Assembly (NCBI GenBank): GCA_010015805.1
Contig: ML978121.1
Location: 62,001 to 126,000, forward strand
Length of the DNA: 64,000 nt
Direction of reading: 5' to 3'
From: Rhizodiscina lignyota
Lineage: Eukaryota
Part shown: positions 1-64,000 of the stretch, piece after piece
Layout: every line of letters starts with the position of its first letter
How positions within the stretch are numbered: position 1 is the stretch's first letter
The notes under the pieces: model-generated
Told to the model about the DNA's origin: nothing
The model's input: only the letters and a program-made list of their open reading frames with translations
Databases searched by the model: none
Made by a program: the position numbers and the translations under genes

Positions 1-3000
1 TCCGGATTCTGCTCCTTGCTCATATGGAAACCCAAATTCCATGGCTCGATGAGCGGCTCCCATGCGGATTTCGAGAAGTTGTAGACATTGAAGAACGTAT
101 CGATGCTAGTATCAGCGATCATGGCACTTGACCAATCTCTAACTTCGACGGCGAATGCCTTCACACTCCAATCCAGCATCGGTAACTCATGCTTGTCACC
201 GATCAATACAACCCGGATTCCCTGCATAGAAATCTTCATTTCTTCTCGTCTGATGACACCCGACGCTGACTCCTGCCTCTCGGGGAGAGCTGGGCGTTGC
301 GTCTTCTTCGAGGATATAGATTTCGCTCTTACACGATTGGTAGTGGAACCTCCAAGAGTAGACTTTTGGCGCTCGCTCTTGCTCTGGCTTTCAATTTGTT
401 TCAGCTTCTTGGGTCCTTCGTCAGCCATCTTCCCTTCATCGCTGTTCATCTCAGATGCTCGAGTAAAAATCTGCATTGCTAGAAGGATATCGCGCAGAGA
501 GAGACGTAGCACCAGGGGCTCGATGTCGACATTGATGCTAGTGAGAGACGACTCTTTGCCTTGGTTCCGCATATCCAGGGACGTTTGAATGCTAAAGTCA
601 TCCAAGATGCGAAGTCTTGTCGTCTCGAACTGATCCATTCGGCAAAGGAACATGCCGATCTTGTCAACTTGCAAAGTCATCGCATGCTGCTTCGCAATTA
701 AGACCTGCTTCGTGCCGAGGACGATGGCTTCAGAGTTGTATATCGCAGGATTAGCAATCAGAACCACCTGGGCATCGACGACGTTGACGCGGAACGAAAT
801 GTCCATGCCTCCCTCTTCCGCAGGTTTCTCAGGCTCAGGTGCAGCTGGTCTGTGAGCAATATCTCCAGACTGCATACTGTTGCCGCTCTTTGCCTCATCT
901 GAGGTCTCCTCTGCTTCCTCTTCTTCTATTTGCAGAGGCTCATCAGTGGCTAGGCCAGCATTGACCCAAGCCTGAACAGCAAAGAGATAGTCGAGCGCAA
1001 GAATAACCCTCGGGCTGTCAACGGTAAGTAGTGCAACAAGATGTCTGTCCTCTCCGCCAGAAATGGATACGCTTGCCATGAATTGCTGCTTGACATCTGT
1101 GTTGATGAGAGACATGATCTTGCGGAACTTATTCGACTCCATCTTCCGACTATCCTTGATAGTGAAAGACTGCACCAGTAACTCCGACTCCAGCGCACCA
1201 TCACTGATCATACGGAGCTTGACACTAGTCTGGTTCAGGGAGAACTTGGACAAACTTGCTGCTTCCAGGTCGCCGATTGGTTCATACTCCTTGCCCTTGA
1301 TGAGTTCGAGGCCCATCGCGCCAACCTTGAAAACGAGGTCGAGCTTGGTCCATTTGTCTGGACCTGTGCCCAGTTCAGGATTTTGGATGGTAGGCTTTAA
1401 CTGTTTGTTCTTCTCGGACTCTTCTTGGTCTGTAAGAGCTCGAGCGGGCTGAACGGTCGCGTCAGGCAGTTCTTCCTCAACCTCCTCTTGGATGTCCTCG
1501 TCAGGATCAGTCTGGAAGGCTGCTGGGATTGACCGCGACAGCTCCAAGGCAAACTTCAGCTGCTCTTGTGTGATCTTGAGATTGATGTCCGACATAGAAC
1601 CGTCGATCTCAAGGTCTGGACGCTCGTACCCAGGCTTGTGCTCGATATACGTTATCTTGAAATCAAGATCAACCTTATCGATCAACTCAAGCTCTTCTGA
1701 TTGGTTGTCTTCGTAGTGGAATAATGACGTCAGACGGGTATTCCTCACACCAGCAGACAGCTTGTTCGCAGTGTCTGCGTCTTTCGAGTCATCAAGCGGT
1801 TCGAATTTGTTGTTTGCATATATTTCTCCTAAATATGCCGTGACAGAGTCTCGTGCTGGATTTTCCGTCATGACCATCCTGGGGAAGACGACAATTGGGG
1901 ACCTGATGAGGATGTCGAAGTGCATCTTGTTCGCTCGTTCTTGCACCTTGCTGGCCTGTTCGGCTGCTGCTTGGCGGGCCGCATTGAAGATGGCCTGCAT
2001 TTTTCCAAACTTGACACCGAAGTCCATAATCTTACGGAATGGCTCCGTTACGAAATTGACCTTCAGTGATCCCGTGTGGAGGTGAATCGACATATCATGT
2101 CCAGGATACGATGGTGATGATGGGTCGTATGTCTCATATTTAAAGTCAGCTAGCTCTTTACCTTCAATGGTGACGAGCTGCCGAAGAGAAGAGCTCTCCG
2201 AGACGCCTTGGTTGATGTCGTCTATGAGCGAGAGATTGCCGAGTCGAGCATTGACCCTCATGGTGGGCCCAGCAAGGAAGACTCCAACATCAGCACTGTT
2301 CAAGGACAGTGTCGCAAGTCTAATTCCATCATTGTTCAGAATGACAGCGATACGCTTAAGGTCGACCTTGATACGTATTTTGTCAGGATCCTGCGACGCT
2401 TTGGCAGCCTGCAGATCGTGCTCTTCTTCACCCGTATCTTCTTCACTCCCGATTTGCTTCTGAGCCTTCCCATTATCTTGATCACCGCCAGGATTTGTGA
2501 ATGTGATCAAGACAAAGTCAAGCAGGGTCAAAAGCGTCTTTCGAGTGACGATGAGGTTGATGGTCGAAACAGAAGCATCCAGGTTCATTGCTATTCCTTC
2601 GAACTTGGACTGAAACTCTGGAGAATCCTTGTTGACACGGACAAACTTGAGCTGGAAGAGCTCCTTCTGTTCTGCAGCAGATGCATCTTCAGAGGAGATG
2701 ATGTTTCTGAACTCGGGAATAGGCTCCTCCTCGACATGATCTTCAACTGCCAACGCTTTTAAGCGGACCTCTGCAACCATGTCAAAGGGACGCTGATAGA
2801 ACTCCAAGAAGAAGTGCTCGGCAATGAGATCAACCAGGAGCTGATCCGGTTTCTTCCCCTCCGGATCAGATCGATACAGAGACCCTTGCAGTTTGTCGAC
2901 AGTGAATTGAAATTCGAAGTTGCGCTGATTGATGTGAACGACTGGTCTCTTCTTGTCGTCTTGCTTTTGCTGCTTTTCTTCTTCTTGTTTATCTTCTTCG

Positions 3001-5666
3001 CTCTCATCATCGACGACGAGATCCTGCTCCTTTGAAAACTGGAACGACTTTCGCTTGTCCCGAACAAGAGCATCTTGCTCGTCGTCCGTTCGAGGTTTCA
3101 AATTTGACGGGCCTTTCGCGCCTTCGGATACCTGGTCATTCTCTCCCTCGCTGAATTTGGGTATGGCAACATCAATCAACTTCATTAAGCTCTTGTACTT
3201 TGCATCCGAAACGGAAGCATGCAAAACAGGCAGATGTCCAGATATCTTGAACTTCGTAAGATCCGATGCCTTGGGTATAATGCAGATCGCAATCGTGAAA
3301 TCCATGTTAATGCGGTCAACAATGTGCAGGTCCTTCTGGGACGCTGTACTGTCGAGTTGCGCTTTCGTCTCCTCAATCGTAGTTCCAATGAGAACCTGCG
3401 TCGACTCCAACTTGAGCTGGAATTTATCGTACATGAGGTTTTCCAGTTGTCTGAAATCAGCTTCGGTGTATTGTTGTTTTTGCTTGTTGTGAATGTCACG
3501 AAGAGTTTCCTTGTCTACAAGCTCGCTGTTGACACTCGCATGACCGGCATCGACAATTAGACAGGTTGTGCTCTTTTCAGTGACAGAGTTTGGGACAATG
3601 ATGAGAGGAGCCTGCAAGTCGAGCTGCGCATTGATGGTCTTATGTTCTTCGAGCGCAAATTCCAGGCCTGCTCTAGTTTGCTGTCGAATGCCTTCGACAG
3701 TAGCACCTGCAGTCTCCAACAGAGCGCCGATGGATTCCATGTGCCGTTCTGGGGGCTTGAAGAACTTTACGACTTGTACTACGAAGTTCGGATTGTAGAC
3801 GACCTCCATGGCTTTGAGTGTAGCGGTCAGTGCCATGTCAGCGCTGCCATCTAGCGGATTCTGTTCGAAGGATAGCTGGAAGAAAGGGTCTTCAGGTTTC
3901 TCTTCGTCATCTTCCAGGTTACCTTTCTCGCCATACTCTTCAGCCGTCTCATCATCGTCAAGCTCTTGAATTCGCTTCTCGTCTGGCACTGGCGGCGCAT
4001 CCTTGATAGTGATGATTTGTGGGAAGAGATTGCCTTCCGTGGTACCATCGTACAAGCGCATGCCTTCCAGGCTGATCGAAGCAAGCATTGAATCTGTTCG
4101 TTTGAAGAACTCAGTGCGGAATGAGTCGAACAGTAGCCGCAAGATCTCAGCTCCTTTTCCATGTGGATCGCGCTTGAGAGTAAAGCTGCCAGTTCGCAGA
4201 CTTAGCTCGACTTGCATCTTGATGTATTCTCTCGGCATATCAACTGATTCTGTAATAGCTTTCTTCTCATCAAAATCGATGGCTTCGTACAGCTCCTTTC
4301 GTTGCTGATCCGTCATCTGGCTATCATCAGCAGCCTCGCCTTGTTGCTGCTTCCCTCCGCCCCACACCCATTGACCCCAGGTCTGTTTTTGCGGCTCTTT
4401 CTTAACGCCGGCATTCTCTTTACGCAATTGGTTTCGCGCCAGCGAACGCCAGAATCGCAAATCCTCATAGGTCAGCTTGTGTTCGAGGGCATCGATCTCT
4501 TTCGTCTCGTCCGGAATCATTTTTTCTTCCTTCTTTCGCTTCTTGAATAGCTCAATGTAACGAATCCGATCGTCTCTCCGCTCTTTGAAGTACTCCCATG
4601 ACCATCTTCTGTTTCGATCATGTATCTTGTCAAGGACTGCCTTACCAGCGAATCGTATCCATGCGACTGGGTCTTCGGCTGGCTTGGATTTTGGCTGGAA
4701 TTTCTTATACTCCTGGTGTCTGATGAAGTAGTGGAAGAGGTCCACAAGCATAAGAGCATCTCGGTATTGATCATCATCAATGATAAAGCCAAGCTCGTCG
4801 AACAGCAGCTTCGCTTTCATCTTTGGCCGATCAGGCTTGCCAGTCTTGTCCATCTCAAGTCCAGCGCGACCTGTGACGGGCTTCAGAATGAACTGATGTT
4901 CGTCCAGCGTTTCGCTGTCCGACCTGACAATCATGTTCTTCAGCTTGTCCACAAACTCGTCGTGCTCGATGCCTTCTTGTGATCCCTTCCCAGTTCCAAT
5001 AAGGTTCGCATCTGTGTTCCAGTATACTGCCAGTGAGCTCAGCGATGCCAGCTTGTGAGTGGTGCCAGATGTGCTCTGAATGAACGTCGGTCGCCAGTTC
5101 TCGTCCGTACTGACGGCGTCAAAGGCCTCAAGGCTAATGCCAAGCGCAAAGGGGTGGCCAGGGTCTGATATCGAGTCTTCGTAGCGGACATGAATGTTCT
5201 TGACCGATACTTGAAGATTATCCACGATCGCTGTGACAAGACTTGCCGTGAAGCTTTGACTCTTCTGCTGCTCTTCCGCGCTCATGCCCTCAGTATTCCG
5301 CTCCTTCAGCAGCTCCGCGCTATCCAGCTTCTCCATCTTCAGTGCGTGCGCCCTCCTCTCTTCCTCCTCCGGGTCGTAGTCCGCATCTTCTCGGGGTGCG
5401 GCGAGGATGAAAACGTCTTCGATGTTCACGCGCACAGGTTTACTGCGAAGGTTCGACCAAGGTATCTGGAGGGTCAGCTGGCCAAGGTGGCCTTCGACAA
5501 CGTTGAGGGGCAGACGGAGCTGGTCGAGAGCTTCGCGACGCAGCTCAAGGTTGCGTAGTTTGACATCGCCTGACCATATGCCCACATTCAACTGCTTTGG
5601 ATCGAAGTTCTGGACATACATGCCCAAGAACCGATTCAGCAGATTGGCGACGAGGCTTTCGAGCAT
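1..5666 (-). CDS. VPS13: Vacuolar protein sorting protein 13 (chorein-family lipid transfer protein), 5' part; runs off the window start
   Basis: Minus-strand ATG at 5666 reads MLESLVANLLNRFLGMYVQNFDPKQLNVGIWSGDVKLRNLELRREALDQLRLPLNV, the chorein-N motif. It is absent from the ORF track, consistent with no stop inside the window. Confidence 0.95.
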   Translation of the reverse strand, partial: MLESLVANLLNRFLGMYVQNFDPKQLNVGIWSGDVKLRNLELRREALDQLRLPLNVVEGHLGQLTLQIPWSNLRSKPVRVNIEDVFILAAPREDADYDPEEEERRAHALKMEKLDSAELLKERNTEGMSAEEQQKSQSFTASLVTAIVDNLQVSVKNIHVRYEDSISDPGHPFALGISLEAFDAVSTDENWRPTFIQSTSGTTHKLASLSSLAVYWNTDANLIGTGKGSQEGIEHDEFVDKLKNMIVRSDSETLDEHQFILKPVTGRAGLEMDKTGKPDRPKMKAKLLFDELGFIIDDDQYRDALMLVDLFHYFIRHQEYKKFQPKSKPAEDPVAWIRFAGKAVLDKIHDRNRRWSWEYFKERRDDRIRYIELFKKRKKEEKMIPDETKEIDALEHKLTYEDLRFWRSLARNQLRKENAGVKKEPQKQTWGQWVWGGGKQQQGEAADDSQMTDQQRKELYEAIDFDEKKAITESVDMPREYIKMQVELSLRTGSFTLKRDPHGKGAEILRLLFDSFRTEFFKRTDSMLASISLEGMRLYDGTTEGNLFPQIITIKDAPPVPDEKRIQELDDDETAEEYGEKGNLEDDEEKPEDPFFQLSFEQNPLDGSADMALTATLKAMEVVYNPNFVVQVVKFFKPPERHMESIGALLETAGATVEGIRQQTRAGLEFALEEHKTINAQLDLQAPLIIVPNSVTEKSTTCLIVDAGHASVNSELVDKETLRDIHNKQKQQYTEADFRQLENLMYDKFQLKLESTQVLIGTTIEETKAQLDSTASQKDLHIVDRINMDFTIAICIIPKASDLTKFKISGHLPVLHASVSDAKYKSLMKLIDVAIPKFSEGENDQVSEGAKGPSNLKPRTDDEQDALVRDKRKSFQFSKEQDLVVDDESEEDKQEEEKQQKQDDKKRPVVHINQRNFEFQFTVDKLQGSLYRSDPEGKKPDQLLVDLIAEHFFLEFYQRPFDMVAEVRLKALAVEDHVEEEPIPEFRNIISSEDASAAEQKELFQLKFVRVNKDSPEFQSKFEGIAMNLDASVSTINLIVTRKTLLTLLDFVLITFTNPGGDQDNGKAQKQIGSEEDTGEEEHDLQAAKASQDPDKIRIKVDLKRIAVILNNDGIRLATLSLNSADVGVFLAGPTMRVNARLGNLSLIDDINQGVSESSSLRQLVTIEGKELADFKYETYDPSSPSYPGHDMSIHLHTGSLKVNFVTEPFRKIMDFGVKFGKMQAIFNAARQAAAEQASKVQERANKMHFDILIRSPIVVFPRMVMTENPARDSVTAYLGEIYANNKFEPLDDSKDADTANKLSAGVRNTRLTSLFHYEDNQSEELELIDKVDLDFKITYIEHKPGYERPDLEIDGSMSDINLKITQEQLKFALELSRSIPAAFQTDPDEDIQEEVEEELPDATVQPARALTDQEESEKNKQLKPTIQNPELGTGPDKWTKLDLVFKVGAMGLELIKGKEYEPIGDLEAASLSKFSLNQTSVKLRMISDGALESELLVQSFTIKDSRKMESNKFRKIMSLINTDVKQQFMASVSISGGEDRHLVALLTVDSPRVILALDYLFAVQAWVNAGLATDEPLQIEEEEAEETSDEAKSGNSMQSGDIAHRPAAPEPEKPAEEGGMDISFRVNVVDAQVVLIANPAIYNSEAIVLGTKQVLIAKQHAMTLQVDKIGMFLCRMDQFETTRLRILDDFSIQTSLDMRNQGKESSLTSINVDIEPLVLRLSLRDILLAMQIFTRASEMNSDEGKMADEGPKKLKQIESQSKSERQKSTLGGSTTNRVRAKSISSKKTQRPALPERQESASGVIRREEMKISMQGIRVVLIGDKHELPMLDWSVKAFAVEVRDWSSAMIADTSIDTFFNVYNFSKSAWEPLIEPWNLGFHMSKEQNP

Positions 5667-6254
5667 GGTGGGCTCGGTTGGCCGTAACCCTGGCCAGGGA
5701 GATTTTTGGAGTATCTAACGGATCGTGAGTGTAGGGTGGTGCTTTAGGTCATTTGGTGCGGCGTTGTTTCCGGTCAACTGCTCCAAGGTGAAGTAAACAG
5801 CTGTAGAGGAAGAAGTGATGTATCAGGGAGCAAGCAGAACGAAATCTCACAATGACGGGAAGAGAATGACGCTCTGTGCCGCGCAGAAAAGATGGTGGGA
5901 TGGCGATTGTTTGGTTACGTCGACTTTGCCAAAGGCAGCAGATGCTGGATCGACGTCGATCCTTTGATGACGTCGATCACGATCGCGCGGCGCGGGAAAG
6001 CCACGTCGGACCAGCTCACCATTGGTCGCGCCAGCGCGACTTTTTCTGCAATCGAAGCTCCATCTTTTCAGCTAAGACGTCGATTGCATTCGCTGGCTCC
6101 AGCAACACTCGATTTCTCTTTGCGATCACGTGCAAGCGAGTTCTCTGCGCGTGCCGAGGCGACCTGTGTCAAGGACTTCCTCACGGCGCGCCAGTCTCCT
6201 ATCGACACGACTTCTCGCCTTTCGACTTGTACAATAGTTTCTTAGACGGATACA

Positions 6255-6875
6255 ATGGGGTGGTGGTTTGGGAAGGACCCTCAGAAATCATCCTTGAAGC
6301 CCACAGATTCGACACCAGACCCCCTATTTGCCTCATCCGCACCTCCAGCGAGCGCAAAAGAGTCCACAGAGCAGCCAGCGCAGTTCTTGTCAAAGGACAA
6401 AGAACTCGAGCAAGACCTTGAGAGTTTCCTCCACACCAATGAGGACCGAGGGTCAAGGAGACAGCATGACTCGTCTGAAACAGCAACCACCTCCACGACG
6501 AATTCGCCACTGTCAACCTCCAATCCTCATTCCGATGATCGCTCCCTCACTCCAGAGCGTCTCTACCCCGACACAATGTCCTGCGGCGCTGCGTTCGATC
6601 GTGCCTTCTACTGCCAATCCCCGGGCGGACAATTCACAAATGTATACAGGCACGGTGGACTAAAAGACTGTGCAGATAACTGGTCAGAGTTCTGGTTCTG
6701 CATGAAGATACGTGGCCAGCGCGAAGAGACGAAGCAAAGGAACATCAGGAACTACTATGCGGAGAAGGATGCGCAATACAAGGCAAGGCCGAGCAGCGAA
6801 GATGTTTGGGAGAAGAGAAGCGTCAAGGTGGAAAAAGCGTTTGATCTGGATCCGGATGAGATTCTGAAATCATAG
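6255..6875 (+). CDS. EMI1: Emi1-like (DUF3128) twin-Cys protein
   Basis: 206 aa ORF with MSCGAAFDRAFYCQSPGGQFTNVYRHG..C...WSEFWFCMK and SSEDVW motifs typical of the Emi1 family. Confidence 0.8.
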   Translation: MGWWFGKDPQKSSLKPTDSTPDPLFASSAPPASAKESTEQPAQFLSKDKELEQDLESFLHTNEDRGSRRQHDSSETATTSTTNSPLSTSNPHSDDRSLTPERLYPDTMSCGAAFDRAFYCQSPGGQFTNVYRHGGLKDCADNWSEFWFCMKIRGQREETKQRNIRNYYAEKDAQYKARPSSEDVWEKRSVKVEKAFDLDPDEILKS

Positions 6876-7620
6876 TGAATTTCTGCTTCTGCTATCCATT
6901 GCGCTTCATTTGATGTACAGCATACACAGCGTGGCGTTCAGGGAAGGGGCACGTCTCCTGTCATAGAAATTCCACTCCGGGTTCAGTCTTGAAACTGCTT
7001 CGGAAAGAGCTGGTGCATCTCGATTCAGCAACTGCTGTCTTTCGTTCCAAAGGCAACTCGCCCCTTCCGGGACGCATTCGTCGCTCTAGAGAGGCACTAG
7101 ACGTCCATCGAGGACCATCGGTAGATCCAAATCCTGAATATTTAGGACTGTATAGAAAGGCTTGAAGATAGTTGTCTCTCGCGCGAGCAGTCTAAATGAA
7201 GCCCTTCAATGCAGGGAACTGAATGTGGAGTAGAAAATGTATGTATGAGATCACCGTCAGGCTGAGATTGGAAGCAGCCATGGCACCATTGTCAGGCCAT
7301 AAGGAGTTGATAGATAATAGCGATGCATACTGACGCTGTACCGTGGTTCCGCTGCGCTCCGTTGCTTCAGCCTGGCATTTTCACCTGGTATTTCTCGGCT
7401 GAACCTCGGGCGCATGACGTAGTGCCTGGCTCCCCCGCCACTGAGGATTTTGAAGAAAGGCGCCGTCGACGAGCAATCCGGGGGCAGCAAAGAGTGAAAA
7501 GTCTGCGCCGTGTGCAGCTCTTGAACGCGACGGAAGAGGCGAGAGAGCGCTCCGCAGTTCTCTGCGGCGCGGCTGCGGCGTGTTGGGGGGGCACATTGCT
7601 GGGGCGTTTGTTGCTGGGGC

Positions 7621-7713
7621 ATTCTGGAAAGCGGTGGTGATTGGCCGAAGCTTCCAGTCAAGCTTCTACATCTTTCTAGCAAATTCGACACACACCAGCA
7701 GCTTGCATAAAAA
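7621..7713 (+). promoter_or_regulatory. HSP70 promoter: heat-shock elements, inverted CCAAT and TATA-like box
   Basis: aTTCtgGAAa (7621-7630), cGAAgcTTCc (7646-7655), further nTTCn units to ~7678, ATTGG at 7640 and CATAAAA at ~7706, all 160-250 nt upstream of the HSP70 ATG. Confidence 0.65.
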
Positions 7714-7868
7714 CCTGCGCGCACCGCGAGCTACAACCTTTCTTCTCACAACTACAATCACCACACTCAAAGCCTGCAAAAGAGTCTTTACGACCTCCCA
7801 GACTCCCATCACAACGCCAATCCTCTTTTCTTTCTCTGAGATACCCCACCTTCACACACACATCCACC

Positions 7869-8366
7869 ATGGCACCAGCAATCGGCATTGATCTGGGCAC
7901 CACCTACTCGTGTGTCGGCATCTTTCGAGATGACCGCATCGAGATCATCGCCAACGACCAGGGCAACCGCACAACGCCCTCGTTCGTCGCCTTCACCGAC
8001 ACAGAGCGTCTGATCGGGGACTCGGCGAAGAACCAGGTCGCCATGAACCCCGCAAACACCGTCTTCGACGCGAAGCGCCTCATCGGCCGCAAGTTCAACG
8101 ACGCCGAGGTGCAGGCCGACATGAAGCACTTCCCCTTCAAGGTCATCGACAAGGGCGGCAAGCCTGTCATCCAGATCGAGTTCAAGGGCGAGACCAAGAC
8201 GTTCACACCTGAGGAGATCTCGTCGATGGTGTTGACGAAGATGAGGGAGACCGCCGAGTCATACCTGGGTGGCACTGTCAACAACGCCGTTATCACTGTT
8301 CCTGCGTACTTCAACGATTCTCAGCGCCAGGCCACCAAGGATGCCGGCCTCATCGCCGGTCTCAAC

Positions 8367-8398
<32 letters not shown>

Positions 8399-8794
8399 GG
8401 CTATCGCTTACGGTCTCGACAAGAAGACTCAGGGCGAGCGCAACGTGCTCATCTTCGACTTGGGTGGTGGCACATTCGATGTGTCTCTTCTGACGATCGA
8501 GGAGGGCATCTTCGAGGTCAAGTCCACCGCCGGTGACACTCACTTGGGTGGTGAGGACTTTGACAACCGCCTGGTTAACCACTTCGTCAACGAGTTCAAG
8601 CGCAAGCACAAGAAGGTAAGAACTCTTGTCCCCCATACTCCTTCGCTGTCGACAGTATGCTAACTAATTTCCATTAGGACCTAACCTCCAATGCCCGCGC
8701 TCTCCGCCGTCTCCGCACCGCTTGCGAACGTGCCAAGCGTACCCTTTCCTCCTCCGCTCAGACCTCCATCGAAATCGACTCTCTCTACGAGGGA

Positions 8795-8826
<32 letters not shown>

Positions 8827-8932
8827 CTTCGAGGAGCTCTGCCAGGACCTCTTCCGCTCCACTATGGAGCCAGTCGAGCGTGTCCTCCGTGACGCCAAGA
8901 TCGACAAGTCCTCTGTCCACGAGATTGTCCTG

Positions 8933-8968
<36 letters not shown>

Positions 8969-9883
8969 ATGGTCTCCGACTTCTTCAACGGCAAGGAGCC
9001 CAACAAGTCCATCAACCCTGATGAGGCTGTTGCGTACGGCGCTGCCGTCCAGGCTGCTATCCTCTCCGGTGACACTTCCTCGAAGTCCACCAGCGAGATC
9101 CTCCTGCTCGACGTCGCTCCTCTTTCCATTGGTATCGAGACCGCTGGTGGTGTCATGACTCCTCTCATCAAGCGCAACACCACCATCCCTACGAAGAAAT
9201 CTGAAGTCTTCTCCACTTTCTCCGACAACCAGCCTGGTGTGCTTATCCAGGTCTTCGAGGGTGAGCGTGCCCGCACGAAGGACAACAACCTGCTTGGCAA
9301 GTTCGAGTTGACCGGCATTCCCCCGGCTCCTCGCGGTGTTCCTCAGATCGAGGTCACCTTCGATGTCGATGCGAACGGCATCATCAACGTCTCCGCGCTC
9401 GAGAAGGGAACCGGTAAGACGAACAAGATCGTCATCACCAACGACAAGGGCCGTCTCTCGAAGGAGGAGATCGAGCGCATGCTTGCCGAGGCTGAGAAGT
9501 ACAAGGCTGAGGATGAGGCTGAGGCCGCACGTATCTCCGCCAAGAACGGTCTCGAGTCGTATGCCTACTCTCTGCGCAACACGATGAGCGACTCCAAGGT
9601 CGACGAGAAGCTCGACGCCGGCGACAAGGAGAAGCTGAAGAGCGAGATCGACAAGGTCGTCGCTTGGCTCGATGACAACCAGACCGCCACTAAGGACGAG
9701 TACGAAAGCATGCAGAAGGAGCTCGAGGGCGTTGCCAACCCCATCATGATGAAGTTCTACGGTGCCGGCGGCGAGGGTGGCATGCCTGGCGGTATGCCCG
9801 GCGGTGGCCCAGGCGGCTTCCCTGGCGCTGGTGGCCCTGCTCCGGGTGGTGATGACGGCCCGACTGTCGAGGAGGTTGACTAA
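7869..9883 (+). CDS. HSP70: Cytosolic Hsp70 (SSA type); one intron 8616-8677
   Basis: [23 protein letters not shown] and C-terminal GPTVEEVD. The intron GTAAGA...GCTAAC...TAG joins [16 protein letters not shown] in frame. Confidence 0.98.
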
Positions 9884-10726
9884 ATTGTCAGCGCTTGATA
9901 CCTTCTTCTCTTTTTTCTCCATGCTTCGCCTCGATTAGAGGGACATTTGGGAAACCCGGAGTTCGTGCAGAGCATTAGATGATGGGCATGTTTTCTGCTT
10001 TGGCTATGGTTTTGTTTTTCTCTCATGAGTTACACGATGCTGGGGCGGATAAAAGTTGATATGCAAGAATGAGGCATGTATCTCTCAGTAATCGCGCGTA
10101 CACTAGATGGTGCGCCAAATGAAAAAGAATTCCAATCAACTTGACTTCTCATCATTGTCCGTGACTCCTCAGCAGCAGTGCTACATGTCTGAGGTTACAG
10201 TTTGCCTGGTCGCTAATGACTATTTTGACATCCTCATCTCGATTAGTTTTCTATTGTCGAAGAATTTTGGAAGTGGGTAAATATCCTGTGCAAAGGCGTT
10301 GAATTAGATGGAAGAAGAATGTATGTATCTTCATCATCACCCAGAAGGCATTGGTCCCCCCAACCCCCCAACACACACAAAGGCTTCAATATAAGGCCTT
10401 TATCAAGCAGAATAATGAGATAGCATCCAAGCAGAGTCAAATGCAGCGCGTACTTGTGTTTATCCCGCTTTGACGTTGCTCCCGCAGCCCGAAATTTTCC
10501 ATGCTTTTTTAAGTCAGGATGACGTCGCATGGCCGCCCTTTCATTGGCCGGTTGAGCACTTCAAGCTCCCGCATGGGCAACGTTCACAAGCCAGCTTGGA
10601 AGCTCCCCCTCACCTCTGGCCTCCCTCCAGCAACGTCAGCCATTGGGAGCCCGCTCATCTCCAATTGTGCTCTAAACTTCCACTCTCTACTCTTCCTGCG
10701 CAATTCGGCTCTCCATTGCTCCCACG

Positions 10727-11998
10727 ATGCTCGTCCGCGCTCCCGCCGCCTCACGGGCCCTGCTACGCCCGCTCCACCAGAGCTCGGGCTCCAAGCTCCG
10801 CCCCAGCTTCGCAACGGCGTTCTCTCAGTCCAAGTCCCATACTCCAATCACCCGCTTCTGCACGGCAGCATCGCAGTCCTCTCGTCCAAAAATCACCGCT
10901 TCCCTTCGAGGGACACCTCTAGGCCTACGCTCTGATATCTTCCGTCTGCAGACTCGCACCCAGACGAACGTTAGCAAGGAACAGCAGACTGTTCTGGATC
11001 AGAAGCTACAGTCGAGCCCAACTGTCAGCGCAACCAGTTCGACAAACCCGGTGTTTGGATCGAATGATGAGACGGCGAAGGATGCAGAGGAGGAGGAAAA
11101 GGAAATGCTGGGCGGCGTCAAGTCGGACATGGTGAGTAATTCTACTTTTATTCTTTGGCTCAATGCTCTAAACCTTGGGATTGGACAAGGCTAGGGAGAT
11201 GTTTGCTAAAAGCAAGATTCAGAACAAGACTTACAGAAGTAAGAGCTAATTGGGATCTCAATGTAGAAAACGATCCAGGAGACATTCGACTTGTCCCAAG
11301 TTCCGAAAGAAGCCTATATCCTCGGTCTCGCAGGCGTCCTGCCGTATTTTGCAACATCTGCAGGTACTGTCTACTGTGCGTGGGAAATCAATCATGCGGC
11401 GTCGGTCGGCTCTGGCTTCTTGATGTCCGGAGGCATGGCTGAGGCGCTGCTGCATATCCTTGAGCCATTGCAGATTGGTTATGGTGCCGTAGTATGTCTC
11501 AAGTTATACCTTCGCCTTTTTTTCTCTTCATGGATCACAACTGAAATCTCATCTTCGTAGATCCTCTCATTCCTCGGCGCTATCCACTGGGGTCTCGAAT
11601 GGGCCAACTATGGCGGCAAAGTTGGCTATCCCCGCTATGCAATCGGTGTCCTCGCCCCAGCCGTCGCCTGGCCCACACTCCTCCTCTCGCCGACCTACGC
11701 ACTGATCAGTCAGTTCATCGGTTTCGTGTTCCTCTACTACGCCGACAACAGCGCGTGCCGTCGGGGCTGGGCTCCGCCATGGTACGGCATGTACCGCTTC
11801 GTGCTGACATTCGTCGTTGGCATAAGTCTTGTGCTGAGTTTGATTGGGAGGGGTGAGATTGCGGTGCCGGTGGGTGAGGTTCCCACGGCGACACAGCGGA
11901 TCAAGGCGTTTAGAGAGACGGCGGCGATTGAGTTGAGTCATCAGGAGATGGCCACGAGGCAGGCGCAAGAGAAGAGGGAATCGCACGTGGGCTCATAA
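10727..11998 (+). CDS. DUF3429 (TMEM69-like) membrane protein with a probable mitochondrial presequence; introns 11132-11266 and 11492-11560
   Basis: Arg/Ser/Ala-rich N-terminus. The spliced product contains GLAGVLPY, QIGYGAVILSFLGAIHWGLEW and PPWYGMYRFVLT. Confidence 0.8.
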
Positions 11999-12331
11999 AG
12001 AGTGAGCGATCTGAGAATGAAAAGAATCCTACGCTCGTGGAGTCGATCTAAGCAGCTTCAGCACCTGGACGAGATTTCGAAAAGCTTGGTGCGTATGAAA
12101 TTGGTGACTTGAACGGCATGGGCCTGACTCGAGTAACAACCTTCCTGCGTTTCATCGTTTCCTGCATCTCGCTGTTTCATATTCGAGGGTCTCCATACCC
12201 TTTTAGCGATTGTGCAGTAAAAACATGTACAAAACCTTCAATCCTATGACAAATTTGGGTGTGTATTTGAAAGTTCTGCTGACATCAAACGTTACGCCTC
12301 GGACAATGCCTTGCTGAAGAACAGTAACTCC

Positions 12332-12800
12332 ACTTCCTCTTAATAATGACCAAGTTTGACGAACTTTCCGACTCTGTGATGTTCGTTGCCGAACTCCCTG
12401 AGCCAGTCCAAACGATTCATCGAGCCATTCATAGGTAGTAGTAACAGGCGGTGTATATAAAGCAAGGACAATAAATCAAGGACATGATAAACACATACTA
12501 ATGGTATGCACCTACTAAGCACTCCTTAAAGAGAAATGATTGCAATGCTCTATTCCCCGGCACAATAGACTTTGGCAAGATAACCCAGACCTTCTGGCTA
12601 AGGAAAAAGTCGTTGGGCCTGTCAGTAGCACGTTGCAAAATACGTTAGCTCATGTTAGAAAGGAGGAGGAAAGGGTAGATAGATAAATTATGAATAAAGT
12701 GATTACATGCCGTGCAGCCCAGAATGTTTAAGGGCATCACAGATCTGTTACTGCCTCAAATTTCCATCGCCTTGAGCCGATAGTCCCTCTAAGAAGCCTA
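12332..12800 (-). pseudogene. Degenerate dispersed 18S rDNA fragment (3' part of SSU) with RIP-like transitions
   Basis: The plus strand matches the reverse complement of SSU: acttcctct..aatgaccaagtttgac, ggtagtagtaacaggcggtgtatataaag (canonical ggtagtagcgacgggcggtgtgtacaaag), tgcaatgctctat, taagggcatcacaga, cttgagccgatagtccctctaagaagcc. Confidence 0.9.
12633..12710 (-). other. Decayed spliceosomal-type intron (78 nt) inside the 18S relic
   Basis: Sense strand reads gggctgcacg|GCATGT...GCTAACgtattttgCAA|cgtgctac. Excision restores the gccgcacg-cgcgctac SSU motif. The ends are GC and CAA rather than GT and CAG. Confidence 0.7.
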
Positions 12801-13476
12801 CGACCTCCAAAATCAAGAAAGTGCTCTCAAGACGTCAGTCCATATTACGTCTGGAGCCGAGTGGCCAGGTGAGTTATACGGAGGAGGCTAACAATAGTCC
12901 GTCTACCTTCCCTTTTAGGACGAACTGGTTAGCAAAGTTCTAAGCTCCGGAGTCCGCTGTGGGCGCCACTTCCTTGCCTCCCGCCCCCGCCGGCCCTCAG
13001 CCTTAGCCTAGGTCTCTTTCCGCGATTCCGCTTCCACCACTTTCATCATCCTCATCGTATGTACCACGCTTTCCTTGAACTAGGCGCTAAGACGACGTTA
13101 TGTATACACATAATACTTCGTAAACCACCCCCCACGCTAGCAACATCTCTTGCATTCTCCACTTCGACCAATAAGACTGGCGATCCAGCCCAAAAAAAGC
13201 AATTGCTGTCCAGTTCAGTGTGGACTTGTGGCACTCTGACCCTAACTCAATGCAGCAACTCCAATGCTCTCTGCCCCATTCAGGTTTTGTAGAGTGACGG
13301 ACGTGCCTTGTTGCGAAGCCTGCCGTTTTTCCTGGTAATTACCTTCCGAAAGCACGAGCGATCTTCACGCACTTCTTGTACCACCGATGCGGAGACATAA
13401 TACATACAGGACATGTGCGCTATTCAATGGTAACGAGGGGCAGTAGACCGCTTCTAACGGTGGCCATACTTTTGTA

Positions 13477-13546
13477 ATTGGAAGGTAGGAAGTATGACAA
13501 CGATGTCCAGCATTGGAAGGTAGGAAGTATGACAACGATGTCCAGC
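13477..13546. repeat. Perfect 35-bp tandem duplication
   Basis: ATTGGAAGGTAGGAAGTATGACAACGATGTCCAGC occurs twice (13477-13511 and 13512-13546). Confidence 0.95.
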
Positions 13547-13892
13547 ACGGGAAGCTTACTACATACCGTAGGTAACTTGGGACATGTTTGCACCCGTTGC
13601 CAGACGGAAACCTCGGATGAAGACAGAGTTTCTGCATTTCCAATAGAGCAAGCATGACTCTCAAGCAGTGGCGTGGAACTTGTCGCTGTCATGGCATGCC
13701 GCATCCGGCTTCAAGTATAAGTAGATCTGCAACGACCTTTGAGGTTCATTTCGACAGACAACAGCAGCATCATCATTACCGGATAATCTTTCGATCCTTT
13801 CTTTCTCTTCCATTTAACAACGAGCCTATATTCAGAACACCATTCGTGCTCATCCATTGCTTGCATGGTCTCCACCTTCAACATCGCCCAAC

Positions 13893-14462
13893 ATGGTCAC
13901 TGTACGGGCTAGTCCTACCTCTCATTCAACTGCCTTTTGGTTGTCGCTATGGTGTCTTGTTAGATGTCTCTATATCCAATCTTGTCTAATATCATTTCCA
14001 TTTTGCTAAGAGACGCCTCAATTGTTTGCGTTGAATTGTCACAAGAGCCGCATCTGATTTCCTCGTTAGACAACCGCCGTCCTTCTCTTCGCCTTCTTGG
14101 CCTCCGCCATGGCTCTCCCGTCTGAGATCGTAGCCAGACAGTCCTGCGTTGAGTACTGCGGCAACACATGCTACTGGCAATCCGACATCGATGCCGCTCT
14201 CAACAAGGGCTATAGCCTGTACCAGGAAGGCGAGACCGAGGGCAGCAACGACTATCCGCATGCCGAGGAGAATTACGAGAACCTTCCATTTGCCGTTTCT
14301 GGCCCGTATCAAGAATTCCCAATCCTAAACAGCTTCAAGGTTTACACCGGAGGCGACCCAGGCGCTGATCGTGTCGTCTTCAACACGGATGGTGAATTTG
14401 CCGCTCTTGTCACGCACACTGGAGCTAGCGGAGACGACTTTGTCTCTTGCTCGCAGGCTTAA
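13893..14462 (+). CDS. Secreted guanyl-specific ribonuclease (RNase T1/F1 family); predicted intron 13902-14069
   Basis: Signal peptide MVT|TTAVLLFAFLASAMA. Catalytic motifs YPH, EFP, GADRV and VTHTGA, plus the T1-type Cys pattern. Confidence 0.92.
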
Positions 14463-14849
14463 GCGGTGAAGGTGGTTTTGTGTCTTTCTAAGTTATGACT
14501 GCATATGACTGGTAGCACGAAGGGCTGCTCACTGGCGGGCAAGAGCATGAGTATGGATATTTTTATGAAACTTTGGGAATTGGAAGAATATCGAGTACCA
14601 TCAACTACTGTCCTGCGGTGCACTGGAACATTTCTTTCTCACAGTCTTGCGATTCGAAAATGTAGAGTATTTGTCGACTCCTTCAAAGGTGTGGTTCAAA
14701 GCCTAGAAGAATCGACAAGTACTGTGTCTGCAGTAGCCATAACTTGAGCAAATACGAAACAACAAAATTCGATTTGTCCAGCATGATCGTCTTGCACGAC
14801 CATTGGGTCTATTGGGTATCTCATATACAAGTCTTCCCGGCTCCACCAA

Positions 14850-15839
14850 TTAATATATCAGCTCTTCCTGTTCTTTTTGCGACAGCCCCAGCAAGTACAG
14901 CACGTCTCTCAAGTTCTTCCTATTGAGCCTCGCAGGAGCAGCAAGCTGCACCTTTGGCTTGGCATTGAATGCCATTCCCAGTCCAGCGATGCTCATCATG
15001 GGAAGGTCGTTCGCGCCGTCCCCGACGACAAGCACTTGCTCAAGAATAATGCCTTCTTTCTCTGCAATCTCCAAGACGTGCTGCTTCTTCCTCTCCGCAT
15101 GCACAATCTCCCCTGTGAGCTCGCCGGTCAAGCTTTTCCCATCATCACTGACAACGAGATGATTCGCGAAAGCGTAGTCAAGCCCGAGGAGATCTGCTAG
15201 CCACGATGCCAACGGCGTGAATCCACCGCTAAGGACTGCAGTTTTAAATCCCAGTCTCTTTAGTGCCTTGACGAGATTCTGCGCCCCGGGAGTGAGGCTA
15301 ATGGCAGGCTTGATATCCTCCCATACTGAGCTCTTGACGCCCTTGAGCAGCCCACATCGTTCACGTAGGGATGCTTCAAAGTCCAGCTCGCCATTCATGG
15401 CGCGCTCGGTGATGGCTGAGACCTTTGCAGAGAGGCCAAGAGTGCGCGCGACCTCGTCGATTACTTCTTGCTGGATGAGCGTGGAGTCCATGTCGAAGAT
15501 TGCAAGACGTTTGTACCGACGGTAGACGCTTTCAATTTGGAAGACGACTTCAACACCATGCTTTTGCTCGGCTTCTATGAGCCTGCTGTCGTGGCGCATG
15601 TTGAGGATGAGCTGCTCCAACTCGATGTCAGGGGATAAGAGCTCGATGGAAATTTCCACAACGTCATCCGCGAGACATTCGTCATTCTTTATTTTGAGGC
15701 GGTCACCAGAGGTCTTCACTATGGCGCTGGAGATTGCATCGGCGCTTTCTTTGGAAATTGCCTCATGCTTGACGTTGAATATCGTGGCAATAAGCGAAGG
15801 ATTGGGCGCCGGCCTTTCCTCTCCAGAAACAGCCTGCAT
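14850..15839 (-). CDS. SER2: Phosphoserine phosphatase (SerB-type HAD)
   Basis: FDMDSTLIQQEVID, AMNGELDF, LSGGF and VGDGANDL motifs. First ATG at 15839. Confidence 0.93.
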   Translation of the reverse strand: MQAVSGEERPAPNPSLIATIFNVKHEAISKESADAISSAIVKTSGDRLKIKNDECLADDVVEISIELLSPDIELEQLILNMRHDSRLIEAEQKHGVEVVFQIESVYRRYKRLAIFDMDSTLIQQEVIDEVARTLGLSAKVSAITERAMNGELDFEASLRERCGLLKGVKSSVWEDIKPAISLTPGAQNLVKALKRLGFKTAVLSGGFTPLASWLADLLGLDYAFANHLVVSDDGKSLTGELTGEIVHAERKKQHVLEIAEKEGIILEQVLVVGDGANDLPMMSIAGLGMAFNAKPKVQLAAPARLNRKNLRDVLYLLGLSQKEQEELIY

Positions 15840-16465
15840 CTTCAATTGCACAAGCTGAGCAAAGCTAGCCAATGTTCATGGCCAAACTAACCAAAGATTG
15901 AGGTGAGCTGGAATTGGCCGTGAAAGAAGACTCAAGTCAGAACGAAGGTCAGGGGTACATTTTATTTTTATACAGTCGGTAAGGCCCTTTAGTGTTACAG
16001 CTAAAAAGGGACTAGTTCATTCCTAGAGTGGAGTATCACGGAAGAACTCTTATAATGATTTAAGAATATGAAACGCGGCAAGAATAGAATTCGTAGCCAT
16101 ATGACCTTAGAGCATCATAGTTCTACGCCTAACAGGGTGAGCAATGGCATGAATGAGTTGCTCTTTTCCATCCAGTCGTCGCATTACTCTACTCTGCTGG
16201 AAAGGATTAGTGTCAGCCGACACGTGCCGACGGCAGCCCGGAGATGATCTCTCGGCGGCCCGAATTTCAACTCACGAGCGCACGAAAGGGGTTCAACTAT
16301 TCCATCGTCTCGCAGGGCCCGTCGATGCCCATCCTTTTCCAACGGTTCCTCCTATTCTTAGTTTCGTGTCACGAAGCTACCAGTTGGAGCTGAAAGATAA
16401 CACTTCTAAAGCCAAATCTGTCGTACGTGATACACCGACCTCATGATCCTCTTCCCAGCAACACA

Positions 16466-18187
16466 ATGAGGAGTTCCAACGGTTGCTGGACTTGCCGACT
16501 ACGGCGCAAGAAATGCGACGAAAGTGCTCCTATATGCGATGTCTGCGCTGCACTCCATATCACATGCCACTACGACCTGGATAACAAACCGGAGTGGATG
16601 GATGGTGGCGTGAAACAGGAGGAGATGGCTGACCAGCTCAAACGCGAGGTCAAAGAAAAGGCTCATCGCCGCAGCGAGAAGTTTTCGGTGCCACTCCAGG
16701 AACCATCTAGGGATCTGGCCAGTCCGATATCTGATCTCCTGCGAGCAACAAACGTTCAGAGTAGTCCGATGTCGCTTGATGCATCCGCTCTCTGGCTCCA
16801 GAATGGGCCTGACATACATAGTAGCCAGGACGCGGGGAAAGCCTTTGGTCAGTCTGATGCTGTTCTCTTCGTGTTTTACTTTGATACATTGTTTCCATTC
16901 TTGTACCCATTTTATCGGCCCTCCCTGCTCCAAGGCGGCAGAGCTTGGATCTTAGAGATGATGAACAGGCCGGTAGTGCGACAGGCTGCCCTATGCCAGA
17001 GCGCCTATTTCTTTTCACTCGCGCTGGGCACGGCCGATATAGTCTGGGACAAGGTACTCACGCAGACTCGTGATGCTTTTGAGGTACTAAAACAGGCATT
17101 GCAAGTTCTAGATGGCTTGCGAATTGAGGAACATCTATACTGTGCTGTACGGATCATGGCAAGCGTCATGCAGCTACAACGTTTCGAGATCGCTGTTTTG
17201 AGCTTTGACAATTGGCAAGCACACCTCAATGGCGCTCTGGCTCTGTTCAGACAGCTGCTCGACAGTTCCGGTGCCGTCGAACCAGCGTGTCCACGTTCAC
17301 GTTTCAACGCTGTCATCAGCCGCCTAGGCCCATCATCATGGATCTTCCCTACCGAACCTGTCCAGATTCCAAGCGCCGAACAGGCTGCCTTTCGCTTCTC
17401 ATCTACTCTTGTGATATTCGATGATATCATTGCCAGCACGGCCCTTCAGGAGAAACCAAAACTTTACGAGTACCACTGTAGCCTTCTTAGTGACAGCGAC
17501 GGTAGTGGTAGTGGATGGACTGAACCTCCCATCAATGTTGAGGCTGTCATCGGTATAAAAAATTGGGTCTTGCTACAAATCGGCGAAATTGCGACGCTTG
17601 ATGCATGGAAACGGCATCGTCGGGCAGCTGGTAATCTCGATGTTATGGAGCTGGCCCGCCGCGCTATGATTATCAAAGACTCTTTGGTAACGAATCTTAT
17701 GCAACTCGAAACTGAAATCGATCCAGCGATTGCTCCGAAAGATTCTGCCAACCTGCTGGATATTTTCGCACAGTGCAACTGCCAGCCATCAAAAACATCC
17801 ACTATCCAGCGCTCTTTGGTCACACATATTTGGGCCCATGCAGCACTCATTTACCTATTCGTCGTTGTGTCCGGGTGGCAGCCTACCAGCGTCGATGTGC
17901 GTTATCATGTCGACCGAATCGTCGAGCTATTAAAACAATTGTCACAGCCAGCGTTACTGCGCACAATGGTGTGGCCGTTCTGCGTTGCAGGCTGCGTTGC
18001 GGAACCTATGCAGGAGGCGCAATTGCGCGGAATGACAGAGGCCTTGCAACCGAGCGCCTTCGGCACCGTCCACAAGGCGTTTAAGATCATGGAAAATGTA
18101 TGGCACAATAGGAATGTAGGAGATATTGCGACCCGCGACCTCGCAACGTGCTTTAGGAGTCAAGGGGATCTGGTATTGCTCGTTTAG
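16466..18187 (+). CDS. Zn(II)2Cys6 transcription factor with a fungal-specific C-terminal domain
   Basis: GCWTCRLRRKKCDESAPICDVCAALHITC zinc cluster and C-terminal WPFCVAGC motif. Confidence 0.92.
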   Translation: MRSSNGCWTCRLRRKKCDESAPICDVCAALHITCHYDLDNKPEWMDGGVKQEEMADQLKREVKEKAHRRSEKFSVPLQEPSRDLASPISDLLRATNVQSSPMSLDASALWLQNGPDIHSSQDAGKAFGQSDAVLFVFYFDTLFPFLYPFYRPSLLQGGRAWILEMMNRPVVRQAALCQSAYFFSLALGTADIVWDKVLTQTRDAFEVLKQALQVLDGLRIEEHLYCAVRIMASVMQLQRFEIAVLSFDNWQAHLNGALALFRQLLDSSGAVEPACPRSRFNAVISRLGPSSWIFPTEPVQIPSAEQAAFRFSSTLVIFDDIIASTALQEKPKLYEYHCSLLSDSDGSGSGWTEPPINVEAVIGIKNWVLLQIGEIATLDAWKRHRRAAGNLDVMELARRAMIIKDSLVTNLMQLETEIDPAIAPKDSANLLDIFAQCNCQPSKTSTIQRSLVTHIWAHAALIYLFVVVSGWQPTSVDVRYHVDRIVELLKQLSQPALLRTMVWPFCVAGCVAEPMQEAQLRGMTEALQPSAFGTVHKAFKIMENVWHNRNVGDIATRDLATCFRSQGDLVLLV

Positions 18188-18295
18188 AGCAGCAGCTGTG
18201 CAACAATTCTATTGCTTTTATGGTACTTGATTAAATCTCTGCTTATGACAGTCATTTCATATCTAACTTTGGTAGATCCTTCCTCTTTCAACTTG

Positions 18296-19048
18296 CTACT
18301 CAAATTTGAGATAGCCCTTATCTTTCACAAAAGTCGCATGCCACGGCACATTCTCATGGTTCGCCAACTGGGCATAGAACTCGGCATGTGCAGCGCCATC
18401 AAGTGCCATCCCCTTGAATTTGCCGTCTCCGTGACGTTCATCAGCATAAAAGAATCTGTCGAGCCGGGCAAGTCAGCACACTCTGCGCGGAGCTTTTCCT
18501 TGATATACTCACCGATATCCCCGGGCCGAGTATATTGTATCGGCAAGACCAATCCAAAATGCCGAAGCCGACTTACCCATGCCTAGACTCAACATCACTG
18601 GCATGGGCACGATGGAGGTGTTCATAATGTTGCCGGTATATATGAACGTCTTCTTGGCCTCCTTGGGCAGCGTCTCCCACCCAATGAGAGCCTGCTGTGC
18701 TGCGACGTAAGGACTAATAGTGTTGACGTTCAGATCCAATTCGACACTCTCGGCTGAAATAGAAAACATAGAGTCCTTTACAGGAGGGTTCGTGAGCGCT
18801 GCTGCATTGTAGACGATGACACTTGGAGCGGTGTGGAACTCGGTCTTGACTGCAGTGAATATTTCTGGAATGGAATGGGGTTTTGTCAAGTCTGCCTTGA
18901 GTAAAAGGATCCCCTCGGCGCTCTTGGTGTCACTCCCACTTCTGGACACAATAGCAACCTTGTAGCCGTCGCTGGCGAATTTGTTGGCGACGGATGCACC
19001 AATCCTGGGTCCAGCCCCGAGAATAAGCACAACAGGATCGGCAGCCAT
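18296..19048 (-). CDS. Short-chain dehydrogenase/reductase; intron 18456-18512
   Basis: ILGAGPRIG Rossmann motif, IVYNAA and FIYTGN. The splice joins GYR|FFYADER...WHATFVKDKGY. Confidence 0.88.
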
Positions 19049-19418
19049 TTGCGTTTAAGTCGATGGTAAATGTTTCCGCAAGTGTCTTGGATTACAAAGG
19101 GAGTCAGAAGCGGAACAGAAGAATTGAGCTACTTTGAAGTCGAGATGTTCTTCGTCTTTTATTTATACCACGCAGAGTAGACCTTCCGTTCATGCGCAAC
19201 ACAGTAGTCCGAGGGCTACAACAACTGGCTTACATTCTTTCCAAGCTACGCATTAGAAGGTTAGACAGGAATTACGGAATCGATCCACATGCGGTGTCTA
19301 ACTGCCTGAGACTGACTTAATTGTTGTCTATTGCCTGGTACTCCGTCTCTACCTGGGTGGGACTAAGGAGACCCACAAGCCGCGCGAGATGACCCACCGA
19401 AATGGAAAGCCCCTGCAA

Positions 19419-19596
19419 TCCCGCGCGCGACGTACTCTAGAGGATTTGTCTCGCGCGTCAAGTCAACCTACTTGGCCGGATGTCTTCCTATCCATATTCC
19501 GAGGGCGCTGCCATTAGCTGCCATTAGCACTAATCACAGGTCAATATGATAAGCTGCTAAACTGGTTCATAACGCTGGATTTCGTCGCGCGCGGGA
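19419..19596. repeat. 14-bp perfect inverted repeat pair bounding 178 bp in a divergent intergenic region
   Basis: TCCCGCGCGCGACG (19419-19432) and CGTCGCGCGCGGGA (19583-19596), with an internal GCTGCCATTA duplicated in tandem. Confidence 0.7.
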
Positions 19597-20042
19597 ATGG
19601 GCCCCTAGTGTAAGACTTCACAAGTTACGAGGCCATAGCTCCACAGCCTTTCCAATGTCGGACAAGCAATTCGCATCGAGTTCTATCTCGATAACTTTCT
19701 GAGATCTTATCCACTGTGCACTTGACAATGGATTTGTCAGCTCGCTGTCTGAGCGGCCGCATTCAACGATAATGCCGCATCCCAGAGTCACAGATTCGTT
19801 CGTTCCGTTTCCTCCAAATTGCCAAAGCTTAGACAAATGCGTTATGTCCTCAGTGTTGTCATTCATCCGCTCAGTTATTCAGTCAAGGTACTTCACTATT
19901 CTCCTTATAAGCGTGTCCATCCCGCTCGTCTATCGTTTGACCCGGTCGGACACGAGCAGCATCTAGCAAGCTTTCCCCACACGATCAGGCCTGAAGCTAT
20001 AGTTAGTCTAACTCTTCACATTTGAATAGTTCTGCACGGAGC

Positions 20043-21016
20043 ATGGCGACGAATTCGGTTCCAAATGACACCTTTCCCGTACGGGCACCCGTTTACTTCC
20101 TCAGCATCGGCGGACCCAGCTTCATGGAGGACACAGATCACCCAGCCTATGCAAGATTGGCTGAAGTAGGGCGCGAAATCACGACAAAAGTGAAACCCAA
20201 GGCGTTAGTCGTCTTTTCCGCTCACTGGCAAGGCGACCCGAACAGAATCAAGATCAATGTCGCGGAGCAGACAGATCTGATTTACGATTTCTACGGCTTT
20301 CCACCGCATTACTACGAGTATGACTATCCGAATAGAGGAAGTAGCGATGTTGCCGAAAAGGTCATCGAGAAGCTAGCCGTTGCCGGCATTGAGGTTGAGC
20401 GAGTCAAACGAGGCCTTGACCATGGCATCTGGGCGGGTTTCATGGTTGGTAAGTAATGATCATTCGAACCTTTCTCGGCCGCTTGTTGCTAATGTATGGC
20501 CTGGACAGCTTTCGATCCAAAGAAGAACCCATTGAATGTACCAATCGTGCAAGTTTCGCTGTACGATAATGAGGATCCGGATCAACATTACCGCCTTGGG
20601 CAGGCGCTGGAAAGTCTGCGGGATGAAAATATTCTAGTTATCGGCGCAGGGATGGCTGTTCACAACCTGCGTGATTTCCGAAGGACATTAGGAACCGGCG
20701 AGACCATGCCGTAAGAGATCCTGATGGCAATGTCATGTCGATTGTGTCCCTGCTAATGCTCTTCAGTTATGCTTTCAGCTTTGATGAGGCATTGAAAGAC
20801 GCTGCCACCACGAAGCCAGAAGAACGTGGAGCAAAGATGTCAGCTTTGATGGAGCGGAGCGACGCCAGAAAGGCACATCCAAGCTTGGAGCATATTCTTC
20901 CGATTCATGTTAGTGCGGGCGCCGCAGGCTCGGATCCTGGTGTACAACTGTGGACATTCCCTGAAGGAAGTTTAAGTTGGGCGCAGTATCGGTTTGGTAA
21001 GGTTGCAGAGGCGTAG
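20043..21016 (+). CDS. LigB-family (DODA-type) extradiol ring-cleavage dioxygenase; introns 20449-20508 and 20711-20766
   Basis: FSAHW, LIYDFYGFP, RGLDHG, IVQVSL, AVHNLRD and AHPSLEHILP motifs. Confidence 0.9.
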
Positions 21017-21985
21017 TATGGCAATCGAGCAATTTACATTATTGAAAGGGATACCACTCTTTTCTCCGTGCCATCTGGAGGACAATATGAACGAGTCAGT
21101 TTCTAGCAAGAGAACGAGACTTGTGACTCAAGCATGTTGAAGACATGGCAAATAGGGCTTTAAGCTTTCAACAATTCTTCAACGAGGCGCAAGAGAAAGA
21201 AAGAGTCAGCTGGGGGACATCGGTAGCAGACATTTCCAGGAACGGCGGAGCAGGAACGTTGACTTTCGATAAGAAAGCCCACTCTGAGAGGCATTACCAG
21301 GGAGCATTCCGTAAATGAACAGACCAATACTGAGGTCGAAGAAAAAATCAAGCTGCTATTTCGATATGTCGTCTTGTCAGCATGCATACACTGTTGAATG
21401 AACATGCTCCCCTGTCTGCTCCAGCCATTCATCTACTATCCCGACCTTCCAATAATCTCGACCCGAACCCACTGGGCGGCGCAGTTTCGGAAGCCCGCGC
21501 TGTGCGATAAGGGGCCACGTTCGGCCATCTCGCCAAGCGAGGCCGGGATGCGGGAGGGAGGCCGGTTTGCAACGTTGAGTCTATTCGCTGGCTGAAAACG
21601 CGGTTCCATTGTTGCGAGAACACATGGGCTGTTGAATTTGTTATCTCTTTTTAAGGTTCCAGATTAGGTTCGGCAGTTGCGAGAGACCATCCCCCGGATT
21701 CCCATGCAGAAGGAACGCAGACGGCATGTGGGGAAACGCGGGGAAGGAACACTGCACGGCCCGCATGTGAGATCCCCCTTTAACCTACCTACCCGGATTT
21801 ATGCCCCCGTCCCATATCTGTATCCCTCATGCATTCGCTTCCACGCTTCCAGGGAATGAGATTCTGGAACTGCCGAATCGATCCCAGTTCATTAATAAAA
21901 GGCCCACGTCGCGCTGTCCAGAAATGCCTCCGACCGACGTCCTTTCGACTTTCTATCGTCGCAACATCCACCAGGGACCGGCAGG

Positions 21986-23876
21986 ATGACGGACACGCGT
22001 ACCTCCCAGCTTGATGCTGAGATCCAGCAGAAAGCTAGCCAGCGCGAACATGTCGAGTTCCTTGGTTATGACGACCCTCACAGAGCCGCGCTCGAGGATA
22101 ACCCAGAGAAAGCTGAGAAGCTGACGTTGACTGTCGCCCTCTCCGCTCTTTTCCTGGGAACCTCCTTCACAGGACCGATCATCTTCGGATTCATTCTTGT
22201 TACTCCGATTCTCGTCCAGCTCTCACAGAAGATTGGGGGCGCGACCATTGATTTTTGGATTCCTTCTGGCTGGGGCGCCGCTGCCGCTGTTGGCTTTTCG
22301 ATTGCTGGAAGACTTTCGGACATCTTCGGGCGTCGCTATGTTATCCTCGTTGGCCAGTTCCTCACTGTCGTTGGAGGTATCATTGCTTGTACCGCCAACT
22401 CAATGAACCAGCTCATTGCTGGTGAGGTTGTGCTTGGTGGTGCCATTGGGACCGTCTCTGTTGCATATGCTGGTGAGTCTGAATGCCGGCTCACGCTGTC
22501 ATTACTGATCAGCAACAGGTATATCCGAAATCCTCCCCAACAAATACCGCGGTATAGGCCTGGCATGGACTGAATTGAATCTTGCCACCTGGGCTATTCC
22601 TGGCACTCTTCTCGCCAACGCCATAATCTCTGAAGCAACCTGGCGGATCTTGTTTTACATCGCGATTGGTTACGGGGCATTCTCATTGATTGGAACTTTC
22701 TTCGTCTACTTCCCACCGAGCCATCCTCGCCCCGATGGGAAGACCAGATGGCAGGAATTCAAAGAATTGGACTTTCTTGGTGCCTTTCTGTATGTTTCTG
22801 GTCTTGCCGTCTTCCTTTTCGGTCTCAACGCCGGTGGCAACACTTATCCGTGGGTCTCTGCTGCAACTTTAGCCCCATTGACCTTGGGTGGAATTGTGTT
22901 CCTCGCCTCTTTTGTTTACGACTTCATGGTTCCCAAGGACCCTCTGTTCCCATGGTATCTGTTCAGGAACTTTCGCGAATTCTCTGCCCTGCCTGTGCTC
23001 GTATTCGTTGCCGGTATGGTTTTCTTCGCCGCCTCTGCATTGAATGCTCAGACAATTCTGTACCTTCACACGAGCGACCCGATCAAGATTGGAATATATT
23101 CAATTCCATCTGGGTATGTTTCTCCCATCACTATGTTTTTCCAGTGCAAAGCCTAACACTTATAAAGCGCCGGTCAGCTCGTCGGTGGGGTTATTATCCC
23201 AGCGCTGGTGCACTACATTAAGCATGTCCACTACCAGCTTACTTTTGCTGTCTTCATGCAAACTTTATTCTTCGGCCTTGCAGCACTCATCACTCCAACC
23301 AACCTCAACTGGCTTATGGCAGTTCAATTCCTTGCCATGTTGCCCTTCGGCTGGATTACTCTGAACTGCTACACGACAGCTTCTCTCAATGTGCCTCAAC
23401 GAGACCTGGGCGTTGCCATTGGTTTGATAGGAACATTTCGAAGTCTCGGCGGTTCTATAGGATCGGTCATCTTTTCGTCTATCTTCGACCAGACGGCTGC
23501 TAAGCAAGTTGCAAACCGGATTAGCGATACTGCTATCGCAGCTGGAGTGTCTTCGAAAACTATTCCAGGTCTCGTCGCGTCAGCCAAACTGGCACTCCTC
23601 GGAATTCCCGGCCAGGCTGCCCAATTTCCTGATGTGCCTGCTTCTGTATTCAATTCCTGCGTCACCGCCGCTCGCTATGGCTATGCCTATGCATTCCGAA
23701 TCACCTGGCTTGCGTCAATCGCATTTGGCGTTATCGCCTTAGTATGCGCAGCATGTGTGCGCGATCCATCAAAATACTTCACGAATCATGTTGAGATTCA
23801 TCTTAACAAGAAAATTGGTGGTACTTATCAAGCGAATACTAAGGAGGCCGAGGACTTGGATTCTGTGCACGCATAG
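21986..23876 (+). CDS. MFS transporter, fungal trichothecene-efflux (TRI12)-like; introns 22473-22518 and 23114-23167
   Basis: GRLSDIFGRR, GISEILPNKYRG, multiple transmembrane segments and RSLGGSIG. Confidence 0.88.
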
Positions 23877-24445
23877 GGGCCTTGTATATTACATTCTGCA
23901 ACTTGGACGGGAATTGAATTGCTTGGAGTGGGAAGAATTTTGAATACAAAGAGGTGCTGCAATGCAAGGTCGTGAGAGTCAGCGCCAAACTCCTCACTGA
24001 TAAGTATCACACTTCTGACGTGACGCTGGTTTCCAGTGAGCAACCGGTCTGCCAAGCGACTCTATTACGGTTACTCTCTCTTTAAGGTTGCCAGTGAGTA
24101 GCTTACCCATTCTGACTTTGAAGATTTGCCTCTTGTTGCTGCGTTAAGAGAGCCTGTTGCAGATCCCGTAAGCTCACGCGAAACTACGAAATAGCTCTCT
24201 CGCATGCAGGGAGTTTTGCCTTGTTCGATGAGCACTAGTGCTTGGCGATCGTCTTAGCTGATTCTCATGACCTCTTCGATGCATTTGCATTCAATGAGAT
24301 TACAGGAAGTCGCACATTGGGTCGATCTCGCTGAGACACTACCGGGAGATGATTTGATGAGCAGTCCAGTACAATTGTCTTCTACTGGTATTGATGCTTT
24401 ACGGATACACCCACCCCAACAAATGAACAAGGCCCATGGAAACCA

Positions 24446-26905
24446 TCAACCGATCTTCCGCTCCTCCCTTCTAAGCCTCCCCGTTATCCTCCTCACGATC
24501 CCTCCAAATCCAACGCTCGTCTTCTTCGCATCAACTTTCCCCGAGTCACCCTGTCCCCACTCCACGCTAGTGACGCTCTCTCGCAACTGCGAGTTATCCC
24601 ATCCTGAAATTCCCCGCCGCGGCAGTGTCGCTACGCCGGTAGGTTCGAAGATGGCGATGCTGTTGGGGCGGTCGCGCTCGACGATGGTGCTGCGGCGCCA
24701 GGGGCGAAGGGACGTGCTGATGCTACTTCTACGGTTGGTTTTCTTGTCTTGACCTTCCAGACTCATAAGAGCCTCGTCTCGTAGGGTTTGTTGGGCTGAG
24801 GTTAAATTCGCCTGCTGCAACTCCGTCTGAGCAGGTATGATATCCTGCGGATTCACCAGCCCTGCAAGTCGTTCAGGAACGCGTGCTGCGGTGACAGGTC
24901 TTGTCGTAGAGCCCGAGCGCGCCCGGCCCCAGTCGACCCACCATTGCGGATTGGGGGCGCTCGGCGGCTGGCTATCTGACATTGTGAGGCTTTTCTCCGA
25001 CCTGCTCCGAGTGCGCCCTCGAGCAAAACTCCATGACCTCGAATGTCTGGGTCTGTTCCCCATGGCCACTGTTCCTTCTCCGTCGGTCGTGCTTTCGTTT
25101 ACCAGGGCCTGTATTGGAGTGTCAGAGACCGAGCTGTCTAGCCTTGGGAAGCTGTTGGACGGCCTTGGCGTTTGTGATTGGTTCCGGAGATGCCGCCGCA
25201 GACTTGAGGCCCCTTGCGAGAAGCCTACTGTAGCAGCACGTCTGATTGGTGCTGGACTAGGCGTTGGTGATATTGGTAACACGCCTGCTGAAATCGTGCT
25301 GTCTGCGCTCGGAGAAAAGCCAGTGTCGCTAACATCGACTGTAGTACTTGTCGATGAAATCGTCGAATGAGACGGCTGTCTCCACCGGTCGGTCACGGTG
25401 CGGAAGAGGGATCCTCGTCTACGTCGAGAGTCTGGTGTTGATGACCGACTTGGGTCTGTAGCATAAATTGCATTATGTATGTCAATATTGGATATGGTCG
25501 TCTCGTATCGACCAGGCGCTACAGGAGGGGGGACTACACTGGTGGAACGTCTGTGCAAGCCCCAGGTGAAGTGTTTCGAAGGTGGTGCCATGTCGGTAAC
25601 AGATGGTGTTTTAACAGACGGCGTCGGAGAGACATTCGGGCTGTGGATGGAGCCAGCTCGGCTTCCGGCGCGACTGATCGTCTTGTCGTTGGTTTTGTTA
25701 GTCTTGTAAGAGAAATGAGGGGACCAGTTGTTGCGTAGCGCTACGTAAATTCCAGAAAGTAGGATGAGGGAGTGAAGAAGATCTGTTGTTTGTATTGCTT
25801 CACGGTCTCCTGCAAGCCTTGAATTGTCTTCGTCCTGGCCTTCATCCGGCGTTGAATTCGGCGTCCGTGAAATCGGCTCAGTTTCAACGGATGTTCCAGA
25901 CACACTAGCCCGCGGAGTGTAATACGTATTGCTGATATCAAGGGAATTTGCTGTCATGTTTGCAATGACCGGATGTCGTCGAGAACGAAGATCGATGGTG
26001 CTGAATCGATAGACCACTTCTTCCGGCGCCGGTGGAGGTCCCATCGGGGTGCTGGCTCCACTGGTCTGCTGTCGCCTTCTTACACGCCTTGGCACCCATC
26101 TGACGACTCTATTCAGACCATGTTCGTCTGTGGAGATGAAGTCATATCTGCCTCTTGCATGCGGTACTGCTTCCCACGTCGAGCCGTCTTCTAAGCACAG
26201 TTGGGCATTTCCAGACGCATGACTCTCGTTCTTGCACGATGCACAGATGATGCCTACGACGTCGTCCGGGGCTGGATCCTCCTCTTCTGGCAAGTCGTAC
26301 TCTTGTGCCTTAATGACCACAAAATCATCTGCTCCCAACCTGTCCTTGCCCTTGTGAAGCCTGGTCAGGTGTCGTCCAAGCTTGCAAGCAGATTTGCCAG
26401 ATGGTAGTACTTCAATTGCCGGCTTTGGGCGAGACCCTGGCACCACTCGGTGTAGTTGCAGTACAGCTCTTTGCCGTGACTTTAATTTCGAAAGATGAGA
26501 TCCTTTCGGAGGTGGGTGACAAAAGGTATATGACGTCTTCGCCCTTGCCTCCTTCTTCTTCTTTCTCTTCTTTACGTCTGTTTCTTGCAATTCCTCCTGG
26601 GCAACTTCAATTGCCACAGGTACATCCTCCTCACTACTCTCACTCAATGATCGTCGCGGCTCCGAGACAATCTTGACCTCCGCCTCTTCCGCGAACATGA
26701 CTTTCTCCACCTTGGTGACATTTGGTGCTGATGCTGGCTTGACGGCGCTCTTTGGCAGTGTGGTCAATGGCGGCCTTTGCTTCGCAGACGCAGGTCGGAT
26801 CGTTCGAGGGATGGGGGACAGTCGGGCAGGCGTAGTAGGTCGCAGAGTAGAAAATTCGTGGCCATGCTGGGCGGCAGCGTCGGAAACGAGGGTGGAGAGG
26901 AACAT
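24446..26905 (-). CDS. Large Ser/Pro/Arg-rich fungal hypothetical protein (start uncertain)
   Basis: Uninterrupted ORF of more than 800 codons with a globular-looking block (TSYTFCHPPP...LQLH...VVRWV...RRHPVIA). First in-frame ATG at 26905. Confidence 0.75.
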   Translation of the reverse strand: MFLSTLVSDAAAQHGHEFSTLRPTTPARLSPIPRTIRPASAKQRPPLTTLPKSAVKPASAPNVTKVEKVMFAEEAEVKIVSEPRRSLSESSEEDVPVAIEVAQEELQETDVKKRKKKKEARAKTSYTFCHPPPKGSHLSKLKSRQRAVLQLHRVVPGSRPKPAIEVLPSGKSACKLGRHLTRLHKGKDRLGADDFVVIKAQEYDLPEEEDPAPDDVVGIICASCKNESHASGNAQLCLEDGSTWEAVPHARGRYDFISTDEHGLNRVVRWVPRRVRRRQQTSGASTPMGPPPAPEEVVYRFSTIDLRSRRHPVIANMTANSLDISNTYYTPRASVSGTSVETEPISRTPNSTPDEGQDEDNSRLAGDREAIQTTDLLHSLILLSGIYVALRNNWSPHFSYKTNKTNDKTISRAGSRAGSIHSPNVSPTPSVKTPSVTDMAPPSKHFTWGLHRRSTSVVPPPVAPGRYETTISNIDIHNAIYATDPSRSSTPDSRRRRGSLFRTVTDRWRQPSHSTISSTSTTVDVSDTGFSPSADSTISAGVLPISPTPSPAPIRRAATVGFSQGASSLRRHLRNQSQTPRPSNSFPRLDSSVSDTPIQALVNESTTDGEGTVAMGNRPRHSRSWSFARGRTRSRSEKSLTMSDSQPPSAPNPQWWVDWGRARSGSTTRPVTAARVPERLAGLVNPQDIIPAQTELQQANLTSAQQTLRDEALMSLEGQDKKTNRRSSISTSLRPWRRSTIVERDRPNSIAIFEPTGVATLPRRGISGWDNSQLRESVTSVEWGQGDSGKVDAKKTSVGFGGIVRRITGRLRREERKIG

Positions 26906-28568
26906 ATTATGGATAAAGAGTGCGCGATTCGACGTTCCGTTCAGGGTTGTAATCGCGGCTGTGGGGTATGCAGGTACGGGAAGCACATGGTTTATTAGGC
27001 ATGGACCGGCCAGCCGCTGTATGTCTATGAACGTAAGGTTGAGCAGGAGAATGACGGTGAAATGTTCCAGAAGTGAAATTTGGCGTATGTGCTGACTGCC
27101 CTGAGGTTTGCGGAGGTGGAGTGCTTGAGGTGGGACAAGATTCTTTCAGCGGTCGCCGGCCTGTGCAGCTGGCGTGTCCCTGGATTCCTGGAAGTCGTGC
27201 TGCTAAATTGGCGGCCGCGCAGGGCTGTCACGCCTGCATCCTTCTGCACACACACACTCGGCCGGGGTGGAGGGTAGGGCAATGTGAAGAGCGAGCAGCG
27301 GCGACGATGAGGTCGAATGCGTGTCGAAGGCAGAAGCAGCGATGCCGGGAACAGTGGGCTGATATTCAGTTCGCCGGTCAGCTGGATGGAGTCGATCGAT
27401 GCTCGTCAATCACTTGCGGCCCCAGCAAAAGCGAATAAGGCAGACCCAGCAATTGTAAGCCGTACGGACTAAGGAGACGGACGGCTTCGGGCTCGGGCGC
27501 CTACAGATCCGGCTGCAGGCGTTCGTCCGTAACCACGCTTGTAAGTAGTGGCTGGAGGCACGGTGGAGATGCGTAAAAGCTCGACCACACACCAGGCAGC
27601 CTAAACATGCTCTATGCAACTAAAAGCGACGACGCTGCGCAGAGCTCTGTGGACGATGGGGAGTCAGGATCTAGTCAGCCCTTGAGAGAGGCTCCGCTCC
27701 GCCCCTCGTCTTTGTATCTGACCTCACCGCAACCAGCAGGACTAGCAAATCGCACCCGCCCACTATGTAAGACTGCCAATACTGGTGCTCGCGTCCAACA
27801 CCAGTATGGGACGACATGGGCGTAGGGGGGAGTGCGCGGATGCTGGCGGAAGTGAACACGAAATATGCGAGGCCGAATGCCCATTCATCTCTCGGTGCCA
27901 AGCGGCCGCCCTAATCCCTTCCTGAGACGAGTGAGGCAGGTTTAATTCCCGCGGGCGCTGAAGTCGAGATGGTCTTTGGTGCGTTGAGAGCAGCTCGCAA
28001 CGCTCTCCGCATCTGCCATCCATGCAACATGCTTTCGGTTCAATCGGACGTTCGGTGTGCGCGACCTCTAGGGATGCAAGGCGTGTGGTATGTTGGATAA
28101 ATTGCGTTTAAAACGTTATTCTGAAATACCAAACAAAAGACTCCTATAATTAGCTATGCTTAGGGAGAAGAGGGTGTCGTTGAGCTCTACCTAAATGCCG
28201 TGCTAGCTATATTTGGTTTAGCGTATTCAGATTAGGGTTAAAACATCATGTAATGTGTGCCTCTGTTATGAAATAAACCACCATACGCTATAAAATATTG
28301 CGTTTTTTAAATAGATAACGTTCCCTAGCGACCTCACCTCTAAGGCCGACCTCCTTTCGACGCCATGCTTCACAACAACCGCTGGACGTGTCGTACGGAC
28401 TTGCCTTCTGCAGTAAAGAGCTTCAATTCGCGACTCGCGACTTGCATCCTCCTTTCGCGCCGTTCCGTGATGCGCCTTTTTCTTTCCTCCCGCCTCCTCA
28501 TTGTCGCTTCCATTGGCGCCTAATTCACACCGACTATTTACGCGCATGTCGCGTGCCTGTAAAAGACA

Positions 28569-30060
28569 ATGCGTCCGGCATTGCTCCCCTCTCAGAAGCC
28601 GAGGATAAATCTGATATGCCTGTTTGTCCTATGGAAAATTTTTCTGCTTGCAATTGCGATTCTAAGTCCTGGTCCTGGCTACGACACCTCGACTCAGCTA
28701 CTTCTCATCGGCGACCTGGGCGATGGTCATTCATCGCCCGGAGAATCTAATTTCTCAGAATGGTCCGTTTCGAGACTAGCGGCTGAGAAATTGACTAGAT
28801 GGGATGGAATATATTTCGCATCCCTTGCGGAAAGAGGTTATATCTTCGAGCAGGGATGGGCGTTTAGCTGGGGATTGACGAGGCTGATGAGTCTGTTCAC
28901 GAAGGGTACATCTGAAATTAGCACACGCTCCAAATGAACGCCAATTGACCTGTACCTCAGCTCTCTCTTCAGATGAACGGCCTACCATTGTGATACACGC
29001 GTTATCTGGAATCTCTCTCGCCAATCTTGCCCACCTCCTCGCCGTCCTCGTTCTCTACCAACTCGTCCTGGTCATCGCATCTCACGAGCCGGATGGCCAG
29101 CACATTGCTTTCCTCGCAGCAGTACTCCATGTGCTTTCACCAGCAGGACTATTCCTGTCCGCCCCTAATGCCGAGTCAATATTCGCCCTTCTCAACTTCT
29201 CCGGCATGCTGTTTTACTCCTTCGCCTGGAGAGCGGCATCGAAGCTCGTCATGTCTTTGAATATGCTGCTAGCCGGTCTCGCATTTGGGCTTGCGACAGT
29301 TGTTCGCAGTAATGGACTACTCAGCGGTGCCATACTCGCTGCAGACTTCGCAACTACGCTTTGGCTATTTCGTCGACGATGGCCAACACTGTCCGATTTG
29401 CTGGTTTTCTGTGCAATTGGAATATCCGGTCTCCTCACAGCGGCTGGCTTTATTCTTCCACAAGCAATTGCGTACCAAGAGTACTGCATAGACGCTGCCG
29501 AGAGCAATAGGAGAGAATGGTGCAATCGAACAATTCCAAGCATCTATTCATGGGTGCAGGAGCACTATTGGTATTGACAAAGTTGCAAACTCTTCATTGA
29601 ACCTGTTTTGCTAATCCGATCAAGGAACGTTGGCTTCCTCCGCTACTGGACTCTTTCCAATCTCCCCCTCTTCCTGATCGCGGCCCCGAGCATCTACCTT
29701 CTATTCAGCACCGCTATTCAATGCATCCGTCAGGCTTCAAATTATAGAGCCAAGACGTCATCAACCGCCCAGAAGGAAACGCCCGATGTACAACAGGCCA
29801 GAGCACGTGCAGTCCTCTGCCTGTACCGATTTGCTCTGCCGCAGGCTCTGCTTGCAGTTCTGGCGCTTACGAACTTCCACGTTCAAATCATCACGCGCAT
29901 GGCGTCTGCATATCCTGTTTGGTACTTTGCCCTTGCACAGGCGATCACGAAGAAAGAGAAGCTGGTCGGCGGTCTCAAACCGGAATTGGTGGTCAGATGG
30001 ATGGTCATGTATGCTCTTATCCAGGGCGGATTGTTTGCTAGCTTCTTACCACCAGCATGA
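28569..30060 (+). CDS. GPI18: GPI mannosyltransferase 2 (PIG-V); introns 28906-28960 and 29571-29624
   Basis: LTRWDGIYF, GYIFEQGWAF, SPAGLFLSAP, RSNG, YSWVQEHYW|NVGFLRYW and HVQIITR motifs. Confidence 0.93.
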
Positions 30061-30169
30061 GGCATTGAAGCAAAATGTGCTTCAGATGATCGGAATATTG
30101 CTTCCTACATAGCTGCTTGGAGTCTATATCTATTCTTTCCCTTATATGTCTAAGCATCGCTCTCTATAC

Positions 30170-31203
30170 CTATCCCTCGCTTGCATCGAACACAGCCCAG
30201 CACTCCCTCTCGCCGTTGCCACCTGGACTCTGCTGCGGAGTTGCCTTCGCGTCTATCCACATCCTATGGTAGTCGACACCTGCATCCTTCCATCCCAACT
30301 CTTCAAACAATTTCAGGCTTCCGGGGTTGTCCATGAAGATCTCTGCCACAAGTATCCCATCCTTGTTCAATTCACCGGTCCTCTTCATCGCTGCTCGTAG
30401 GAGCGCAGACGCAATGTCCCTCGATGAAGCATATATCGGTCCGAAGCGATATCCCAAATGATTCACGCGGACGAGCACGAACCCCTCCAGCGCACCGCTC
30501 GCGTCCGTCGCCGCAAAACCACATGTATCGTCCTCCACACGGTGGAACATCCCCTCCTTGCTCCATAGTCTGCTCCGCCTGAACCCCGTACACCTTTCCT
30601 CGAAATCAACCAACTTGCCAGCCTCGATGCTCCTGATGTCCACCAACTTCCACCCGCTGCCCTCCGTCTTAATCTCATCCTCAATTGGCACCTTCCCCAG
30701 CCCGTCCCTGAACATGTTCTTAATCATCCCAACCTCACGGAATCCGCGCCGCTCGTACGTCGCCTTCTGCTCCACCACCGCGTCCAACCCTATGTACTCG
30801 CAGCCCATGCGCTTGAACTCGGCCAGACATTGTCGGAACAGCGCGGCGCCCCACCCCTTCCCCCGCGCGCTTGCGTTCATGATGAAGAAGCCTACCCACG
30901 CAGTGCGGTTGTCGAAGACGAAGGGCACGACGCAGCCTTCGGGTTTGTCGGAATCTTTCGAGGTCACAACGAGCCAGGAGGTGGAGCGGGAGACGTTCCA
31001 ATGCATGGGGGCATCGTTGTAGGCTCGATTCTAGAAATGGGACAAGTAGTTAGCAGCTAGAAAGACAGCGAGTTGAATGGGATGGAATATGCAAAATCGA
31101 AGCTCACCCAGCCCAAATCGACCATCAGTGGCCACCACAGGTCTCTCATCTCCTCCATACTCTCCGCATTACGGATGGTGTATTCGTTACTATCGGGCGC
31201 CAT
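30170..31203 (-). CDS. GNAT-family acetyltransferase (two-domain); intron 31031-31107
   Basis: ARGKGWGAALF acetyl-CoA motif, IGLDAVVEQKATYERRGF and GPIYA. Exon 1 reads MAPDSNEYTIR...LGW|NRA. Confidence 0.85.
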
Positions 31204-32500
31204 GATTATGAATCTTCCAGAGACAGACTTCAGACGCCGGGCTGGAGCTTCAAAAAGTGCAATTGAGCCAAACTTTATAGAGGATTGGTGGCTCGGCGAC
31301 TCGTCAGATCAGACCAACAACATCCTCATTGCGCAAGAGCTAATACGTGATCGAGATTAGCTCCAACCCCGTACAGACAGCTCATATCCCAATTGGAAGT
31401 GTGTGATGACGCGGGTGTGCGAAGCTTACCTGAGCAGATCAAAGCTCCAGCAGCTGGGGTGAGAACGTGGCTAGTGGAGCGGACCTTTTTCGAATGTCAC
31501 GGCGGACTACGGGCGGAAGGCATCCCCCCATTGCGGCGGGTGAGGCTCTACAGCTTCCTCGTATCATTGGGTGGGTGAAAGCTGCATCTGTGCCTGCATT
31601 GACGGTCCGCGATGTGGCTTTGCCGGAATCGGAAAGAGATATCTGAGGTTGTCAGGGATGTCAAGACACGCTCGGGCTGACAAAATAGCTGGCCACCACA
31701 CAAGTTGTAACATGAAGTGTGAGCAGCTCCTGCATTTCACAGTGGGCGGAACTATATCCAAAAGCATCATTATATATTCATGGGAGCGTATATAGCAGTA
31801 ATAAGCCTTTGAAAATTTATATACTTTTCGTCGTCGCTGTGCGGCTGTTCAGTGTCTCGAAAGCTTTGGCCGACTTTTTTGTCACCGTCGAGATACGCCA
31901 CGTTCGTAACTTTAAAGTGACGAACGGGAGATATCGAAAGACAATACTTCGCAGCATTTGATTCATCAGTGATTTTTGAAGTGGCAATTCTAAGCATGTT
32001 CAGACTCGCTTACATTTTCCGCCGTCATGGTGGGTGTGACCATGCATTTGAACAGAACCGATAGCTATTATTTGATTCTGTCGTCCTCATCGACGCTCTC
32101 AAAACTCCCAACGCTAATATATGCGCCCGTCCCTGCATCGGAAGCAGGCTTTGCTATTACCTACCCATTATAATGGCAAAGAGTATTCATAGATGGAGAG
32201 GAAGTTGATCATAAGAAGTGTGGCTATCGTCACCCTCGAGATAGTTCAATGGCTTCACTTGTCCTGGATTCCGAATTGATAATAATTATGAGAGCAGGGC
32301 AGTTTTCCATTATGTAACCCATTGACAGTGTCTTATGCAGAATCACATTGTCCATTTCTCCGCCCCGCTCCCTTTCACACTCAACAACTCGATCCTGCTT
32401 TTCTTTGTGTGTCCGACGCTCCTTCATCTCCCAATGTCTACTCGCATTTTTCTCCCTCAGGATGGATGTGGTATTTGCATCTATCCTTAATCCAAGGTAC

Positions 32501-33161
32501 CTAATCCTCAACTTCCTTATCGCACACAGCCCAGAGTGCCATGTTAACGTCTTGCCAGAACTCAGCGGGTGCTCTTACGACATCCGAGATACTGTGCTGA
32601 TTCGATGCAACTCTTGTTCGTTCCATAGTGATCCACGATTCTTTTCCACGGAAGGCCCACATATCCACAAGCAAGAGCCATAATTTGGACTTCTTTGGAA
32701 GTTGGGCATGGACTCTACCAACAAGCGAAGTTGGATAACGATTGTACTTTTCGGTGGCGGCGATAAGAGCATCGATTATGTTGTTCTGAAAGGCGCTGTC
32801 TTTGATCGCGTGCCCGAGGACGTAGAGCTCTGTGAGTCGGTCAAACTCTTCCGAGAGAGTATCTTGGTTTTCGTTGAGGTTGTAAACAACACCACGGTAC
32901 AGCCATTGAACGTAATGACTGATGACTTCTGGTGAATGGTCGCGTAGCACGATAGGATCATTAATTTCCATCTCTGTTCTTCTTTGAGGGGTCCAGGCGG
33001 TCTTGAAAGAAGTCAGAGGATTGCTTGAGGACGTTTGCGTGCACGAAAGTCGACTCGCTCGGTCGTGTTGCTGCTTGAATCTCGACAACGTCACCCAACT
33101 GCGGCAATGCGTCTTTAAGCTCAGCACGTGAAGAACGACTCGAAGGTATCGTGTGCGCCAT
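32501..33161 (-). pseudogene. BTB/POZ-domain gene interrupted by a frameshift near 32961-32970
   Basis: The N-terminal part (FVHANVLKQSSDFFQDRL) and the C-terminal part (PIVLRDHSPEVISHYVQWLY...LYVLG) are in different frames, with no intron between them. Confidence 0.7.
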
Positions 33162-33652
33162 TGTTGACAAGAATCATTTGCTGTATTCTGTTCGTGGAGG
33201 CCGTGTTGATGTGGATGAGGTGTGAAGCTGGAGGAAGTAGAAGTGGAGTTGGGCAACAAATTGTATTTGTTGTGCTCTTGAGGAGCTTGAAAGAGAAAGC
33301 ACTGAACACGCGTAATTTGGACGCTTTTGTTGTGCGCAATGACACGTATCCGGGTTGATTAATTCTTCCGCGGCTCTGAAAAGTTGAAGCTGATCCCGTC
33401 CTCAATATGCGTCACAATATATGACGCCAGTGGCTGCCTAGCCCCTTTTAGGTTCGTCAAGTGTTGATGTTCATGAGTGATGCGTAAATTTGAAACTAAT
33501 AAATACCATAGATAAATCAGAGAGAGCTCATAGATACTCTAGTTTAAAGTTCTATCAAGAAAGAGATGCCGAAAGGAGGGACACCAGTTGGAATAGAGAT
33601 CGACGCCAACGAATATAACAAATAGAAAAGGCAAGCACATCCAGATGCATGC

Positions 33653-34071
33653 TTAGAAGCATGCGAAATTCTGCTGAATTGTGACACCCCCCGGGCATGA
33701 AATAGTCGACGACTGAAACTCGCAGTTAGAGTTAAATGATCCGTCTTGATCCAAGCTCAAGCCATTTCCACCACAGCCCTCAAATTCGAATGGTCCGTTA
33801 TTGCCATCGACATCAAAACTGATGCCACAGGGATCCGAATTAGAATCGACGATCGTAGTAAAACCCGAACAGACATCAGGAGTACCATTGGTGCTTTGCG
33901 GTGAAGAGAGATTAGCGAGTATCAGAGCACTTGAAATGGTGGCCCTCACTAGGCAACCTGAGACTGTGAACCATCCTCACCCGTGCGCAATGCGAGGAAG
34001 ACGGTGGCGCTAGCAAGTGGCGAGCTCAGGACGGCGAGGATGACAGTGGTCGAGATGTTGGAGTAACGCAT
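33653..34071 (-). CDS. Small secreted cysteine-rich protein (~120 aa, 6 Cys); intron 33894-33949
   Basis: Signal peptide MRYSNISTTVILAVLSSPLASA. The splice joins QVAY|TNGTPDVCSG. A TATA-like element (TATAAAA on minus) lies near 34190. Confidence 0.82.
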
Positions 34072-36015
34072 GATGAGATTTCAGTGAGGACTGTTGGAAG
34101 TAGAATAAGGAATGTTGAAACGCTGGAAATGAGTTGATATCGAAAGATGTTTAGTGACTATACTGAAATATCCTTCTAATGCCGTCCCTTTTATATGCGT
34201 TGACTGCTCCGTACAGCCTCCAAATACATGGCTGACGCTGATACCCAATTTATGCGTACATTGCACCGCTGATCTTATTATAGCTAAATTATGTGTTGAG
34301 CCAGGCTATGAGCATGAGTTATGAGCTTGCGAAGTCACTTCAGCTAAAAATGAACGGGGCTGAGATATGTATGTCTGCCAATTAATGATCCTGTTTGGCC
34401 ACGATTCACGAAATTGAATATAGTCAGAGACACTCACCCCCATTTCAGTAAGTGCGCTTCAGGAAATCCAAGTAGGTTTTATTCGGAGAAACTCAGGCCA
34501 ATCGTTACTTTCAGCATAGGTCAGTGATGCACGGTCATGTGTGTGCAAGCCATTCCTTCTTTGGTCGACGAGACCTGATTGGGTACATATACATCCTGAT
34601 TGGACTCCGGTTGACCACCTACTTCCTGAAATGAGGGTGACAGCGGACTCGCCAATCGTACTTGTAGAACCACGACAAATTACAAAATTTCCGTGCTGAG
34701 TAAATGATGTGTGGAAGCAGGCTACTGGCATAAGTTCTGGGCATACGATGTCCCTTCAGCTGAAATGGAAATTCTAGATGGGGCTGAGGCACGTATCAGA
34801 ATTCAAATGTCGGATTATTTGCACCCACAAAGGGAAATCCTTGGCGCCGAAAATAAGACTATCTTTTAAGTAATTTTCACAGTTATGCGTCGGGGAGCTT
34901 CTACTACAGTTTTCTCAGGCCCTCGCAGACCGAACAAAATCACGGCCGAGTCACCAATGCAATCGCACAGAAACTAGACTGTCCACGAGCCACATCTACA
35001 GGACTTTTATTGTCAGTGCTACCTCAACTACACGACATCATAAATCACCCTGGTTAGATTATTCACAGAAAATCATTCCTCTATCCAGCCTACACAGTTT
35101 TCATGCCGGCTGTGTCGGAATTGAATACAGGGGGTAATTTGCAGCCACCAAAGGGGAATCTTTGCGCTCCAATTACGGTCCTAGATGTCAATTACGACAA
35201 TACAGGCAAGGGCGAGTGTCATGAAGCGCCCTTTCAGAAGATGTAAGTTTTGTTCTGAGAGAAGCTAACCAATCATAACTTTCAGTGGTAGAGAATTACG
35301 TGTGCGCGGGCCTAATCCAGTTGGAGGTAAAAGAGCCCTGGCGCTTCAGGCTCGGTCTCAATAATGCGAATAAGCTATTCCTCCTTTAATCGATAAGATC
35401 TGATTGGATGTATATACCCTAAAAAGATTAGGTTGACTACTTTCTGAATTAGGGGTGGCTGCATACTGGTCCCGGCCTGTAGAGTGTGGGGCATGGCGTG
35501 CGATGCGACTTCAAGAGAGGATCTAGAATACAATCTTTGCATAATGGCCTTCGAAAGTGTGTCATCCTGTATACAGAAGATAAGCATAGTCAACGCCTTG
35601 CTTAAGCTTGAATTTGTGATATCAAACTTAGTCGACAGTTGAAGCGGGAGAGATTTGACTAGAGTTGCATACACACGACATGTCTACGTATACGAGAGGT
35701 GAAACGATCTAACTGCGAAATTTAGTAGCACATTTTTTCGGATTATTTTCTTCTGAAAACCGAACGTCCGTTAGGCAACAACTGCCACACACTATGAAAG
35801 ATCGCGATCGTGACCGGGACCAGCTTCTGCTCTACCGCACGTTGCACTGAGTAGATAAGAAATGACGTTGCCGTGCTAAGAGTTGGTGCGGCATGATACG
35901 GTGTATGGTGAGCAGCACGCGCGATGGTTTGTTGCAAGCAACTCGTACGAACCAAGGGATCCATTCGTTCAGACGCACAAACACCTCTTCTAACTTGAGA
36001 ATAATGCTCTCTTGC

Positions 36016-36496
36016 TCATTGTTCATCAAATGCATCATTACAGTACTCATCCGCGAGCTCATTCTCGTCTATTGATATCCATGTGTACCTTACGGTTCCT
36101 ATCTCCATTACTTTATCGTCAAGGTCGGATGCCTCCTCGATCAGATCTCGATTCGCAACTTCGTAACCCGCAGCAGTCGTCCAGTCGTTCTTGACCCACT
36201 TGTGGATCCACTCGTTCATACATCCGATCGCGTACTTAGAGTCAGAGAAGATTCTGAGGTCAATATCCGGATCTGAATCCAGCTCGTCGTATTTGTCCAG
36301 AGCCATCTCCAATCCTAAGATAATGGCGAGAATCTCCGCTCGCTGGTTCGTCGGAAAAGGGTCTCGAGACAGCTTCCTCGTGCGGTAAACATGTCCGCCC
36401 CATTTCTTCATGTGTACGGCGGCAGCAGCGCCGATGGCACCTGGTCTACCATTGCCTCTACATCCGCCATCGACATATATGCATGCGGTACCCCAT
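36016..36496 (-). pseudogene. Short RNase HI-like gene with a 2-nt frameshift near the start
   Basis: IYVDGGCRGNG, TNQRAE, FSDSKY, ANRDL and ENELAD motifs. The putative start MGYRM is out of frame by one AT unit at 36475-36480. Confidence 0.8.
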
Positions 36497-37617
36497 ATCA
36501 GCGATCAAAATTGGCAACGAGGATAGTCGAGAGGAGAAGCCTGGCGTTCGTCTCTTCCAAGGAATCGATTGGTGTGATTCGATTGTTCGTCTTCTGTGCG
36601 GAATACTCTAGAAGTGCCCTTTAAAGAAAGCATCGGCCTAGTAGTGAAAGGAGATCCCCGCTCTCCGACGAACGAAGACCGGACTGGGGTCGGCTCTTGT
36701 GTCGGAGTAAGAATGATCGATGTGAGTTGATTGAGGAAGGAGGCCCCGCGAGCAGTGCAGGATTTATATACAGGAGGGCGCTGAGGCGCACTGATCGCTT
36801 CCTGACATCTTATCAAGTCAAAAGGGGGAGCGGCGGGTAACAAAGAAGCTTCGTGACCAGTGGCTGCTCCGCAACTAGTCATGACTCATGGTCAAGCTGC
36901 AAGTTCTAGAGCCAGATCCTGGGGTACAGATGGATCAGCTAGATCTACGCCGGGGACTGTAGACGGAACATAAAATCAGACTTTAACAATTACATACAAT
37001 AGGATAGCCCTCCGAATGGCCGTACAAGTTTCCATGATTGAAGCGGAGCTTCTTCTACTAGTACTAAGGGATCGAAATTTCAATACCCCTGTCGTTGAGT
37101 TGAACGATGCGATACGATTGGCCAGATTCGAAATGGGGTATTGGCTGAGAATGGACCTTGGCATTTCGTGACAGAGGTAGGGATACTAAACTTTTAAAAA
37201 GACCCGAGATATAGCCGGTAGGTACTATGTACCTAAAACCTAGGTAGCTATGTACCCGTAACTGATAGGGCTAAGGAGGATATAAGGCGGTGTCTTGGGT
37301 CTTCCTAATCTCTACTCAACCGCCCGAGTATGTATGTTTCTGCCAATCTGCGAGACCACGTCTCAGAGCAAGCATACCAACCAGTACCACTCGCGAGTGT
37401 GCGTACTTTATTGGATGTGTTTGCAATTGGATGTTTAAATTTCTGAAGTGACAAACTCCGCACCGAAGAGAGCTAGAGTTCGTCCAACGACCACCTGCTT
37501 CGAAACGCTCGAATTCTCTTACAAGACATGTTCAAACATGACAAACGCTCATAGACACTGAGCCAAGAAACCTAACTACCTCCACGGCCTTTTTGGAAAT
37601 TATCTTCTATATAACGC

Positions 37618-39759
37618 TTACCGAATGCTCATGACGTCCCTGGATATTTCATACCTACCACCCCACCACATCTCGTTATTCACCAATTCACTGACCATAA
37701 TGTCACTCCTCTCAGGAAATGTCATGCGCGTTAACCACTCACCACGGTCATTACACCAAGCCAAGTATGTTCCGCACAACTGATGGGTGAATGTCAGATA
37801 GCCGACTATATCGCACCGTCCATCCATACGTCTGACAATTAACGCGAGCTGCCCATTGACAACCTCACGCACGACCATGAGCTGGGATGCTTCTCTGTCA
37901 TATGGGATGACCGTCCATAGAACTTCCCGCTGGGGTTGTTCAGTGACGAGTCCTGTCGTTTCGATAGTCACTGCAACCATTGCCTTGGTGTTAAGCACAT
38001 CCATTGGTGTCTTTTCCAGAAGTTCTCGAATCATCGGCACCATGTCGCGTATCAGAAATCCATCACTGGCTCCACTAATTGCCGTTCCCAACAGTTTCAG
38101 GGTCTCGCCTATGAAATTCATTTGTGCAGCTAGAACAGTGACGCCATCGATCCGCTGGACCAGTGCCGGTGTTCCCTGGAGTTTCACCTGCGTGATAGGC
38201 TGTCGAAGTAAAACCTCCAGATGTCGTAACGTGTCCGCTCGTCCTGTAAATAGCGGGGTGCCAGGAAAGTCTCCCGGATGTTGTGCGTTACTCTGCGCAT
38301 GCAGTGTGGCATAGTCTACGATGTTGATGTCAACACTGCCAAGCATTGCCGTAGTATTTGCTTGCCAGGCAAAAATGCGGAATTTTGCCTTCTGCTCGTT
38401 TGGGATTGTGGCTCGAATTGCGCTGAGGACTTTTTGCAGTGCTTCGGCATAAGTGTCACCTTTGTCGTATGGGTATTCGAGATTGCACATCGACGCCCAG
38501 CATGCTACCAAGTCCGCCTCGAAGCGCGCCTCTCGCTTTGACGCGGCAAACCCATTGAGCATCGTGCTCAGGCGACTAGTGAGTGAGTGAAAAGAGTCGG
38601 ATGGGCGCTGACCGCGAAGTTCGAACTGTTCATGTAAAGGCTTCTTTTTCTGCCCAAATAAGGGGTGAACCGGAGAGCTCGACGTACGGAGGCCCAGGAC
38701 TTTATCTACCCCAAGAGAAGGCATGATATTCTGGAAGCTATGTTCGGATTCATCTTTGACAGCCTCATCGGGCGAGAGAAAGGCCAGTTCATCAGGAAAC
38801 AGTCTCTTGACGGTGTTGAACAGCCTGGGAATTTCGCCTCTTGAGAAACCGAGGCTGATCTCCGCATATTGGCCTTGCTGAAGTTTATAAATCGAGGTCA
38901 ATGTCGCTGCATATAGAACGGAGTATTTGACATTCCGAATGATTTCCGGACTGCCTTCAAAGCCAACATCGATGTCCATTGCCATTGCCCACTCCTGGAA
39001 TGTCCAAGCTCGCCGCCAATAGGTCCATGAATGAAATTTTTGCGAGAACTCTTCCACGAGAGCGTAAAACTCCTTGCAGGTCTTACTCAGCTGACTGTCA
39101 GGGTAAGGCTCTTCATTCTCAGTGAAGGCCATTCGATTCTGATTGATGAATTTCGCTTTGTCCGCCAAGGCAGCCAACAGTTGGAAAGCAGCTTGGTCAG
39201 ATGCAGGGAGCAGCACAGCGACTGCGCCGGCATCCGCGTAGACTTGGCCCATTCGCGAGATCTGCCGTGCCACATCAGCAGGGTCGTCCTGATTTATTGA
39301 CATGCAATCTAGCCAAATGGGCTGATCCGCGGTAGCCAGGCGTGCAATGTTGACGAACTTCTCGGCATTTTGCAAGTCTATCGCAAAGTTGGACCTGCAT
39401 TGAGTGCAATACACCGGCAGTTTGACAGTCTGGCCCCAGACATATGATATAGCTTTGTAGCCAGGTGTTTGAGCAGCTTGTGCTGAGCGAGATGAGTTGA
39501 CTTTGGTCTGTAGTGGCTTTGGTAAGCCAGCAATGATGTGTGTGCGCCGGCCATCCTTATGGACGAAGGTGAACTGATCGGAACAGTACCGGCACGAGTC
39601 TAAGGTTATGAGAGCGCTGCCAGCAGTAGATGTGCGATGTACCAGCCCTGGTGCAGATTGAGACGGGCCTGAACCTCTCGGCACAGCTCTTTCACGAGGT
39701 CTGCTTGGAGGGAGAGGGTCAGCAACAAATTCACCTCGGTCACTGTTTTTCCAGCACAT
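37618..39759 (-). CDS. HET-domain (heterokaryon incompatibility) protein
   Basis: YKAISYVWG, IWLDCMSINQDD, MGQVYADA and YWRRAWTFQE motifs in a 713 aa single-exon ORF. Confidence 0.92.
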   Translation of the reverse strand: MCWKNSDRGEFVADPLPPSRPRERAVPRGSGPSQSAPGLVHRTSTAGSALITLDSCRYCSDQFTFVHKDGRRTHIIAGLPKPLQTKVNSSRSAQAAQTPGYKAISYVWGQTVKLPVYCTQCRSNFAIDLQNAEKFVNIARLATADQPIWLDCMSINQDDPADVARQISRMGQVYADAGAVAVLLPASDQAAFQLLAALADKAKFINQNRMAFTENEEPYPDSQLSKTCKEFYALVEEFSQKFHSWTYWRRAWTFQEWAMAMDIDVGFEGSPEIIRNVKYSVLYAATLTSIYKLQQGQYAEISLGFSRGEIPRLFNTVKRLFPDELAFLSPDEAVKDESEHSFQNIMPSLGVDKVLGLRTSSSPVHPLFGQKKKPLHEQFELRGQRPSDSFHSLTSRLSTMLNGFAASKREARFEADLVACWASMCNLEYPYDKGDTYAEALQKVLSAIRATIPNEQKAKFRIFAWQANTTAMLGSVDINIVDYATLHAQSNAQHPGDFPGTPLFTGRADTLRHLEVLLRQPITQVKLQGTPALVQRIDGVTVLAAQMNFIGETLKLLGTAISGASDGFLIRDMVPMIRELLEKTPMDVLNTKAMVAVTIETTGLVTEQPQREVLWTVIPYDREASQLMVVREVVNGQLALIVRRMDGRCDIVGYLTFTHQLCGTYLAWCNDRGEWLTRMTFPERSDIMVSELVNNEMWWGGRYEISRDVMSIR

Positions 39760-40428
39760 CTCCCTTATTGCGTATAATGAATGTAGGATGCCTTAAAATC
39801 GTGATGGCACCATAAATTGCGGATCATGAAATATGAGCCTTTATCTGCGCTGGTGCGGCTGAGCGTCCACACGCCAAGTGGTTCGAGACCCAGCCACGAG
39901 ACGTTAGCCAGAATATCGATCTATCAAATCAGAAGATGGAGGCATTTGCCTGGCTGCATTAGATTTCAACCCTCTGGGCCTTTGAAGATGATAAACACGA
40001 GTCGATCTCATTATTGAGTGAATATTCAGAAAGAGTAAAGAGAGCAAGAAAGTTTGAAGGTTCGACGCCAGAAGATACGATACGAGTCAGGCGGTAGCAC
40101 GCTCGGGACAGAGCTCTTTGCTCTGGAAACGAGTAGTCCATCGAACACTCCAGCGATGTAAGGCGCACATCCATAGGTATGGACTGTGCCTATGTTACAG
40201 TGCGACCACGCTGGGGGAAGAAGCAGGCCAGGCAGCAGTGTTGTGCAGTTGTGGCTTAAGGGGTGGCCCCATTTTTCTGGGCCAGGGCTGAGGCGCCTTG
40301 TGCGAATGCCGACGGGGTTCGGGAAGATCGTCGCGCCCCAAGTCCGATATGCCCTCTCTACCGTATCTTCATCACCGCGCGTGTCTCTCCACGTCTCTCC
40401 AATGTTCTCTTTAGCAAGTCTGTACCCG

Positions 40429-42442
40429 ATGAACGGAACGGATTCGAGAGCGGTGGGTGGCACTGAGGCTGCCCGTCTCACATCGTCATATGGAAAATCT
40501 TGCGTCAATTGCGCCAGAAGCAAGACGCGGTGTTCATACAGCAGCAATAGCGCAATATGCGACAGGTATGTTCAGTTTCTTATGTTTTGTACTTTGACAA
40601 GTCAAGCATTCCGGGAATATTGAGCCTCTGGGCATCTACATATAGTTGGGCCGAATACAGTAGTCCAGTTGTCCTTCAGACACATGATCGCACCACCGCA
40701 AGCCTTACTTCTATTAATGCTCTGAAAATAAAGCTTGCTCAAAGGCTGATAAAGATATTAGATGTCATCGTTTAAATAAAGACTGCCAATTGGCCCCAAC
40801 AGCGCGACAGAAGAGGCCGTCCAAGAAGCCACTCTCGATAAATTCAGTAGCCAGCAGAACCGCTGCGCTGGAGGAGAAGCTCGATGGCATCGTCCAGTTA
40901 CTGGTTCCAACTGCAACTGAACCCTCAGACACCACAGCCTTTGAAAGGCCCACACCACCAATTTCGTCGGGCGGCTCTGTTGTGTCAGCTCCTGCGGGCT
41001 ATCCATTGGAATCCGAAGCCGAATGCACAGAATATCTTGAAACCTTTCGAATAAAGCTGACCCCCATGCTCCCGGCTGTATGCATCCCGTCCACAATGAC
41101 AGTAGACCAGATGCGGGAGCAACGTCCGTTCTTATGGCTTGTCATGAGAGCACTCTGCACAAAGGATTACGCTCGGCAACATACTCTCGGGAACAGTATC
41201 AGAAGGGAAATTGGAGACGTCTTGTTGATCCAAAATGTGAAGACACTGGACTTGCTTCTCGGAATCTTGGTCTTTACTAGTTGGACCCATTACTTCACTT
41301 ATGGTCGTGGCAATATGACTGTGGACCTCCAACTTGCAGTTGCAGTCGCTTACGATCTCGGCCTCAACAAGCCAGCTGCCATCCCGCCAACGATGATGCA
41401 CTACAGCGATCAAGGCTGTCCGAAGTATTCCAATCCTCCACAAAGGACAATGGAAGAGAGAAGAGCCATCATTGGTCTCTTTTTGTTAACTTCGGTGGCC
41501 GCGAACTACTTCGAGCGTATTGAGCCTCTGCGATGGACACCGTATCTGGATGAATGCCTGCGCCTGCTCCAAGAGAGTAAGGAGTATTCAACAGATGAAT
41601 TACTTGTCTGTCTGGTCCGCGGACAGCGAGTTCGAAACGGAATAGCGACTGTTCAATTGACTTCCTGTCTCGAATCTCCTGGAAGCTGCACTCTGCATGA
41701 CGCCTATGTCAAACTCTTCCTCTCACAAATAGACGAGATAAAAGGATCTCTCCCGATATATCTCAAATCAAATGCGATGCTGCAATTGCACTTCCTCAAC
41801 ACAGTTGTCAGCATTCACGAACACAGTCTTATCCCCTCAAAGCAGACATCGCTCGACCCTGGCGCCACAACAGACCGCATTCAGAATCTCCACTCCTGTT
41901 TCTCGGCCGTGAAAACATGGTTCACGGTTTTCTTCACCCTCGACGAGTTCCCTCTCAGCTGCTACCCGTATATCTCCATGATAACGCATTCACAGGCCGC
42001 ACACTGCATGGTCGCGCTCTTCCGTCTAACAACCTTCGAGTCACCTGGCATACCGTGGGATCGTCAGCGCGTCAGGCGAGAGTTCGACTTTGGCCAAGTG
42101 ATAAGGACATGGCTGGAGCGGTGGGAAGGTGCGCCTGCAGCTGCCGGCCTCGATGCTAGCGTTTGGTCTAATGTTGATGGCCCTCCGTGGGCAGCGACGC
42201 GGAAATACCTCTCAGCTATTATAAATTGGTGGGAGGCCAAGATTGCTCCGAGGCTGGTGACGGAAGTCAACGGCATGAGAGTTCAAGACGATACGGCGAG
42301 TATTGTGAGAACTATGTATACCGACGGTTCGCAACTGGAACCAGTTGAGCACGCGGATCAGAATCTAGAGTTTTTGGATGATGAGTGGATGAGAGATGTG
42401 TTGGGCCCGGGATACGATTTTTTCAGAGAACCATATGGCTGA
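40429..42442 (+). CDS. Zn(II)2Cys6 transcription factor; intron 40566-40761
   Basis: CVNCARSKTRC...ICDR|CHRLNKDC, followed by LEEKLDGIVQLL and a middle-homology region. Confidence 0.9.
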
Positions 42443-42940
42443 AGTTTCGCCGCTGGATACTAGACGGTCCTGATTTCCTTTTCTCCAGATGTACAACAGG
42501 CTATTCCCCACAACTTCGGGATTGACGAGGAATCGGAGATTTCTCCCTTGTGCTGCTATGCTCGATGGTCATTGCTAATTCCCGTTACACGGAAGGCACA
42601 AGGCAAAAGGGCGTTCATTCATCCTGCGTAACAACAAGCACACGCTCAAGTGAGAATCTATCGCAATTTCATCCGATTCATGCGAAGTCGGAAAGGCTAC
42701 AGCGCTAAGTTGGTTACCATGACTCTCGCGGGATCGACGCGGCCAAACCAGGACTCGAACGGATTTCGGGGTTGGTGCGCTTTCCACTCTCCGACATCCC
42801 TCTTTTTGTTTACTTAAAAGCAGAACCACCTCTTCTCCTCCAAAAAATGGACCTCCTACGAATTGCGGCAGCAGCAGCTTCTCTATTTCACTGTTGTCAT
42901 CTCACATCGTCTTGAGCGCCGTTCCCTTCCCACGGGGACC

Positions 42941-45025
42941 ATGGCAGAGGCAATGGAAAAAGATACAGCCCACGATGAAGGCACCGAGGTAGCCGCAGAA
43001 ATCGATGCGAACACCTCGAATGAGGCCTCCGATAAAGAGACCTCCAACGAGGAGGCCCCCCAAAATGAATCACCACAGTACGTCACCGGGATCAAGCTAT
43101 GGACTCTGCTTGCTTCGATAACTCTCATCGTCTTCCTCGTCATGCTCGACATGAGCATCATTGTCACGGTTCGTTATCGCCATTATCTATCCTGGTTATG
43201 ATAAACTGATAACTGTTTGGCAGGCCATTCCTCGAATTACCAACCAATTCCATTCACTTCAAGATGTCGGATGGTACGGCAGTGCATACCTCTTGGCAAG
43301 GTACGCAGCATCCTCATGTTCTTCCAACGGCTAAATAAGGACTGACTGTCCATAGTTGCTCTCTTCAGCCTCTCACGGGGAAGATATATTCGCTCTTCAG
43401 CACAAAGGTATATCCGAAAACTTCCTGCTCCTGTACGAGATGTTGACAGAGCGAAGATCACCTACATGGCTTTCCTCGCTCTCTTCGAAGTCGGGTCCGC
43501 ATTGTGTGGTGCTGCTCAATCCTCCAAGATGTTAATTGTTGGCCGCGCTGTGGCAGGGTTGGGGGTAGCTGGCCTGTCAAATGGTGCCATGACTATCATC
43601 TCTGCCTCCGCCCCCCTCCACAAAAGACCAGGTACGTACCTTACACTTTGGCGTCAATCGAGAAGCTAACATCAAATTCAGCTCTCATAGGGATAATGAT
43701 GTCCAGTACGTGAACATATCTCCAAATAGAAAAGGTGCATTTGATAGCTAACCCTTCGCTTCAGTTAGCCAACTTGGCATCATTGGAGGCCCCCTGATCG
43801 GAGGCGCATTAACGCAGTATGCCAGTTGGCGATGGTGTACGTTGCATTCCTGGCTTTGAGCAATGAGCATTCATCACAAGATACTAATAGTGTAGGCTTC
43901 TTCATCAACTTACCCGTCGGGGCCGTCTCTTCGATTATCCTCATCCTAATCAAATTTCCCGACGACGCAGCGAAGGCCGCTCGCCGTGTCAAGCTAGCCG
44001 ATTTCGACTTCCCAGGCTTCGTCCTCTTCGCTGGCTTCGCCATCATGTTCCTCCTCGCATTGGAATGGGGTGGCACGGTCTACCCGTGGAAGAGTGCAAT
44101 CATAATAGGACTGTTCTGTGGTTCAGGTGGGGTGCTGGCCATCTTCGCTGCGTGGGAGATTCGTGTCGGAGATAATGCTATGATTCCTCCTGGCATGGTT
44201 CGCAAAAGAGTCGTTTGGAGCGCCTGTCTAGTAATCGCCTTTTTCTTTGGCGCCCTTCTCTGCTTCACTTACTACCTGCCGATCTACTTCCAGGCCGTCA
44301 AGGGCGTATCGCCATCGTTAAGTGGTGTGTATGTTTTGCCAGGGATTCTCAGTCAAATTCTGATGGCGACTGTATCGGGGGTCCTAGGTAATCATTGACC
44401 CTGTTTTCTTTTTGCTCTTGTGCTAACGGTTACAGTTGGTGTATGGGGTTACTATCTCCCATGGTCTATCGCCTCGTCCATTCTTGTCTCCATATCGGCC
44501 GGATTACTGTCGACTCTTGCTCCCCACACCTCGACTGCGGAATGGGTCATATACCAAATGATTGGAGGCTTTGGCCGTGGAGCCGGTCTGCAAATGGTAC
44601 GCTGTTCGGAGCTCCTGATTGCCAGCTGCTAATCTGCATAGCCAATTGTCGCTGTCCAAAACAACCTTCCGCGAGAGCAAAACGCGGTCGGAATGGCTCT
44701 CATCATGTTCTGCCAGACCTTCGGCGGATCTTTGTTCCTCAGCTTTGCCCAAACGATATTCGATCACAGCCTCATTGCTAGCCTACACAAATACGCCCCT
44801 GCTGTCAACTCCGAGGCCGGGGTATCTGCCGGTGCTACAGCTTTCAGGGGCATAGTAAATGACGCAGATCTGCCGGGCGTTTTGCGAGCGTACAGCGTGG
44901 CAATCGATCACAATTTCTACTTGGCTGCCGGTGCATCGGTGGGAGCCTTTGTGTGCTGTTGGGGTATGGGCTGGAAGAAGATCACAAAGGAGAAGCCCAA
45001 AAAGTCCAATGCATTTAATGCGTAG
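42941..45025 (+). CDS. MFS drug/toxin efflux pump (DHA2-like), about 8 introns
   Basis: [59 protein letters not shown] and QTFGG motifs. Confidence 0.9.
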
Positions 45026-46510
45026 AAGAAGCTTTTCAGCACAGAGAATGGTCATTTCGGCCTCGGACCCAGATTATTCGAGGAAACATCACTGTTGTAT
45101 TTTTGGAAGCTCCAATTCTCTTTTTGAAAGGGTCAACCAGAACGACAAGTTTGGTGGAGCGAAGCATCGTCTGCCCACGGAAATGAAATCATATTTGGAG
45201 GCCATGGACGATTGTACCGATGAATCCTTTCACTAGTTCATATAGATAGCCATTCTTGCTTCTTTCTTGTTAGTACTTCCGAGTTCGAAATATGAATTGG
45301 TGAACAGGGGATCTGCAACTATCCGAATCCAGAGATCTGGGTCCTACTTGTCGTACTGCGTCTCCCCAGCCACCATCCCAACCCCTTGAGCCGTACTTCA
45401 TTCGGCCAGCCTGCCAATCCCTTAAATCAGCCGAAGCCCTGTATTCTTTATTCCCCAGCGCCCTCTAATGACTATGCACTTCTGACCAGCGACTTCCACT
45501 TGCCTGGGGGCAGTGTGATTCTGTTTCGAGAACGACATCAAGGACGCAAACCACCAAGAGCAGGGACAGATCTTCGGTCGCGGCAAATACAGTGAGCCAG
45601 TTCCTGTACGAGTCCAGGACCCTGTGCTAACTCAAAGGTCAGCTCGACAAAGAGCAGAGATTGAGCACGAGAATTGCATTCGGGAAGCGCTGAGGCAGCA
45701 AATCACCTCCATCGCAACACGCCACTCAGCCCTGCGAGACGACGAATATCTGTGTCCCAAACATGCCTATGGTTTTGGAGTATACGTTGCCGGAGCATGC
45801 TCAACCAGCGTTTACACACCGTGTCCGCGAGAATGCGTGTATGTTAATCAAGAATATGGTACGTTGGTCAAAATCTGTGAGACAACTGCTCTTCTGAGTC
45901 GGATTCCAATGAATGGAGATGAAAAGCTTCTGCCCGTGGGAGGTGCAGCTTCATCTGATGTCTGAAGGTGTCTCCCATCCCATGTCCGTGGCTCGTGTCG
46001 GAGCTTTGCACGATCTGCAGCCAGGGTTCATATCTCTGACCAGGGCCTGCAGATGCCCAACGCCGTGGGATATTACCCCTTGCGCTTTCCTTAATCGAGC
46101 AATTCAGCTACCTCGGCCTCGGCCTACGGGCCCATGAGGTGATTCATTTCTAGATTGACAAGACTGCTCTCGAGATTGCCAGTGTCTGCTCTGGATTAAC
46201 CACCTCTTCAAATGTGCGTTTGATGATTTTCAAATCCCAGCTGTCAGAAGGTGTTTATGCAGCACCTTTTGGGTTGATGACGCCGCTGGTGCTATCTCCC
46301 CAGAGGGCATATTAGCATTTCTCCTCACTTCTTGATTGTTCTCTTTCAATCAACTCGTTCGGAATACCCTCTGAGTCTTCGCCACTGAGTGCTCAACACC
46401 CAACGACGCAAACCGAATCTCGAAGGAGCAAATTACCCCCAAATCTCGAAGAAGCGAGCCGTATCTTGAGAGACCAGAGTACCTCCCCTACGCCGAATTA
46501 CATCGCAGTC

Positions 46511-47017
46511 ATGCCGTACATTTTCGAGATCTATGTCGATGGTGGCCGCAGAAGAAACGGCCAGGACGACGCCTTTGGAGCAGCTGCAGTCGTCTTCAAA
46601 AGGAGGAACAGAAGCGACCAAGTTTGGTGGAGGGAGATTCCCAATTTTCTGTACCAACCCGTGCCAACGAACCAGCGAGCCGAACTCACGGCGGCCATTA
46701 TGGCCCTGGAAATCGTCCTTGAAAAGTACGATGCCCTGCGAGGGACTCCGTGGATCAATGTCACAATCTACACAGATTCGCACTACGTAGTCGGGTGCAT
46801 GACGAAGTGGATACACAAGTGGCAGAACAACGGTTGGATCAATGCTGCGGGCCGGGACGTTGCGAACCGCGACCTCATCGAGGAGGCTGCTGAGCTTGAC
46901 GCCCGTGTTTGCGCGGAGGGGAATCTAACTTACACTTGGATACCGAGAGCGGAGAATTCCATCGCCGATAAGTACTGCAATGACTGTTTAGATCAACAGG
47001 AGGATGAGCGATACTGA
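46511..47017 (+). CDS. Short RNase HI-like protein (catalytic domain only)
   Basis: YVDGG, TNQRAE, YTDSHY, ANRDL and WIPRAENSIAD: the D-E-D-D residues are present. There is no N-terminal hybrid-binding domain. Confidence 0.9.
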   Translation: MPYIFEIYVDGGRRRNGQDDAFGAAAVVFKRRNRSDQVWWREIPNFLYQPVPTNQRAELTAAIMALEIVLEKYDALRGTPWINVTIYTDSHYVVGCMTKWIHKWQNNGWINAAGRDVANRDLIEEAAELDARVCAEGNLTYTWIPRAENSIADKYCNDCLDQQEDERY

Positions 47018-47585
47018 TAGTGAGGTGACTGGTGGTGAGGTCGAGTGGCACATATACCTTCCATTATAGCGTGCCAAACGTGCCTGGAGGAAGCAGCAGT
47101 TATTATGCCAAAGGTTTGAGTGTCGTATTTGACAGAGGTTCCACGGGAAGTGTCCCAGGTAGCCAACGAGTGGTACACGGACAAGTGGCTCCACCTGCGG
47201 AATTCGGTGTTGGGGATTGCACGGATTTCATGTTGCATGGCAACTGAGGGGGATATTGAGTATCGGAAACGAACAACCATATCATGACTCCTATACAGGA
47301 CTACAATTGTGCATTAACAGGCACGGTGATGCGTGAAAACAAAAATTCAGCACGATCAAATAAGCAAGAAGTTGTAAGAGACAAGCCTGCTGAATTCATG
47401 TCTATAAGCCGGGTACTACTAACCCACTAGAATTACACAAAGAGAGACAAGAGCCGGCAACTCATGTCCCAATGCCATTTCTACGATCATGAGGGTATAG
47501 GTCCAATTTGTGTACGCCCTGTATGTGCAATGCCCAAGAAACAAGAAGCATTATGTGATCACCGTCGATCCCTTTACATCACGAT

Positions 47586-48971
47586 CTAGAGGAAGTAGCC
47601 GAACAGGCCCAAGATGGCGATCGCACCCGTACCAATCTCAGCGTGGCGGTTGGCAGCGCCGGTGAAGGCACTAACAGGGGCGCTGGAGCTTGGAGTCTTT
47701 GGCGTGGAGACAGCACCGGTGCCAGCGGCAGCGGTAGTCATCGTAGAGTTGGAACCAAAGCCGGAGCCTGAGCCTGAGCCTGAAGATCCGGAGCCGGAGC
47801 TGGAGCTAGAGCTTCCAGTCGGGCTGGCAGATCCGGAGCCAGAGCCGGAGGAGCCGGAGCCACTTCCGCCCTTGGTTGACTTGCCGGAAGCAGTGGCCGA
47901 AGCAGAGGAGCCAGAAGTCTTGGAGGAAGCACTAGAGGTCTTGGATGCAGAAGCAGAAGACGAGGAGCTCGAAGTGGTATTGTCGCAGGAGAGATCAAAA
48001 AGCGGCTTGTTGCTGACGGAATCACCGAGGATACCGAATGCTGGGCTGGCGCCGGCATCGCTGAGAGTGTACCACCAGGTGTTGGTCTTGCCGAACAAAG
48101 CGCAGCCAACCTTCTTCCAGTACTTCTCGGCGTTCTCGACGCTGGCAACGGCGAGGTTGGACTTGGGACCAGTGTATGGCCAGCCAGTCTCGGTGACCCA
48201 CACAGGCTTACCGGCACCAGCTGTCTGGGTCTGGTCGAAGGCAGACCAGAAGAGGTCAGCAGCGTCGTCGATGCTGTTGCTCTCGGTAGTCTGGTAGTAC
48301 GGGTAGGCGTCCATGCCGAGGAAGTCGCAGTTGTCAATGACAGCCTGGTTGCTGCCGTTGATGTAGGAGGTGTAAGTGTCGACGTGGCCGACGGGCTTGT
48401 CGCCAAGAGGAGTGCCCTTGATGGTGCTACGGACCTGCTTGATGTAGGAGACGAGCGTGTCGGGAGCGGCACCCGGGTTGGGGTCCTTGTTGACGACTTG
48501 GGAGGTGTAGGTGATGCGATAGAGATCCTCAGAGCCAATCGAGATACCGATGACTGTGTCAGCGAAGTCCTGGCCGTACTGCTGGATGGCGCTCTTCAGG
48601 GCAGCGATCTCGTTGTCGAACGCAGCCTGGCCAGCCGAAGCCCAGAGACCGAGGAGAAGCGTGCCCTTGGAGGCAATAGCTGCGGGAATGGCGCTGATGG
48701 GGGTGTTGGTGGTGCCGTCCTGAATCATGGTGTAGAGACGCGCGGAGTTGAAGCCAGATGCACCAGGCAGGCTCTTGGAAGCGTCGATATCAGCTTCAAA
48801 GACGTCCTGAGTGCCACCGTCTGCGTTCCGCCAGTGTTAGTGAAACAAAGAAGGGATCCGAGCATCGGCATTCCGTAGTGGCTACTCACTGGAAGCGTAG
48901 TTGAAGCCCTGCGCCGTGGCAGCAACGCACGAGGCGGAGGCCGCGAGGGCCAGGAAAGACTTTGCAAGCAT
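47586..48971 (-). CDS. eglC: GPI-anchored GH17 beta-1,3-endoglucanase (EglC-like); intron 48821-48888
   Basis: Signal peptide plus [40 protein letters not shown] and WVTETGWP; Ser/Gly linker and hydrophobic GPI tail. Confidence 0.9.
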
Positions 48972-49713
48972 CTCGACCAAAGCTCAATCTATAATCAAAA
49001 GAGGGTAAGAAGTATGTTGACTCGACTGTGAGTCGAAAAGCGAGAGACTGACGGGAATTAATTAAAAGGGTACAAAGAAAGGCCGGATAGGCAAGTCGTC
49101 GTGCTGGTGAGGTGTGAGGTGAGGTGAAGAGAAGAAGAAGCGAGCGAGCAGCTCAGTGCCAAAAGGCTTGCAAGCGCGTTGTGCCCGTGCGGCACCGCGG
49201 ACCCACAAACAATAGAACTCGTCATTGGCTAAGCCCGTTCCGTGCGACTGAGGCCCGCGGCGCATTGCTGATTCGGCGGGTTGACGAGTGGCTGCGAGCA
49301 TTCTTCCAAGGCCGGTCCCAAACAAAGGCGGGCTGTGCTGCCGCTGCCCCTATTCCGTGCTCTAGCGCGTCACGCCGCGCCGTACCTGCAGCCTTCGAGA
49401 AGGCGCATCCCTTCCATTGGAATCCCGCGCTGGAGACGCAATCACGGCGAGTTGGCACACGTCAAGCCATCCTCACATCTTGCCTCCGACATCCGGCGCC
49501 GCGCACCTCTTGAAGGCAGTACGCTCGCTGGTGTCGCGGCCCGTTGCGCGCTCGTCTGCTGCAATTCAGCCAGTCGACGATGGAGGCTGGTGCTCATGAG
49601 CAGCCACCTTAGATCGCCTGCTGCCATTCAACTCTCGCCGCTATTGTCTCTTTATGAACACCTCGAGCGCCTCAGGTTGCGTCTTCGAGCTCCTCCATTC
49701 ATATCTGTCCTTA

Positions 49714-50367
49714 CTACATCCGAAGTATTCTTGCCACATCCTCTGGCAGATTGAATGGCCTCTCCACCGGTAACAGCCCTAATGCTTCGATTTCCTCATT
49801 CGTCATCCCAGCATCGACAATCTCCTTGTGTTTTCGTGCGAGTTCAGTCACATCCTCAATCTCCGCGATCCGTTCCTTCACCCACTCCTCACAATCATGT
49901 CTGGAGATGCCGATCTGGATACTCCGGTGTTCTAGCTTCCCAATCCGATTTGAGCGCTCTGGATCCCACTGAACCACAACAGTCGACTCATTCTTTGCAT
50001 TGTCATTCTTTGCTTCTCCGCCTTGCAAGCCCGCCTTTTCTTTTCCTCCTGTACCCGGCTCGTGATGTTCGTTGACCCTCGCCTTTCGCAGAAGCTTGAT
50101 GAAATTCTCAGGCTTCATCTTAATTGCGAGGATGCGCGATTGCCGCTTGTCTTTGAAGGAGAAGCCGCTGCGGTACATCATCCAGTTCCACGATGGCTTG
50201 ATCCATGTCATTCGACCCAGGCTGAAGTCTGAAGATGCATCCAGCTTCTGCTCTCGGACTGCAGCTGTCGCGATAGATTCCGAGTAGGCTTGGTAGACTG
50301 TTATTCTTGCTTCATCGTGCAGAGCGCGGATCTGTCTATATGGAGTTGGTGCCGCCGACTTGGCCAT
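49714..50367 (-). CDS. DUF4291-family protein
   Basis: QIRA...ITVYQAY, RMTWIKPS.WMMYRSG, VQWDPER and RSIQIG motifs. Confidence 0.85.
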   Translation of the reverse strand: MAKSAAPTPYRQIRALHDEARITVYQAYSESIATAAVREQKLDASSDFSLGRMTWIKPSWNWMMYRSGFSFKDKRQSRILAIKMKPENFIKLLRKARVNEHHEPGTGGKEKAGLQGGEAKNDNAKNESTVVVQWDPERSNRIGKLEHRSIQIGISRHDCEEWVKERIAEIEDVTELARKHKEIVDAGMTNEEIEALGLLPVERPFNLPEDVARILRM

Positions 50368-50694
50368 TATGCTGATATTTCTTCAACGAGGACTTCTTGG
50401 AAACGTTCTTTATCAGGTAGAATTAAAACAGAGTTCTTGTTATTGCATTCAAAATGAACGATAGCCCTCTGCTTTAAAGGAGTTATCACGACTGAGTCAA
50501 AGAGTTCACAGCCACATAGCCAATAGCGCCACATCCGGTGTCCCTTCCAAGGCTAGCGACAATTTCTCTTGCGCTACACTCTGACGTTTCTTGAATACAG
50601 GCTCACAGGACAAAAGCTTTGCTAGCCAGAAGTTTCTGTGCGGAAGTTCAATGGAGATTGAAGACTTGAGGGAGGCCTCGCTAAAGCCAGGCAA

Positions 50695-50756
50695 TGCACG
50701 CGACGAAACGGATCTCAGCCCACTCCACGGTCCAACTACGAGCTTTTTAACTGCAA
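50695..50756 (-). pseudogene. Short 18S rDNA-derived segment (entry to V4), paralogous to 56019-56082
   Basis: Sense strand reads ttgcagttaaaaagctcgtagttggaccgtggagtgggctga. It contains the universal aaaaagctcgtagttg motif and shares the non-canonical ggagtgggctga with the 56-kb copy. Confidence 0.8.
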
Positions 50757-50981
50757 GATTGAGGAGCAATTAGCGTAGGCTCTCTATTCGTTGGTCTCGC
50801 TCTACAATATGGGCATTCTTGAGAAATTCCAAAAATTGGATTTTGAGTGTGTGAGTTTCTTGCGTTGGAGCCTTGGCAAAGCCCAACCGGTTCTTGAATC
50901 AAGCCTGCAATTCCAAGTGCGGCCGCGCCTGGAAGAGGCTCGCAGCCTCGTCAACCTCTATGTCTAGATTTGGTGGAGCAG

Positions 50982-53863
50982 ATGCGTCTCGCAGTTCCCC
51001 GATCTGAGGAGGATTTGGGCGTGAACACTGCCGTTGAGTTGACTTCCAACTCTGTGCATCAGTACTCGCGCGCTCAGCTTGAGCGGGGGGAGAAAGCTCG
51101 CCAGCTGGTTGACGAACAGAATCAAGAGAAGGCAGCTGTGGGTGACAACAAGAAGAACACAGACGTCACAATCTCTGAAGATCTAGGCGACGGCCAAGCT
51201 AACAAACTAGACGCCTCCCTCAAGCTCCTCAGCGAAAAGGATCCCAGGCTGGTCCTTCCTTCCGACCCTCTTGATGACGACGAGATCCACATTATCGAAA
51301 CGACCTTGGCCGCACCAGGAGCTGGTGGGAATCACGCGTTGCAGGACTATCAAAGGCAACTTATGCTACTTGAGCAACAGAACAAGAAGCGATTGGCGAT
51401 GGCACCTCGGAAGAGCCGGCGTCCACTGGCGCCTCTATTAGAACCGATCGCACCGTCCAACCACTTACCTGTGGAGACTTCAACAACTCTACAGGAGGGG
51501 GCAGGAAACGGACCAAGAGAACACCTTTATCAAGCTCCCGTTACTCTGGAGCAAAATCAAACGCGACACAAAATGGTTAAGCGGCGCGCAAGCGGGGACG
51601 TGAACCCTGCTACTAAAAAGTTGAAGGAAGGACAATTAACAGAATGTTCGCAGAACAAGCAGGAAAGCGTGGGAATTATCAATGACAGTGGCAACGGTAC
51701 AAATACAACTCCAACCCAGGCAACTGAGGTTTGTATTCCTTCGTTAGGCCAATCTGTAAAACATGCGTTTGCTAACACTGAGCAGCATAAATCACCGCAC
51801 CTGATTTTCCTCTACAATGTTGAGTGTTCAGACGACGAACGCGTACATCCCATACCAATCTCATTTGATGTCCCTAAACCGGGTGGGTGGGAACGGGATA
51901 CGCACGTTCTACGCCCACATCTTCATGGAGAGACTCCACTATTGGATCTGGCTGCTTTCATGGAAAATGAAAGAGATGACACCGCCTTCGTTGTCCTTAG
52001 AACTGTACAATGCTCTCAAGCATCCATTATGATGGCTTCTTCAGGAGAGACACTCGGATTCTCAGAGGCGATACTTTCCAAATCGAGGCTTCTGAAACAC
52101 GCCCTACGGGCAACTGTTACATGCTATTTTCAACCAGTTCCAGAGGAAAATATAGATGCGTCGTGGCAGAAACCCAAAGGCCCATCGGTATACGAGCAGA
52201 ATCGAATTCACCCGGCCAGTTTGGTCTTCTTCCACCATCGGCATCTGCTGGCATCGTGGAGTGCACAGCATGTGCAGTCGAAGCCACATGTAGATGCTCT
52301 CCTTCAGTATATCGATGATCACTACGGCCCAGATTTCTTAGAAGCAGAGTCAATATTCGAACAAGGAATTGTTACTCAAGCGCACATTATGAAACTCTAC
52401 AAGCCAAATGATCTCATTATTAGCGGTACTCACGGGAAGCCTGCAGCGTTTGTCCTTCAGGAATGGCCTACGTCATCCAGCGACGGTTGGATTTCGCTGA
52501 ATTGTTGGTCTTTTCAGACGGATGGCGGCGGGTTCGCTCGGAAAAGAAGCGTTCTCTCGATCCCACCTCTAGCCCATGAGACCAAGAAAATACGGGATCT
52601 GGTTGCATATCCCTTGCGATTTGCGGCTCCACAGCTGCGATCTTTGATTTTACAACGCGGACAAAAGCAATGGGAACTTCGCATGGCAACACAGATCACC
52701 TACAAGGGCTGGAATGTCGGCCGAGACCAATATTTCGTAAGTTACACGCAAACCTCACTCATCTGACCTTCCGCTGACTGCTCCGTTAGCCCGACGCCCG
52801 TTTCATGATAGACAATATGATATACCACAAGATGCATCCAAACGCTCTTGCATTCAGATTCGACAAGCCAACAGTGACACATGCCTTTGACAAGATGCCC
52901 GCGTATCTCAGTAAGGAACATGAACCGTCTGACGTCTGCTTTCTCCTTATGGCACCAGACATACATGGGTTTTATCTCAACGAAAAGAAATGGATCAAAC
53001 TCTATGTTGAATACATTGAGCCCGTAACCTGGAACAAGAAAGCTTTTGAGAGATTGGTTTTACCAGATCAGACTAAAGACCTTGTCCGAGCTCTGGTCAC
53101 CGTCCGTACATCCCAGAGGGGTGTGAAACAAGGCCTCGGCGTGGCAGGAAAAAGAACTGACATCACTAATGGTAAAGGCAACGGCCTCATTATGCTTCTA
53201 CATGGCGGTCCTGGAACTGGAAAAACTTTGACGGCTGAAAGCGTGGCGGAGATTGCAGAGATGCCACTTTATCGAGTGACCTGCGGTGACATTGGGACGA
53301 ATGCCGAAGCTGTTGAGCAGTATCTCAACACCGTGCTGCACCTTGGGAACGCTTGGAACTGCGTGCTTCTCTTGGATGAAGCAGATGTTTTCCTTGAAGA
53401 GCGATCCATGGCCGACCTGAAGAGGAACAGTCTTGTTTCCGTCTTCCTTCGCATCCTGGAGTATTACGATGGGATCCTTATCCTGACAAGCAATCGCGTC
53501 GGTATGTTTGACGAAGCCTTCAAGTCCCGAATCCAAGTAGCACTCCATTACGAGAACTTGAATCGCTCTGCCCGCAAAAAGATTTGGCAGAACTTCCTCG
53601 ACATGTTAGAGGAGGACGACGAGAATGTCAACTTTGACGAAATCAAATTATTCCTCGACGATCTTGCTGGGAGAGAGTTGAATGGTCGCCAAATCCGCAA
53701 CGTCCTTACGACTGCCAGACAGCTAGCCATATACAGAGAAGAACGTTTAGACCGGAAGCACCTTGAGCAGGCACTTGCAGTGTCATCCGACTTCAACGAT
53801 TACCTGAAGCGTATGCAGGGTCATACCGATGACCAGAGGGCCAGGGACATCGGCCTGAGATGA
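50982..53863 (+). CDS. Fungal AAA+ ATPase with a long N-terminal region; intron 52737-52789; start uncertain
   Basis: Walker A LHGGPGTGKTLTAE, Walker B LLLDEAD, FLRILEYYDG, LTSNR, DEAFKSRI and LNGRQIRN. Confidence 0.9.
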
Positions 53864-53946
53864 GGTGTGCAAAGATTCACGATGGCCTTGAACCTGGGAA
53901 CCGAAGGTATTAAGCTGATTTGGTTCTTTCGAACGATCGCGCGAGT

Positions 53947-55861
53947 TCAGCCTTTGCGGAAGCGCTGTGGTGGACGCCGTTGCTTCCGAGGCCTTCTCCA
54001 ATCCGTGGTATTGTTCGTCTGGATCTTGACGCACATGCTTGATCTCTGAAGTTCTTCAGCATATGCTCGACTGACGCTCGATGTCGCCGTCACAATTTTT
54101 GCACTGTGCGAAAGCTCGAGTCGAAGCATATCCATCAGCTCCAGTGCCTCACTGCGATCGTATGCCGTCGCATGTGCCAAGAGGTCTGCGTCCAGAACGA
54201 TAAATGCGGAGCTGATGCTGGTGAGCATGCGCCCCAGGATGGCAACCCATTGCTGTAAACCTGCTGCTTCTCGAAGTTGTTCCACGGTTATCGGAAAGGG
54301 ACTGTCAAGGAGGTTGCCGGCTCCGACTTGCATTGCCTGAAGCGTCAACATACGAACAATATCCGTTGCTCTCAGGCGTTGAGACCAGTATTCCTCATAT
54401 CGCAGAGCCCAAATGATCTGCATGCGGTTCGTTTGGACAAGATCGATCAGGTCGACCATGAAAGCCTTTGCTACCGCTGGAATGTAAGTGTCGATGAGAA
54501 GCAGCGGACTGCTTTTCTGTAAGCTCCATGCATTGAGCTTCTCAACCTCTGGTAGTTGTAGTCTCATAGGTGCGCGATGTCTGTTGCGCATGGATCGGCA
54601 GAATTGTAAACTCTCCCCCGACGTCGGCAGCGAGTTCCACATGGGCAGAGACAGCATTTGATTGAGATGGACTCGATTCAAAGTCGTCCGCTGGGAGGTG
54701 AGATCAAGCCGAATTTCTTTCAACATACCTTTGTACAGTCAGTAGCTAGCCTTTAGGTTGTAAGAGTGCTCTCACAGATCATAGAGTCCTCCATTGTACC
54801 GAATTTCATCTGGAATAAGCTCGCCAGATGCTGGCTCTCCACCTTCAGCTCGTTCATCTCTTTCCTTACTAGCTCCAAATTCTTCGTACCCTGCAAGACC
54901 TCCAATCTTGTGTCGCGGACTTCTACGTTTAGCGCTACTTCCGCAAGGCGTCTTACCTGCTGCGTCTCAGCTGCAATGGCTTCGTATTGAGTCCGGAACT
55001 TCATGTCCCATGGCTGGAGGATTGACTTGATGGCGTGTACTAAACGGCTGTCTTTGTACCACTTCAGCGCGGAGACGAAGAAGATCAGGATGTGCGCATA
55101 GAGCCGGGCCACGGAGGTCTGCATTTGAGCCGTTGGGTATAGAACTAAAAGTAATGATTGCTGCGGAAGAAGGTCGGCGACTTGGGAAACAGATTTGCTC
55201 AGCTTAGAGGCGCTCTCCGCATGGTTTGCGATAGCCTCCAGAATCTTAGTGATAGAGTATCAACGCTGCGGGTATGCAACTCACGACAAAGAGAAGTTTG
55301 AATGTGCCCCATGCCAACGAGACGTACTCGGGATGTTGCTGTACTAGCACGTCGAAAATATTACCGTAATAGAGAATTTTTTCTGACAAGCCAGTCAACC
55401 ACATGCGTGCTTTGGCCTGAGCCTTGCTCAACGGTGTATCGTGGTGGGCCAATCCGCCCGCCTCAGTCGTGGGTGCGACGCCCTGGAATCTGTCTGTGGA
55501 ACATCCGGTCCGACCTTCGTATGTGATTCGAGCTTCTTGAAGACACTTTTGGACGTCTGATATGGAATGATTCGAAACACCATGTTCTGAACTGGATGGA
55601 AATAGGGTTTCAAAGTCCTGAGGCTTGACTGCAGAGCGGAGCAGGAGCTTTGCATGCGAGAACGTCGTCGACAGAATCTCGCTCGAGCTGGACGTAGGCA
55701 TGTTAGCCGTGTCTCCGATGCGAATTTACATTACGGCAATCAAGAATTTAACCACCAAGATGATCAAAATTGTCTAGACCAAGGGGATTTGTCGCTTACC
55801 TTGACGAGGATTCCGAGTCGGAGTACCAGCCGGAGAGGTCAGCGCCAGGCACAGGATCCAT
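53947..55861 (-). CDS. Protein with a NACHT/NLR-associated N-terminal helical domain (DUF7708-like) and a degenerate NTPase-like C-terminal part; introns 55688-55799, 55236-55284 and 54729-54775
   Basis: YYGNIFDVLVQQHPEYVSLAWGTFKLLF, LYPT.QMQ..VARLYAHIL.F and FIVLDAD. No intact Walker A was seen. The three introns join in frame from MDPVPGADLSGWY. Confidence 0.75.
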
Positions 55862-56002
55862 CTCTACTCATGCTTTGGGGGGAACATAGACGGTATCAGA
55901 TGACTGAGAACATGAGGAACATATCCAAACCTGGACTGTTGAAGTGTATTTTTGCAAGGCTCAAGATGAATATTGGCGAGGCTGAAATCGACTGCCTCCT
56001 AA

Positions 56003-56565
56003 AGTGTGGCGGAGCATATGCACGCGGTGAGGCGGACCGGTCAGCCCACTCCAAGGTTCAACTACGAGCTTTTTCACGGCAACAACTTTAATATACGCTA
56101 TTGGAGCTGGAATTACCGCGGCTGCTGGCACCAGACTTGCCCTCCAATTGTTCCTCGTTAAGGGATTTAAATTGTACTCATTCCAATTACAAGACCCTAA
56201 AGAGCCCTGTATCAGTATTTATTGTCACTACCTCCCCGTGTCGGGATTGGGTAATTTGCGCGCCTGCTGCCTTCCTTGGATGTGGTAGCCATTTCTCAGG
56301 CTCCCTCTCCGGAATCGAACCCTGTGAATGTAAGTTAGCTTGGAGGCCTTTTGATTTATACGAAAATGAGTTTAAACGTACCTAATTCCCCGTTACCCGT
56401 TGAAACCATTGTACTCCACTATAGTACAATCGAAAGTTGATAGGGCAGAAATTTGAATGAACCATCGCCGGCACAAGGCTATGCGATTTGTTTAATTATT
56501 ATGAATCATCAAGGAGCCCCAAGGCATTAGCTTATCTATATTAAACACACCCGTCGACTTTAGCG
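56003..56565 (-). pseudogene. Dispersed 18S rDNA segment (5' domain to the start of V4), near-perfect in its core and containing an intron
   Basis: The sense strand has tttctgccctatcaactttcg, gagagggagcctgagaaa, aggaaggcagcaggcgcgcaaattacc and gtgccagcagccgcggtaattccagctccaatagcgtatattaaagttg. The flanks are non-rDNA. Confidence 0.95.
56322..56381 (-). other. Intact 60-nt spliceosomal intron within the 18S segment
   Basis: ggggaattag|GTACGT...GCTAACttacattcaCAG|ggttcgattcc. Excision exactly restores ggggaattagggttcgattcc. Confidence 0.9.
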
Positions 56566-57198
56566 TGGGCTTATAATCATTTCATGCCGTTTCTTTTGGA
56601 CTGTCGGTTACTCCTTGAATAGAAACCAGCGATTGAACGACTATATTCTTAGCCTCCGCATCCCTATAGTTTCCCACCCATACACTAGGCCCACGATAAC
56701 ACTAACCGCAATCCAGAGTGCTGTGGGGATGTCCGCGCCACTCTGTTTCATCTTCGCAAACGCACGATCGAGCCCCTCTCCTTACGTTCGATCTCGCTGT
56801 ACTTCTTCTGCGGAGTGCCGTGCAAGACCTTTGCGTTGCTCCATTTCATATTTGCAAGCGTGTGATCGAGCCTTCTCTTCTTACGTTCAGCCTGCTGTAC
56901 AATGTCTGCGGAGCAATGAAGGCCACCCAGTAACGTTGAGGGTAAATTGCAATACTGCATGGCTGGTCGTTATCGGAACACAGATGGCGATTTGTAGTTG
57001 CAACGAATTCCAACCGCATCTCCTCCGTCCATTACTACTTTGAGATCGATTCTTGAGACATAAATTTGGCATGTGGCAGGGGAGTGCGGTGAGTCCTCAA
57101 GGACGTCGAATGCGTATCGATACAAAGTACAAGACGAAAGAAAAGCACTGCATGATTCCCCGGATCGCTAAGAGCTCGAAGTCAAAGGACAGAATTGG

Positions 57199-57270
57199 CT
57201 TTATTTGACAACAGAACGTTAGCCTATAATTGAGGTCGGACTATTCATAGTCTAGCTGGTGGCAACATAC
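57199..57270 (-). other. Intron-like element (72 nt) outside any recognised CDS
   Basis: GTATGT...GCTAACgttctgttgtcaaataAAG, on the same strand as the neighbouring rDNA introns. Its flanks were not recognised as rRNA. Confidence 0.5.
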
Positions 57271-57315
57271 CAAAGAGTAATAGAGGGAGCTTTGTAGAGA
57301 TCCCTCGCTGACTGG

Positions 57316-57505
57316 CTCAGCGAATTCCGACTTCCATGGCCACCATCCTGTAAAATTGTTAGCAAATAGAATAATTGAAGTGAATTGAAGGGGGACTTTC
57401 CTCAGGCTTCACGATCGCATGAAATAAAGGTTACTTACTCTTTCGAGCCCCAACAGCTATGCTCTTACTCAAAACCCTCCGAAGATATCAGAGTGGTGAC
57501 GATCG
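57316..57505 (-). pseudogene. Mosaic 28S rDNA relic: two non-adjacent LSU pieces joined across an intron-like segment
   Basis: Sense tttgagtaagagcatagctgttggggctcgaaaga (canonical ...gttgggacccgaaaga) and gatggtggccatggaagtcggaattcgctgag (canonical gacggtggccatggaagtcggaatccgctaag). Confidence 0.85.
57348..57438 (-). other. 91-nt spliceosomal intron-like segment within the 28S relic
   Basis: gaaaga|GTAAGT...GCTAACaattttaCAG|gatggtggcc. It internally retains gtgaagcctgaggaaa (canonical LSU gtgaagccagaggaaa). Confidence 0.75.
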
Positions 57506-58133
57506 CGTATGAGTCTGAATGGCGAGAAGGTTAAAACACTGCCCAGTTCGAGCAGTATCTTGCGGAGCTTGAACTCCGAGATTGTAGAGCTTTCGCCCTT
57601 GCGGTCTTGTGAGGTGGCTCTCACACCACGTTCGGAGATGTATGTAAGGATCCGACACAAAGTGTACTGATTCTGCCGGCAATATAGCCGAACGATGCTC
57701 TCCCTCACTTCAAAGAGAGGAGCAACCTTTTCATATTTACAGTAAAAAGATACTGAAAGGTGTTTCAAGTGAGAGCCGAGAAACGACGCTCCGGCAGCGG
57801 GCGCCAAGCACTGACGTTGTGATGCCCCAGGATATCATCCCCAAACGCCCCGCCTCTAGCCAATCTTCTGTTGAGGCATGGCCATGACAGTGTGCAGCAA
57901 AACATGTCTTCAACAAATCGCTAACACCCCATTTTACCCACTGCCACCTTTCTCCCGCCAACTCCCGCCGTTGCTTCAACCAAGGCCCTGGAGCTCGGGT
58001 GAAGGGACTGCAACGGCTGAACTTGCTGCTGTATGATATGATATTCTTCCTATAACCTCGCGTCACCTAATTCTATCTCACTTCGACGGTATTTCAATTC
58101 GGCGCCTCACCAGAGGCACACGCTTTGCCAGCT

Positions 58134-60606
58134 ATGGCTTCTACACAGGAAACAGTCCCGTTGACTTCGGGCGAAAATAACAACTCTGCCCACACCAAGC
58201 CTCCAGAGAAGACCCAAAGTGCAACCAAGGCAACCACCTCGAACAAAAACAAAAGCAAAGTGCACAAGAAGCTCAACGCGCCCATGAATGCTTTTGTCTA
58301 CGATCTCTTCCTCTGGCTCCTCTCAATAGTCGTCGACCTCTTCTTCCGCGAAATCCACCCGCGCTCATCATGGAAAATTCCTCGCAAAGGCCCCGTCGTC
58401 TTCGTCGCCGCGCCGCACGCAAACCAGTTCGTGGACCCGCTCATACTTTCGAGGACGATCAGGCTGGAGGCACACAGGCGGGTGGCGTGGTTGATTGCGG
58501 CCGCGAGCATGAAGCGCGAGTTTATTGGCACTGCGGCGGGCTTGATGGGCTCTGTGCCCGTGGGACGGATCCAAGATGAACTGAAAAGCGCAGAGGGGAA
58601 GATATACTTGCCCGACCCGACCAACGACCCGCTATTGATTCGGGGAGTGGGAACGCACTTCGAGAGCCCGCAGTTTGAAGTTGGAGGCACGATAGCGTTG
58701 CCCAAGGTGGATGGAGAGGCGGCGACCGCGGAGATCGTGGAGATTATCAGCAATGAAGAGATCAGGCTAAAACGAAAGTTCAGAGGCCGAAATGGCATGA
58801 AGCAGCTCACGGGTCGAGACGATGTGGACAAGGATGGCAAGCTGACCAACGGCGACGCAAATGGCTCCGCCAAAGGGAATAACGATTTCAAGGGAACGTC
58901 ATTTAAAGTTGCGCCGAAGGTTGACCAGACCGATGTTTATGAGGCAGTGTTTGAGAGGCTAAATAGAGGCGGCTGTATTGGCATCTTTCCAGAAGGCGGA
59001 AGCCACGACAGAACAACTTTGCTGCCGCTGAAAGCCGGTGTTGCAATCATGGCTCTTGGAGCACTTGCACAAGCTCCCCATTCTGGTCTCAAGATCGTCC
59101 CGTGTGGCATGAACTACTTTCACGCGCACAAGTTCAGATCGCGGGCGGTCATCGAGTTTGGCAATGCCATTGAGCTTCCGATGGAGCTCGTGGAGCAGTT
59201 CAGGAAAGGGGGCGAGGACAAGCGGAATGCTGTTGGCGAGACTCTCGATATTGTTTTCGCGGGTCTGAAGGACGTGACAGTCCAGGCGCCTGATTACGAG
59301 ACGTTGATGGTACAGCTCCCCCTTTTTCTTCTTCTTCTTCTGAGAAGCTTACGGCGCATTACAGATGATACAAGCTGTCCGACGCCTTTACCGACCGAAA
59401 GATAAGAAGCTGCCCCTCTCCAGAGTGGTGGAGCTCAACCGTCGACTTGTTTTAGGATATGACAAGTTCAAAAACGACCCAAGAATCATCAGCCTGAAGA
59501 AAGATGTGATTCAGTACAACAAGCAGCTCATGGCCTTGAATATCCGAGACCACCAAGTTGAGTACGCCAAGATGCCCATTATTAAGGTCGTCTTCTTCCT
59601 TTTCTATCGTACAACAAAGTTGCTCCTTCTTTCCATTGGCGTGTTACCTGGACTCATACTCTTCTCTCCTGTGTTCATTGTGGGCAAGGTGATTTCAATC
59701 AGGAAGTCGAAGGAAGCGCTTGCAGCTTCCAGCGTCAAGATTAAAGCTCGTGATGTTGTGGCAACATGGAAGCTACTCGTCGCCATGGCTTTAGCACCAA
59801 CTCTGTATACCCTTTACACCTGCTTACTGGCGTTCATGACGTGGGATAACCGGGTGTGGGGATACGTTCCAGATTACGTTCCTATCTGGACCGTGTTCGT
59901 CTTTGGAATGATCTTCTTCCCCACCATTACGTATGCAGCGCTGCGTTTCGGCGAGATTGGAATGGACATCTTCAAGTCACTTCGACCACTCTTTCTCGCG
60001 CTACAGCCGTCGTCCGGCAACACACTCGTCAAACTGCGAAAGCGTCGGACGGAACTGGCAGCGGATGTCACGGACCTCATCAACACCCTTGGACCTGAGG
60101 TCTTTGAGGACTTTGATACCGCTCGTATCATTGACGATCCGTACAGGACGGGCACAGTCGAGGAGCATGTCAGCAGATACCATCACCGGTATGCCAGCGA
60201 GCCTGATGGCTTTAATGACACGCCTCGCACGCCGACGCACGAGCGTGAGCATAGCGGCTTCTTACAGCTCACGCCAATGAACTCTGGTCGCCATAACATA
60301 CCACACAACGAATCGTTCAGCAATCTGGGTGGGATTGGGCTTTTCGCATCGAGGCCTGGCACGCCGACGAGCAAGCGTGAACGGTCGAGGACGAATTCGA
60401 GCGGCGGCTTCGGGGTGCAGGGCTTCACGACGCTCGATGGGGAGAAGGATGGGTTACCGTTCGATGAAGTCAGCAAGAGGATCAGGGGTGCGATGAAGGA
60501 AAGGGGTGAGAGGAGACGGAGCGGCACGGGCACCAGTGGGTGGGAGCTTGGAAGCGATCCGGGGAGTGAGCCTCCTACCCCGGGAGGCTTGAAGAAGGAA
60601 CTTTGA
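58134..60606 (+). CDS. SCT1: Glycerol-3-phosphate O-acyltransferase (Sct1/Gpt2 family); intron 59310-59364
   Basis: APHANQFVD, IFPEGGSHDR, IVPCGMNYFHAHKFRSR and RDVVATWK motifs. Confidence 0.93.
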
Positions 60607-61656
60607 GCTTTTGCAGTAGCCGGCTCTTGTTAAAAATGTGTTGCTATGCGATGCTTTTGGTTATAGGGGAGCTTGCGGGGAGCTTGTGTCGGGGGAGCAT
60701 GGCGTTTTCATAGCGCGGAGTTGCGCGGTGGCCTTTGCGCGCACGGCACACGACTGTGGCTGGTTCTTCCTCACTCGAAGCTGTCATGCTGCATGTCATG
60801 GAATCACGGGCCTCTTCCTGTAAATTAACATGTGTATGAATGATGATGCGCAATCGTGCGAGCGCGATAGGCAAAAGACATTGCGCAGCTGAGCGAGTGA
60901 GCCTATGAGGGCGCGCTGGAGTTTTCTCAACGGCGCCCGAGAGCGCGCGATGCACATGGCCGCACTGTATAAAGAGAGTCGACGAGATGCCAGCCTCCCT
61001 CGAGGCGCCGGCCGCCTCTAAGCTGTGCGTGGCTGCGTGCAACGCGGCAAGCGGAGGCGTGTCGCGGCCGTCTCCCAATGCCAGCGCGCGCTGCCTGATG
61101 CGACCCCCAGGATGCGTGCAGGCTGCTGCCACCCGATTTCTCGCTGCACTCTCTCGCGCTGGGGCGTGCTTACGATTTGCAGCCAGATCACCCCAACTGC
61201 AGCGAGCTTCTGCATCTTCGCGCGACCAGAGACGACATTGTGCTGTAGTGTGGTTGGCCAAGAGATTGGGAGGAAGCGCTACATATCACCCTGCGAAGTC
61301 AATTGACGCACCATCCCTGGTCGTCGCTGAGACGCTGCAAGCCGCAACCACACGCCCGCCCTCGACCTCCACCAACGTCCCGCCGAAGAGCCTTATAGCG
61401 CCGTCAAAAGTTTCCGGCGAGCGCGAGCTGAAAGTCGACCTTCTCTGACGCATTCGACGCACAGCAGCAACTCACGTAGCGGCGGAGGAGCTTCGGCGCA
61501 ACTGCCTTGCCCACAAGCAAATGGCGTGCCAGACGACGGCGCGTTTTGTGAGGTGAAGAGGTGACGAAGCCTTAGGGCCTGGAGGGCCAGAGAGGATTTT
61601 GATCTCCACGATCTCGAAGACATCTCAGAGCCTCTACCGAACCGAGTCCGACCACC

Positions 61657-64000
61657 ATGTTCTCCTATCTGCGCTCTCACCACAAGCGGACGGGCTCGAC
61701 GCCCACCTCTCCCGATATCCCCGCCCCTCTCCCTCCACCAAAAAGTCCAAATGACCTGCAGCGGGTCCCTTCGCCGGACTTATTCGCTTACTCGCACTTC
61801 CAGCACCAGGGCGATCAGAGCAGTCTGAATGTGCAATCTCCAGTTTCGGAGCACTATACCCCAGTGTCACCGATCCCGCCCATTCTGCCCCCAATTCCGA
61901 GAGTTGCAAGTGCAGTGGACCGACAGAAGTTGGCTTCAAAGAGAAACAGTCTTGAAAGAGCAGTGAACGATGCGAGCGGACAAGTGTACGATGTTGGACA
62001 CCATCGGGGGAAGAGACGGAGCGATGAGAGTTGGCACAGCGAGCAGTCTCAGCAGTGGCAGGAGGATTATAGAACAGGAACGTTGCAGGATCAGACGAAC
62101 CAGATACAGTCATTCCAGAGGATGGAGAGACCGCAGATGAACAGAAGACCACATACCTCTCAATCGTCAATGACAACCGGGCTACGGAGCCGTGGACAGA
62201 GTGCTCAAGTCGGTCAAGGGCTGAGCCCGGGAGCTGGGATGCAGAGAGGTCCTTCGGCTACAACGTCTCCGGTACAGACTCAAGCGTCATTATTCTCTTC
62301 CGTGGAGAATATCTCCTACCAACGGACATTACCTCTCCCTCAGCAACCCTCGGCTCCCGCTTCAGCGTCGTCATTCTATTCAGTCGCTTACGACGAAGCT
62401 CGCTCACACACTCCACCCATCAAGACGAATACACCAGGCAAGCCACCGACACCGCCTCCTCCGGCCAATCTGAAGCAGAAGACAAAGCTCAACTTACGAA
62501 ACCCAATGTCATTGCTTTTGCGAAGGCGCTCCGGACAGCAGCTTGATCCGTTGCAAGTACCCGATGAAGGTCTTCTACTTGCCCTCAACAGAAGCAACCT
62601 ACCAGACGACTACGACCCGCGTATCATCGGGACACGTGTTCACGATTTCAGCGCTCCCAGACCGCCGCCAAAGCGGTTTCACACCACACCAAACCAACCG
62701 GGAATCAACGAGAGTGGAGAATTTATGCTGCGTGTTCACAGCTCTGATGACTCGCAGCGGCAAGAGAGCGAGAGTCCACCAAAGCCGAAGCGAGCACACA
62801 CACCCACTTTCATGGAACACTTCGACGATGACGATAACACCGACAAGGCCGTGAGGGCTGAGGAGTTGGCAAACAAAGACTTTTTGGCTAGAAACTCGTA
62901 CCATCCTCCAGGAGACGATATGGGTGCTCCACTACCTCCATTTGCAAGAGCGGCATCTGGACAGCTGCTCAGTCCGGAACCTGGCCCCGCTATTACCGAA
63001 GAGGACGATGGAGCACATGCAGAAGTCGTACCGGAGCCACCATCGAGAACACCTCCCATTCCACCAGGTCTAGCCGCGGATGTTGCTAATGAAGCTAGTG
63101 TTTCCTCCATTACTGCAACACCGGAGGACAAGACAAAACATGTACAGCCTCCACCATCTGAAGCCAGAGCTCCTTCTTCCGCTTCGCCGCCGCGCCCACG
63201 CCAACGGACTTCTCGCATGAGTAGAGACTCTCTCCCTTCGCATCTCAACAGCACCGCGTCACGATTCAGCTTCCAGTTCGGTGGTCCAGATTCGCAACTC
63301 CAGGAGAAAATTCTCGAGGAGCGGCACAAGGCGAAGCAGGCACAGAGGGATATGGCGACAAAGATGCGCCAGGATGAGGAGGAGTGGGTCGAAGATGACG
63401 ATGGGTATGGCGATTATGATGATGGTGGCATGTACGAGGAGCGCATCCCTGGTGTCAACGCGGATTTCGAGGAGGATGGATTTGATGACGGGTTCAGCCT
63501 GCCTGAGGGAATGAGGCCCATGGGAATGGATCCGTTGGAACCTGTGGGGTTTAGAGAGGATAATCCGCTTGGTGTTGCGGATATCGTCGCTGCGCAGCGC
63601 ATGGCTCTGAGCAGCAATCCCCCAAGTCCCGCTGACTACAGCCCCGCGAGCTTAGATGCTATAAGTCTGCGACTACCCAGCAATGCTTCGGCGAGGCCAA
63701 GCATAGATTTGAAAGGCAGATCTAGCATCGGTTCCAGAAGTGGGGCGAGGTTGGATGGTAGTCTATCTGGTAGCAGGAGTGCGGACAGGAGTAGAGATGT
63801 GTTACCAGAAGCGGAAGAGGAGGAGTCGGATGGTGTGTCTCTTCAGTCTCTTAAGCAAGAGGAAAGCGAGACTCCTGAGATCGATATTGCGGACAACGGC
63901 ATCGGTGGTGTAGCAGAAGATTTAAGCGACGATCTCTACTTCGACGACGGCATCATCGAAGATCCTGGTTACGCAGAGGACGCGCCACATTTCGATGAAT
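61657..64000 (+). CDS. Large low-complexity fungal hypothetical protein; runs off the window end
   Basis: ATG 61657 starts MFSYLRSHHKR. Conserved-looking islands include KLNLRNPMSLLLRRRS, LPDDYDPRIIGTRVHDFSAP and ASRFSFQ. The frame appears open to the window edge. Confidence 0.78.
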   Translation, partial: MFSYLRSHHKRTGSTPTSPDIPAPLPPPKSPNDLQRVPSPDLFAYSHFQHQGDQSSLNVQSPVSEHYTPVSPIPPILPPIPRVASAVDRQKLASKRNSLERAVNDASGQVYDVGHHRGKRRSDESWHSEQSQQWQEDYRTGTLQDQTNQIQSFQRMERPQMNRRPHTSQSSMTTGLRSRGQSAQVGQGLSPGAGMQRGPSATTSPVQTQASLFSSVENISYQRTLPLPQQPSAPASASSFYSVAYDEARSHTPPIKTNTPGKPPTPPPPANLKQKTKLNLRNPMSLLLRRRSGQQLDPLQVPDEGLLLALNRSNLPDDYDPRIIGTRVHDFSAPRPPPKRFHTTPNQPGINESGEFMLRVHSSDDSQRQESESPPKPKRAHTPTFMEHFDDDDNTDKAVRAEELANKDFLARNSYHPPGDDMGAPLPPFARAASGQLLSPEPGPAITEEDDGAHAEVVPEPPSRTPPIPPGLAADVANEASVSSITATPEDKTKHVQPPPSEARAPSSASPPRPRQRTSRMSRDSLPSHLNSTASRFSFQFGGPDSQLQEKILEERHKAKQAQRDMATKMRQDEEEWVEDDDGYGDYDDGGMYEERIPGVNADFEEDGFDDGFSLPEGMRPMGMDPLEPVGFREDNPLGVADIVAAQRMALSSNPPSPADYSPASLDAISLRLPSNASARPSIDLKGRSSIGSRSGARLDGSLSGSRSADRSRDVLPEAEEEESDGVSLQSLKQEESETPEIDIADNGIGGVAEDLSDDLYFDDGIIEDPGYAEDAPHFDE

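Follow-up and report, generated by a model that had tools for sequence, protein, structure and literature searches.

Ribosomal RNA pseudogenes of ascomycetes are marked, in the accessible part of PMC5555474, by C>T/G>A changes that hit paired regions too, and transversions are rare in them. As portrayed in that part, they are mostly near-complete repeats with heavy RIP, at average rates of 17-24%. Spliceosomal introns are known in ascomycete nuclear rDNA from excerpts of PMC8527467 and PMC11889510, and the available section of PMC1299323 cites a catalogue of rDNA spliceosomal intron positions. The locus presented here is a dispersed 18S fragment of about 570 nt on the minus strand, with one 60-nt spliceosomal-type intron inside. 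It lies in a window of 64 kb, the whole stretch of DNA that was analysed, which corresponds to positions 62001-126000 of contig C1 in a host assembly of 33.4 Mb and 33 contigs. The fragment has the following features:

56003..56570, minus strand: truncated 18S rDNA 5'-domain fragment with the V4 entry at its end (Rfam RF01960)
56322..56381, minus strand: 60-nt spliceosomal-type intron at a site between AG and G (GTACGT start, GCTAAC branch motif, CAG end)
56408..56430, minus strand: hairpin with compensated transversions (RF01960 helix, fold, alignment to JAABUM010009053.1)
56044..56050, minus strand: variant of the V4-entry 5' arm, common to two other dispersed scraps
56003..56010, minus strand: V4-entry 3' arm, an imperfect partner at the fragment end, not retained in the other scraps

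The Rfam model RF01960 matched 56699-56100 on the minus strand with 317.5 bits against a gathering threshold of 50, which places the fragment in the SSU family, the only Rfam RNA family in the 64-kb window. The match covers model positions 34-595 of 1831. By eye, the 18S sequence continues beyond it into the V4 entry, to about 56003, and the 5' limit is fuzzy, at about 56550-56575. A single intact 18S served for comparison, the fungal JAABUM010009053.1, complete from the 5' end (574.9 bits). The alignment score of 56570-56480 against this sequence was reached by 0 of 1000 shuffles; for 56720-56570, 154 of 1000 shuffles scored equally, which is not significant. Per 40 columns the identity was 70% at 56546-56510 and 82-100% further down, with a core of 97-100% across 160 columns. 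The extension of the Rfam match to 56699 was rejected as 18S: 67 of 1000 shuffles equalled it in local alignment, 154 and 318 of 1000 in global alignment, and it overlaps a remnant of a protein gene:

56620..57013, minus strand: decayed remnant of a protein-coding gene family between rDNA pieces, overlapping the weak 5' Rfam extension

The remnant has translated motifs in common with its relatives, plus stops and frameshifts, and its part 57013-56900 is 78-79% identical to stretches on contigs C15 and C4. The C15 relative is a long open frame; the one on C4 is truncated and followed by an A-rich run and, as judged by eye, by a tRNA-like remnant. Inside the remnant in the window, inspection by eye showed a pair of direct repeats at 56750-56900, imperfect and each about 55 nt long.

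A functional 18S gene was not found in the window: the 18S sequence is not full length, there is no other Rfam match, and protein genes lie on both sides. The flanking genes encode DUF7708, AAA ATPase, DUF4291 and acyltransferase proteins, the DUF7708 gene being located about 300 bp downstream of the fragment on the same strand. In a search among proteins of 215-686 aa, the best named matches of the acyltransferase were from Pezizomycotina (Cryomyces 68%, Elasticomyces 63%, Polycauliona 63%, Aureobasidium 61%). The block 46316-55725, about 110 kb from the start of C1, holds genes for RNase H, DUF4291, DUF7025 with AAA ATPase, and DUF7708. At the fragment ends no target-site duplication was found, the longest common word being 8 nt (equalled in 160 of 2000 shuffles), and no insertion footprint of any kind was detected. 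The truncation at both ends and the unrelated genes and gene remnants alongside support the reading as a dispersed copy.

The insert at 56381-56322 appears to be a spliceosomal rDNA intron, with a GT donor, a CTRAC branch motif and a YAG acceptor, and its removal restores the rRNA register. All three signals were present in 7 of 200000 shuffles, and the Rfam alignment has a gap of 61 versus 1 at this place. The site is presumably near the catalogued position S297-300 of E. coli numbering. Bhattacharya et al. reportedly described spliceosomal introns in ascomycete nuclear rDNA in 2000 and 2003. Since the fragment retained its intron, the template was DNA or an unspliced precursor.

The first-pass annotation had claimed a perfect 8-bp stem at 56408-56430, and this was confirmed: in rRNA sense, that is on the minus strand (56430-56408), 8 Watson-Crick pairs enclose a 7-nt loop. 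This 8+7+8 stem, which we take to be h11, is unique within the 64-kb window and sits on the corresponding RF01960 helix. The three co-varying pairs proposed for it hold against the Rfam consensus, but only two of them against JAABUM010009053.1. These two are adjacent and changed on both sides, 56424/56414 from G-C to C-G and 56423/56415 from G-C to U-A, i.e., four transversions with the pairing kept. The third, G-C to U-A relative to the Rfam consensus, has the same state in JAABUM010009053.1 and so was already present in another fungus. In the host assembly the hairpin variant is single-copy. The metagenome collection yielded 0 matches to the exact hairpin and one to a relaxed pattern (JAABUM010009053.1), and the variant hairpin and V4 motifs were not found in the literature searched. 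A general pattern for the hairpin's helix gave one match each in the genome and viral contig collections, both by chance and not in rRNA; because it found no rRNA in these two collections, the rarity of the hairpin carries little weight.

For the V4 entry, the proposed strings were found at 56044-56050 and 56003-56010. Their pairing is feasible at -13.3 kcal/mol, but a shuffled 3' arm did equally well in 447 of 5000 cases. A free fold did not form this helix, which we regard as plausible. The V4 claim is based on position and on what we take to be the common ascomycete form. The 5' arm itself has four exact matches in the host genome, three of them next to 18S sequence, compared with one match of a control motif; the fourth, on contig C4, has no 18S context and was dismissed as chance. 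The variant follows the same 18S sequence at 56.0 kb and 50.7 kb of the window and on contig C6. Two further pieces of rDNA accompany the main fragment in the window:

50694..50756, minus strand: second 18S V4-entry scrap, more decayed, 83% identical to the main fragment
57315..57490, minus strand: probable LSU scrap, in which a 91-nt GT..GCTAAC..CAG insert (57438-57348) separates two LSU-like pieces, recognised by signals and a weak Rfam match

Each of the two 18S scraps of the window has a gene on its own strand some 300-330 bp downstream, which is probably a coincidence. The probable LSU scrap is located 750 bp upstream of the 18S fragment. Its part 57344-57322 matched RF02543 in 22 of 23 letters, but with E=2.1; the upstream piece, missed by Rfam, we take to be LSU. 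Its pieces seemingly derive from distant LSU parts, with a single insert as if two introns had been fused by deletion. On contig C23 an LSU scrap (locus positions 1300-1790, 112 bits) has an internal deletion of about 190 model positions and two spliceosomal-type introns of 53 and 54 nt (locus positions 1447-1499 and 1624-1677). The 18S V4 scrap on contig C6 (locus positions 1250-1545) adjoins a short LSU-like piece with a weak Rfam match (E=1.2); the two are joined in opposite orientation, the LSU piece resembling the 3' end and being seemingly strongly divergent. On contig C17 (locus positions 1314-2857) a stretch of 1.6 kb contains a U2 snRNA gene together with a U2 fragment, a match resembling U4, and a decayed scrap of the 18S 3' part. 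Judged by their splice and branch signals, the scraps would hold three clear rDNA introns of spliceosomal type, and probably a fourth.

An intact 18S was not found in the host assembly among 6 candidates, whose two matches were both scraps, and an intact LSU was not found among the 4 of 9 candidates scored, which gave one scrap (both with a stricter prefilter). A 5.8S was not found among the 39 of 1246 candidates scored, nor a second copy of the 18S 5' region in the host assembly. The host rDNA array is probably unassembled. Of 24 sequencing runs queried with 113 sampled words, one (X1) holds 0.76 of the words and the other 23 hold 0.17-0.20, by word content.

We consider it probable that the fragment is a dead copy, dispersed from 18S rDNA that belongs to the host itself, either of the present array or of a recent ancestral state. 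Three sources had been offered by the first-pass annotation, the host's own rDNA, a second rDNA type and a foreign donor; the host's array is the likeliest of them, given that two further dispersed scraps also have the V4 variant. Taken together, the evidence points to a single source that was divergent and contained introns, and the host's array, present or ancestral, is the most likely candidate. Several observations count against this assignment. The hairpin variant is single-copy, which leaves the V4 5' arm as the one variant with independent copies; a source other than the array could be common to the scraps; and no intact 18S, 5.8S or LSU match was found in the host assembly. The share of sampled words in X1 would also fit an array that differs from the copy. 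An alternative is an origin from a second, lost or foreign rDNA type, in which the scraps are fossils of an old paralogue, a hybrid parent or a horizontal donor, unlike today's array in helices and introns. In its favour, the array was not found in the assembly, X1 is without about a quarter of the sampled words, and the metagenome search returned 0 exact and 1 relaxed match of the hairpin. The scraps, however, are spread over four contigs (C1, C6, C17, C23) and differ in decay; a resident high-copy array that leaked repeatedly would account for this better than a single foreign event, and we judge such an origin unlikely. That the SSU and LSU scraps together are fossils of an rDNA type which was under structural selection, rich in spliceosomal introns and is gone from the present array, as a replaced paralogue or a foreign donor, is likewise quite unlikely; if it were true, the genome would preserve a whole-array turnover or an rDNA transfer.

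The compensated hairpin could also have been born in the dead copy by template switching, one arm being copied onto the other with no selection involved. The accessible part of PMC8794818 proposes that compensatory changes of several bases in RNA stems can arise by template switching, and in the fragment the two changed pairs are neighbours that face each other over a 7-nt loop, in a variant that is single-copy in the assembly. The same part of PMC8794818, however, terms the evidence for short stems circumstantial, and the mechanism would require that a young copy first acquired a double transversion and afterwards underwent a switch. It accounts neither for the V4 variant common to three scraps nor for the third hairpin pair in JAABUM010009053.1, and is very improbable.

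The distribution of changes over the helices argues for a source in a working rRNA. Of 80 pairs compared between the fragment and JAABUM010009053.1, 64 were the same and paired and 5 the same and unpaired; 4 were changed on both sides with the pairing kept, 3 changed on a single side and still paired, 3 broken by a one-sided change, and 1 was gapped. When 29 substitutions were placed at random over 328 columns, four double-changed pairs arose in 6 of 200000 trials and at least two double-changed Watson-Crick pairs in 2819 of 200000. The latter, 1.4%, is the fair chance figure, because two of the four double changes belong to JAABUM010009053.1 and not to the window: at these two pairs the window equals the Rfam consensus and JAABUM010009053.1 departs. 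The first-pass view that the paired changes are not random decay and stem from a structurally selected rRNA is supported by this figure. JAABUM010009053.1 has its two private compensated pairs in the helix adjoining the hairpin (locus positions 210-230); working fungal rDNAs thus carry private compensated sets.

The second layer of changes is of another kind. Pairs are broken at 56480, 56509 and 56541, and one hairpin has a deletion. Five changes in the window stand against an agreeing JAABUM010009053.1 and Rfam consensus (56291, 56480, 56495, 56509, 56529); all are C>T or G>A and lack compensation on the opposite strand, and the one at 56291 sits in a conserved loop. With 3 of 80 pairs broken, 1 gapped and a conserved loop base changed, the fragment shows the damage of an rRNA pseudogene. 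Two of the five polarised transitions are in CpA/TpG context; since the contexts are mixed, RIP is not established. The TpA/ApT ratio of 0.97 in the fragment's bin, compared with 0.61 in the window, is confounded by rRNA composition. We infer that fixation of the compensated layer took place while the rRNA was still working, and that the uncompensated layer arose after copying: since its insertion the copy has gained uncompensated changes, mostly C>T/G>A. Its truncation and damage suggest that it makes no functional rRNA.

Continuing structural selection on the copy, which the first-pass annotation had left as an option, is not supported, given the broken pairs, the changed conserved loop base and the truncation at both ends. 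The idea that the fragment is transcribed and that selection maintains its structure, whether for an RNA function or because it serves the DUF7708 gene as its 5' region, could appeal to the identity of 97-100% to JAABUM010009053.1 over 160 core columns and to the position about 300 bp upstream of that same-strand gene. High core identity is, however, expected for a young copy of a conserved gene, and the losses at 56480, 56509 and 56541, the hairpin deletion and the loop change make this reading scarcely credible. An assembly chimera of array reads joined into a unique contig would agree with the array missing from the assembly, but the private damaging changes in the copy and the differences of the scraps from one another are unlike a collapsed array, and the chance of it is negligible. 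The earlier interpretation of the helix changes is partly supported.

For a copy of the host's own rDNA, the course of events might be as follows. The compensated pairs would be traits of the lineage that became fixed beforehand, while the array was working. Pieces of this high-copy, divergent, intron-bearing array would have been captured at scattered sites and then have decayed. One piece of about 570 bp, intron included, would have been copied from rDNA or from unspliced pre-rRNA. Break repair probably placed it in an intergenic patch rich in junk sequence. In all likelihood this is an ordinary piece of an rDNA pseudogene in which traits of the lineage are visible. Both rRNA pseudogenes and rDNA spliceosomal introns have already been published for ascomycetes, and on this reading the find matters little in itself. 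It would show that the 18S of the host lineage is divergent and contains spliceosomal introns, and the scraps would give the only view of the host's unassembled rDNA; if the array lacked these variants, they would date an rDNA replacement or transfer. As a caution, compensated pairs in a pseudogene record the history of the source and not a present function.

The introns resemble those in the excerpts of PMC8527467 and PMC11889510 in their length of 50-60 nt, in their GT..CTRAC..YAG pattern and in their location within conserved regions of SSU and LSU, a Cladonia example there being 57 nt long. Unlike published ascomycete rDNA introns, those described here are seen only in dispersed dead copies and are known from sequence alone. 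The working 18S JAABUM010009053.1 has one of the three hairpin pairs in common with the fragment and two private compensated pairs in the next helix; it is intact from the 5' end, whereas the window copy is truncated and damaged. Like the pseudogenes in the accessible part of PMC5555474, the fragment is 18S sequence damaged by C>T/G>A changes, paired regions included. Unlike the pseudogenes portrayed in that part, it is short and solitary, with light damage in mixed contexts and with compensated pairs that look inherited.
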